A DNA stretch of 64,000 nt. Source: Antedon mediterranea (Eukaryota; Animalia; Echinodermata). Position numbers and translations under genes: made by a program. The DNA lies in the NCBI RefSeq assembly GCF_964355755.1, contig NC_092670.1:6066201-6130200 (forward strand), given 5' to 3'. Shown in pieces: positions 1-64,000 of the stretch; positions within the stretch are counted from its first letter, which is position 1; every line of letters starts with the position of its first letter. The notes beneath the pieces are model-generated. The model ran no database searches. It saw nothing but the letters and a program-made list of their open reading frames with translations, and had not been told where the DNA came from.

Positions 1-237
1 ATCTATTTTATGTCACAACATTTATTGCTTGCAACATTGCTTGAAAATTATTTTGAGAAAGCTAGTTTCTATCTGATTATCAAATTTTTCCAATTTCTAC
101 TGCCAAGAAAAAAAAAGATAATTTATTCGCACATTATTGAAGCAGGCCCTTATAATTAATACACAATCAAATTGGTTAAATAAGCCCAATATTAGAATTT
201 CTGGTTCTTATTTGCTTATTGTTTTATTCATTTTTAG

Positions 238-350
238 GGGCAGAAGGTAAAAATGGCTACACAGTATATGCTACATACAAGGCCCCAGAACAAGCACAAC
301 AAGCTGTTCACCAACTAAATGGTTATGAATATGAAGGCTCAAATCTTAAG
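238..350 (+). CDS. IGF2BP: IGF2BP/IMP exon: C-terminal part of an RRM domain (gene starts upstream of the window)
   Basis: tttttag acceptor at 236-237 and AAG|GTATG donor. Translates AEGKNGYTVYATYKAPEQAQQAVHQLNGYEYEGSNLK, an RRM C-terminal half, in phase with the next exon. Confidence 0.85.
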
Positions 351-1131
351 GTATGTTTTCTTTGTTGTGTATTTACTGTAGTATGAGAAATGTGAAACCA
401 GATTGGGAATTTGTAAGAGAAAAAACTTGTACTAGCTTGAAGACATTGTCTAGCTTATACATCACAACTAATATACAAATGGTTGCCGATCATGTTAACT
501 ACTGTATTAATGATCTCTTTTTAATTTCCTGTTTGTAATGGCTTTCTAGTCCACAAGAATAATGCCTTGCCACATCACCATTGACACCTGACTTAACAAC
601 ATTATAAAGATGTTTAAGCAGTCATTTAGCCATAGCAACTATCGCCAACAAGACTTGTTTCTTGTATTATTACTGTGGTAATTTTATTTTGGAAAATAAA
701 AATATGGCCATGGGAAAACTGTCTTGGCTTGTCTTGAAACATAATGCAAGATTCTCGTCGTTCTTTGCGTCGTAAAATGATCCGGTTATTAATTTGAAAA
801 TGCATCGCTTCAGTTGATTTTTTTCATCAAATTTTCTACTTAAAGCAATAATTCATGTGCGATGTTCCATCATTGTACTCTCCTCATTTAGATGTTTACT
901 CTTGGGTTTTAGATTGTGGAAAAAAGGAATTCTAATAATTCATTTGAATATGTTTATATGTATACAAATAAGAACTGTAATATCAAATTGTAACCTGAAG
1001 CATTTTATTCAATTCAAATTTACAATTAGTTGCAAAAAATGCATGTTTTCATCTGTCTTGTTTTTATGGCCAGCTAAATCATACATAATAATTGTTTCAT
1101 CGAATGGCATGTATTTTTTTTATCTTCGTAG

Positions 1132-1238
1132 GTAAGATATCACAATGGCCCTCGTGGACAACGACGCTACCGTAACCAATCTGGATTTATGAATAACCAA
1201 CGTGGTTCAGGACGCAGTAAACCAGACTTTTTAATTAG
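1132..1238 (+). CDS. IGF2BP: IGF2BP exon: RRM-KH1 linker
   Basis: cttcgtag acceptor and AG|GTATA donor. VRYHNGPRGQRRYRNQSGFMNNQRGSGRSKPDFLIR; phase 0 in, phase 2 out, joining the KH1 exon in frame. Confidence 0.85.
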
Positions 1239-1689
1239 GTATATCTTTAGTTTTATCTATTTTAATTTTACATAATACAATTAACTAGTGCAATCAGAAA
1301 TGCTGTTAAAATCAAATGAGGTTATCGACAATACTGCCAGTAGTCAATATATATTGGCTCAGTCAATGTAATTGGTCCTATCAACACGATAACCTCGCCA
1401 TCTAATACCTTTGTTTTCTATCAGTAAAGTTGACTTTACATTAGATGTCCACCGTGCCATAAAATCATTCGACAATCTGTAAATATTATTTCCTTTAAAC
1501 GTGAACTTAAAGAATTTATTTCCAGTTAATATTGTTTGTACTGTGTATATATATTTTTTTATCTGTCAACGATTTTAACTTCTATATGAATTTTATATAA
1601 TCATTGTAAATTTATTGGCCTATATTATGTCATTTGAATATTTAATTTAATTTAATATTTTATGTGTTGTACTGTATGTATGTTTTATC

Positions 1690-1768
1690 GAGGGCCCTAA
1701 ATGATCAGTTCTATTAGGAACTGGATAGGCTACCCTCGGTAAAGATGGAAATAAATAAATAAATAAAA
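1690..1768 (+). mobile_element. Retroposon 3' tail with stem-loop and (TAAA)n; related copies at 11997-12069 (+) and 48258-48342 (-)
   Basis: GAGGG.CCCTAA.TGATCAG..CTGGAT...ACCCTC followed by an A-rich tail in all three copies. Confidence 0.65.
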
Positions 1769-1953
1769 CTTGTCAATTTGTGCATTATATAAACTGTATA
1801 CCTAGCCACAAGGCTATAGTAGATAAGCAATTTGAATTAAGCAGTGTATGAATTGGTTTGAACATCCTGTAACATCAGGATCTCTGCTTCTTTTAAGTGT
1901 GCATAATCAGTGTGTCTTAGCATTATTATTATTATTTCATGCTTTCTATTCAG

Positions 1954-2178
1954 GATGCTCGTCCCAAGTGAACTAGTTGGCGCCATCATTGGTAAAGGAG
2001 GTGCTAAAATACAAGAAACCTCAAACACAACCAGTACAAGAATCGATGTACACCGTAAGGAGAACCCTGGCTCTGCTGAGAAGGCTGTCACTATATTTGG
2101 GCTGCCAGAAAACTGTGCTAAGGCTAGCTCAAAGATACACACAACAATGGTAACAGAGAGCCAGAGTAACAACAAAGG
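1954..2178 (+). CDS. IGF2BP: IGF2BP exon: KH1
   Basis: MLVPSELVGAIIGKGGAKIQETSNTTSTRIDVHRKENPGSAEKAVTI has a GxxG loop and the IMP-typical IDVHRKEN.G.AEK motif. Canonical AG/GT sites. Confidence 0.95.
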
Positions 2179-2540
2179 GTAACATGCATTTTATTTTTAC
2201 ATACATTCATTGATTGCCAGAACATTAACAGCACAAATACATTCATCAAAAACAAAAGTAGAGGAGGAAACTGGTACAAGCTCACTGCCTTTTTAAATCA
2301 CTAAAGGTACTAATTATACCATGAGAACGCTCAGTATAAGCCATGCTAGTTGCTGGATCTTATGCAGTAAACATACTGTTGTTTGGTATGTTACTATGTG
2401 AACTGGACTTGTGTAAAGCCACCATCGGCTTTTAAAAAACAAATTGTCCACTTTTAATTAAACAAAGCTGGCGTGTTCGAAAAGAATTGATATAATATTG
2501 TCCAACATAAAATTATTTACTTTTTTTTCCTTACCTTTAG

Positions 2541-2660
2541 AACGGATGTTCCACTTAAACTATTAGTACACAATGCCCTCGTAGGGAGACTGATCGGTGT
2601 TGGTGGACGAACATTGAAAAAAATAATCGATGACACAAAGGCTACCATCAGAATCTCCCC
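2541..2660 (+). CDS. IGF2BP: IGF2BP exon: KH2 N-terminal part
   Basis: [40 protein letters not shown]; cctttag acceptor, GTAAGT donor. Confidence 0.93.
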
Positions 2661-2797
2661 GTAAGTATTGTGTGAATCGACAAATCATTTATTAATTTCA
2701 ACAGAGAATATGCATTCAATCCGCATACAGTTTAAATAGTAACGGCTCATAAAGGCAGCATTTTTGCACCATTATAACAGGAGTTTATTTCCAATAG

Positions 2798-3050
2798 AAT
2801 ATATGAAATGACCTATATCAAACCAGAGAGGACAGTCTTTATTCGTGGCTCAGATGAACAATGTGAAGCCGCAGTGAAAGAAGTGACACAGAAGCTGTTT
2901 GAGATATATCAGAACCATGTACAGAATGTGCAGCAGCAACAACAGCATAATCTCTTCCCTGGCCTAGATCACATGGCGTTGTTCTCTGGAATGGGCAATA
3001 TGCCACAATACAACAATATGTACAACGGTGGATTTAACATGAATGATATG
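2798..3050 (+). CDS. IGF2BP: IGF2BP exon: KH2 C-terminal part and Q/N-rich linker
   Basis: IYEMTYIKPERTVFIRGSDEQCEAAVKEVTQKL...QQQQQHNLFPGLDHMALF, with IMP-like PERT and LFPGL motifs. ccaatag acceptor gives the correct phase; GTAAG donor. Confidence 0.9.
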
Positions 3051-3225
3051 GTAAGCTAAGCACAGTGCTTCAATCACACAATATCCTTGAGTTTGGGTCT
3101 CTCTCTTCATTGTAAACACAAAGTTCACATGGAAATAGTTTTGTGTATGTTGGGCTGCCCGACATTTCAATAGACATTTTACTTGTATTATGCATTTCAT
3201 AACAATTTTCAAACGTGGTTTTACT

Positions 3226-3313
3226 GTGGATAACTGTATGATGAATACATTGAGCCAATCCTGTGAGAGAATCGGTGATATAAAAAACAATGTTTTTCCT
3301 GATGGCTATCCAC
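3226..3313 (+). ncRNA. Candidate intronic box C/D snoRNA, copy A
   Basis: C box ATGATGA 3238-3244, D' GTGA 3263-3266, C'-like GTGATAT 3275-3281, D box CTGA 3299-3302. Terminal stem GTGGATAAC/GCTATCCAC. Guide GAGCCAATCCT is complementary to the conserved 28S rRNA segment AGGAUUGGCUC. Confidence 0.75.
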
Positions 3314-3459
3314 CACTGTTTTTGTGTTTATTATTGCAGTAAATAAATGTTTAAATCAATTAAATTATAAGCGAAAGCAACTATTATTGCACATCCAGCA
3401 TTTAAATTTTAATTGAATATAATAGTAATTGATTTTAATGTGTGCATTTGTATTTTCAG

Positions 3460-3546
3460 GCTCCAAATCAAGGTGGTATTTTACCAGGGTTATACTACCC
3501 ACAAGGTGGCCAGAATAACCAGAGTCAACAACATCCACAAGTTAGT
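3460..3546 (+). CDS. IGF2BP: IGF2BP exon: low-complexity KH2-KH3 linker (alternative donor at 3540)
   Basis: ttttcag acceptor. APNQGGILPGLYYPQGGQNNQSQQHPQ(VS). Two in-frame donors: GTTAGT at 3541 and GTAAGT at 3547. Confidence 0.8.
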
Positions 3547-3885
3547 GTAAGTAATGCAACCACTATCGGTGGTGTCATGTTTAGCCTGCTGCAGCTATTT
3601 TTGAGAACCTGGGGAAAATCTAGGGACCAGCCTAGCACTTCAGACCAATGAGCATTATATTGTTACTTCCCCTAGGCCTAATTAATATTAATAATGTATG
3701 ATTTTTTTTTTGCTACTGATCGAATAAATAATATTCATTGTGTAACCACTGTGCACAGTGATACAAATTTGATGAAAAGAATCCCACAAAATTGTAACTA
3801 TAATAATGAACAAAAAAATGTCATTCTATGCATTTCGACAAGTTTATGAATTCATTTTGAATTATGTGCACTTTAGTAATGCTTG

Positions 3886-3967
3886 GATAACTGAATGATG
3901 AATACATTGAGCCAATCCTGTGAGAGAACCAGTGATGTAAAAAACAATGTTTATCCTGACTGTTATC
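3886..3967 (+). ncRNA. Candidate intronic box C/D snoRNA, copy B
   Basis: C box ATGATGA 3895-3901, identical guide 3909-3919, D' GTGA, C'-like GTGATGT 3932-3938, D box CTGA 3956-3959. Stem GATAAC/GTTATC, plus an outer stem GTGCACT(3866)/AGTGCAC(3980). Confidence 0.75.
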
Positions 3968-4368
3968 ACGGTTTGATGCAGTGCACTATAACAATCTGAT
4001 ACTAGCAGCTGCACAAGTATGGCAATCCCACTTGTGGATGCCTTGAGATGTTTCTATGCAGCGTTCACAATAACACTGGTCCACCGGCCAATGTCATTGA
4101 AATCGAAGACGAAATATCAATATTTTTACTCAATTCACCTTTTCACAATTTCCTTGCAAAACATTTCACAACTAGACTTGAATTTATTTAGTATAGTTTT
4201 TAATTGGAACTTGTGTGTTATGTTTACACTAAGCTAACTGAATGACCTTAAAATAAGCTTTCTGGGTGGGTGGAAGATTTTTAAAGGATCCCGCCCACCT
4301 CCACCCACAATTAATTACATGCGTGTTGTTGCAGTATCTTTTATTTGAAGTCTTTTTCTTTTGCACAG

Positions 4369-4479
4369 TCAAATGAGACCGCTTTCCTGTACATTCCCAA
4401 AGATTCAGTAGGTGCTCTAATTGGTGTCAAGGGTAAACACATTCAGGAAATTGCACGCAAGTCTAGTGCATCCATCAAG
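4369..4479 (+). CDS. IGF2BP: IGF2BP exon: KH3 N-terminal part
   Basis: SNETAFLYIPKDSVGALIGVKGKHIQEIARKSSASIK; ttgcacag acceptor, AAG|GTAAG donor. Confidence 0.93.
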
Positions 4480-4916
4480 GTAAGATGCCTTCCACATGCT
4501 ATTGTTGAATTTGTTCAACCTTTATTGAGATTACCCAAAATTACCTTGAATGTGCCAAACATATTTATTGCAAGCCTTGCATATCTGTTTACCAGATCCA
4601 AAAAATAATTGAAATTGCAAAGCCTAGTTATTTTTTTAACTGAACCCTCTTTCAGATATTTATCTTAAATGTTATAATAGTAAAACTGAAGCTTTTTATT
4701 TATCTTCCACTCCATGCATAATGTGCGGTCTTTGTAGACTGTTCCATTTTGATTGCAGAACTATATAAATGTACATTAAAGCAGGATGTTGGGATTGCCC
4801 TAACTAATCTCAATGCAATGTAAATTAATCATAAACCTCGTTTTAACTTTATTAAAACCTTTCTCATAAATATAGTGTACATATAGTCATAGTTTTTGAT
4901 CCAAATTTTTTTTAAG

Positions 4917-5267
4917 ATTGCCCCAGCTGATGATGATACAAACATGGAACGAAAAGTGACAGTCATCGGCAGCCCAGAAGCACAATGGAAGGCACAATTC
5001 TACATCTATGACAAAATCAGGCGAGAAGGATTCTTCGGCAGTGACGAGGTTCGCCTGGCCTCCGAGGTTGCTGTTCCTGGACGTTTCGTTGGACATATCA
5101 TTGGCAAGAAAGGACGCAATGTTCGTGAATTGCAGCGTGTGACAAGTGCTCGTGTTGAGGTGCCAAAGAACGATGTGAATAATGGTAGTGGAGATGCTGA
5201 GGAGACAACAGATGAGACAGAAAAGGAAGTGTGTGTTCGTATCTTTGGACACTTCTACTCAGCCCAA
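4917..5267 (+). CDS. IGF2BP: IGF2BP exon: KH3 C-terminal part and KH4
   Basis: IAPADDDTNMERKVTVIGSPEAQWKAQFYIYDKIRREGFFG...VGHIIGKKGRNVRELQRVTSARVEVP...RIFGHFYSAQ. The GSPEAQWKAQ and GHFYSAQ motifs are characteristic of IMP proteins. Confidence 0.96.
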
Positions 5268-5701
5268 GTAAGTTAAACAGGAAGACATTTTAGTTCCAAT
5301 AACCACTGTTCTGTAGTATGAAAATTTCCTTATACCATTAATGTAATTACGACCTAGTCATAAATGTAGCACCGAATGTTATTACAACAATCTATCAACC
5401 TGTATATGGGGTGGTATGACATTTGATGCAAATAACTAATGTATTAAGGCATAAATTTGCTGTAAACGAGCTGAATGCTCTATGCTTAGGCTCCTGCAAG
5501 GTTATGCCAGGAACCCTTTAATGTATTTTTTTCGATGAGTTGTGACAGTTGTCTTCAGTTGCTCGCCATTGATTGGTGCACTCGATAGATCGTTGAAAAG
5601 ATAATTGTAAGATGTAAATAGCAGTTTAATGGCGCATGTTCTTACCTGTCAGTGTGGGAATACTATATGGCATAAAATCTGAATTGTTTTTCTTCTTCTA
5701 G

Positions 5702-5839
5702 GCCGCACAACGGCGTATCCGAAGAATGCTGCAGGACTTCTACATGAAATCATCTAGCTACCCACAGTATACTCCACGCCGAAATGCTGGACAAGGACCA
5801 GGACCAGGTCCAGTACCAGAGCAACCAGTCGAAGCTTAA
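5702..5839 (+). CDS. IGF2BP: IGF2BP last coding exon
   Basis: cttctag acceptor. AAQRRIRRMLQDFYMK...EQPVEA* completes the final KH4 helix (AQRRIR); TAA at 5837-5839. Confidence 0.9.
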   Translation, partial: AAQRRIRRMLQDFYMKSSSYPQYTPRRNAGQGPGPGPVPEQPVEA

Positions 5840-8360
5840 ACAACTGTCAAATGATTAAAATACAAAAACAAAATGTTTAAAAAATAAATTTAAAAAAGTT
5901 TTAAAAAAATAGCAAAATATAAAAAATACAAAAAAAAAGTAAAATACAAAAGGAGAACACATTAAGTAGTTCTAAGAGTCTGGACAGAGACTAATGGAAC
6001 TTGCGATTTGTACTGCTTGTTTTTTAATGAACACGAGGCATCAATTCCCTGAAAGACAAAGAGACGAGAAAAAAAACAAAACCTTTTTTGGAACTTTTTT
6101 TTTTAACGAGAAGTATAAGAATTTTATTGTGTTCATTTGTATATGAGGCATATGCTTTTTGATAGTCTGAATTAAATTTTTATTTTTGATATCAAAAAGA
6201 AAAAAAAGGAAATTTGATTTTTGAATTTGGAGTAAGCAAAATATAAATACTTTACATTTAAATATGTAACTCTTTAAAAGTTACAATAAGATGCCGAACA
6301 TTAGGAACACGATTTGGTGAATTCAAATTTAGCCAAATTTTTCCATATACTACCTTCTGGAATTGTATCCCAAAAAACCCAAACATTGCGCCATTTTTGA
6401 CATGCTTAGAAATGACATCAAAGATGTGTTGACCCGTTTTAGCGTGTTCCGTAAAACCCAAATCATGTGTTTAAAACAAGCAGATAAATCTATAAAAAGA
6501 AAGGAAAAGCTGAAATATCTTCGGCAAGAGTTTCAACAACGATGACGAGGATCCTTGCCACGGACGTTTGTTGCTTTTCCTTTCCAAGAGAAATAAAACT
6601 GATAATTTACAAAGCAAATTTATGTTAACAAACATGCAAAAGAAGGTACGGTACTCGGAAATAGTAGTTTCTTGTGATGATAAATTAAAAATTCAAATGT
6701 ATTAACAATAATAATTACAATAATAATTACATTAATTGAAGCATCTTGCCTGTAACATCAGAATATTTGAATTTTTTAAAGGTTGTCTTGAGCTAGCACA
6801 CAAAACATCAATCATTTCCAAAGAACGAATATGTTAGGTTTTCAGCGGTAGCGGCATGTATTACTACTCAATGCAACTGGTTTCTCAAGGCGATAATCTG
6901 TACTGTTGCTAGGAATGCAAACGGGCTTTTCATCATAGTTGGACTATAAACACTTTAGCCATTTGTAGTCTTTTAGATCATGCATATATTAGTGGCGATA
7001 TAACTGTTGTATTTTATCTTTATATGCATGTATTAAATTTAAAACAATTATTTCAGTTGAGAGAATTTATCAATGACATTACATAGCAATGTGGTTAGTC
7101 AATGAATTTTTTTTTTTTTGCATGTTGGTTTTCTAAAAAATATTAGTTATTAATTAAGCTTAAATCATTCTTTTTAATTAAAAAATGTTAATTTACATTT
7201 CGCGTTAATGTGATTTGTACTATGTAGGTGTAGAATTTTTGGCTGGTCTATCTTTAAACGCATTTTTGACTTTTCGGTTTAGAAAAGAAATTCTTTTTCT
7301 ATCCTTAATCTTTAATATGCGTCATCTGCGTAAGATAACCATAATAGGTAATAGTCGTACAGTAATTAAGGTATATATAAGGTTTTTTTCGCAAAAAGTG
7401 CTAGCTCTCGACTTGTCAATCCCCACAAGAAACTACTCCTTCATATATTAAAACTGCCATAAATATATCAAAACTTGATTTCGGTTTGGTGCTTAAAATC
7501 GGATTATTAACGAATCCGATTACCGATCTTCTTTATATGCGTGTTTGCCGACTCTCATCGTCATCACATTATTGTTTACCGCCCGTTTGCAGTCTGAGAA
7601 CACCGCATTTCACCGCATATCTTTCAGCGAAATAAAACAAGTATTTCTGTGAAATTCAAAGTGATTCAATTGTTTCTTTTTATTGTGTTATGTTCTGTTT
7701 AGTTGTGAATTAGTACCATCAACAAATGATTATTCTGGAACCTGTTGTATCACCAGTACAGTATTTCCAAATGAGTAGTGAATTTAGTAATGTTCTGTAT
7801 TTATTTCAATACTTCCATAATTTCTGACTAGCCTATTGTAGTTCATAGAATAAAAAATTAATAAAATCGTGACACAATGTAAAATCCTTCCAAAAATGGA
7901 TTCCTCCCATAATATGGTCCAATTTTCCCAATAGCAGACTAAATGCTTCAAACTCTCGCAAGGTTAAATGGTCCCAAACCAAATCGCAGTACAGTACACC
8001 ACTTTGATGAAAACCAGACATAATATTAGGCGCGCCAGTCCAAAGGTGTCTTGTACTTAGAGAGTTAATCTTTAATTTATTCATCCACCAGGTCCAATCA
8101 GCAGCTGTATTTATTCATTTCCATCACAAACATTGTTGCATAATGGTGGTAGTTGTAACTCGTAAGCATATTGCCCATGACTAACATTTTTATTTCAATG
8201 ATAATTCTTCATTATAGCAGTTGCTACACAGTTATCCTCCATAGAGATAGCTTAGTAGTTAGTTGAGTTTGTTCTCATACCTTTCAGAGTGATACGTCAA
8301 ACACAAAATACTGTACAAGCAAACTCTATAAATAAAATAAACTAATAGTCCTGTATGTTT
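5840..8360 (+). promoter_or_regulatory. Probable IGF2BP 3' UTR with alternative polyadenylation signals
   Basis: A/U-rich sequence after the stop codon. AATAAA at 6592, 7631 and 8331, the last two followed by GU/U-rich tracts. The true 3' end cannot be fixed without RNA data. Confidence 0.45.
6258..6470 (-). pseudogene. FERM N-terminal (F1) domain-like remnant, MYLIP/dnr1-like
   Basis: AKTGQHIFDVISKHV...FFGIQFQKVVYGKIWLNL matches the FERM-N pattern (TG..LFD.V...FGL.F/Y...WL.L) with near-correct spacing. In-frame stop at 6473-6471 and no upstream in-frame ATG. Confidence 0.45.
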
Positions 8361-8879
8361 CTTTTTTTTTTCAATTATTTTATTAATTTATTTGGAATTA
8401 CACCTTCAGATCAGTGGCACACTTAGCACAAAGGTGCCTCTTTTTATAATAACAATTATAAAATATAACCATTAATTTACATTAAAAGTATAAAAGGCAA
8501 AAACAACTGTCAAGCCCTACCTTATCCCCCACCCCTTCGCACAACCCCAACCAATGTAACGGATACATACAGTAGATCATTACTCTACGTAAAAATACAA
8601 AATTATTATTTTTTTATCATTTTTGCCTTTTGGAACAAAAGTGTAGGCTTATGTGGATTTGAATAAATACAAATCTGAAGACATAAATCACAATAAATAA
8701 ACATAAATCGCAACAAAATGCAGTTAAATGCAGTATTCCCAAAAGGAAGATGAAATACAATACAGCCATAATGACTTACCTCACTTTTTTCGGAGTTATT
8801 AGATTGATCATCGATAAAATAGGTAGTACATTTAATAGTATTTTATCAATTTGGTAAAGTACGTACTTTACTGTGCTGT

Positions 8880-9330
8880 AGAGGGCGTAATTAAGTTAAA
8901 AGAGGAGGCAGTGGTTTTTTGCTATAGTCCAATCAAGTGGAAGTATTTTTTTCCCGAAGTGATGCTTGACTGAGCAAGATTTAACAAACGGAGTGGTTGT
9001 GTATTTTCTGGATGTTCTAATGATATATACAATTGTTGAGATGAGGATTTAATAATACTTTTCTAAGGTAAATTTATTTAATTTGTATGTAATAAATGAA
9101 TGTATACTATGATCAATGATATAATTTAGTACTTTCTGTAAGCGAAAGTTGATGCGGCTGAAAAATATCGTTCCAAAGATGAGCACACACCGGGGATAAG
9201 CAAGTGTGATCAGCTGTGGAGACCACTAGGCCGGAAGCAGAAACGGTATATTCCAGGGCGGGGCACAAAGGCTTTTTCTGGTAGTGATTTAAACAGTAGG
9301 TGGTTATTCCAGGCCTACCCTGGGGCCTGG
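8880..9330 (+). promoter_or_regulatory. Possible MYO10 promoter and non-coding first exon
   Basis: Locally GC/CpG-richer island with CCAAT (8929), an AAG|GTAAAT donor at 9067/9068, ETS-like CCGGAAG (9231) and GC box GGGCGGGGC (9256). The ATG exon at 22123 has an acceptor, so an upstream exon must exist. Confidence 0.35.
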
Positions 9331-12300
9331 CCTTTTTCTTACATTATTTCTAATTAGTATATGTTTCAACATCAAATATGATACTTAAGTATTTTCCTGC
9401 TACCAGATAAGGCCAGAACATATTTTAGCATTTACTTTAGTAAAAATGATTTTATTTTGTATAATTATTAATATAAACATGATCATGCTGGCAGCAACCA
9501 CCCCTGAACTGTATGAGATTTTAAAGTTCTTGGATACTTTTTTAAATTTCAAATTAGTGAGTCTAGATAATGTTCACAATGTATACCTACTTCTGGTCTA
9601 AAAAAATGGGTTTTACAATTTTTTATTTTTATTTTTTAATATGATGTTTAATGTTGGTTATTGTTGCCCTCCTCCTCCTCCTCCTAGTATTGATATGTGA
9701 TATAGTCTAAAGGTATGACACTTGCATTTAGATAGATTAGTGGTTCAAATCCTGTCCTGTGATCTGTATTTTTATTATGTACAGGTACCTCTATGAAGTA
9801 TCTAAAATAAACAATCAGAAGGTTTTTCCCTTCCAACAAGCGACATTTATGAAATACAGTATTTAATCCATAGAGTACAGCTGGTGACCCATTATACATT
9901 TAACAGATAAAAGTCTGCTCTATATAGAATAAAAGACCACCACTATCTCATTGGTCTTTTAATGGAGAGAAAGTTGTTTAAAAAAATGTGTTTCTAGTAG
10001 GCCTAATAATTTGATATTTATATCTGGCAAGCAATCTCATAGTTTGTCGGACTGTTGGCATTATGAACAGTCCAGTTAACGTGTCAGATGCATTCATTTG
10101 GAATCAATCAATGTTTAGTGATTGTGAATGGGAAATGATCTAATATACACCATTGCCTTTTACTATAGAACCATTACAACAGTGGTAATCATGTACCATT
10201 AAATTATCAGTTGTTATTTTTAAGAAATAGTTATCTGCCAATTTTATAGGAAGAATTATTTTAATTTCAATTTTAGCAAACTACAGTACTCCATGAATAT
10301 GAATACTGATGAGTTTATAGAATGAAAAACTTGATTGTTATTTTATAGAAGTCAGCATTACACATTTTATTCCTCTAAATTTTAAATGTATATAGTATAG
10401 TTACTGTAGTGCAGTAAAGACAACTGTTTTGTAATTCATTTACAAACAAAACTGCTGTATTATTGAAACTCTACAATGTATTTCAGATATTATCCTTGCC
10501 TTTGCTTTCTGGGTTCCTTTCTAACTGCAAGCAATGATAATGTGATTAAAAGCCATCTTTCAACATTCATCCATACATACTGTACAGTCATCTGAAGTTG
10601 AAAAACAATTTAGAACTGTATGGCACAGTACATCAAGACCAAGCGAGAATTGCATTTTTTTTTAAAGTATACTGTAGATTATGACCCTAATATAAACCTG
10701 GGAGAAAATATGATAAAACTGCAAGCATGGTGTCAGGCCAGAGGACAAGTAAATAAATTGGAATCTCTCGGCCAAAAGAGAAAGTTGGCATGTATGTTAC
10801 TATCATTGAAAATACAGTACCTGTAGTAGTAGTTTTTTTTTCTTGAAACTTTCGTTTTTAACTCAAATTGTTAACTGTACTTCTTGAACTGCTATGTCTG
10901 AGCACTTGACTTGATTCAAAACTGTAACTCCATCTTAAAGTGCCTACTTATAGTTCTAATAGAAAGTACATGGTTTTTAAGCATATCCTGTAATGTGTAC
11001 ACCGCTCATCAAAGCTCATGAATGTTTGTCAATACAATATACACCGTTATTGCTGTCAGTAACTGCAGCAGAGTGCGTGTTTGTCTAATTACTTGTTGTT
11101 GAATCTAAGAAGGTAATCATTGCCAATAATGAGTGGGTGTTTGATAATTACTGATACAGTATGTGAATCATGAAATGATTTCTTTTCTGTGATGAAACAG
11201 TTGTCAAGAAAGAGATAATTGTCCTTGTGGTGTTTTGATTCATTAGTAGAAACCACAGTTGGAGATGTTGACACCAGTGTTATAGGCCTACAGCACTGCA
11301 GAATTAACTTTTTATTGTCCAACTTCTGAAATCCTGCTATTACTGCCCAAGGCTAGGAACGTTTTAATAAAGGTCTTTAAAGAGAATCTTTGTTCAATAA
11401 TCAAAATGGAATGTGCTCAGGTTATATTCATTGTTCTTATTTTTAAAAAAAATAAAGGTTATATCAGTAAACGTGTTTGTGACATCACTTTTTTAATTCA
11501 TTGTCAATTGTTGCAATGTCGGATTTCTTATGTTATTGAATACTGCAATGTTAATGACCAGTTTTCATTACAGTTTAAGTTTAAGCATTGTCGTTGAGTT
11601 TCAAAGCAAATTTACTAAATAATTTTAGCTAAATGCCCAATGCCAATTAGTCTATAAAATATACATTTGTGTAATTAATGTAAATAGGCATGTTACATAT
11701 CTGATGATAATCAGATGAATATTGTACTTATCATGTTTTGATATGTACTTTATAGTACAACCTGATATCATTATGAGTCACTAGTTGGAATACAGTGAAC
11801 TCATGGGAGAATCATCAAAGTTTTAGTTAATTATTTTTATACCATCTTTGTTAGTAAAGGTCAGATATTATCTGGTAATAGTGTACAACTCAGTGTATCC
11901 TTACCATTTGATTGATTCATTTTGTCTGCATGTAATATTTTGTTTTTCAACTGTTCAGATGGAGCTCTCACGGCGTACAGTACACGACTACACCATGAGG
12001 GTCCCTAATGATCAGCTTATGCTGGATGGATCACCCTCATTAAATATTGTTCAAAATAAAATAAAAAAATACATAGGTCTGAAATAGAAATTTAAGTGGA
12101 AGCAACCTCTAACTGAATTTTGTTTGTTTAAAGGTTAAAGTCAATGTATGAGGCTTATGATACATAACCCCAAATTCATTTTAACCCCAACCAACCAAAC
12201 TCAATAACGGATTTCTTCCTCCCTCTTCCTTTCTGCAGTTTATATGAAAGCTAGCGTCATTGATTTACTTTGCTGTATGATATTATGACCTTGCTTTACG

Positions 12301-14494
12301 ATATAAAATGAAAGCATACTGAACTCCATACGTACTGTGTACAGACAGTACTGTACAGTACCTACTGATGATTTCATCTCACATGTGTTGCACCCCTGTA
12401 TGCTTGTTTACCTGTCAATCACAAAATCAGTAATGCATGGAAAGGAAATAATTAATAATCATTCAAATTTAGGTGAAAATTGAATTAGGAATAGTACTAA
12501 CTGTAGCTACATTTCACTGGTGGTTGTTGTAGTGCAATTGTTTTCCACCAGGTTTAATAATAACCATTGGTCTACACCTATGGGTTACACAGATTGTATC
12601 ATGGTATGTCCATGGTTCTGGTCAAACTGGACATCCAGTGTACACATGTGCATCTTTCGATAGAGTATATACTTCAGAATACTGGACTATCTCAGTCCCT
12701 GTCGCTGCGGTAAAATGAGTGACGAATAACAGCTGTATGATACAGTACATCATCCACACATCTGTGTACAGTACAATTCAGCCCAGTTAGAACGGGATTT
12801 TCCCAATCCCACATCAGCAGTTTACATTTTTTAAATCAATTATTTGTTGTGGAATTCTCCTTGGATATATAAGGCCAATCTTTGTTTATCCAGGTAAACG
12901 AAATCATACTTTGGGGTTTGTAATGGAAAAATACTGTACAATACATTGTACTGTATGTCTGCATAGTACTTGATTACTTTATTGATGTGTAGAAGATGTG
13001 TCCAAAATTTGTCCATTATACTGTAGTATTATTGTTATTTCAACACAATTGTCCCTAGGGTTACACATGTGTTGAAAATATAAAATCATTTGTGACAAAA
13101 CAGCAGTTGTTCTATGTGGGTTAGTATTGTTTCATTAAAATAAATAATCTTTAAAAAAGTTTTTAAAGGATCCAGATCTATGTCATGTCACAGTTGTTTG
13201 CACTAGCCTGATTGTGTACAAAGCCATGTGATCTGATGTTTTTAATAAACAAAAGTCCCCCCTTTTTTAGCTTCACTTATAAAGTAAACATTGGCCCAAT
13301 TATAATATTTTAATTCCGCATTCTTGTAATCCTGTAAAATAAGCAACCAAAACAAGACGTTTATAGAATCTCTGAAAGGTACAACACAATGCTGTGCTGA
13401 ATAAGGTAGGGTCTATTATAAAATTATAATCATTGTCAGAAACACTGTAATTTGTGAATTAGTTTCACTACTGTAGTAGTTTACTAACAAGGGCATGAAA
13501 AAACAGTGTGCCAATGTATAGTTAAGCATTCTGTGTTATTTTACTTACCAGGAATAACAGTAGAACTACAGTAATTTTCCTGAGGACAGAAAGACTTTAT
13601 AATTATCAAGCTTTACTGAATTGCTCGACAAGACCTATTAAGATATTGAGTTGAAAAGAAATATGCAATCTTTCCATGATTGTCGTGAAACTAAGAAAAT
13701 TGATTTTGATGTATGAGTGGTGTTTGCCTTTTTAGGTCGGAGACAAAAGAGGTCCAATAATTAAATAAAGAGAATCATGAAATAGTAATGGACTATGTGT
13801 AAAAACCTTATCTTTTGAATCCATGCATTATCCTACAGTATGCCTTGTGTATAGCCACGCCAGTCTTATGCTATACATGTTCATCAACCTTTATTTTAGA
13901 AAGTATTAAAAAATGAAACACCAAAGTGTTTATTTATTCTTTTACAATTCTGTGTACATTGTATGTTGTTTTCACAATACAATTTCAATATTCTTTCATT
14001 AAGTGTTATTATAAACAGCTATCAAGATCTATTTTGCCTTTGGGAATCTGACTTTTTAAGACCCCTTTTAAGTCTTTAGGCACAAACTTATCTGTGTATT
14101 AAAATACCTGTAGTCAACATCAATGACTGCCTGTACTTTGTGACACTTTGAGCTAGAAAAACACTAAAACCAGCTTAAGGCTACAGTATTTATAGTGCCA
14201 TCAGTTTCCAGGCTAGCTTTTTGACATTTAACTGTGATTTCTACCAGCAACTTCGATGTTATAATCACGTATCATGATTAAAATTTCACTAATTTATTAA
14301 GTAACTACTATTATATGATAGGGAATGGGTATTTTCTACAGAGATTAAATGATATTTCCAATATCATTAATTTTAATTTCATTCATTTTAACATTCATGT
14401 TGTGTCTTTTGTATGTATAATTTCATTTGCAACTTCCTTTTATGGATAAACAACCAATAGATTAAAACCAATTTTTGTTTTGTCTAAACATTAT

Positions 14495-14855
14495 TTATCA
14501 ATTGTTTCTCAGTCTCAATGTATACAGTTCTTGGAAATATAGGAAAAACTGTTGAACTATACGAATGACATTAATAATACGTTCCAATATTTATATATGT
14601 ACATACCGGTAAATATTAACCAATTTGATAGTGCTTTTATTTTTGTCTATCAATGATTGCATTGTTTCTCAGTCTCAATGTATACAGTACTTGGAAATAT
14701 AGGAAAAACTGTTGAACTATAGAAATGACGTTAATACATTTCAAAGTTATTTATACCGGTATATTAACCAATCTGTTTTTTAAATTTAAATATCGATTGT
14801 TTCTCATTTTCAATTCTTAGTATACTTGGAAATACAGTATAGGAAAAATGTCAAT
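14495..14855. repeat. Local tandem triplication, ~135-160 bp period
   Basis: ATTGTTTCTCA...TTGGAAATA..TAGGAAAAA at 14501, 14661 and 14796. Confidence 0.85.
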
Positions 14856-17439
14856 ATAAAAAAAAAAAAACAATGATAATTATATCATTTTTAATATATT
14901 ATTTCCTTTTGAATTCCAAGCTGTTAAAATTCTTCCTTTCATGAAGGTTAAAACGATTGCTAAAAAATTAAATCAGGTCATATTAAATTTGTAAGAGTAT
15001 TACACCTATACAGTACTGTACATCTGTGTTTTCTATTCACAATACCGTATTTATTTGAATAAACTCCCTGCTTTTTAATCAATTTTCCCTCAAATAAACA
15101 CCTCCCATAGAAAATTATTTAGAATAAATGCTCCAGGATGTTGTTTTTTTTCAAACGATCATGTTTATATAATTTTTACTGTATTTTATTACTTTTTGAT
15201 ATGATTGGTGTTGTATCTCTAGGGGGCATTTATGGAGCTTTATGTGATTACATGTACAGTATGTTACCATTTTACACCCAAAAAAATACCTAAAATATTT
15301 TATGCTTACCTCCCTATGATTCTACCATGTTATAAACTTTGTATTATTATAGAGGTGTCTGTTAGCTTTTGTTCCCTTTGTTTTTAATTGTTTACCACGT
15401 CCAAAATGTCCTGCCAATTCAACAATTACTATTTTAGTCCAAGCTAAATATTTGAACTTAAACTTCCCTTATTAAAAAATTAGAACAGATTTAATATTTA
15501 AAATATTTCAGTTGTCGTGTTAAATCCAAATGTTTTCAACAAGATTTGTTTAGTTGTTAATTTGTTCTTCACACTATAATTAAAAGTGTGAAAAAAATCA
15601 ACCAAGAATTAATCAAACTTAAAGTCTTCTGATCGTGATCGTATAGAAACCTATCCATTATATTACATTAATTAGCAACACATTTTCTTAGTATAGATTA
15701 AAATAATCTTCTGAATTTATAGCTAAAAGTTAAACTTGTATTACAAACCAAATGTTCAAATGGTTTTTAAAGCCTCTAAAGCAGTCTGTGGTAGAAGTCA
15801 AGCCCTTGGATTACTATGTTGTGTGGATCTATTTCTTCCTGTCTAAGTTCCGGGTTACAAGTAATATCCATAAAAGTCAGTAAAAGGTGCAACACAGGGC
15901 AAGGGCAATGTCCTGCTTACATTATTTGGTATTTTCTAGTTACCAGCTAGATTAAAGATGTGTACTGTAAATCAAGGATTTAGAGAATAGGGTCCTTGTA
16001 GAGGGCCACTGGACTGGAACCTATTACCTCTTACATTATTTTGCAACAGTGACACTCAACTTCACTCTCTATGTCTAACATAGTATTATATAGAGGAAGA
16101 AGTGAAATGCTGTAGAATCTTGACGTGGGGCTCAAACTACAGTAATTTAGGTCAATAGACCTACTTTTGATAATAGGTTGGAGGTTGAAAGTATACTGTA
16201 TATGTTCTTCATGTACAGTATGACGTACGGTTGTAAATTGCCAAACAAACTCCTTCTTTGAACCAACTTACTCTTGCTACTTTGATCAAAACCGGATGGT
16301 ACTAAAGCCTGTTACATTAGTACAGATCTATTGTATGCTTTTAGAAATGGGAAAATTTATCCATAAGAGAGACAAGTTCATTTTCTTTTGAAAGATGGGA
16401 GGCAACCTAAAAGACATCAACAACACTGTCCATGGTTATCCAAGTAGAGAATGTATGCATCGCATACCTCGTGGTACTAAATTGTGAATGAAAAAATGAG
16501 TGTTTCTTAACCATTACCAGCCTACATATTCAGACGTTCCAACACCCAACAATTTCGGGGGTTTAAATTGTTAACCAGATTTGGCACGTTTTTAACAGAT
16601 TTAATGCGTCTTCACATATTCTAGCAACTAATTAAATGTAATTATTTATAAAACAATAATTTTTCTAAAAAACAGAATTCAGGGTTTGAAAAATTTGTTT
16701 AAGCTAAAACCAAAATTTTGAGGATATTAGATGAAAATTAGGGAGACTGCTGGAGAAATCGAGATAGTTGGAAGTTTATAGTATGAATTTTGTACAGTTT
16801 AGAAAGCATGATGTACCCTTTTGCATGGTGATGTTTAAGAAAATAAAAAAGTAGAGTTGTTTATAGAGTGATGTACAGTAGTGATAGTGTAAAGTAAGTA
16901 GCTTTAAATACTATTACTAGCACTGTAGGCCTGTGCTGCTCTTGAAAGATAAATTAATATTTGAGTATTTTCATACGATGACTCACTGTGTAACATTTGC
17001 ATCCAATGTTATTATGATTCATGATATAATTATGTATCCAGAAATTCCTTCACTGAACATACATCAATCATATTTTAATAGAATTCTACACTAAACTACT
17101 TATGTACTGAGTGTTGTATATTTCCTGAATTATATAACAAAGCTAGTCAGGTAGAATATTTAATCAACAGCAAATTAAATTCTATGCCTACTTTTCATAT
17201 ATGCTTGTTTGTTACTTGCTAAATAAACATACATCACATTGGATGTTGTTGCCCTATTTAGTGGGGTGTTTACTCAATCATACAGTAGTACCTGATGCTT
17301 TTGTATTGAAAATTGTTAAGTTTCAAGTCCATTTTTTTGTTGCAAATTTTATTATTAGGGGAGCCTTTAATACTGTGGTATAGCTAATTTTGATATACCA
17401 ACAGGATAATAATAGTCTAATAAAGGCCAATTGGTCAGT

Positions 17440-17690
17440 GATTGAGTGGCTGAGCGGTTAAAACACTGGAACCGTAATTACGTAGCCATAACATCGGTAG
17501 GGGTTCGAGGCTCACTCACTCCATGGTTCTGGTGGTAGAACGAGTCTTCTCGGAGAAGGACTATAAACCGTAGGTCCAGTGTACACATCTAGCTCGTGTG
17601 CACTTTAAAGAACCTAGTACATCTTTTGAGACGAGTAGGGGGTTACCCCGGTGTATTAGTACATTACAGCCACTGATCACCAACTGATAT
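17440..17690 (+). mobile_element. tRNA-derived SINE with a Deu/Nin-like central domain
   Basis: A box TGGCTGAGCGG and B box GGTTCGAGGCT, then CTCGGAGAAGGACTATAAACCGTAGGTCC...TAAAGAACC...GAGTAGGGGGTTACCCCGGTGT, which resembles the DeuSINE domain. Related copies at ~25275 and ~59223. Confidence 0.75.
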
Positions 17691-17740
17691 AATTGTAACG
17701 CTAATAACAATATACTGTAGAATAAGTTATTCCTTATGAA

Positions 17741-17844
17741 CATTTACACAAAGCGCGGAGCAGACAAGCTGAGGATAGATACAGATCCTACGTGGGATAT
17801 GCTTTTTTCCACATACCTTTACCGCTCGTCTGTGTAAATTAATC
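17741..17844. mobile_element. Short MITE-like element; inverted related copy at 52081-52245
   Basis: ATTTACACA...TGTGTAAAT termini and a shared core AGGATAGATACAGAT.CTA.GT.GGA. Confidence 0.55.
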
Positions 17845-20800
17845 GTCGTTAAGATGACTCAACATGGAATACTTGACAAGAACCATTGTGAAAATTTAGT
17901 TATATATAATTTATTGTGAAACTTTCAAATAAAGATTGGTCAGTTATCTACCTCTGAATTCACTTTTTTAGAAGATTCGACAGTTAGTTTTGAAAAAACA
18001 GAATAAGTCACAAACCTTCAAGGGATTACTTTTTCCAATATCTCATAGATTTAAGAAATTTAGAGTATTACAGGTTCTGTAATAATTATTTATGGATTGA
18101 TGATTTGATACTACAGTACGCCCACTAGGTTACTAACTGTTACTCCCACTCCTGAAAACATTAATTAGTCATGTTGTATCTTGGAGTAATTACAGTAGGC
18201 CTAAGTTGCTTAATGGTTGTACTCATCAGTTCTCATCAATGGAAATCTATTCCTATGCATTGAATATAAATTTTGTCAAATTGTTTGGTTTTATTTATTT
18301 TTTTTAAATTATTTTATTAGAGAGAAACAGCCAATTAGATGTGCCACTCCAATAAAAAAGTAAAACGTACAGAAATGAAAATAAATTCATAATAAAATTA
18401 TATAATTCTTAAATAATTTCTTTAAATATCTTTAAAATGTATCCAACTTTTGCCTAGAAGAAATGAATTTCTAATATCAGCAGTTATGGTAGACAATTAT
18501 TACATTGCATTCAGGGAAGGATCCAGAATCCATAATGATGAGAGTCTGTCAAAAATTGAGCAGCCGTTCACATATTAAATGGACCACTTATTTTAGCCAA
18601 TCAACAGATCAGTAGCTACCCAAGACATGTGAATGTGCTGTATGAGTGTTGTTTTACAACAGTGTACAAACTTTTGATATTTGTGTTTATTCAGTGAATC
18701 ACTCTAAATTCATTGATAAGCTACAATAATACAACAAATCAAATATTACTGTACATTTTAATTGTTTAAATATTGTATTGAACTCCTGATACATTGTTCT
18801 CTTAAGTTTATGATTATATTTATAATATTTTTGCCTTTCCTATCGCCTTTCACTATCACAAACAACTAAATAAAATGTCGAGAAATAAAACAAAACAAAA
18901 TACCAATGAAACCAAGATGTGATTAGAATATTCTAAAGATCTACAAGGATAAACATTTCCTCACCTACTGTACAAAATCTTTCCCTAACAGAACAAACTG
19001 GAGAATAGTCGAAAGCATATGTCGTAAAAGGTATTAACAAATCTTTCTGGTGAAACTGATACGCTCAACAAAAATAAAATTCAGAGAACAACCAAATAAA
19101 TAAAACTAATAATACTACTGCTTTACTTTTGATTATGTTATGAATGTTATGTTGCAATCTGTATGTATTTGTTGGTCAATGTTGGTTTATACAGATAGAC
19201 ACGATTTCTATTCCTTGTTAGCATCTCTTCATTCAGAACCATGTCTGCAAAACTTATGGTTGTGTGTTGAGATGCTCCCTCCAGGGTTCATTGAATGTAC
19301 TATTGTGTGATAGGGATGTTTATGTATAGTAATTGGGTTGTTGGGAGTTCAGAGAAATAGGCCAATGTCGGTTTATCCAGGTAAAGCAGACTACCAACAC
19401 CACTTTAGACAGATGAATACCCTGATAATGATGTTTTGAAATTGAGAAAACCTACAGTAGAGAACCAGGTGAAGTGAGATGATTTGAAGATAGACACATT
19501 TTGATTCTATTAAAGTTATATATAAACTATAAGCGTCTAATTTTAGTAATATAATAACTACATTTATATGTTTGAGTGAAAGTAATTGATTACATTCATC
19601 TATGTTAAAGTTCATTCTGCAACAGGAACAACTGGAGACTATGAGTTCATTAATGTATTATAAATGTTTATATTAAAACGTTTAATGGTATCAAATGTTA
19701 AAAGAGGAAAATGTAAATTTAATAGGACAAAATTAATTTGTATAATACACAAAAAACAATTGGCACTCATGTTCCAGGTGGTCACATGCAGACATTTCCA
19801 TATAGAGTATAAGGTTAAGGCCAATAACCCTTAAAAAAAATGTTCAAAAAGAATAGGGAATTACCCTCATGTTTTTCCCCTAACCCAACCATCAGATTTA
19901 ACCTCTGAACGTGCAGGTTTCTAAGACATGAAATAACCCCAGCTAGAGCCTACAGTATCCTTTTTCATTCAACTGATGTAATATAATCATTTTCATTTAC
20001 TGCAACACTGTACACTTCAGTTTAAACCCTTTCTCACAGATGTGCTTGCAACATGATGGTATACAGTAGATGCCTCAGTGCATTGTTACTGGATATTCAC
20101 ATAGGACTTTAGATGCTAGAAATAAACCAGTATATATACTGACTATCTGTGAAAACAAGTTGATGTACCCGGTCAATAAAATGTGTCCGCAAACATCTCT
20201 TTATTGAGAGCATCCTTGTTTATTAAAAAAATGACAATGAATTCAACTGTACATGCATTGTACTTGCCCACTATGCATTTAAGGCTACTACCAGTATAGT
20301 ACTTTGTTTGTATGTACGTTTATAATAATCTTTGTGTAATATTATGTGTAGATATGCTAGGAATGCAGTAAGTACAGCAGGAGGTATACCCTGTTATTTC
20401 CTAGACAGATACAGTACAATCAACAAGTTGTAATGTTTGAAAACAATGCATTATCAGTTTGCAAACATGTGTGATATAAATAAAACAATGCCACTAGTTA
20501 ATTGACATAAATAGTAATTTTTTTTATCATTCAAGACAACATTGTAAATGTGTATAAATCATAATAGTAACAAATGTAAAATTGTATGTATACTTATTTT
20601 TAATTCCACTGTGGAAATACCTTAAATTATATTAAAGTCTTTTAAATATTCATTGTACACTAATTTTCCCTGTGTATGGCAAGAGATTCCTAATTACTGT
20701 ATATTAGAGAACATTCTTGATTTAGTTTTAACACATTTGTGACAGCTCTCCAGTCTTATGTCAGGCAACTTTAAACTTTTTTTTTTTTATCTTTAAACAA

Positions 20801-22191
20801 TCATTTTTATCTGTATATTTAATAATATTTATATATATATATATTTTTTAGATTGAATTTTAATGATTGTTCAATTTGATGCCTCGCAATTTTTTAATTT
20901 TTATATCTTTGTATTTTGATTGTTCAAGTGCAGTCATGGCAATCCTCAGGGTATGCACCGCTGTCTTGTTGTCAGGTATTTTTGTGCCTGAAAATTGAAT
21001 AAAATAAAATAAAAAATAAAATAAGTGTAAATTTAAGGCATAAACTATGTTTGTATTCAGCGAGCAAACAATTATTTCTAATTTAATAAATATAATAAAA
21101 TATCAATGAAACTGAACTACAATCATTATACTGACTGATGTTTTTTTTTATATTTGTTCTAGTATTAGATAAATTAAATCATAGTAAAAATTGAGTAAGA
21201 AATTCCTTCTCAATTAGTATACAGTAGAACCATTCAGAAAATAAATTCTATATAGTCTTTATCTCTCTGTTTCAAGCCTGGGGTATGAAATGCTGGCTGT
21301 CTAGTGATTTCTGGTCAATTTTAATAGAATGAATTGTCTGTGTTTATATAAATATTAATACGAATATTAATTAATGTAGATCCAGGAAATCCTTTGTGTA
21401 TAAAACCACTAACCAATTTAACTCAATTAAATCAGATTATAATACTTTATGTAATTTTCTTTTGAATTATGTCTATTTTTTTTCTGTGTTATTAGTACAC
21501 AAACGTCATGCCCATGATGGACTGACGCGATCTTGTTGCAGTATTTACTTTAAAATACTTTATTTTTCAAACACTAAAAAAATGCCAATGTAAATGATTT
21601 GCGAAAGTTTTATGTTACAAAAGTTTCTGGTTGTACTGTACAGTACAAGCCAGGACTAGAAACCTGTTGAAAACACCTGCAATATTTAAATATCTTCTTA
21701 TTATAAATGTCCGAGTTCCTTGGGCCTTAATGATTCTAAGGTTTTGCTTAATAGCAGGCATTCATACTGTAGCAAAAGGATGTAGGCATAGCTTATAGAT
21801 GTGAGGGTAACTGGGTTGAGAAAAATAAAACGGTACAAAACTAAGATACTCGGAGGTTTCAGAGTGTGTGCTATGTTGAAAATTATACAATCTAACCAGT
21901 GGCGCAATGCAGAGGCCTGAGGCCCTCGTTTAGTCACTCTAAATGACCTTTTAATGCTGAAGGCTTCTGCAATTTTTACCCTTTTAATCTTTTTTCTCCT
22001 TTCTTAGGGGCCCCTATAAGTTCCGGGGCCCCTAGCCAGTGAGCACTCTCATAGCCATAATTTAAATAATTACATTTAATAATTATGTTATTAATAACAA
22101 ACTTTTAAATTATTTCTTTCAGATACATGACGGAATATTATAACTACATTCCATTTTCTGCTTCGAAGTGACTTGCATTTCCTAAATCAAA

Positions 22192-22320
22192 ATGGCCGAA
22201 ACTGTAAAAATATTGCAGGCGCCACAGGCAGGCCTGTCGGATATGGCCAAACTACAAGACCTCAATGTTGAAAGCATTCTGGAAAATATCCGGCAACGAT
22301 TTGAAGCAGATCAGATTTAT
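22192..22320 (+). CDS. MYO10: Myosin-X first coding exon (exon begins at 22123)
   Basis: AAAATGG start context. MAETVKILQAPQAGLSDMAKLQDLNVESILENIRQRFEADQIY is the start of a myosin motor (DM..L..L.E.SI..N...R....IY). GTAAGT donor. Confidence 0.88.
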
Positions 22321-23620
22321 GTAAGTGAAACTGGTTTACTTTGATGGTCTAGGAGTATGGTTTAGTTCTGTGATCTGGAGATAGTAGGTTCGATATTCCA
22401 CTGGGTGGTTTAAATATTAATTATGGATATTTTTTAATATTAATTACTGGAGATCCAGGAAATTCTTTGTGTATAATTAAAACCGCCATCTAATTTAACT
22501 CAACATTCTACAATTAAATTAGAATCTGCATAATACTTTATGTAATTTTCTTTTGAATTATGTCTGTATTTTTTTTTCATGTGTTACTAGTAGGTTTGAT
22601 ACACTTTTCGAGTTCAATTTAACTTCAGATAAAATGGTATCAGCAACATTCATAATTGTATTGTTATGACTATTATGATGAAGAAATATAATACAGTGTT
22701 GTTTAAATCTTGCTTAACAAATACAATACATTGTCACAATTAATGTACTGTATTTGATCAAAATTCACGGATTTTCTCTCTTCTTTATTAAATTATAATA
22801 CTATGCTTAAACAGCAATCATATTTATTTACCATCATCTACATCATTATCAATGGCATCAGTATTGTAAGCATCATTACAGAATCTCCATTTCGATTTAA
22901 ACGTAACCTCAAGTGTCCTCAGTAACTGATCCAGGATTTTAAAATAAGGGGACTAGGGTCTAAAAATGGTGAAATGAAGGGCTGAGCTTAACTTGATGTC
23001 CTTGTACTTGGTTATATAGTACAGCAGGAAGATTGCATAAAGTCTACCATATTTGGTCTTATTTGCACAGATTTTCTTAATTTATACTGTTCCACATCTT
23101 CATGACATGAGAAGAATTGTAATTCCACACATCTCATTCATAAATGCAATAACCACTTTTGAGGCATTTGTAAATTTATGCTGAAAGATTTAGCCTTGGT
23201 ATCAGAGATAATGGAATGCAATCAATTTACAAGGCTTTTGGCCATTAAACCCAGCATAGGTGAAAGCAAATCAATTTTCTTTCAATTATTGTCACTAATG
23301 AAAAGTCTAGGATTATGGTGTAATTGATTATTATAAACATGGTACAAAAGTAAACGACTTTAAATATTGTATCTGTACATGTGATTGTGTTGGATTGAGA
23401 TGTGCGGGGACACCCACATTTCACCCACCTTAACCTAGCTTAATAAACTGGTGGGTCAAACCTGAATTCTTCCTGGATGCCATCTGAATATCCAGGTCTA
23501 CATAATCCTTAAATTTTCTCTTGAAGTACTAGTACACTACAACACCATTTGTATCCATTATTTTCTTTTTCCATTGAAATGGCTGCTAAATTGTGAATGA
23601 ACAATTTCTTGGCAACTCTT

Positions 23621-23830
23621 GGGGTGCCTTATACAAGCTTCGTTTTGGGCTGCCTTATACAAGCTTCGCTTTGGGCTGCCTTATACAAGCTTCGCTTTGG
23701 GCTGCCTTATACAAGCTTTGCTTTTTTGGAATGTTGCCCCTCTTATTTTAATCATATTTACTGTTAATTTTTATATTCTATGAAAGAGAAGAAGAGAAAT
23801 AAATGTTACTTTGATTGATTGATTGATTGA
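23621..23830 (+). repeat. LINE 3' tail with a 26-bp x4 tandem repeat and (GATT)n end
   Basis: TGCCTTATACAAGCTTCGCTTTGGGC repeats at 23625, 23651, 23677 and 23703. The tail 23758-23830 matches 53031-53105 in reverse complement. Confidence 0.75.
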
Positions 23831-23986
23831 AACAGGACAAATTTTCAATAACTGATAACCAAAAACTATTGACTTAGCAGTTAGGATATCAACAAAAATT
23901 TAACCAAGCTATAATGACCAAACAACCAAAACATAGATTAGGCCTAACAAATGTCAAATGTATTTATATTTATTTTTTTTTTTCAG

Positions 23987-24174
23987 ACATACATTGGTTC
24001 CATATTGGCAGCAGTTAATCCATACAAGACCATTCCAAACCTGTATGATTTTGAAGTAATGGAAGCGTACGATAAACGACACATTGGTGATCTACCTCCG
24101 CACATCTACGCCATAGCAAACGACGCATATTATTCAATGTGGAAACAAACAGCAAATCAGTGTGTTCTTATCAG
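23987..24174 (+). CDS. MYO10: Myosin-X motor exon
   Basis: TYIGSILAAVNPYKTIPNLY...LPPHIYAIANDAYYSMWKQTANQCVLIS; TYIGSILA.VNPY and W....NQC.LIS match class X myosin. Confidence 0.95.
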
Positions 24175-25274
24175 GTGAGTTCCGCATTTCCTTTATACTG
24201 AAGAAGGCACACCTATAACCATTTAATTTAGCACACACTTCCAAATAACATTAAAATGATATAAGCCATTATGTGAATTTGTCTTTTTTGTGTCTAGCTT
24301 ACCATACCAGAATATAGGATTGTTATCCTACAGTAGGGAAGAGCTGTCTAAAAAAAAACCTGTGTTTTGCAGTTGTTTGCAATTTCCGCCTTCCCTTTAT
24401 TTTGAGCTGCCATGAATGAATGGATTGGGTGTGTGGTTGAGTGGCAGTGTTTATAGGCCATACCATCTATTCTTAGGGTGTTCTCATTCATAATTGTTTT
24501 CCTTTGTTGAAATAACACCAATGTCAGGATGAAGTTTAGCAGTCAGACGAATAAAACCATCTATCACTTACCGTATTTATTCAAATAAACGCCTCCCCAA
24601 TAAAAGAAAATCTAAAACAAAAACAATAAAAATAAAATAAATACAATATAAGCATGATAAAAAGATGATTAAGTACAGTATTCAGATGGATAGTGAGTAG
24701 TATTTTACTAATGTTTTAAAAGTAACAGAAAGTTTTATTTTTGTAGAGAAGTCATTCCATAGTTTGGGTCCCTTAATCTAGTGAGTACTTTAGTCGATAT
24801 CCATGTCTACAAATACTTTAACACGCCCTAATGTGATGAATGAAAAATTATTACATTTCCAATATTGTCTCAAAGGAGCATGCTTTGCATTTGCCCAAAT
24901 TAGACAGCCATGCAGATAATGAGGCATTTACTTAATTAACTGATGTTGATATGGATGAATGCACAAAGCCTTGCTCTGATTTATCAACCAATCATCTTTA
25001 AACTATTTAAATTTAGCATTTCTGTTTTAATGATCAGTCTCAGATTTGTAGATTTGTTCGAAATTAAAATAGAAACTATAATGATAGTAAGTTAATAAAA
25101 AGATGATGGATACTAGTTAATTTAGTTAATTTAGATATTTAAAGGAAACACTGTACAGTATTGCTAAGTATTAGATTTTAATTAGCATCTAATTATATAT
25201 AAAATAATGAACTTTCGCTTTCTCATTCAAGGAGTGGCAAAGAAAATTAACCATTCTTATAATACTGTTTCAGT

Positions 25275-25430
25275 AGAGTCAATGGCCGAGCAGTTTAGGC
25301 AGGTGCGCCGTTTACCGTACTTTAAGAGCCAACAATATCGGCAGAGTTCGACTTGCGCCTAGTTCTGGTGGTGGAACAAGTCTTCTCAGATAAGGACTAT
25401 AAACTGTAGGTCCGGTGTACAGATATAACC
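25275..25430 (+). mobile_element. Partial copy of the same tRNA/Deu-like SINE (5' part)
   Basis: TGGCCGAGCAG...GTTCGACT...GTTCTGGTGGTGGAACAAGTCTTCTCAGATAAGGACTATAAACTGTAGGTCC aligns to 17447-17585. Confidence 0.7.
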
Positions 25431-25857
25431 TGTGTGGTTCACAAATAGCCCCTGTATCATGAGGTTTACCTACCTATCTAATGATTAATTTAATACTATT
25501 GGTAGTCCTTGGCCACATGCCCCTAGACATAAAAAAAAAAAATTTAGTTTTTACCAGCTAAGTGAGAGTGGACCATTAAATAACGACGATCATTGATATC
25601 ATATTTTGTTTCACACTAAAAGTAAAACACTAAAAATATCCTGATTCAGACCTATGCATATTATATGACAGTAAAGAAACTAGTATAATATCAATACAAG
25701 TTTTTTCATAGAGCATGGTACTGTATTTCCATATACTGTACTACCTGGAATCAAAACCACAAGCACTAATTGACTGCAGTGGTTTCCTACAATAACAGCA
25801 AATCGTCTTTAATTGTTAAAGTTGATACAGAGTGTGTGGTCAGTGTATCATTAGTAT

Positions 25858-26734
25858 GGGCCCGTTTCTGCTGCCAACCCAAAATATACCGTATAAATAT
25901 ACCGTATAAATATACCGTATATGAAATTCGTGCACCGTTTCCGCTGCACATACTTCGTGGGTGGGTTGTAAAAAAGTTGGCTTTCATTACCCAAAATGCA
26001 TTTCGTGAGACGGAAGTATGGATTGACCTAGAGTCTCGTGTAGTGAGGTTACATGACAGCATTGCTTTCTATTTTAAATCTAATGAGCAGAAGTGGCAAC
26101 GAATTTACACCGCACATACAAGCACAATCTAGAAATGTCACTATAAATAAACTCTGTTATTCAAATTGAGTTTATATTATGCTATATTATCCTATATTGC
26201 CGTTTTAATTTCCATTTTCTATTATACAGTATTTTACCATGATTTTACATCACGTTGTTGTCGTGTAAGAACATTCGATTTATGGTAATTAAAATCTCGG
26301 TATCTCTTCTGTTGCCATGCAGTCTCCCCCCCAACCTTCGCTTCCCCCCACAATTGAATTGCAAAAATAGTGATTTGTTCGGTCCACAGTGACATTTTGA
26401 TCTGTTGCTTGCTTTTACACGTGTGTTTCAACTTTCAATGCAGCAGAAAAACCAAAACAAACGCGTCGCGCTCTGTTAGTTTTTGACCTCGTGTCACGAG
26501 TCGGGTCACATTTACGGTATATTTTGAGTGCAGCAGAAATGGGGTACGAAATATACGGTATATTTTGGAATATACCGTATAATATCCACAAACGATGGGG
26601 ATATTTATACGGTATATATACCGCATATATATACGGTATATTTTTTATGAGACCCATTTCTGCTGCCAAAAAATATACCGTATATAAAATATACCGTATA
26701 TATACGGTATATTTTTGGCAGCAGAAACGGGGCC
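25858..26734. mobile_element. PIF/Harbinger-type MITE with subterminal ATATACCGTAT repeats
   Basis: TIRs GGGCCCGTTTCTGCTGCCAA / TTGGCAGCAGAAACGGGGCC; 3-bp target duplication TAT on both sides; no coding capacity. Confidence 0.85.
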
Positions 26735-28154
26735 TATGTTCATGTTTACCACCCACAAAGAAGGAAACAAAATACTAATTATGATAAGATAGATCAATTC
26801 ATGGTCATTTATTCATTAGCAACTGACTGATGTTTCTCTGATACAAGGAAAAGCAGATTATGAAATAATTATAGATCTGAAACTGTCTTTAACAAAATCA
26901 AATGTTTTGTTAAATTGTAATGTCCATATGTCTGTTGTTTTTAATTACAAGTTTGACTTCGATGACATGAAATGGCAACTTTATATGATTTGACAACAAT
27001 TTAACAAAAACAACAAACAAGGAAACAACATAATAATAATACTAGTAGAAGGCCTCTAAACTTAAATTATTACAAAATTGTCAAACTTCAGAGTTGTCTA
27101 AAGGTTAATTTATTTATAAATGATATATTCTTCAAAAAAAACAATTGTATGAATGGCATTTCTAGAATAAAACAGGAAAGCAACAGGAGAGCAAAGAAGT
27201 ACATTAATCCAGGGAAGAGTTAAATTACATTGTAATTTAACTCTTCCCTGATTAATCATACCTAGCCAGGTCTATGCCATAAATAATCTTTTCTTTATTA
27301 ACTCCCTTTGTCCATAGTGCTGCCTTTGTCTTAACTTTAAGGCAAACCCCACCCAGTTCTTCTTCCTTAATTATTCAGTTACAACAAGATAAGCAACCGA
27401 AAATATGACTTCACCAAACTGGCAACCCCCTTTCCTTTCAAAATCCTGGCTTCAGTGAAGAAGGCCAAAATGTATTAACTGTACTTGTTAAAAGTACTAT
27501 ACATAATATAGATCATCGACATTGATTTATGCTACCATTTTGAATTTGAAATAAACTGACTTCAAAAACATCAACAAATGAATCTTTACATTCATTCTCA
27601 ACTTCAAGAAAACCACACTGTACATTTATAGGCCTAAACCTACGAAACGAATGTTACGATTTTATCGGAATATTTTTTTTTTGTCATTTGTAAAAAATTT
27701 AGAAAAAAATAGAGGAGGCTCGGAAATCAGGAGAAGGCCTAGAAACTTAGCAACTATATACTTTTTACTACATTTCTCCATGCATAAGTAACCAATTGTT
27801 TTGTTGTGAAGAAGAAATGAGTTCAATATACCATGTGTCATGTGTGACACACTAAATACATCTAGTTTAATCAAACACAGATAAATGATAACACACAAAT
27901 ATTTATCTTCAGTAGAACAATGTGATACAATCCATCTGTAATGTATTGAATCTGTAAATTTATCCAAAGTGACATTCCAATTGACAGTTGGATATAAAGT
28001 GGTAATGATGGTAAACACACATGAACATGATGTCACTGGATAATGTCAACACCTTATGTTGTTAATGTAAACAAAATAATGTTGTAAGTGAGATGTAAAG
28101 ATTTAAGTTATGTCATTAGGAAATGTGTAGACATGATGTAATTAGCACTACTAA

Positions 28155-29779
28155 AGGTATGTTCAGACTCACGGAGTCACGGTGGAGTTATCTACGCAAG
28201 GCGTACGGTAATCCGTGGCGTTAAAAGCCAAGGTGTTTAGACACAACGATCAACATTCCAATGCCTAGTCTGTGTTCCAGACGGAGTTTTGTCTTAATAT
28301 TAGTAAAAAGATATTTATTTTGGCACATATGGCGTTTCATACGTATACTACTTGATTTTGGATACTCCGGCTGGGGAAACACGCACAAGTCATGTGGTTT
28401 GACACCAAGAATTCTTGGTGCATACGATTATCCGGTTTACTTGTTTCAGCTGCATGCGATTGGCTACTCACTCGTACACCGTTTTAATATTCATATTTTA
28501 GAATTTCAAAGACTCAACAACTAAGATGATGCGCATGCGCTATGTTACGTACGGTACTTGGGTACATTGATGAAAGTTTCTGAAGGCTAGAAATTATTTT
28601 ATATGCCTAGTAGTCTGGTAAACATTTGATGGGATTTTTCCCAAGAACATGAAAACTCGTCTTGATATGATAGGCTAGCTTCTCCGCAAATCAAACATTG
28701 AATGGATCATTTATTACGCGGAGATAATTTTGATTTAATTCCCACCCAGACCCTGTCCTGTTCTGTGTGGTGGTGTAGCCCTGTTGTGTGCCGGTGGTGG
28801 TATGTAGGCCTACTTTATTGGCTCTTTTATTTGGCAGGTCATACGTTCGAGTTGAGTAGGACCTACGAGGGAGGCCTAGGCCAAGGACTAAACAATTAAT
28901 AAACAAAAAACTTGGCATTACGATTTTATATTTCAACAGTCTCGATCAGCACTGTACGTACTCGATCTTTTTCATTTTGAAACAAAATGATAATTGCTTG
29001 ATTTGAAATCCATATTTACATACCGCCCACCCCATATAGCCAAATACGGTATGATAACCTACGTCATTCTTATCAGATGTTTGCGGTCTGCAAATCGATT
29101 TCTATACGTGTTTCACAGGTCTGTATTTTCAGACAAAAATCGCGGTCGAAATAAAAACAAATAAATAAAAAAAAAAGATAATACAGACTTGGGGCAAGTC
29201 TACCCAATGCCTTGTGTTTTAAAACACTCTGATCAGGTCAAAGCAGATAGAACTATATGTATACATTCATAAAAATGCATAAAAGTTTACATCGTTTACA
29301 TTGGTTTTTTTTAAATTTTTATTTATATAATGTTTACCTTCAATTATACTGATTTGTTCTTACTACTTGTAGAATTGCATTTTAATTCAAAATAATTTAA
29401 AACGTAATTGTTACACGGACAATTATCTGATTAATTGATTTAATTTATGAGATATCATATTACTGACGCCAACTTTAATGTTCTTAAAAATCAGAACCCG
29501 AAAATACATTTGACATAACAATTTCGCTGTCATATCATAGGGTACGGGTATGTAGTGGTTGTCTGCTAATCGTGGTCGTGTATTTTCATTAGATAAGGTT
29601 AAAATCACTGATGCATCACTGGATTAGCGTTATGAAATCTACCCTCTTCCGCTAGAGTTATTAACGCCACTGGCGCGGAGTAACAGCTTCATAATGCTAA
29701 TCCGCGGCATGGTTCAGACACAAAAATATGTACGCCGCTTACATAACTCCACCGTAACTCCGTGAGTCCGAACATACCC
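28155..29779. mobile_element. Non-autonomous PIF/Harbinger element, family B copy 1 (1625 bp)
   Basis: About 36-bp TIRs (A/G)GGTATGTTCAGACTCACGGAGT(C/T)ACGGTGGAGTTAT; TAA target duplication at 28152-28154 and 29780-29782. Confidence 0.9.
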
Positions 29780-30109
29780 TAAGATTTACTACTTCATCAA
29801 AGTCCTTTATTTTAGCACAATCTTAGATTTTCACAAATTTTAATAAAAAATGATTCAGTTACAGATTTAAAGAATGTTATTATTTATTTTTTTATTCTTT
29901 ATACTGGGTAGCCTCTTCAGTATAAAACTGTTCTCCCAAAGAAAAAACATTAAATTTACTTGATCAGAATGAATGCATAGAAATGGAATAAAGTCCCAAA
30001 GTTGTCTATGCATTGTCAATTGGAAAATAGTAAACATCAACCAGATCCTTGCTGTTGTATGAATGAATTCTGTATATTGTAGCGCCATTCCAATGAGAGA
30101 TTGTTTGTG

Positions 30110-30620
30110 GCAAGATACAGTAGGCCCAAAACAGAATACATTGATAACATACCGGTACGTAAGAGGGTGCGAGAATATCCCAGTACAAGTAGAGCATGCA
30201 GTACAATGACATGATGTGAGAGCATACTTTACCAGACTTAAATGGTGCAAGCATAGTATGCAGTAGGATAACATACAATATGAGGGCAAAAGATATGAGA
30301 ACATGCAATATGGGCGCTTGAGGTCCGAGAGCATACAGTTTGAATGCATACAATTGGGGGCTTTATGTATACAGTAAATAGATGTATATGGTACAAAGGC
30401 ATGCTGGCTACAGAGGACATTATTAATAATTATAGTATAGTGGATACGATGTGAAGGCATACTGCGAGAGAACATAGTACAATGGACATTAGTGCTTACA
30501 GTAGGATGTGTGCAACAAGGAATATGTTGTAGGGCATATACAATAACAGGCAATGCGATGGCATATGGTTGAGGGAATACAGTAAAGTGCTAGTAGTATG
30601 AGGCTGTGCAATATGTATCG
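30110..30620. repeat. Degenerate purine-rich minisatellite
   Basis: Recurrent GAGAGCATACAGTA / GAACATGCAATATG-like motifs with strong strand asymmetry. Confidence 0.5.
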
Positions 30621-31984
30621 GAATCTGAAAATCTTAATTCAAAAATTTATTGGAATTCACCAGCATCGGTTATCAGGGCTGATAGTAGGATGGTTGCTAC
30701 TTTCTTAACATCACATTAATGCAACACCTTGTCAATCATAAGTTTTAGTGCGATTGTCGGCTTGTAATTAAAGAGACATAGAACGTGTACATCACTCTCA
30801 TTTTAATACTAATCTCCATGATGACATGACACATGTTGTTTAATCATGGAGTAATATTGTTGGTTTAAAACTTAATGGACAGTGTAAACACTTTGAAATG
30901 TCATTTGTTATTATTAGGATGTGGACTATTAAACACATCAAGTGCTATGTCATTTTAAGCTGTGTGGCTATTCACTTTGTCATTATCTTGATATTTACAA
31001 TCACTTAAATGTAATATATATCTCACTTTAGGTCAGATTAAGTATGCTTTATTATATGTTTATATATTCAATAAAGATGTTTGATTGATTGATTTGATTG
31101 AATGTCATGTTAAAATATCAAAGGATACATGGGAGGAGTCTCTTTCTGTTGCCATTACCAGAATCTATAGGTATAGTATATTGTTAAGATTACAATCAAG
31201 AAATCATTATTGCAATTTTCATAATCAGTGCATTTGAATAGATATTATGTCAATCCTTTGTTTTGAATTGGGATGGTTTCACACTGGAATCCTTTTAGTC
31301 AAATTAACCAGTCGCTGACTAAATTGAAAAAAAAAATGTCGAATTTAAACACTGGCTACAAATCCATCAGGGTGCAGTAGAATTATCATGGTCTCGATAA
31401 AACTAAACATGCTGACTAAAACGTCCACTCGGGTAAACTGCAGGACAGGACTTTTACCATTTTAAATTTGGTCAAACCAATGGTAAACTAAAACTAACAT
31501 TGTGAAGTTTTCCAAGTGTGAACAATGGGCAAATTTATTAATGGCCTTGGGTAAAGTTACCATGGTTAAATTTACAATTTTCCACATCCAGTGCGAACAA
31601 GCCTTTAAATTATACTCCTTTATTTTAGGATATTATAGATAAAGATCCATTTTGTCTTATAATTAAATAGCCAAGGCAGTTGTTCTTGATTTCACTCATT
31701 ACCGTAAATAGAAGGTTAAGCATCAGTACTTATGATGATGAGAATCCATGGTCAACTTTGTAAAAAACATTATTAGTTGATGATGCATTGGGACAGAAAT
31801 ACCTTTTCCACAGCTACCAATATATAATGGAAAAACATCACCACGACCAGCTGAATGAATGTTTACCAACTCCCTTGTACTATAGGTGGCAAATAACACT
31901 CCCTCTCATTCATAATGAGTGGAAAACATCAACAAGAACAATTGATATTTTAGGATTTTCTTATTCTTTAATGTGAATTATATG

Positions 31985-32252
31985 CACACAGGACCAACAA
32001 ATTTACATTCCATCTGAACGACGAGGAAATGAGAGTAAAGCATCTTGCCTATATATAAAATTAGTATGGTACATATAGGCACGAACCCATGCCTATCACA
32101 TGCTAGTCTGATATTATTAATTACACCATTCTTTCTGGTATATACAGCACCCCACATGATCCCAGATGATCTCCCATCCAGAACGCAACTGGGTCCAACG
32201 TTGCTTAACTTCAGTAACAAGAACCAGTGTTTCAACGCAGTATGGCCGTATA
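31985..32252 (-). mobile_element. 5S rRNA-derived plus tRNA-derived chimeric SINE (degenerate)
   Basis: Minus strand 32250-32143 reads TACGGCCATACTGCGTTGAAACACTGGTTCTTG...GAAGTTAAGCAACGTTGG...TGGATGGGAGA...GGGTGCTGTA, a degenerate 5S rRNA. It is followed by tRNA-like A and B boxes and a Deu-like motif. Confidence 0.7.
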
Positions 32253-35200
32253 TGAACAAATATTGTTTTGTTTGTATAATATTAATACATACATGCTTTT
32301 TAAAAGATAATATTCATAGTAGACACATGGTATAAAGCCTATGTTGAAACGCTTTGTTTACAACATTACACCATCACCAAAGACAAAGAATAATCTTTTA
32401 ATCATCTGTGATTGGTCTAAACCTGTGAAGAACTACCATTCTTACTTCCACAGATTGTACATGATAGTATTAATGAATAATATACAATGCAGTATCACAG
32501 GTTAAGTATGTACTAAAACAAAGACACCTAAAATATTAATAACACGTTTTCATACGTTCTTAAATATGTTGTTTTTCCACAAAAAAATTGTATACGCTGC
32601 AAATAAAAAATTATTATTATTTTATATGATCCATTTTAACTAGAAACTAATTGGGATTTTAGCGAGCTTTACAGATGAAGAAGACAGTTTTGGAAAATGT
32701 TCGATATTATTATTTATTATGGATTGTTTGCTGCAGTGAAATTTATTTTGCACAACAACAACAACAGCAATTTCAAACCTGTTTTCTGTAAAATAATATT
32801 ATCCTATTAAGTAGAGTGGAGTAGGTTTGTACAGTTTTGCACAGTTTAGAAATACTTGTTTTCTCTATGCTGTATAAAAAGTATTTCATAATGTATATGC
32901 TCACACAATAATTGACAGTTCAGAAAAATGGATTTGTGTCCAAGGTTGGCCAGAAATATTGAAAAGAGGAGATTGATTTTGCCTCAACCTGTGCTACAGA
33001 TGGGATGGGTGATCACACCGATCGTGTCATCTTTTACGCTTCCATGATCACCCAGATCATCATAATTCATAATATCTATCCATGCTTAGGTAAACTTTGT
33101 ATTGTTAACCACAGTGGTCAATTGAGTACAACTTTACATCTACTACAGTAGACAGACATCAAATGTGGGTCATAGTCCAATCCACAGAAAATGGACATTT
33201 GTCCTGTCTTCATGTATTTTGTAATGTACTGTACTATGGGTGACCGGTAAATAAGCTTTGTACTTGCGGTCATCCATTTGTTGTTATCATTTATAATGTA
33301 ATAACAAAAAAAAAAATTGAAACTTTGTAGTTCTACACACTATCAAGTATAACTATTTGTGAGGCATCAAATATCAAAAATTAAGTTTAAACAAAAATCA
33401 CACTAAAAATTGCTTAACATCAACATTTATAGTGTTAGTTGTCTGTAATGTAATGTAATGATCGCCTGTGCTTCCGACATCAAGCATCAAGGACACAGGC
33501 TTTTTTCCATTCTATTGCAATCAGGTTACCCCGTGTCTGGGTCCAGCTTCCCAGACCGTTGACTGATCCTAGAAAGCCCATCAGCCTTCATTAGAAAAGT
33601 TCATATTCATTTTGATTCGCTGTAACTGTATTTTGTCTTTTGTCTTTTATCTGGAAACTGACTGACGGCTCAGCTACAGTTCACTTAGGTTGACCCTGGT
33701 CTCCCCAATTTCAGTTTTTTTTTGTTATCAAATAGACCAAATAAATAATGAAATGAAATGAAATGTGCTTTGAAATGTTTTGATGCAAGGCGCAATATAA
33801 ATGGTTTATGTATGGTATGTATCAAGAGAGGAACAACATTTGAAATAAAATGTTTCTCCCACAGCTGAAGTTAAAAAAGCATAAATACAATAAACTGAAC
33901 ATGGAAGGTTTAAGAAAGGAATGACAAAATCATTTCACATAGTTAGGGATCATGTCAAATTCTACTGCAGTTACTGCAGTAAACTTAATTAATCAATTTA
34001 TTTAGCAAGTAATCACTGTTATTAGAGTGAATGCTTCATAAACTTCTACATTGAAACAGACTAAACCATACATTATTGCAAGGAATAAATGTAGTTAAGC
34101 CTACTGCAGTGAAACAGTAGAATAATTTCGACATTAAATATTTATTATTATTTTGACATTAATTTTGATCAAATAATGAAACAATTATGCTTATTTTAAC
34201 TATAAAAACAAAAAAGGGATAGGAAGCTGGGGAGTGGCAAGTTATCTAGACATATTTAACATGTTGAATTTGTTTTGTAGAAATAGACAATTCTCGATGA
34301 AAATCCTACTTCTGTTATTATTCCTATATAATGGACAGTAAAATATAAAAAACTATATTAATCATATCCAGCTCGTGTCCACACTTTAATTTATATATTC
34401 ACTTTCTATAATGTATTAATCAATTTAGATAAGCATGCATAATTAATTACAACATTCATTATGTTAATTACCAAATAAAAATCAAACATATCAAGTGTTT
34501 CTACAATAAATCACTACCTAAATGTTATGACATTTTTCTTATAAATGTTAATATGAAAGTTATTTAATATTGTGAAGACAAAAATATAGGAATTCAAAGT
34601 ATTTTATTTCTTAATGTTCAGAATGTAAAATTCTCCTGAGAGAGTCTTGTTTATTCCTGGAATGCAAACTTGTATTGAATCTTAATGAATAAGAATTATG
34701 ATAATGTTTATGATGACAATATGATATTTGATCTGACTGAAGCAAGGATATATAGAGTTTAAATGCATTAGCATATTCAAGGATAGATGAAAAGGGTGTG
34801 TGACATGATCTTTAAACAGTAGAAAGAGGTAGCAACTAAAGGCTGTGATTTATACAATATAAACACAATTATATATTTAATGCTATGTGTGTTGCAGGTC
34901 CACTTTTTATTAAAAAATCTCAAAAGAACTGTTTTCCGTTTTTGGTTGTTCGATCAGACTGCACTCAACATTTTAAAATAGAAGGGTGAAATTGCCAAAA
35001 CCAGGGCCTAAACAAGTTTTTTTTTTAAATATTAAATGAAGTGCTGAACTAGCCTACTACTATATTTTGCATTGTATTACTGCCTCTCCCCTTTTTAGTT
35101 TTTATCCAACTAGGAAAATTATAATAAAAGTTTTAGTTTTCTCTGCACTTAATTTATTACTTACTTTAGGAAAGAATAATATTTCAAAATTTAATGAAGT

Positions 35201-38200
35201 GTAATTTTGTAATTGTTCTTGATTGAATTAACAAAATAATATCAATCAAAATGCATTATATACAGCAATAATGCTGCTACACATTACTGGATGAGCTAAC
35301 CATAACTATGTTTATGGACATTAACCAATCAAATTATTTTGATGTTTATTGTTTTGGGACCAGTTGACCATATTTACTGCATACATCAAATAGACTGCCA
35401 ATCAAGTCACTGTTTAACCAAGCTGCAGTTATTGACTCAATTACCTTGATTTAATTTAAGCTGGTTCAATATTGACACAATAAAATGGCTTCTGCCTGTA
35501 GTTGTTCTTAAAGTTGTTTCTCAGAATTGTAAATATTTTGTTTTAGACCTATTTACTTTTGGAATATTTGTATACTTACTGGGCTACCTTGCAGAATATA
35601 GTGAAGGACCATGGTCCATTGTAATTTGCCAAAACATTAGAAAACAAATATAAATGATTCTAAAGTAATATATTGTAAAATCACTCAAGAAAAAAAACCA
35701 CCACGAGGTATGAACAAAAACAACAAAGATACTCTACTATTCTCAAAATAATTTTTTCTAAAACTTACAATTTAAAAGTTTTAGGTTTAAAAAAATAAAT
35801 CTTTCACATATTTCATAACAGTTTACCATATTTAAAAAATATAAATATATTTTATTTTAATATGCAAATATTTTCTTGAATTTTAAAAGGGTCAAAAGAA
35901 CAATTATTGATAACTATTGCTCATTTCGATTGAATTTTTCCTTTCACAAATTTACAGAATTCGTAGTAGAATATTCACTGTCAACGTTTTATATGGGAAA
36001 ATGCATCGCAGCATGTGCATTAAAATTCTACACTAATGGTTTGATTTAATATTGTCTGTGATTGTGAATTATATATCGTCTTTGAATGATAATTATTGAT
36101 TTGATACTTCATGGATTATTCATAACTAAAAAAATAATAGTATCTGAAAATATAACATTCCTGTTACAGTGTTGTTTTGCAGACAAATTTCAAACAATTT
36201 TGTATTTATTATATTAGACTACAGTAGAACCCCTATTAAGGGGACACTTTTGGGACCAAAAATAGTGTACCTTTATGGCTGTATTTGTAAGCGATTTGTT
36301 TGTAGAATTACTTTAGAATTTTGAAATGGGCCTATACCTTTGAGTTTGTATACTTCACCCATGGAGGAAAAAATAAATAAATATTTTTTCTTCCATGCTT
36401 AACCTCTCTAAATTATCAAACTTGTTGTGACAATAAAATGTGATGTGTCCATATATGGACATGATGATGTCATATCACTACCATATTTAGGCACATGACA
36501 CTTTTTTTGTCAAACTAGTTTGATATGACATAACCATCCAGTTACTAAACAGAGCAGAGTCGGCTAGTAATGTTTTATTTTTAAATTTTTGTTGTGGGTA
36601 TTTACTTCAGATATGTGATTATACAGGAAACAATCCATTAGTCTTGATATTTGTAACTGTTATTTAAGCTAATTTTACCATGACAACACAAACAATAAAC
36701 CCCCAAGGTCTAGGTCCTTAGTAGCAATGTCAGTACTAACCACATTCATAACACATACAATGAGATCATACACAGGTGGACCACTCACCTTACCACAGGT
36801 GTGACTGACCACAATGGACAATTGACCTGGACAATCAACTGTATTCACTCAACAATTAGTCATGCTGTTATTCTGATACCTAGATAAATCCTGCTAATGT
36901 ATTTCTTTGGGATTGTTTGTCAAACAGTTTGTGAATAAATTACCTAAATGTTCTGCTATACAATTTGCCGAATCCCAATTTGCCCAGTCCTGTTACTTTC
37001 CCACTTACAATGGTCTTTTAGTAAAGCATGCCTTTACTCGCCATCACTTAGAGATTTGTTTAAATAACATACTTAATAGTTATGCCATCATGCTATATTA
37101 TATTATTAATTGCATGAAATAAAGTAAAATTGTTTTAGAAGTTGATTGTATTATATTTATTAAAAGTTTCAAACTTCTTAGTCAGCAAAGTGGACTTAGC
37201 AAATTAAGATTTATTATTAAAAATTGTCTTAGCACCAAACAGGACAAATTTCAAATGATTTGTTTTTTATAAGCTATTTAACTGGTAAATTGTTTGCAGC
37301 ACAACAGGACTTTCATTCTTTATGATAATTGTTATAGCAGTACTTTACTGTTGTATGGAAAGGTGGAAGTAGGGTTTTAACAAGAGGGATTCACGTTAAT
37401 GAGAATAACAGAAATTATAATAACAATAAGTATTTGATGTTATTCTTATTAGTCATAAATGTATACCGCAAATTATATTTTTACCTTCTGGTTCTTTGGG
37501 TCAAAGGTTACACAATCAAGTCAGCAGTGGAAACACTGTTTTATCCCAATCAAGACATTAGTAATGTTTGTACCATTTATCATTAGGTCAAATACAAATT
37601 TAAAGTTAAGCGGCTCTCCCTCCCCTGATTTTCGAGCCGCCTACTGTATGTTTTTTTTTTATTACATTTTTTTTTAAATTACAAAAAAAACGTAACATTC
37701 CTTCTTCTTAAGCATACATAAACAATTGTAGCATAAATCAATGTTGATGACCTATTAAAATACAGTAATAACAAAAAAATACAGTCCCCAAAAATGTATC
37801 CTGGGTCCCTGGGTTTAGCCAGTGAGCGCTCATGCTGTTACACCACTGTAGGAAATACACAATAATTGGTATGCTAGTCAACTTACATTATATATATTAT
37901 TGATGCAGGGTTTTCTTCATATACAGTGCAGACATTGTAATCATTGTTAACAAATTTGTATCTACATTGTAATGAACTATTTATTAGTATTACCCTAGAC
38001 ATAAAGGCTCCAGATTCGTTGACAATTATTAATCCACACACATTTAAATGTTTATGTCAATGTTATGGTAGACACTGTAATTACACAACTTGTAAAGTTT
38101 CATCATCTAGTTCTATCCTGGTTTATCATTTAACTTCTACTGTACCGTAGTATTTGTTATAATACTGAAATTAGTGGTCAAATGTTAATTCATTGTATGA

Positions 38201-38612
38201 TATATACACTGTATAGAAATTAATATAAATAAATATTTTATGCAATTCCTGTCTGGGAAGGTGTTTCTGAATGTGTTAATAAAACAGTCTTGGCATTCAC
38301 AAAATTGTGTATAGAACTAGCTAATTCTATGTGTTTTAAATTTATTTTTTTAATAGGTTGAAAGCCTTTAAAAGTGTTGAGTTGTATAAATAGTTTTATT
38401 ATTAAGTCTTGGTAAACAAATTCTACTTTATTATAATGGAATTGAAGTCAACAATTCAATAAGCAACTTTGTGTTTACCAGGCTTCATCAAAATCAATTT
38501 TGTTCACCATGTATCATTACACTATTAAATTCTTTACCAAGTTTACAATTCTTTGTGTTTAGTTATATCTTTATAACATAGCTAATTTTCACTATTGCTT
38601 TTATCTTCATAG

Positions 38613-38741
38613 CGGTGAAAGCGGTGCTGGTAAGACAGAGAGTACCAAGTTTATCCTGAATTATTTATCCAAGATGAGTCAAGCCTCTGCAGTTGAGACG
38701 GGCAATGATGTATCAGTTGAGAAATGCATTCTTCAAAGCAG
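38613..38741 (+). CDS. MYO10: Myosin-X motor exon (P-loop)
   Basis: SGESGAGKTESTKFILNYLSKMSQASAVETGNDVSVEKCILQSS; phase 2/2, AG and GT sites present. Confidence 0.95.
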
Positions 38742-41700
38742 GTATAGTTACAGAGTCGACTTATATAAGCCTAAACAATTTGTTTACTAAAATGTTATAT
38801 CTCAAATATTATTAAACCGAAATTATTCCAAAAAAAGACAATGCTTGGGTATCAGTCACTGGATCTCAACAGAGATAGAAATGAAGTAAGCAAAAACGAT
38901 AAAGTAAAACAGCCAGAAAGTGCCCAGCTTTTGATAAATGCTATTCCTTCCATCCTTAAAATTTATATTTTTAAATACATCACCGAAGAGATAAAAGGCT
39001 TTTTTTGACTTTGGTGCTATTGGTTTACTTTAATCCAACTTTTGTAGCATATATAGTCAGTCGCATTTTTCACTCAAGCTCACTATGTTCTTCTCCAGTG
39101 ATCTATCAATTAGTAGATATAATTTAGAGCTGAAACGAGAAAGTGGTTCCTCTAGATCTTCGTTATTCGTTCATTTTATGATTACTTCATTCTTTTTTAG
39201 TGTGAACCACACTTGGAAATTCAATAAAGACAAACATCATTAATTTAATCTATGTAATTATAATTCAATCTAATTAAATGATAATATTAAATGCAAATAA
39301 TTTAAGGTAATCAATGTTTACCTCAATAACAAAATATGGACAATGTTTTACAATTTGTCTGCAATATTTACAAATTTTCCAATTTAAATATAAGAATTGT
39401 AGAAATCTTCTTCGAAGCTAATGCGACCCGAAGGGTTAACAATCGGAAACTATCTTAATGATATGTGACTACGTAGACAAAGGTTTTTTTGCAATTATTC
39501 GTTCAGAATTCGTCCAAATCTATCTCATTCTACGTACGATTACCCCATTTAGCTATGCTGTGTACTAATCCTGTCTCTCCATCCATCACAGGGTTCAGTG
39601 AATGAAGTTCATTGAAGCATGACTAACGTCTCTTGTCAGCTGGGTTGTTGTTGAGTGGTTAGTTGAAATTATGTGCTGACTTTTCTGTAATTCAACTGCT
39701 CCCATCCTTTTGTTTATTTCTAATATTTCACACCTTTTCTGACACAATTAAATATAATACTTGGTAAACATGGGAATTTAGAGGGAAGAATCTGTGATCT
39801 TGTATGATGTCTCGATTACAAAGTTTTGCCATATTTTCAGTCGTTTTTTCATATATTATCTAAAATTATGCTTAATGGATAATGCAAATTTTTTTGTGAA
39901 AATAGATAGAGATTTTATGCTGTGTATGTTATTATACCAACCATATGTCCTTCTTTAGCAATATTTCCAGCGACGCCCTTTTAGATCACAAACAATTGGA
40001 GGCAATGATTAGAGAGAGTTTTTAATTAGTCAATTAATGGAAGACTTTAATGGAGTATTATTGTTTATAGTTAAATACATCTTTGTTTATTCAGATGGTA
40101 TTGCAATTTCTTAAGTACCTCATTTGATGCATAAAATACCGCATATACTTACAACTCCACTGCTCCATGAAATTAATTTTAATCTGTAATCACAAACTCA
40201 AATGCATTATTTGAATAATTACGTTTATTTGTGGGATATGAACAATTCATTATTGCATAAGAAATCTATTAGGTGCTTTTGTTCGGCTGATTAAATGACT
40301 TATCCTAGTTGATCCGTTGGGAATTTATCCATGTCTGTTATTTTTGACATTTTACCATAAGGCCTCTTTATACTGCAAGAAAATAACCCATTAAATCTGT
40401 TTTCTTGGCGTCAGAACTTGGACATAATAACCAGTTAAATAGTATTCTCAAAATAGCGGTTAAAAAAAGCCAAGCGTGTGGTGGAACGCCATTTAAAACA
40501 TTTATCGCTGTGAATAATGAAGTAGCAACAAATACTTTCTCCGGAGATATTGCAAGTTTCGTTTTGCGATGAAAATAGGTAATAAATCTGGACAATCTAT
40601 GCAGTGTGAAAAGGGTATTAAGCCTACCTTGGAGATATTTAGCAGAAACGATTTTTTGTTTCATAAACATGGCTCACACATAGTTTATAATATAAGTGTC
40701 AATATTCCTTTTTTATGTAAACCATTTTAACTAAATTGGGATAAATTGAAAATGTGAATACAGGTAATTATATTATAGAACATATGGATAGAAGAATTTG
40801 CAGATGATCAATAAATATTGATATACTACCTGTACAGATACTGTACTAGGATTCTCCATATTGCTGTTCACTTAGAATAGTATAATTTACGATCCTCCAG
40901 TTTCATTCATAAATACACTATGATGCCATTAAATATCAATTCCCTGCAGTACTCCCAATAAAGCATCTGACCAATCAGATTTCAGTATGTGCTATGTATA
41001 TCCATCATTGTTAAAGAGATGAGCATTGTTGTAAATAGCTTATTATTTTGTTCTGAATACATGTAGTATTTTGATTATTAATGTTTATAAAAAGATTTCT
41101 TGCTGCTTAAAAATAGTTGATACCTTTTCAATGCAATGCCTGTAAGTGCATCTTTGAAATCCTACATCAATATTGTCAGCTTTATATATAAATCTAATAT
41201 GGTAAAAGAAGGATGGTCACTCATCATTTATAATTAAAATATTTTAGTTGAAACATGTTTATGTTACAATATAAACTTACAGACATAGAGAAATCCTAAA
41301 CCACCCTAGATATACTGGAAATGAATATATTAATTTGTAAACCGTGAAACTGAGGAAATCTGCGAGAATGAGAAAATCTGCCTCAACTGAGATTCAAACC
41401 TGGTAGTTTAGACCACCAAGTTGAGTACCCCAGAAAAGAGTAAAATTACACTCTTTCCTGGCATTGATGCATGGAGGTAGAAATATATCTACATCTATAG
41501 AGACTCAGTTGTTTTGAGAGCTGTGTATGATATTAATAGTCGACCATAGATGTGTAAGATCTTGAATTGTACAGTATAGTAAGGTCTGTTTAGGAAAATG
41601 TGGAAGGTAGAGCTTACATACCCAATCAATACATTGTATTGTGGAAAAATATTTATACCTTTAATATATTTCTAATAAACAGTTTGTTGTGGAAGATGTG

Positions 41701-42942
41701 GGTAGGTACCTTATTACCTATTAAATATTTAATAAGTTAATAAAAGATTATTATGTAGATGTTATGTTAATTTAATATTTTATTAATGATCTTATAAGGT
41801 TATATGAAAATATTTCCTTGAAGAGATGAGTACACATTGTATATATATATTGTATATTACAATACTCGGGCTGAAAGCACCAAAAGAAGTAGTGTTTCAT
41901 AAAAAAAATTGTTGTAATTAATAATAACCTTATTTGTGCGTTCCGACTTCCATAAAGACAGCCCATGTAGTTAATATTACCGTCACGATCTGGTCTGCTC
42001 TGTATTACCTGCTTATGCAGTGAAGCTTATTAAAATATGTTTGAAACATCCTATCAACAATTGTTCGTACCCTCTATTCGGTAAAGACACCTTTTATTGA
42101 ACCCTGGTAATTACATTCTGTTTAAAGTCAGCCAGCTTGGGTCTAACTTTGGGAAAAATTACAGTTATAGTTATAGTGAATAGCATTTTCCAACATATTT
42201 TTGAAAATGAACATTTTTCAAATGAGTTCATATAATTTTAAGACACAATGACCAAAAGTCATCATCAGCTACTGTAAGGTAGGCCTCTTTCACTGCCTCT
42301 AGTTTCAAAAGAGCACTTCTGAATGAAAGGGGTGCGGTTGGGTATTTCAAACCCTCAAACAACATGACAGTGATCCCAAACAGTATTAGAAGCTAATGTA
42401 CGCCAATTTAAATTAGTCTCGGCATTCTGTTTCTCATCACTCATGAAATTATGCATTCATTTGTGATTCAGCATCTCTCATATTGAGATACTGATTATTT
42501 GTGGTTGATAATGAGCTATCTATTGATGCATGGAATGTGTTTTGGTGTATCCATAAGGTTGTTAGGCTATCAAAAAGAAGATGAGTCAACATTTTGAAAT
42601 CTTATATATTCATTCTTCATTAAAAATATTATCCTAGCCTCATAACAATAGTGACCTTGTATGCATATGCTATTATTCAATGACAGACTTTATGGAAATG
42701 AGTAAAGATTTTATAATTTGATAAATGATCTCAATAGTTATCATATCTACTGATTGTTTATTCTTATATATTCTCTCTTTTGTTTCTCTATCATCTTTCT
42801 TTTCTTCCTCAATCATCTCTCTTTCCTTTCTCTTTTATCTTCTCTCTTTCCTCAATAATATCTCCTTCTATTATCATCTCTCTTTCCTTCCTCTACCATC
42901 ATTTCTCTGTCCTTCCTCTACCATCTCTCTTTCTTTCCTCAA

Positions 42943-43475
42943 TCATCTTTCTCCTTTCTCTATCATCATCTCTCTTTCTCCTTTCTCTATCATCATCTCT
43001 CTTTCTCCTTTCTCTATCATATCTCTTTCTCCTTTCTCTATCATCATCTCTCTTTCTCCTTTCTCTATCATCATCTCTCTTTCTCCTTTCTCTATCATCT
43101 CTCTTTCTCCTTTCTCTATCATCATCTCTCTTTCTCCTTTCTCTATCATCATCTCTCTTTCTCCTTTCTCTATCATCATCTCTCTTTCTCCTTTCTCTAT
43201 CATCATCTCTCTTTCTCTATCATCATCTCTCTTTCTCCTTTCTCTATCATCTCTCTTTCTCCTTTCTCTATCATCTCTCTTTCTCCTTTCTCTATCATCT
43301 CTCTTTCTCCTTTCTCTATCATCTCTCTTTCTCCTTTCTCTATCATCTCTCTTTCTCCTTTCTCTATCATCTCTCTTTCTCCTTTCTCTATCATCATCTC
43401 TCTTTCTTCTTTCTCTATCATCTCTCTTTCTCCTTTCTCTATCATCTCTCTTTCTCCTTTCTCTATCATCTCTCT
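42943..43475. repeat. CT-rich minisatellite with 24/27-bp units, inside a ~0.85-kb pyrimidine tract (42760-43610)
   Basis: About 20 copies of TCTCTATCATC(ATC)TCTCTTTCTCCTT. Confidence 0.95.
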
Positions 43476-44348
43476 TCCTCCTTTATATATCATCTTCTCT
43501 TTTATTTTCTGTATCACCATCTCTCTTTCTGCTTTCTCTATCATCTTCTCTCGTTTCTTTTTCTAACATCTTCACTCTTTCCTTTCTCTATCATCTCTCT
43601 TTCATTTTGCAATCACCATAATGTAATTTTCCTTAAACATGCTTTGCGGCTCTTTTTTGTTGTTACTCTGTTGTTTACTTTTCTTTCTATTGTACTTTCT
43701 TTTCTTCTTTATTATGCTTTAATGTTGTATCTATGTAATTTTGTTTGTCTTCTTCATTGTATACTTTTTTCATTTCACAATCTACTTTTCTTTTTATCAT
43801 TATAATTGGCTAGCTTTCCCTTTCTCCATCATCTTCTATTGCTAACAGTATTATATTTCAACATTGAATATTGATTATTTGTATTTGGTATATTTCATTT
43901 TTTTATGAAAGTACAAAGCTGTAAACAAACAAAGAACATAAGAAAAGAGTTTGAAATAAATCACAGTCCACTATCTCACCAAAGTGGAAGAAGATAAGAG
44001 ATTAAAAAATAATTTTTTTAATACAATATATTCGTAAACAAACTATAATCAATGAATAGTTTAAATTCTAAAATAATGTCTTGAGCTTCTAAAAATTATT
44101 ACATTAAAAAAAATCCATGAATAAAAATCCAATTTTTATGCATATTTTCTAGATGTTTCTCTTTCATTTTCCTTTCTCCCATTCTTCCTTCCTTAGCATT
44201 GTTTCGTCTACCTCACAGAAACAATAAAATCAAATTTAAATTCTGCTCATTGGCAACACATTGAGAGCATATTACAGTCAATTTACCCATTAGCTAGTTG
44301 AAAGATGAAGACTAAATTACCTTAATATAAATGTCTTTATTATTTCAG

Positions 44349-44473
44349 TCCCATCTTAGAAGCTTTTGGAAATGCCAAGACTGTTTACAACAACAACTCA
44401 AGTCGATTTGGAAAGTTCATTCAACTAGCTTTCTCAAGTAGAGGTGTTATCGAAGGTGGAAAAGTACAAGACT
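44349..44473 (+). CDS. MYO10: Myosin-X motor exon (switch I), ends at a U12-type donor
   Basis: [41 protein letters not shown], followed by GTATCCTTTT. Confidence 0.95.
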
Positions 44474-44597
44474 GTATCCTTTTATTCATAGAGGTTTAGG
44501 TTCGAAGCGTGTAAATAGTTTGTTCTAATTGTCATAAAATATGGTACGGAAAAAGGACAAGTATATCAGTTGTGTCGGTTAGTATGTCAGGAACATA

Positions 44598-45433
44598 CCG
44601 TATATTTCGGTGTATAAGTCGCACCTGTGTATAAGACGCACCCCCTAACTGAGAGTAAAATATCGGTATTTTTTATATCGTCGATGTATAAGACGCACCT
44701 TATATTTCATCAAAACAATGTTTTTTATATATTGTAATCAATCTTATTGTAATATATTTTGTTATATCTACAACGGCGTTTTTTATTTAGGTTTTTTCTT
44801 ACCTAGGCTCGGCCGCGGCCAGCCTCAACAAGTTGTTTCTAACTTGTTGTTCATGAGTTTCGCACCCGTAACATCGAGTGCATGACCGTGTGTGTAACAC
44901 GCACGTGTGTGGGCTAGCCTCGCTCGATCATTTCAAGAGGGCGCACGTTTTCACAGACAATCATATTCGATTAGTATCTATGTATCCGAGAAGTGTGTAC
45001 GCTAGGTCCATGCTATAATCACCTGGAGAATATACTAGTCGAATACCGTACACCATGTGGCCGCCAAGAAGGGCTTGCGCTGGGGGTACGGCGATCGTGC
45101 GTATAACTACTGTATAAATAAATACTATTCCAATCGTACGTAAACGTCTACAAATGAAATTTTATCGCCATAATGAACAAATCTTTTCATCATATTTAGT
45201 ATAACATCATGCTAAAATGCCTTGAAAACTAGGCAGAAGCAGGTTGCCGTTACGTTAGTTACTGTAGCTAGGCCTAGCCTACTCAGGCATAGCAAATGAG
45301 GTGACGATAGCCTAGGCTTAGGCTATGTACAATCTGTGTGGTGAGGCATTTATGTTCGGTGTATAAGACGCACCCTTAATTTAGAGGTCAAATTTGCTTG
45401 TGAAAAGTGCGACTTATACACCGAAATATACGG
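44598..45433. mobile_element. Tc1/mariner-pogo-type MITE (836 bp)
   Basis: Perfect TIRs CCGTATATTTCGGTGTATAAGTCGCAC; TA duplication on both sides; internal GTATAAGACGCACC repeats. Confidence 0.9.
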
Positions 45434-46337
45434 TACCTTCTAACTCACTTATACTCTAAACCTCTTCTGTATTACTTACATATCCTCTAGTATAGGTGTG
45501 ATACGAGAGATATTTATTATGTTGGTTATTATTATAGATGGTACATTTTCCTGGGTCCTGGAGATTTCCCCCCTTCTACTGTATTGATATCAAGATTTTA
45601 ACTAGAAAGAAATTGATGAATATGTTTTGATGGCTATTTACTTCATAATGAAATACATAATACAGAACTCAATATCAATTTTAATTATCCAGCATTATAA
45701 TGAATAGAACAGCAAGTCTGTAAGGAAACCCAACGATCTAGTGAGTCATTCTGATGAGTGGAAATCATTGTAGAAATAGCTATTCTGATAAGAAAATCAA
45801 TTTAAATATTCATGACTGTAATGATTACCTGATGTTGACGTTTTCTCATGAATATTCTAAAAAGTATACTAATAAATTCTACTAATGATAATAAATTATG
45901 TTTTGTTTTGTCTTTAATAATTAACTATTTAATACCACTGGGTTTTTAGGAATTAAGAATTTCTAATTTACTTATAAATTTGCTCATTAACTACTAATGA
46001 CTCATATCAGGTTGCTTGTTTACTAGGTTTCCATAATTCAATTTAGGAGATATTGTGAAAAGATGGGTTTTATAGCTAATTTGCATATTCATGCTCATTT
46101 GCATATGAAGGTGGTGGTTGATGGAGTGTTGATTTGTTTTTAGTGATCAGGACAACATATACATGCTAGATTCAGTAGCCTATAATGACTCATATCAGAT
46201 TGCTTGTTTACTAGGTTGCTTGTTTACTAGGTTTCTATTATTGAATTAGACCAATTGAACCAAGTTTTAAAACCAGGTTATTTATTATAAGTACCAACTA
46301 GGTTTACTCTTAACTAGGTTGCTATAAATGATACTGT

Positions 46338-47223
46338 GGGTATGTTCAGACTCACGGAGTTACGGTGGAGTTATGTACGCGGCGTACATATTTTTGTGTC
46401 TGAACCATGCCGCGGATTAGCGTTAGGGAGCTGTTACTCCGCGCCAGTGGCGTTAATAACTCCAGCGGAAGAGGGTAGATTTCATAAGGCTAATCCATTG
46501 ATGCATCAGTGATTTCAACCTCCGGTCAACGTCAGCCAATGAAAAGACACGGCCGCAATTAGCAGCAGTCTATTCGCGAGGTTTTTTTTTAATAGCAAAA
46601 CAATATACTATTCCTCGAGCTAGCCTAGATCAACAACAACATTCGAATTAAAATGAAACGTGTTACATGGAAAAGTACAGAAGTGGCTGATTTGATTTCA
46701 TTATGGGGCAGCCCTGAATTTATAGACAAGATAGAAATTAGGAATTGGAAAGCTAGCGCCGGCAACAAGATGGCTGTTTTTAAAGAAATTGCATCTAAAC
46801 TGCAAAATTCTTCCTGACGGTGACGAAGTTGGCGTCGGCGACATGATTTCACAAAATTAATTAAAATCATACAAATAATGGCAAAGTCATTGTCCGTGTA
46901 ATAATTATGTTCGAAATTACTATCTTCTGTAAGGATTTGCAAAAAAATCGGCAAAAAAACCATTACATTTGAAGGTAACATTGTATTATATTGCTAGGCC
47001 TAGCTAGTGTTGTAAACTTTCGCGCGTTTCACTCTCAGCTCTCTGTTGTTGTTATTGTGTATGTATCCCATCGGCCGTTTCGGTATGACAGAACTTCCGC
47101 TTTAAACGCAAGACGTTTGGAATGCTAATCGTTGTGTCTGAACACCTTGACTTTTAACGCCACGGATTACCGTACGCCTTGCGTAGATAACTCCACCGTA
47201 ACTCCGTGAGTCTGAACATACCC
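46338..47223. mobile_element. Non-autonomous PIF/Harbinger element, family B copy 2 (886 bp, opposite orientation)
   Basis: Same TIRs and subterminal regions as 28155-29779, inverted; TGT 3-bp target duplication; different interior. Confidence 0.9.
46653..46817 (+). pseudogene. Truncated Myb/SANT-like (trihelix) ORF of a Harbinger element
   Basis: MKRVTWKSTEVADLISLWGSPEFIDKIEIRNWKASAGNKMAVFKEIASKLQNSS* fits the W...E...LI.LW...N..VF..IA..L pattern of Myb/SANT-like DNA-binding domains. Confidence 0.6.
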
Positions 47224-50200
47224 TGTGTTGATTTTTGCCATGGAGTAAAGAGTTTACTGGTCTTTATAGGACTTTTCCAGATTAAAATGGTTTTGTTCAT
47301 TTCTGATTTAAGTTTAGCAACTTAACTAATAACTTAAATGGGTTATCTATGATATAATAGTTTGCTAGACTAGGTTTGTCCATCAACCATGTTTGAAATT
47401 AGGTTTACTTATACCAGGTTGGTTTTTAGTTTAGGCTAGGTTTTCTGTATTAATACTGTGCATGTATTTATTTTCATACAGTAGGTTTGCTAATATATTG
47501 TACCATCTTTCAACATCTTATTATCAAATATTTGATAAATGATCAAATTGTCAGGTTCAACTCATGTCCTTTGAATAATACCAGGTTTTTCTTTGGATTA
47601 GACCCTGTTTATATCTTAAAAATAGGTTTATTTAGATGTTTCATAACAATTTTTTATGTATGGTATTTGACAAGTTAAATTCACAATTCAAAATTAATTT
47701 ATTATATATTAATTTATCATGAAAGTGGTGTTTCTACATTCTACAGAATGCATTATACAGTATTACCTACATAATTGTGGATGCAACATATTATTAAATA
47801 TGGTCATACTGGTCATATCATATCTAATGTGATTCTGGACATGTCCTATTGAGCTTGATGACTAAGATGGTAGTTGATTTAACAGCTTACAATATGTCAT
47901 TATTATTGACTGTTAACTTGCAAGTCGCATTTAGTTTAATTTGATTGCTGACAATACATTATAAGATAGATGGATTTAAGATGGAGATTAAATGTGGGAA
48001 TGTTTTTATTTCTAAAATAGAATTTCCAGTTTATTCAGGAATATGCCCAGAAATATTGAAACTGGTCATTTTGAGAAATTGTTTTTCAATGACTGGACAG
48101 CAATTCCAGATTACAGTTGCATGCTTTTAAGCCGGAAATGTTTAGTAACAGGCATAGCCAAATAGCACCAGCCAGCTTGGGCAAATTTGAATTTAACAAA
48201 CGGCAAACATACTTTTTTTTATATTACACACATAAATTACAAAATTATTTCGCCATGTTTTTTTTTTGTTTTTTGTTTTTTTTTTTAAACCATATTTAAT
48301 GAGGGTGATCCATCCAGCTATTGCTGATCATTAGGGACCCTCAGAGGTTCACAAGACAAACATATACACAAGATGCTCTACATAAACAAAGTCTTATTAC
48401 AAGTCTTTAGGAGTGGAGTAATTTGGTCCTTAGAAAAAATCCTGACATGTGACGGGACTTGAACCAAGGACCCTTGGAGTGGTAGCCAAATCAAACTCTG
48501 ATTTTTATGTTTTACTTCATTTTCTGTAACTGGAGTTCTTATCTATTTTAAATTATATTCAGATTTAAAACCCTCTATTACAGATAAAATAAATCAAATT
48601 TTTTTCAATGTTTTTAAAATTTATATTTTTTATGTAAATCAAATTTGTTAAATTGTTCAGTGCTTTGATCTTTCTTTGGAAAGGCCATTTTATAAATAAT
48701 GAATAATAAACAAATAATTAATATTACTAAAAACTATAAATGTTATCCTGTAACCAGAGCTGGTGTTATTTATGCCCAATGATAAAGATCACGTAAAGAT
48801 AATTGTATCTACTATATCCGGTTTGCTTGTACCTGCTTATTGTTGGCGTCCACTAATTAAACTTAATTCATTCTCACTGGAGTACAAGTCATTGCACGCA
48901 TAGACTAATCACCAATGATTCAAAAGTAGGAAGAAAACATTTCTATTCTCTCAGCTTTTTTTTTAACTATTTGAAGTAACATAATCTACATGAATGTTTA
49001 AAAATAGCATTTTTATAATAAAATAGCAGTTTGATTTTGAATTCATGCTAAAGGTGTTATTGATGAGTATAATTATGATGAAATAGAGGGATTCAAATGT
49101 ATATTTCATCCGTTTTTTCCGTGGCAGTCCCTGTAAGGTACAAATATGTAATTTTTATGTCGCTATGGTCAATATTACACATGACCTTACCTAATTACAT
49201 CATTAGTTTTCTTGTTTTTTTAGTATACCTTTTTTTGACGGTGTTACATATAGTGTTATGATAGTATGTCAACTGCTATACTTTAAATACTGTAGACTTC
49301 CAAGAAATTTGTCGTTACTTTCCAAAGTTTCCCGATATTAAGGGTTTCCCCAATTTTGATAACACATCCCTACCCAAGTACAATATGTCAAGCAACCATT
49401 TTACAATAGAAGTACAGTAAGTACAATAAAAATAATTTTAAATTATTACTAAAAGCAACAAAAATATACAAAATATTTGAAAGAATCCTGTTAAGCCGAA
49501 CCCAGTTTTGTCGTTCAAGGTTTTCTATTGTGTTTGATTACCCGTGCCATTATTTTCCAAAATCATTATCATTTTATTACAATAAGAAATAATAGACTTG
49601 GAATTAAAGTTTTAGACTATCATTGATTTTTGTCTATAGTTTTAATATAGGATTGACCAGAGTCAAGGGTTAACTTTAATGTTTGTGGGTATTTTATCCT
49701 CTTTTCTACGAATGCTTGCGGTGTCATAGAATGAGTCACAAATAGAGCTGGTTTAACATTACAGTGCCCTATATTGGTAACAGAATTCTAGGTTCAATTC
49801 CAAGTATAACATGTTTATGGTACGATGAAAAAAGAAAAGAATATAGATTTTAATTAGTGAGATATTCAATAGCATTTATCAAACCACCAGTCTAGTGATA
49901 TAAGTCCATCATTTGGTTAGTACTATATGATCTACCAACATAGAAATTTAAACTTTTTACATATATACTTGCAATGAATGACAAATGTGATGATGCAATT
50001 TCGATGGAAAAGTCTTTCAAACTTTTATTTATGGATTACACACATTTTAAAAATAAAATTAAAAGAATAGAATAGTTAAAGAAGATTTATTCATCTCCAA
50101 AATATTATTAGGGATACCGTAGGTGAAACTAATGGTCTTTTCAATTGGCCTTAAAACTATTGGTAAAATACTCGGTTAACTAAATACCAAACGGGAAAAT

Positions 50201-51865
50201 AACAGGAGAACTAATGAAATGTGCAATCAAATATGGCAACAATTTGATTAGTTTTAAATTCCTTCAATCTGTTGATCAATTTAAAACATTTGCTCAGAAA
50301 TCTGGATAATAATGTGAATATTTCTGACAGTTAATCAATCAATTAGCTACATTCATAATTCAAAATGTAGATTTTCTTTCTATAAATAACTAAAATTGAA
50401 AGTGATATATTTTGGTGGTTCAACTATAAAGTTATGAATACAGCATTTGTTGAAACTTATTTCTTGGTTTTGCTTTGATGTTTTTATGCCATATTAATAA
50501 TTTCACAGAAATTGAAAGTAATGAAATAAAAGGACTATAGTAATTTATATATACATGAATGGTAATAAGGAAGTTAATGAAATGATATCAAATATATAGA
50601 TTACTATTACACATAATGAATGTATGAGTGAAAATGGTAGAAATAATTCTATGAGGTGAAAACAAATTTTCATCTTTTTAAATGTAATTATATGTACCAT
50701 TGTCACAAATGGCGGGTTATACGTTTAATAGAGTTGGAAACATCTAGATTATAGACAAAAATCTAAACACTGACAGGTGAACAACTTACAAAATACAATA
50801 ACTAGAAACTTAAGGAAAGTGGCCACTGCCTGGTTTGGAAAAAGTGTTTACTTAAAGAGATGTGCCCAAGTCCATCTGATAAAAGGGCAAGCCAGTTTTG
50901 CAGAAATACAGCCTACAGTGTACAGTAGAGAGCCTCTCAAATTTTTAAGCATTGTAATTTATCGATATACATATCTTACTCTTTATCGTTGTTAGATATG
51001 GCGAGTTCTATTTCGTGCCATTCATTCCTGTCGTGGGTGGGGTTGAAGCAAGTGGGCCTAAATACATTTTTTTTTAAATCATTTTGTATTATTTTAGTTA
51101 TTTTCTTTCGTCTTTGAATGAGTCTCTGTACTTCCTAGTTTGGACGGTATATTATTTGGAGGGCTTATTAGATGGCTGTACAAAATGGAATGATAAATAA
51201 CTAATGAATAATTTAATTATATATCTTTACATTTTTGTTAAATTTGTTATAATTCAGTAAGAAAATGTATAATAGTCATAATAAATTAACAACATTCCAA
51301 CCAATACATCAATCACTACATTTAGAGCAGTTGTCTGTAATTTATTCAACCATTTCATAATCATATTTGAAATTATTGAATAGCAAAATATTTTAATGGT
51401 CATCATTATTATCATCACTTACCGTGTCATCAAAATAAATTAAAATTCATTATTATATATAATATTTTTATTATCGTCAACATCATCAACATTATTAAAA
51501 TACATAAATAATAAATAATAATAAAGAAATAGTAATAAATATAGTAAATAATAATAAAAAATAAATAATAATAAATTACACAGCATTCTCTTTCATTAAT
51601 AATTATACTTGAAGCAAACCCATATAAATTTAAATAAATAAATAATTAAGGTATTTAGGTAAGTTTAATTAAAATGATGGTGACAATAAATAAAAACATT
51701 AATAATTCATGATTATGATGCTCCAATAAAGATTGAAATGTTGACATATATCTCATTATTTGGATTAAGTTTCGTACTTTTTATCTATTTATAACAGTTA
51801 AATATGTATTAAGTTTGTACAGATATCATCCATTTTCCTTAGCTTTCATTTTCTTCAACTACCAG

Positions 51866-51879
51866 ACCTGCTTGAAAAG
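51866..51879 (+). CDS. MYO10: Myosin-X 14-nt microexon (YLLEK)
   Basis: ccag|ACCTGCTTGAAAAG|gtaag supplies the invariant myosin (Y)LLEK that is missing between the flanking exons, with exact phases (1 in, 0 out). Confidence 0.9.
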
Positions 51880-54654
51880 GTAAGAAAACATTAAGTTATC
51901 CTTGATTTCTTTGCTCTGTATAAAAATTATAATTCAGTGATGATAATAATTTAATTAACAAATGCATTATATGTACCAAAATTAAAGGACATCTTCGGCT
52001 TCTTTGAAAGGTCTATTTTCATTATAAATATATAAACCTTTGAAAGAATATTGATATTTAGAAACTGAGTGAGGGTGAGTGTTCAATTTACACAGAAGAG
52101 CATTAACGGAAAAACGCATAGATTGTCCTACATAGAATCTGTATCTATCCTGAGCAAAAACCGCCTGTCCTTTCCGTGTTGTGTGTAAATGGTCATAAGG
52201 AATAACATTACTAGTACTACTACTATTGTCTGTGTAAATTGATCCTAATTCTTAACACTCGTTGTGCTTCACCGCTGTCAAAAAATAAATGGTACCTTTG
52301 ATATTTATGGATATTTTTTCAGTCAATTGAAAACAAATTCTGGAGTTTGGATTTTGAATTGTCTGTAAATCTGACTACGTTTTTCTTTTAATGAGCAATT
52401 AACATTTGCATATTTTCCAGATAAGGAAAGTACACGAGCATCTTTCAACTACATTGTATGCAATGTGTGCACGCACATTATTATAATGTGCATAATTTCA
52501 TATCTTTAAAAGTTACAATATTTTGTAATAAACACTACTTTCCTGTTTTAAGTATTATTTCCTTTGTTGTTGCCATATATTTTTTGTTTCAATCAATAAA
52601 TGCATTAACTGATCGCAGAGTGAAAAAAAAAGCTATAGTAGTGTATTACAATGTTACCATCCATTGAAAACAGTATATTAGTTGCATATGAGTCATCATC
52701 AACAACAAAGTAGTCATTTATAGTGTACTGGTAACTAAGTGTTGTATTATTTATATAGACATGTATTATAATTTATATTTGTAGCCTTTGTCTGCGATAT
52801 CTGTAATTAAATTATTTCTTTTGATAACCATGTACACACTGGTATAACATAATTTATTATTTGTATAATAATCAGGCCCTGGGATATAGCCCATCGTCCT
52901 CTAATGTTGATTTCATGCTGTGTGAAATTTCTCCTTTCATTTCATTTATTTTGTCTCATACCTTTATTATAGGTATTGCAACTCTTCCCAATAAAACTAA
53001 ACATAAAATGATTTTGTCATTCTATGGGATTCAATCAATCAATCAATCAATCAAAGTAACATTTATTTCTCTTCTTGTCTTTCATAGAAAATAAAAATGA
53101 ACAGGTCGGATCGTTTATGGCCAAAATCGCCTGCAAGATTTTTAAAATTAAAAACCTAACTTATAGATAATCAACCGAAGACCACCTACATAATTAAACT
53201 ACCAAGCGTATCAACTTAACCTTTTATATGCAACATAACCATATTTTAAGAAAATTAAAAAATCTGAATAATCTTATCATCAAAATTGTACGATCATGGT
53301 TCCATCTTGTGGACTGATTATAAATATAAAGACAATTGTTTTATTAAACAACTGTTTACCTAATTTCATATTTCAACCTGATTGAACTTTCACCAGATTT
53401 AGTAGATGCATACAAAGAACATAAGTTATACTTTGGTTCTAAATTAAAGTAATTCTAATTAATAATATCACGTTTGTATTCGTAAATAAGAGATCTAATG
53501 TTAAACAAGACAAAGAAAGAATTAAATCATTTATGCTTAAATTCATATATTTATGAATAGTGTATAGTATTAGTATCTTAACAAAGACTCTAATATTTTA
53601 TTAAATAAATTCATTTATACTTAATTTCATATAAATTAATAATTTATGCTAATATTAAACAAAATAAACATAAACAGGCAGATGAAATAATAAATTTCAG
53701 GTAAATACATTTAAACTCATGGAACATTTTAATTATCTAAAAATCTAGTACATGACCTAAATTCTTGACCTTTCTTTCAGAATGTTCTCTCTTATGTTAA
53801 TATATTTTTTAATGTAAATATTGAATTAATGTGTTTTCTCATAAATATTAACTTTATTATGCATATAATATTACATTTTACGAAGTAATCAGGTTTTCTT
53901 TGTACTTTGTTCGACAACAAAAGATATAGAAAGACTTGTTTTTCCAATTCCTTATAATTTATTCTACAGTAGCATGGAGAATATAGTTCTCCTAATTAAA
54001 CCCCACTTTTTCAAAAAAACTTTTTATTGATTACATGAAATAAAATTTGAGGTTTTTCAGCATTTAGTCTGATTTATTATTAAACACAATTAAGTCCCCA
54101 CTTTATAAGATAACCTTTTAGTTGTCTTAAAAAAATACAAGAAAGAAAATTGACTTCCATTGGCACAATTAAGTGACAATTCTTCCGTTCATTTCCAAGA
54201 TGGCATGGGAACAATTGTTTGACATCCAATGATACCTTAGTTCATTTTCTTCTTTGTTGGAAAGAAGGGTTGTACCATTTAACCTCCAACCAATTTCCCA
54301 AGCGTTACCTAGTATTCAATCAAGGCAATCTAACAACAGGACACTGAGCTTTCCTTGCCAAGATAGGAACTCATAACAGTCCTTTGACCTTTTGTCTGGC
54401 TGTAACAAATACCAACAGTACTGTACTATACATTATTCGCCACGGCGCGATGTCTGTTATAGGCCATGGAACTGATCTTGTCGCAGCCACAGATAAACCC
54501 TTTGATCTCTGGAGCTCAGCATCCTGTTATTAGATTGCCTTGATTAAATTACCAATTCAGTTTTTGCACTCAATTCCTCTTATATAAGTTTTGGCAAATA
54601 AAATCATATTTATTAATTTTCCAATTAATTAATAAATCTTTCTTTCTTATTTAG

Positions 54655-54739
54655 AATCGAGTAGTTGGTCAGAACCCAGGCGAAAGAAATTACCACATCT
54701 TCTATGCATTAATACTAGGGGCTCCAGACGAAATGAAAC
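54655..54739 (+). CDS. MYO10: Myosin-X motor exon
   Basis: NRVVGQNPGERNYHIFYALILGAPDEMK; AG/GT sites present. Confidence 0.95.
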
Positions 54740-55424
54740 GTAATTTGCTATCATTATTTATTATTTTGTATTGTTTTAATAGACACACTATATCATCATC
54801 ATTAGTATAACATTGAATGAAGTATGTCACGTACAGAAAGTCTGCAATAAAATTTGGTGTTGAATATAGTTTATTGTTGTATGATAGAACAGAGTAGAGA
54901 AAGCTTTGCTTCCTAAATGAAATTTGTAGATGTACCTTGAATTTAGAAACGTATGAAGTCGTAGCTTCCGACTCTTTTCAAAACATTGTTCGATGTTTGG
55001 AGCAAACTTTTAGGTTAGGTTTAATATACAATTCTCCAGTTATACAGAAGATGTTTTGGCAGATTCTTTAAAACATTACCATCTCCTAATATATTAACTC
55101 TGGTTGTTAAATATTCAGCCAAAAGAAAAAGGAAATCAAAATTAATACATACTAAATTTGTTTAGGATTGTCAAAATTGTTACTTAAAGCATGATGGGGG
55201 AGTATTTGATTAAACTGAGTTTTACAGTGGTTATTCGATTCTTTAGATTTTTATATTATACTCCGCAAGCTAAAATATGCATTCATTTATCACAGTACAG
55301 TATATCATACAGATAACAAAATTGACTTCAAATATACAATTTTTTTTTGAATTCCAACTAATTATTGATGACCGCTTATATAAATTTCATAAACAATATC
55401 AAATATTGACTTTTATTTTTTTAG

Positions 55425-55528
55425 AAAAACTTGGACTAGGTGCACCAGAGAAATACAAATATATAAACCAGAGTGGATGTATAAAGGATCCAAATATCAA
55501 TGATCAACAAATATACTCAGATGTTAAC
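55425..55528 (+). CDS. MYO10: Myosin-X motor exon
   Basis: QKLGLGAPEKYKYINQSGCIKDPNINDQQIYSDVN; ttttag acceptor, GTGAGT donor. Confidence 0.92.
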
Positions 55529-57737
55529 GTGAGTATTCAAATTGATGTTTTTGTATTATTATACACCAGTATACACTGGTGTGGATCGAGATCTCTCTTG
55601 AATAGGTAGGGTTATAAAAGGAAGCCTTCACCTCTGTTAGGGTGGAGGTAAGAACAGTGTTCACACACATACAAACAAATAACATTTTCAATACAAAAAC
55701 TAGATTTGAACTTTGCATGGCAAAATCAATATATGGCCATGATGCACATCAATATCTGAGTGAGACTTCATTACCAATACTCCTCTCATGTTGTAGTTAC
55801 AATTATGTGATATTTTTTCTTACAAATAATCTTCAAATTAACATGAAGATCATGTTAATAAAGTTAACTTCTAATAAATCAAATTACAATTTTCATGCGT
55901 TGTAAAATTTTACGAGGTTAAAACATTGTCACGTTTAAAGCGTTAAGTCCGGCATGACTCAACATAAATTTCATCATGATTTATACACGGTACAATAACA
56001 TTTAACAGAAAAAAAAACATAAGTGCTAGAATTTAGTATCGTATTCTCAAAGCATCCATTTGAATCGTAAAATCACATGAGTTGGATTTCAGACTAGCGG
56101 TGTACATTAAAACAAGTGATTTTCATTGGTAGAAAGAATATAAATAACACTTTGTAGGAAGCTTTTAAACAAGTATCTCTTTAACGCAAACATTGTTAAC
56201 ATTATAGTGACTGTCGGATACATTAAACTAAAGTGTTGCAATCACACTAACACATTGTAAATAATGTAAAAATGTTCTAACAAGAAAAACACAATAACAC
56301 ATCTTAAGGTATGCGTAGCAGCGTACCACAACAGTTAGAAATGGTGACCTTGGTGAAATTTTATACAAAATCGGATAGTTTTTGTTTAAAAGATATTTGA
56401 AAAAAAAAACATAAAAATAACCGTAAGAAAATAATTACCTCTTATATTTCTTGTAGTACAGGTAAATTTAAATACATTTTTATAGACAATTTTATTAACT
56501 GAAAACGTAAATAAAGAGTGTCTTTTTGCCTACAAGAACAGAAGTACTAGGCCTAGCTGTGAGATTCCACTGTGGCTAAAATCTCTCACACACATTTGGC
56601 CTATTATACACTACACTGGTTTTTCATTGTTTTCTTCACTCCTTTCCCTAATCTGCCATATCCTATTAGTTATTTTGTTTAAAATTTAACTTGTGTTTTA
56701 AGTTATATTCTGTATTCGCCAGGAACTTAGCTTTACAACATAAACATTGAGAACGTTCCATGTGTAAACATTGGAAATTTAACATCCTCAGCGATTTATT
56801 ACATTTACTAACATTTGTTCTCCCTCCTTTGATACTAAAGCTATTATGAAACATTCTTAATACAATATACAACATTACTTTGACACGAAATGTAATATTT
56901 TTTGTGCTATATTATACAGATTTCTGATAAAACACAGACACATTATTGAAAACATCAATTATCGCTTTGATACAAACATTGTAAATAACATACGCGAGAT
57001 GAAATGGCAAACAGGCTGTAGAATTCACAGGCAGACTGAAAACTTCATTGTAAGAACAGAGACACAATGCATGATATCAATGGTCTCATTGGCATGTTGT
57101 AAATAACCGGAGAGAGGTGAAATGTCCAACACGCCATTGATGAGAGCAATAAGACACTCGTTTAAGCGCAAGAGTCCTCTGGTTACAAAAGTGATACTAA
57201 CAACTTCTAGCAATTTCTAATTCAACTTATCCATTAGTAAAAGTGCTTTAAGCTATCACAATCTACCTTACTAGATTTTCTATGCATAGATTTAATATAA
57301 GCTCTTAGGCTGACAACAAAACTATATAAAAAATGAAGTTTTTTAATTAAAAAAAAAATATTATTATAATCAAGTAAGCCGGTGTTGACGATTTTAAAGT
57401 ATTTAGTTTATGAGATTATGGTGCTTCTTCCTTATTTACAAAATTATTGAACAAGTATCATTGCCCTGTCCATTTATGTGCGCTTATCAAACTGTGCCAC
57501 TTATTCAAGTTCACACAATTATATGCATTTTAGCAAATTTTAAATTCACATTAATTGGTTGTTTCGTCATCAACTAGTATCAATTAGGTAAAAAATTATT
57601 GTAATTTAATTGTTTGCATATACATATCCTGTTTTCACTGTTTTAATTATTAGGCATTTTTAAATTTAACTATGTGTTATATTATTGTAGTTAATATTTA
57701 AATATATAGTTTGTGTTAGTAAGTAGTAGGTGGAGGT

Positions 57738-58176
57738 TCATATCACTGTTGGGCTGGTAATGTTACCGGAGGGAATAAAGGACGCCTTGAAACTTTCATC
57801 CGTCGGGCTGGTAAAATGATTGGTCTGGAACTGCTTTCCTTTACCGATGTGCACCTAGAACACCTCCAGAAAGATTTCGAACGCATTGAGTCGGATGCCT
57901 CTCATCCTCTCCACAAAGTGATCATAGACCAACTTAATCCAAGTGGTAGATTGAGGCTCCTCAGTGTGAAAACAAATCAATTTGCTAAATCCTTTATTCC
58001 CTCCAGTATCATCCAGTACAACAGGAAGTCAAGAAGATAATTTTATCTTGTAATTTTTTAGATGTTTTTATATGAATGGTTTTATGCTATATTGTTTTTA
58101 TTGTGTTTTCTTTGTTATTATGACGAGCAATGAATTTCCTTTTTGAGGATCAATAAAAGTTATCTTATCTTATCTT
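57738..58176 (+). mobile_element. 5'-truncated LINE (Rex1/L2/CR1 group), 3' end
   Basis: CWAGNVTGGNKGRLETFIRRAGKMIG...DASHPLH...PSGRLR...KTNQFAKSFIPSSIIQYN is the typical ORF2 C-terminus. Tail AATTTCC..GGATCAATAAAAG(TTATC)n. Confidence 0.85.
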
Positions 58177-59222
58177 GTTGATAATAATGGCTCTTGTACT
58201 GAATCTTCCTATGGACTGCTATTTATCTGTTTTTGTATGACTTGTAATTGTTTTTCCTGAATAAATAATAAAAATGGAATAAAACAGATACAGCTGAACC
58301 TACCATAAACAGACATGCTTAAAATGAAATCTATAAACTAAACACTATGTTTTAACAAAAATAATTTTCGAATTTATTACTACTACTACTTACTTTATAC
58401 AGTAGCATAACATAAATAGTTTAAACTCTAGTTTGTTTACGTTTTGTTTTTAGTCAAATTATTACTGCATCTGCAAGTCTGATATTTTTTATTTTCTGTA
58501 TCAATGCTATGTTGATATTTTTTTCGCACCTTTAAAATACACACCTGTAAAATGACCTTGGTCATTCCATTTAATTTATTCAAAATAAAAAATCAATAGT
58601 GTATTATTTTATTCATTTTGTTGTAATATTTATAGATGTTTACCATTTTACAAGGGTAATCCAGTACCTGGAGGGATGCTGGAAAGAGAATAAGCATTGC
58701 TTAGTGCGAGATTTCTAGTAACACCCACAATCATGTCATACACATGTAAATTGAGTAATGAAAGCATAGAAAACCGAATATTTAATTATGTTTTACATCA
58801 AATAGAGTGTGGAAATTGTTTGTATGTGAGGTTTATAAATTATATTGTGATAAAAAAAAGTGTATGAATCACAATCATTATCATGTATAAAAGATGGCTG
58901 ACGTAAACTACATTTATTGGAAAATATAATATACATATACGATAGTTTTTTCAAATGAATTTTTGCATAAGGGAATATACGACCCTAATGAATACATATA
59001 CAGTACACTGTATTTATAGAATATGGTTTCTTCTGTGTGTTGAATAGAAGGAAAATCCTCCATGCACACACAGAGCCTTCATGGAACAATTAGCGCTAAC
59101 TCTGGTTGGTGGATCACCAACAATATCCGGGAACACATCATGACATCACATAATTCAAAGGCATTTACTGATATTTTAAATGTATATATAGGTTTAATTT
59201 CTTCATGAGAAAAGATTTTTTT

Positions 59223-59380
59223 TTAAAGAACCTAGTACATCTTTCGAGACGAGTAGGGGTTACCCCGCTGTACTATACTAGTTCACACACAGCCACTGTC
59301 ACAAACTCATCATATATATACACTGTGCCCTCTGGGAGAATAGTCTTAGACTGAAGAGGCTACCCAGTATAAAGAATGAA
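59223..59380 (+). mobile_element. Partial copy of the same SINE (3' part)
   Basis: TTAAAGAACCTAGTACATCTTTCGAGACGAGTAGGGGTTACCCCG aligns to 17605-17650. Confidence 0.7.
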
Positions 59381-59450
59381 TAGAAAGAACATTTGTTTGT
59401 GTCAATAAATATTTTATTTCTAAAAAATGTTTATTTCTGTATATTTTTAG

Positions 59451-59580
59451 GAAGCATTAAAAGACATGAAGTTAAATGATGAGCAGGTTTCAGATATGTT
59501 TGAGCTTCTAGGAGCCATCTTGCATATTGGTAACCTAGACTTTATCACGGCCGGTGGAGCACAAGTGTCATCTATGTCAG
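59451..59580 (+). CDS. MYO10: Myosin-X motor exon
   Basis: EALKDMKLNDEQVSDMFELLGAILHIGNLDFITAGGAQVSSMS; FITAGGAQVS is typical of class X. Confidence 0.95.
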
Positions 59581-61089
59581 GTAAATATATATATACAAAT
59601 AATGAATGTTTATCAGCGAAATGGTACAAATAATTTCATGAGGTGAAAGATGGAAGGTTATATTTTCACGAAACGGAAGCAGTACTCCATTGTATATAAC
59701 GTCGAGTGTGCTATAGACCCACAATCGTCTTATAGTGTGTTATAAAATATACATCTGCTGTTAGTAATTTAACACCAACATTATGAATCGAGAACAATTG
59801 GCGCACATTTACTTGACAGTTAATACTGTCAAAATAATATGTTTGCAGAAATGCAGTCGATATATTGTATTAAATCTATTTAGAAATAAACGGTTTATTT
59901 GGTGCTGTGCCGCAAAAACAGATCTATACAAGTTTTGATTTCTAATTGTTTACACATTTCAAACCAGTTAGGATATTGGATGATTGTAATAAGATGCTCA
60001 TGTATGTATGTTACCATGGCAATCAACATAAATAAATCCATGTACTAAATTTCATAGGTTTCTGATATCAAAGGTGTATGTACAGTTTTGAAATCGACTA
60101 ACAAGAACCAAATTTAAATGTCAAAATTTGCTTTATTGTTCAAAGGTTTGCATGGTGAATAAACACTAGTAAAGTAAGGTTTGTGGTACACCATGTATTT
60201 CCAAAAGTCTCATGGCACAAGAAGCTAGGCGCAGGCCTAAACCATTCAAAAAGGCAGCACTCAAATTTTGGATGCAGAGTAGAACAATTATAGACAGCCA
60301 CACTACTGCCTGATTTTCAAACGCGCTCAATCAACAGCCTAGCCATGTGTTGCGCATTTCTGTTTCTCACTGTGTAACAAAAATTGCACTCATATACCGA
60401 AATGGCATATTTGATGATGTAAGAGTTCAATGGAGTAATTATTTAATATCATCCAACCCACAACCCACAATTCAAATAACAAGAATCTACTCAGGTCTGT
60501 TTAAAACAAAATATACCACATTTCCTGATAAATATTTTATATTATAAAATTAAGAATTTAATTATGTAATATACTATAATATACTGTAAATAAAATGTTT
60601 GTCTATACCACCTATTAAAATAAGGAAGCTAACAAAGATGTAGACTTCCTCCCTAAAGTTTATCTTATTCACACCTTAATTTACATAACAATAAATAATG
60701 TATAGCATTACTACAGACTGGATCATCGCCAACTTAGTGGCTCCTCCAATCATGATACTGAGGACCGAGTTTTAAAAAAACTCCAAACTTAACACCAAAT
60801 AAAGTGTTACCAATTGTAGGTCACATGTTTTTATGCTTTCTTCCATGAGAGAAACATATTTATGGAATATAGAACCTTTTATTTTTCAATAAATTTGTAC
60901 ACTTAATATTGCAACAAATTCTCTTTAATAGTAATATTGTTTTCAATCCATTTTAAACTTTTTTGAAGGATTTTATAAATTCTTATATAATGCCTGTTAT
61001 GTTTGTATATTGCAGTACTGTATATTCCTATTTTTTCTATTAGTTGTTCTTGACTGATTTACTTTAATTAAAAATATTTCTATTTGCAG

Positions 61090-61208
61090 TGCTAAAGCAA
61101 GCAGCAGATTTACTAAGCGTTGATGAATATCAATTAGCCAATGCTCTCACAGAGAAGACTCGTCTACTCAGGGGAGAGCTTATTAGTACTCCACTTGATG
61201 AACATCAG
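61090..61208 (+). CDS. MYO10: Myosin-X motor exon
   Basis: VLKQAADLLSVDEYQLANALTEKTRLLRGELISTPLDEHQ; ttgcag acceptor, CAG|GTAAT donor. Confidence 0.93.
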
Positions 61209-61446
61209 GTAATTTATGAAATATTTGGTAGGCCTACTAGAGGTTTTTTAAAAAAACAAATTGGATTCTTTTGGATTGGTAATAGGGTATGTGAAGTGTA
61301 GAAAGTGGACTTCAGCGAGGGTCTCCATACTAAATTTTAAAATTTACAATGCAAAAGATATTTTCAGTTCTGGCACTTCATTTTCGGGTTTTTTTATATA
61401 AAAAAACGTATGGAAATATTCTTTCTGCAGCCAGTAATCAGCCTAA

Positions 61447-61590
61447 CCAGGTACCCATTTGTACATCTGGGTACAGTGGAGAGAGGCAAATATAAGTAAA
61501 GTGTCTTGTCTAAGGAAACTGGCAATGCAACAAGCACACATTAAACTCAAACTCACAATCGCTCGATCACACACTACACCACACGCTCTC
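61447..61590 (-). mobile_element. tRNA/CORE-like SINE remnant
   Basis: Minus strand GTGTGGTGTAGTG...TTAGACAAGACACTTTAC...GCCTCTCTCCAC...CCCAGATGTACAAATGGGTACC. Confidence 0.6.
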
Positions 61591-61764
61591 AGTATATACA
61601 GCACTCTATGCGATATTTCCAGATGGTCTTCTATCCTAACTTTGGTGATCTGACAAAGTTTCCATAATATAATGTCATTATATCATCAAAAACCTACTCA
61701 AATTATGTAAATATAATTAATGTTATTTAACAATTTAATCACTCTAATTTTTTATATTTTACAG

Positions 61765-61911
61765 GCACGTGACTCACGAGATTCGCTAGCAATGAATTTA
61801 TATGCCAGATGCTTTCATTGGATTATTAGCAGAATTAATGTGAGAATTCGGACCAAACCTACATTCCATTCTGTTGGAGTTCTCGACATTTTTGGATTTG
61901 AGAATTTTGAG
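61765..61911 (+). CDS. MYO10: Myosin-X motor exon (switch II)
   Basis: ARDSRDSLAMNLYARCFHWIISRINVRIRTKPTFHSVGVLDIFGFENFE. Confidence 0.96.
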
Positions 61912-62960
61912 GTAAAAAATTATAATTCTGTTTACATTTATTAGTTATACATTTTAACTGAATTAATAATCAAGTTAAAATATGTAACAAAATTTATTAA
62001 CAAATTTATTTAGAGAGCTATAATTAAATATATTACCAAAAGAGATGTTTCTTCCTTATATACATATTTGAAGGTTTTAAACTACTTTTGAAAATTATCC
62101 GCCATCGTAAATCCAACATAGGTTGTGTTTTGCTTATACAAAACATAAACTGACTATTTATCTCATATAAATATTTAATAGCAGAAATAGTTTTTGTCAG
62201 TAGTAGAATTTTGGAATTTGAGTAAAGAAAAAAAACATGGCTGAATCACTTATTCCTAATCACTTCCTATTAAAAATCTCATTTGTTTAATCATAATAAA
62301 TGATTATAGATTAATTACTATTTGCTATGCAAACATTGATCTAGATCAACTTCCTTGTGGTAATCTCATGCATAGCGTACTGTCAGTCGTGAATTTCAAT
62401 TTATTTCAAGCTTACAAGCAATTTTGTATTTTACAAATATTCAATATATTCCAATTTAAAATATAAGGAAATAAATAAATAAACTTTAAAAAAGTAAATA
62501 GACCCAATAAATAAATTGTTGCTCTGAAGATGTTGCCATTATTTGCACCCCTGACAACATAGTAGGTACAAAAACTAGATTTCAGGGGTGGGGGAATTTA
62601 AATACAATTCAAGGTTTTGATGGAATAAGAGACAATGTAATTTTACAGATTGACATATTGACATATTGTATGTACATGAAGGGTAACTCAAATAACATAT
62701 ACATTAATTGCTTACAAGTTCACACACACATTATATCTTTTGTCAATCTTTTCTTTTTTTCTTTTTTTTGGGTAAATTATACAAAATGAAAATCCTAGTA
62801 AGTATGGCAATAAATTATAAGGAATGAAAGAGGAAACCCAAGATGTAATATCAATTGCCAAATTCCAATTGTGAATAATAATAATAATAATTAAATACAC
62901 ATTATACTAATTCTAACACTACAAGAACACACACATCATATCAAACATTCATAGTGACTA

Positions 62961-63066
62961 ACTATCACTTATGTACTTCTTATTGAAATAATCTAATACA
63001 CTATCAGTATTTGAATAATGTGAATCGATTTGAGCAGTTTAACATCAACTTTGTCCATGAGAAGAT
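62961..63066 (+). repeat. Partial tandem duplicate of the intron end and first ~45 nt of the MYO10 relay-helix exon
   Basis: CTATCACTT...TATTTGAATA..GTGAATCGATTTGAGCAGTTTAACATCAACTTTGTCCATGAGAAG repeats 63102-63208; the exonic part is offset by 144 nt. Confidence 0.9.
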
Positions 63067-63163
63067 CAAAATCATATTGACCAAGAGTATATTGACCAAG
63101 GGCTATCACTTGCCTACTTTATTTACATATTCTAACATAATATCAATATTTGAATATACACAG

Positions 63164-63331
63164 GTGAATCGATTTGAGCAGTTCAACATCAACTTTGCCA
63201 ATGAGAAGCTGCAAGAGTATTTCAACAAACACATCTTCTCTCTTGAACAACATGAATACAACGCAGAAGGCCTAGATTGGGTTGACATTGATTGGCAAGA
63301 CAATGGAGAATGTCTTGATCTTATTGTTAGG
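63164..63331 (+). CDS. MYO10: Myosin-X motor exon (relay helix); gene continues past the window
   Basis: VNRFEQFNINFANEKLQEYFNKHIFSLEQHEYNAEGLDWVDIDWQDNGECLDLIVR closely matches the vertebrate MYO10 sequence as I recall it. Confidence 0.96.
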
Positions 63332-64000
63332 GTAAGAGCTTATCAATGTAGTGTACATCATTAAACACAAAAACACAAAACCATTCTGCCACAGCATAGG
63401 AAAATAACACAACATAGTGAAAAACATCATGTTGCGATATGAGAGATGTAACTGATAATAATACTTCATTCATCATTGTTTAAAAGTTTAAATTTGTTTT
63501 TAAAATTCACCTTTTTGACTATTTTACTTTTTGTGCTGTGCTGTGAAACCTTTTGGTAAAGAGCACCTTTTAAATATTCAGATTTTTATTATTATTTAGT
63601 TACTATTCTTGTAGCCGTCTTCTTCTGAAGACACATGGTCGTCATTGAAAGATACATATATTGGATGAGAATAAATTAAGAATCCTGCATATCTAAATTA
63701 ACAAATTCTTTTTCAATTTCTACTAATGTAATTAAAAACCAATAATGAAAACAAACCAAAACAAGGAAATAAAATCCAATTTCTGAGAAAATATATTACA
63801 ACCATTTCAATGGACAGCCTGTCTCACATATCAGCCAAGTGCCACTTGCTTACCTTTTCATGGCAGGGCAGTGCCACTCATACATATTCATGAAGTACCT
63901 CTCTATGTTACTGAGTGTAGTTTACATCCGGTTTTGTTTGAGAAACTGATTTCACAGTTTATTCCAAATCCAGACAGATAATAATGAACAACAGTTCTTA

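What the first reader, a model, noticed from the sequence alone, without database searches (positions are those of the whole stretch)
3226..3986. Duplicated box C/D snoRNA in two consecutive IGF2BP introns, with a 28S rRNA guide
An ~80-nt sequence recurs 657 nt apart in adjacent introns, and the similarity stops at the terminal stems. Both copies keep C (ATGATGA), D' (GTGA), C'-like and D (CTGA) boxes, each with its own closing stem. The invariant 11-mer before D', GAGCCAATCCT, is the reverse complement of the conserved large-subunit rRNA segment AGGAUUGGCUC. The D+5 rule predicts 2'-O-methylation of the first U of AGGAUUGG, a few nt downstream of the site I recall for SNORD50. I do not recall a guide for this exact U, nor IGF2BP genes as snoRNA hosts, so this may be an undescribed guide, modification site and host combination.
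Basis: partly seen in the sequence, partly recalled or inferred. Interest (0 to 1): 0.78.

Follow-up and report, generated by a model that had tools for sequence, protein, structure and literature searches.

The report
Feather-star snoRNA pair, new 28S target
Two near-identical small guide-RNA genes sit in neighbouring introns of a feather star's IGF2BP gene and are predicted to methylate a large-subunit ribosomal RNA uridine that is unmarked in the modification lists I could check, an ordinary kind of RNA with a likely new and still untested target.

Summary
Confirmed: two 84-nt copies (90% identical, 657 nt apart) lie in consecutive introns of a crinoid IGF2BP/Imp gene; RNA contigs splice out both introns. 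Both carry C, D', C' and D boxes and a terminal stem. A related species holds both copies at the same places with conserved cores and diverged flanks. Contig depth indicates two copies, not a repeat family. No Rfam family reaches its threshold. The D' guide pairs 11 of 11 with eukaryotic LSU rRNA (chance 0.6-0.7% per guide) and predicts 2'-O-methylation of the U equivalent to human 28S U2886, ten nt after the SNORD50 site. That site is absent from a six-species table and from the tomato, tobacco and trypanosomatid lists. New here: the RNA aligns box-for-box with SNORD110, the 18S Um1288 guide. Their guides differ at positions 1, 8, 10 and 11, and all four crinoid letters pair with 28S. It may be a SNORD110 relative retargeted from 18S to 28S, but the Rfam score (12.8 bits, cut-off 64) does not show homology. 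Not shown: a mature small RNA, the methyl group, the crinoid's own rRNA sequence. Euglena and nematode maps were not checked. The scan had not noted this sequence elsewhere.

The parts
3225..3313 (+). Box C/D snoRNA gene, copy 1, with terminal stem; 157 nt from its D box to the 3' splice site
   Evidence: core conserved in organism B, where 3306 C>T turns the stem's one A-C mismatch into an A-U pair
3238..3244 (+). C box, copy 1 (ATGATGA)
3252..3262 (+). D' guide, copy 1: 11 nt complementary to LSU rRNA; A3258 is position 5 and faces the U equivalent to human 28S U2886
3263..3281 (+). D' (GTGA, 3263-3266), 8-nt spacer and degenerate C' (3275-3281), copy 1
   Evidence: both boxes depart from consensus
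3299..3302 (+). D box, copy 1; no rRNA target found for the 17 nt before it
3884..3967 (+). Box C/D snoRNA gene, copy 2: C 3895-3901, guide 3909-3919, D' 3920-3923, C' 3932-3938, D 3956-3959; 409 nt from D box to 3' splice site
3862..3991 (+). Predicted external stem around copy 2 (3862-3872 paired with 3980-3991, 11 pairs, one bulge)
   Evidence: 4 of 500 flank shuffles as stable; alignment to organism B resumes at 3862
3051..3459 (+). IGF2BP intron hosting copy 1
   Evidence: spliced joint in runs X5 and X14
3460..3546 (+). 87-nt exon (linker between KH2 and KH3) between the two host introns
   Evidence: no Pfam family on it, KH_1 on the exons either side
3547..4368 (+). IGF2BP intron hosting copy 2
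   Evidence: spliced joint in run X5
2541..5267 (+). KH2-KH4 region of the host gene IGF2BP/Imp
   Evidence: 94% identity of the exon at 4920-5267 to P0001, named IGF2BP3 of Anneissia japonica; 83 of 84 residues for the exon ending at 3050; KH_1 hits

Best explanation
These are two paralogous intronic box C/D snoRNA genes that are likely trimmed out of IGF2BP introns and are predicted to guide 2'-O-methylation of the 28S rRNA uridine equivalent to human U2886. Shown: the two copies, their boxes, their place in spliced introns, their conservation in a second species, and an 11-of-11 match of the D' guide to eukaryotic LSU rRNA. Inferred from the known snoRNP pathway: Snu13, Nop56/58 and fibrillarin assemble on the C/D and C'/D' motifs, exonucleases trim the debranched intron to about 70-80 nt, the guide opens a 5-bp stem of pre-rRNA (helix 62 by recalled numbering) and fibrillarin methylates the nucleotide paired to position 5 before D'. 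The D-side guide is probably idle. The duplication was a local copy of the snoRNA alone and is older than the split from organism B. The RNA may descend from SNORD110, but that is not established.
For: Boxes and stems. Spliced host introns. Both copies at the same places in organism B, at most 2 substitutions in 130 core positions against 16 substitutions and at least 12 indels in 334 aligned flank positions (Fisher p 0.003 with indels). The 34-nt shared core assembles at depth 30 against 13-14.3 beside it, i.e. two copies. 11 Watson-Crick pairs, -18.5 kcal/mol; 29 of 5000 shuffled guides and 37 of 5000 random window 18-mers reach 11 pairs with one full proxy rRNA set. The target 11-mer stands in 22 LSU-like loci and in published primers used on cnidarian and mammalian rRNA. 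18 of the 20 weak Rfam hits on copy 2 are box C/D families.
Against: No small-RNA reads and no methylation data. The crinoid's own 28S and 18S were not seen; the proxy LSU loci were fetched with the target motif, so their match is by construction. The footprint on substitutions alone is not significant (p 0.08). D' and C' are degenerate and their K-loop stem is weak; the GA repeat after the guide allows other registers (G2884, G2888). Strong complementarity does not guarantee modification (PMC8522698, abstract and section 6; its examples there are H/ACA guides). No homologue outside these crinoids was found: 0 of 23 metagenome pattern hits had a purine-led C box together with a D box at the right distance.
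Confidence: 0.62

Rival explanations
1. The pair is the crinoid's SNORD110 and still guides methylation of the 18S U1288 equivalent, alone or besides 28S; the 28S match is then a by-product of a motif that the two rRNA sites share.
For: Box-for-box alignment to the Rfam SNORD110 consensus with the same D'+5 register; guide positions 2-7 and 9 identical; 6 of 10 spacer and 6 of 10 D-side model positions identical, and the same non-canonical end of C' in copy 2 (counted by eye). Um1288 is listed for human, Xenopus and Arabidopsis.
Against: 12.8 bits against a cut-off of 64, below the scores of SNORD27 and SNORD73, which share no guide. Positions 8, 10 and 11 mismatch the 18S site in 3 of 3 proxy SSU sequences (best duplex -4.9 against -18.5 kcal/mol for LSU; none of the three is an echinoderm). 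All three distal differences from SNORD110 pair with 28S, which drift would give about 1 time in 27 (arithmetic).
Confidence: 0.13
2. The RNAs are real, expressed snoRNAs but place no methyl at U2886: they act as pre-rRNA chaperones on this helix, methylate a neighbour through another D' register, or are orphans.
For: Degenerate C'/D' motif; guides that pair without modifying are documented (PMC8522698); the site is unmodified in all six species of the cross-species table.
Against: The complementarity ends exactly at the best D' box and covers positions 1-11 without mismatch; in zebrafish most SNORDs are single guides and two-thirds use the D' element (PMC7668251 passage). G2884 and G2888 are also unlisted, so a shifted register would still be a new site.
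Confidence: 0.2
3. The element is a decayed or chance sequence, or a small repeat, with no RNA product.
For: No direct expression evidence; substitution-only footprint p 0.08.
Against: Four boxes in order, a stem, two copies kept in two species while flanks diverge, two-copy depth, and an 11-nt rRNA match at the rule position.
Confidence: 0.05

Closest known systems
Intronic box C/D 2'-O-methylation guide snoRNAs (class)
   Same: C, D', C', D boxes, terminal stem, one RNA per intron, paralogues in neighbouring introns of one host (as for the zebrafish SNORD52 family, PMC7668251 passage), single D' guide.
   Different: No Rfam family at threshold; predicted site not in the lists read; host is IGF2BP/Imp, for which I found no record as a snoRNA host (weak negatives).
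SNORD110 (Rfam RF00610, clan CL00076; plant AtsnoR14), guide for 18S Um1288
   Same: Same layout and D'+5 register; guide positions 2-7 and 9; part of the spacer, C' and D-side sequence.
   Different: Guide positions 1, 8, 10, 11 differ and all pair with 28S; score 12.8 bits against 64; 7 extra nt on the D side; different stem. Its vertebrate host is NOP56 (recalled).
SNORD50 / fly Me28S-G2173, guide for 28S Gm2876 (and Cm2861)
   Same: Targets the same stretch of 28S, 10 nt upstream.
   Different: Different target nucleotide; SNORD50 is not among the Rfam hits up to E 10.

Membership tests
Box C/D snoRNA class | C box (RUGAUGA) near 5' end and D box (CUGA) near 3' end, 50-100 nt apart | tested here: met
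   65 nt from C to D in both copies; best two of five such motifs in the window by stem score
Box C/D snoRNA class | Terminal stem closing the C/D kink-turn | tested here: met
   organism B repairs the mismatch in copy 1
Box C/D snoRNA class | Internal D' and C' boxes | tested here: met
   D' with 1 mismatch, C' with 2 (copy 1) or 1 (copy 2) mismatches; pairing in the internal motif is weak
Box C/D snoRNA class | 10-21 nt antisense element to rRNA or snRNA just before D or D' | tested here: met
   11 of 11 pairs with proxy LSU rRNAs; the crinoid's own rRNA not seen
Box C/D snoRNA class | Sense-strand position in a spliced intron of an expressed host | tested here: met
Box C/D snoRNA class | Stable small RNA bound by fibrillarin; methyl at the +5 nucleotide | not testable with these tools
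   only contigs of long-read-out libraries were available
SNORD110 (RF00610) | Covariance-model score at or above 64 bits | tested here: not met
   12.8 bits, E 4.5-5.8
SNORD110 (RF00610) | D' guide complementary to the 18S U1288 region | tested here: inconclusive
   positions 8, 10, 11 mismatch in 3 of 3 proxy SSU sequences; no echinoderm 18S available
SNORD110 (RF00610) | Homology outside the guide | tested here: inconclusive
   12 of 20 non-box, non-guide model positions 3' of D' identical with three gaps (by eye); unrelated families score higher
SNORD50 (28S Gm2876/Cm2861 guide) | Guide placing +5 on G2876 or C2861 | tested here: not met
   +5 falls 10 nt 3' of G2876

The most novel reading that the evidence does not exclude
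A SNORD110-family snoRNA in crinoids has switched ribosomal subunit. Because the 18S U1288 site and the 28S U2886 site share a short motif, three changes in the distal guide moved it from 18S to 28S, and it now installs a lineage-specific 2'-O-methyl in helix 62 at intersubunit bridge B6, a site marked in no mapped eukaryote. The retargeted gene was then duplicated in IGF2BP introns, tying the new mark to a developmentally regulated host.
Probability: 0.22. Interest if true: 0.62.

Novelty: new member of a known kind. Interest (0 to 1): 0.42.

Why it matters
I found no paper on echinoderm snoRNAs or rRNA methylation in one search (3 papers held the terms, 2 listed, both general reviews). A conserved, duplicated guide for an unlisted 28S site gives a precise prediction that one primer extension can test. 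If the SNORD110 link holds, it is a clean example of how a new rRNA modification arises: a few guide changes across a motif shared by the two subunits. The host also matters mildly: snoRNA hosts tend to be broadly expressed (PMC3511168 passages), whereas IGF2BP/Imp is known as a developmentally regulated RNA-binding protein (recalled), so the mark could vary with stage. The mechanism itself is ordinary.

Tried and rejected
No whole genome is held for this window, so further copies, a canonical SNORD110 and the organism's rDNA could not be searched. No RNA holder was listed as such; low-depth intronic contigs in X5 and X13 (depth 2.5-7 against 395 and 3299 on exons) extend far beyond the boxes and say nothing about a mature RNA. 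X6 laid nothing. Metagenome scan for homologues: 23 hits, none with a purine-led C box plus a D box; treated as chance. D-side guide: longest perfect match 6 nt in the full proxy rRNA set and no shared target across 18 proxy sequences, and the copies differ there; snRNAs were not tested as targets. High-copy repeat: rejected on two-copy depth and window BLAST. Exon-plus-intron duplication: rejected, similarity is confined to the 84 nt. External stem for copy 1: not above shuffles, 183 of 500. Canonical SNORD110 guide in the window: one 1-mismatch hit, at chance level. Literature: guide and target strings in full text gave 0 papers and 35 papers, none on snoRNAs by title; position names gave 2 papers, both other positions in plant numbering. 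Supplement searches for the guide: none in fly, trypanosomatids (files 7 and 13-18 of 18 not searched), Ostreococcus or one Tetrahymena paper. The fungal snoRNAome text was uninformative. The Euglena table was unreadable and a second Euglena paper is not held. Imp as a fly snoRNA host: 0 hits, but the control word Nop56 also gave 0, so this negative is weak.

Full report
Observation. The repeat is real: 84 nt at 3227-3310 and 3884-3967, 90% identical, 657 nt apart. BLAST of the two neighbouring blocks finds nothing else above 11 nt, and the window has no third full copy. Each copy has a C box, an 18-nt stretch ending in the guide, a D' box (GTGA), an 8-nt spacer, a degenerate C' box, an A-rich stretch and a D box. 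None of the 8 differences falls in the C box, guide, D' or D box. The terminal stems share one core and differ near the boxes and in their outer extension.

Host. The exons encode KH domains. The exon at 4920-5267 is 94% identical to a protein named IGF2BP3 of the feather star Anneissia japonica, with a starfish IGF2BP next at 55%, and the exon before copy 1 matches it at 83 of 84 residues. The window is therefore likely a crinoid. An RNA-type contig (run X5) skips 3051-3459 and 3547-4368, both GT..AG, so the copies lie on the sense strand of two consecutive introns around an 87-nt exon. Run X13 of organism B shows the same exon joined to its neighbours (loose ends). The D boxes are 157 and 409 nt from the 3' splice sites. 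Copy 2, the distant one, has a predicted 11-pair external stem (3862-3872 with 3980-3991; 4 of 500 flank shuffles as stable), while copy 1 does not (183 of 500). External stems helping snoRNAs far from the branch point is recalled knowledge.

Conservation and copy number. DNA runs of a second species (organism B; X7, X9) hold both copies at the same places. No difference is listed inside either C-to-D core; the piece tables leave room for at most one unlisted difference in each of the two main pieces. The flanks carry 16 substitutions and at least 12 indels in 334 aligned positions, and 3170-3202 and 3707-3861 do not align. Fisher p is 0.08 on substitutions alone and 0.003 with indels (counts entered by hand). 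B's 3306 C>T turns copy 1's A-C mismatch into a pair. B's alignment resumes at 3862, where the external stem begins. In X1 the 34-nt core shared by the copies assembles at depth 30 against 13-14.3 beside it, which means two copies; X7 contigs break at the same places, so the core is shared between copies in B too.

Rfam. At gathering thresholds the window holds only a 5S-like sequence. At E up to 10 the copies draw weak hits, 18 of 20 to box C/D families for copy 2 (best 22.1 bits against a cut-off of 45) and 5 of 7 for copy 1. This supports the class and no family.

Target. Eukaryotic rRNA contaminating prokaryote assemblies served as proxy (8 of 54 loci given to Rfam, all 8 with an LSU hit; 22 of 54 LSU-like by context). 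These were fetched with the target motif, so they show that the motif is LSU rRNA, not how often it is conserved. The guide pairs 11 of 11 and position 5 faces the first U. Against one full 18S+5.8S+28S set, 29 of 5000 shuffled guides and 37 of 5000 random window 18-mers reach 11 pairs; with two guide positions per RNA that is about 1.2-1.5%. The guide string also occurs in primers used on cnidarian rRNA (PMC4860332, primer table passage) and in a mammalian-cell study (PMC9893547, primer list passage; that it is a 28S primer is inferred from context), which brackets echinoderms. To number the site I used the spacing of ten listed sites upstream: the first G of the run scores best in 9 of 12 loci (7 of 10 letters), ties in one and is second in two that carry upstream indels. 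That G is human Gm2876, so the predicted U is human 2886, yeast 1937, fly 2253. It pairs in a 5-bp stem in 5 of 5 loci folded, helix 62 by recalled numbering; in bacteria H62 contacts h44 at bridge B6 (bioRxiv 2023.06.13.544509, one passage). The D-side stretch found no rRNA target.

Is the site known? Table S4 of PMC11014333 (rows 112-177 read) lists nothing between human 2876 and 3616 for fly, human, yeast, Arabidopsis, Xenopus or Dictyostelium. Table 2 of PMC11542601 (passage) has nothing between Um1892 and Um2114 for Arabidopsis, tomato or tobacco. In PMC13487219 (supplement file 11, rows read) the Leishmania site 1659 maps by its guide to about the Gm2876 position (my inference) and the next listed site is 1701; no listed snoRNA holds the guide. 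For zebrafish (PMC7668251, section 5 and passages) the main text never names 2873 or 2886; its supplement was not seen. Full-text searches for the position names and the guide found nothing relevant. Euglena, with 349 modifications (PMC7672448 passages), could not be checked, nor C. elegans or S. pombe. The site is thus unlisted in what I read, not shown to be unknown.

SNORD110, the guide for 18S Um1288 in human, Xenopus and Arabidopsis, aligns to copy 2 box for box. The guides are identical at positions 2-7 and 9 and put +5 in the same register, because the two rRNA sites share a motif. They differ at 1, 8, 10 and 11, and the crinoid letters all pair with 28S; positions 8, 10 and 11 mismatch the 18S site in 3 of 3 proxy SSU sequences (the 18S position was anchored on a recalled landmark). 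Outside the guide 12 of 20 model positions 3' of D' agree, with three gaps, and copy 2 shares the non-canonical end of C' (by eye). The score is only 12.8 bits against 64 and lower than for families with no shared guide, so homology is suggestive, about one in three in my judgement. The guide similarity is forced by either target and is no evidence of descent. If the RNA does descend from SNORD110, three distal changes that all fit 28S would arise by drift about 1 time in 27, so retargeting is more likely than decay.

Mechanism and verdict. Shown: anatomy, host introns, conservation, complementarity. Inferred: release from the intron, snoRNP assembly, methylation of U2886. Against certainty: no small-RNA or methylation data, a weak C'/D' motif, and published cases of guides that pair without modifying (PMC8522698, abstract and section 6). 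I found no record of IGF2BP genes as hosts (listing only, 56, 69, 84; weak negatives), but snoRNAs move between hosts often (PMC3511168 passages), so a new host is not surprising in itself. The scan's notes hold no look-alike of this sequence and none with these words, though similar kinds of finding exist in other animals. Verdict: a real new member of the box C/D class with a likely undescribed 28S target; moderate interest, higher if the subunit switch from SNORD110 is confirmed.

Noticed in passing
window 32139-32253 (-): Solitary 5S rRNA-like sequence, 46 bits against a cut-off of 38, with a deletion and insertions; probably a pseudogene.
   Followed up: no
window about 4055-4180: Interspersed repeat inside the intron that holds copy 2: many contigs, depth 330-428 against about 48 in X7.
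   Followed up: no
window 41227-41176 (-): C box and D box 52 nt apart with a modest stem; best rRNA matches 9-10 nt, different in the two proxies and not at a box; likely chance.
   Followed up: partly
window 42772-43603: Pyrimidine-rich tandem array, 24-nt unit, about 30 copies; explains the strong GC skew there.
   Followed up: no
window 3319-3480: Run X1 holds a second, strongly diverged contig here (18 substitutions, 13 gap letters in 162 nt), starting just after copy 1, while no variant is listed in the snoRNA core; possibly a divergent allele.
   Followed up: no
L026, L029, L031, L036-L040, L046, L049, L054 and others: 22 of 54 hits in prokaryote genome records are eukaryotic LSU rRNA contamination; L031 and L040 include complete 18S genes.
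   Followed up: partly
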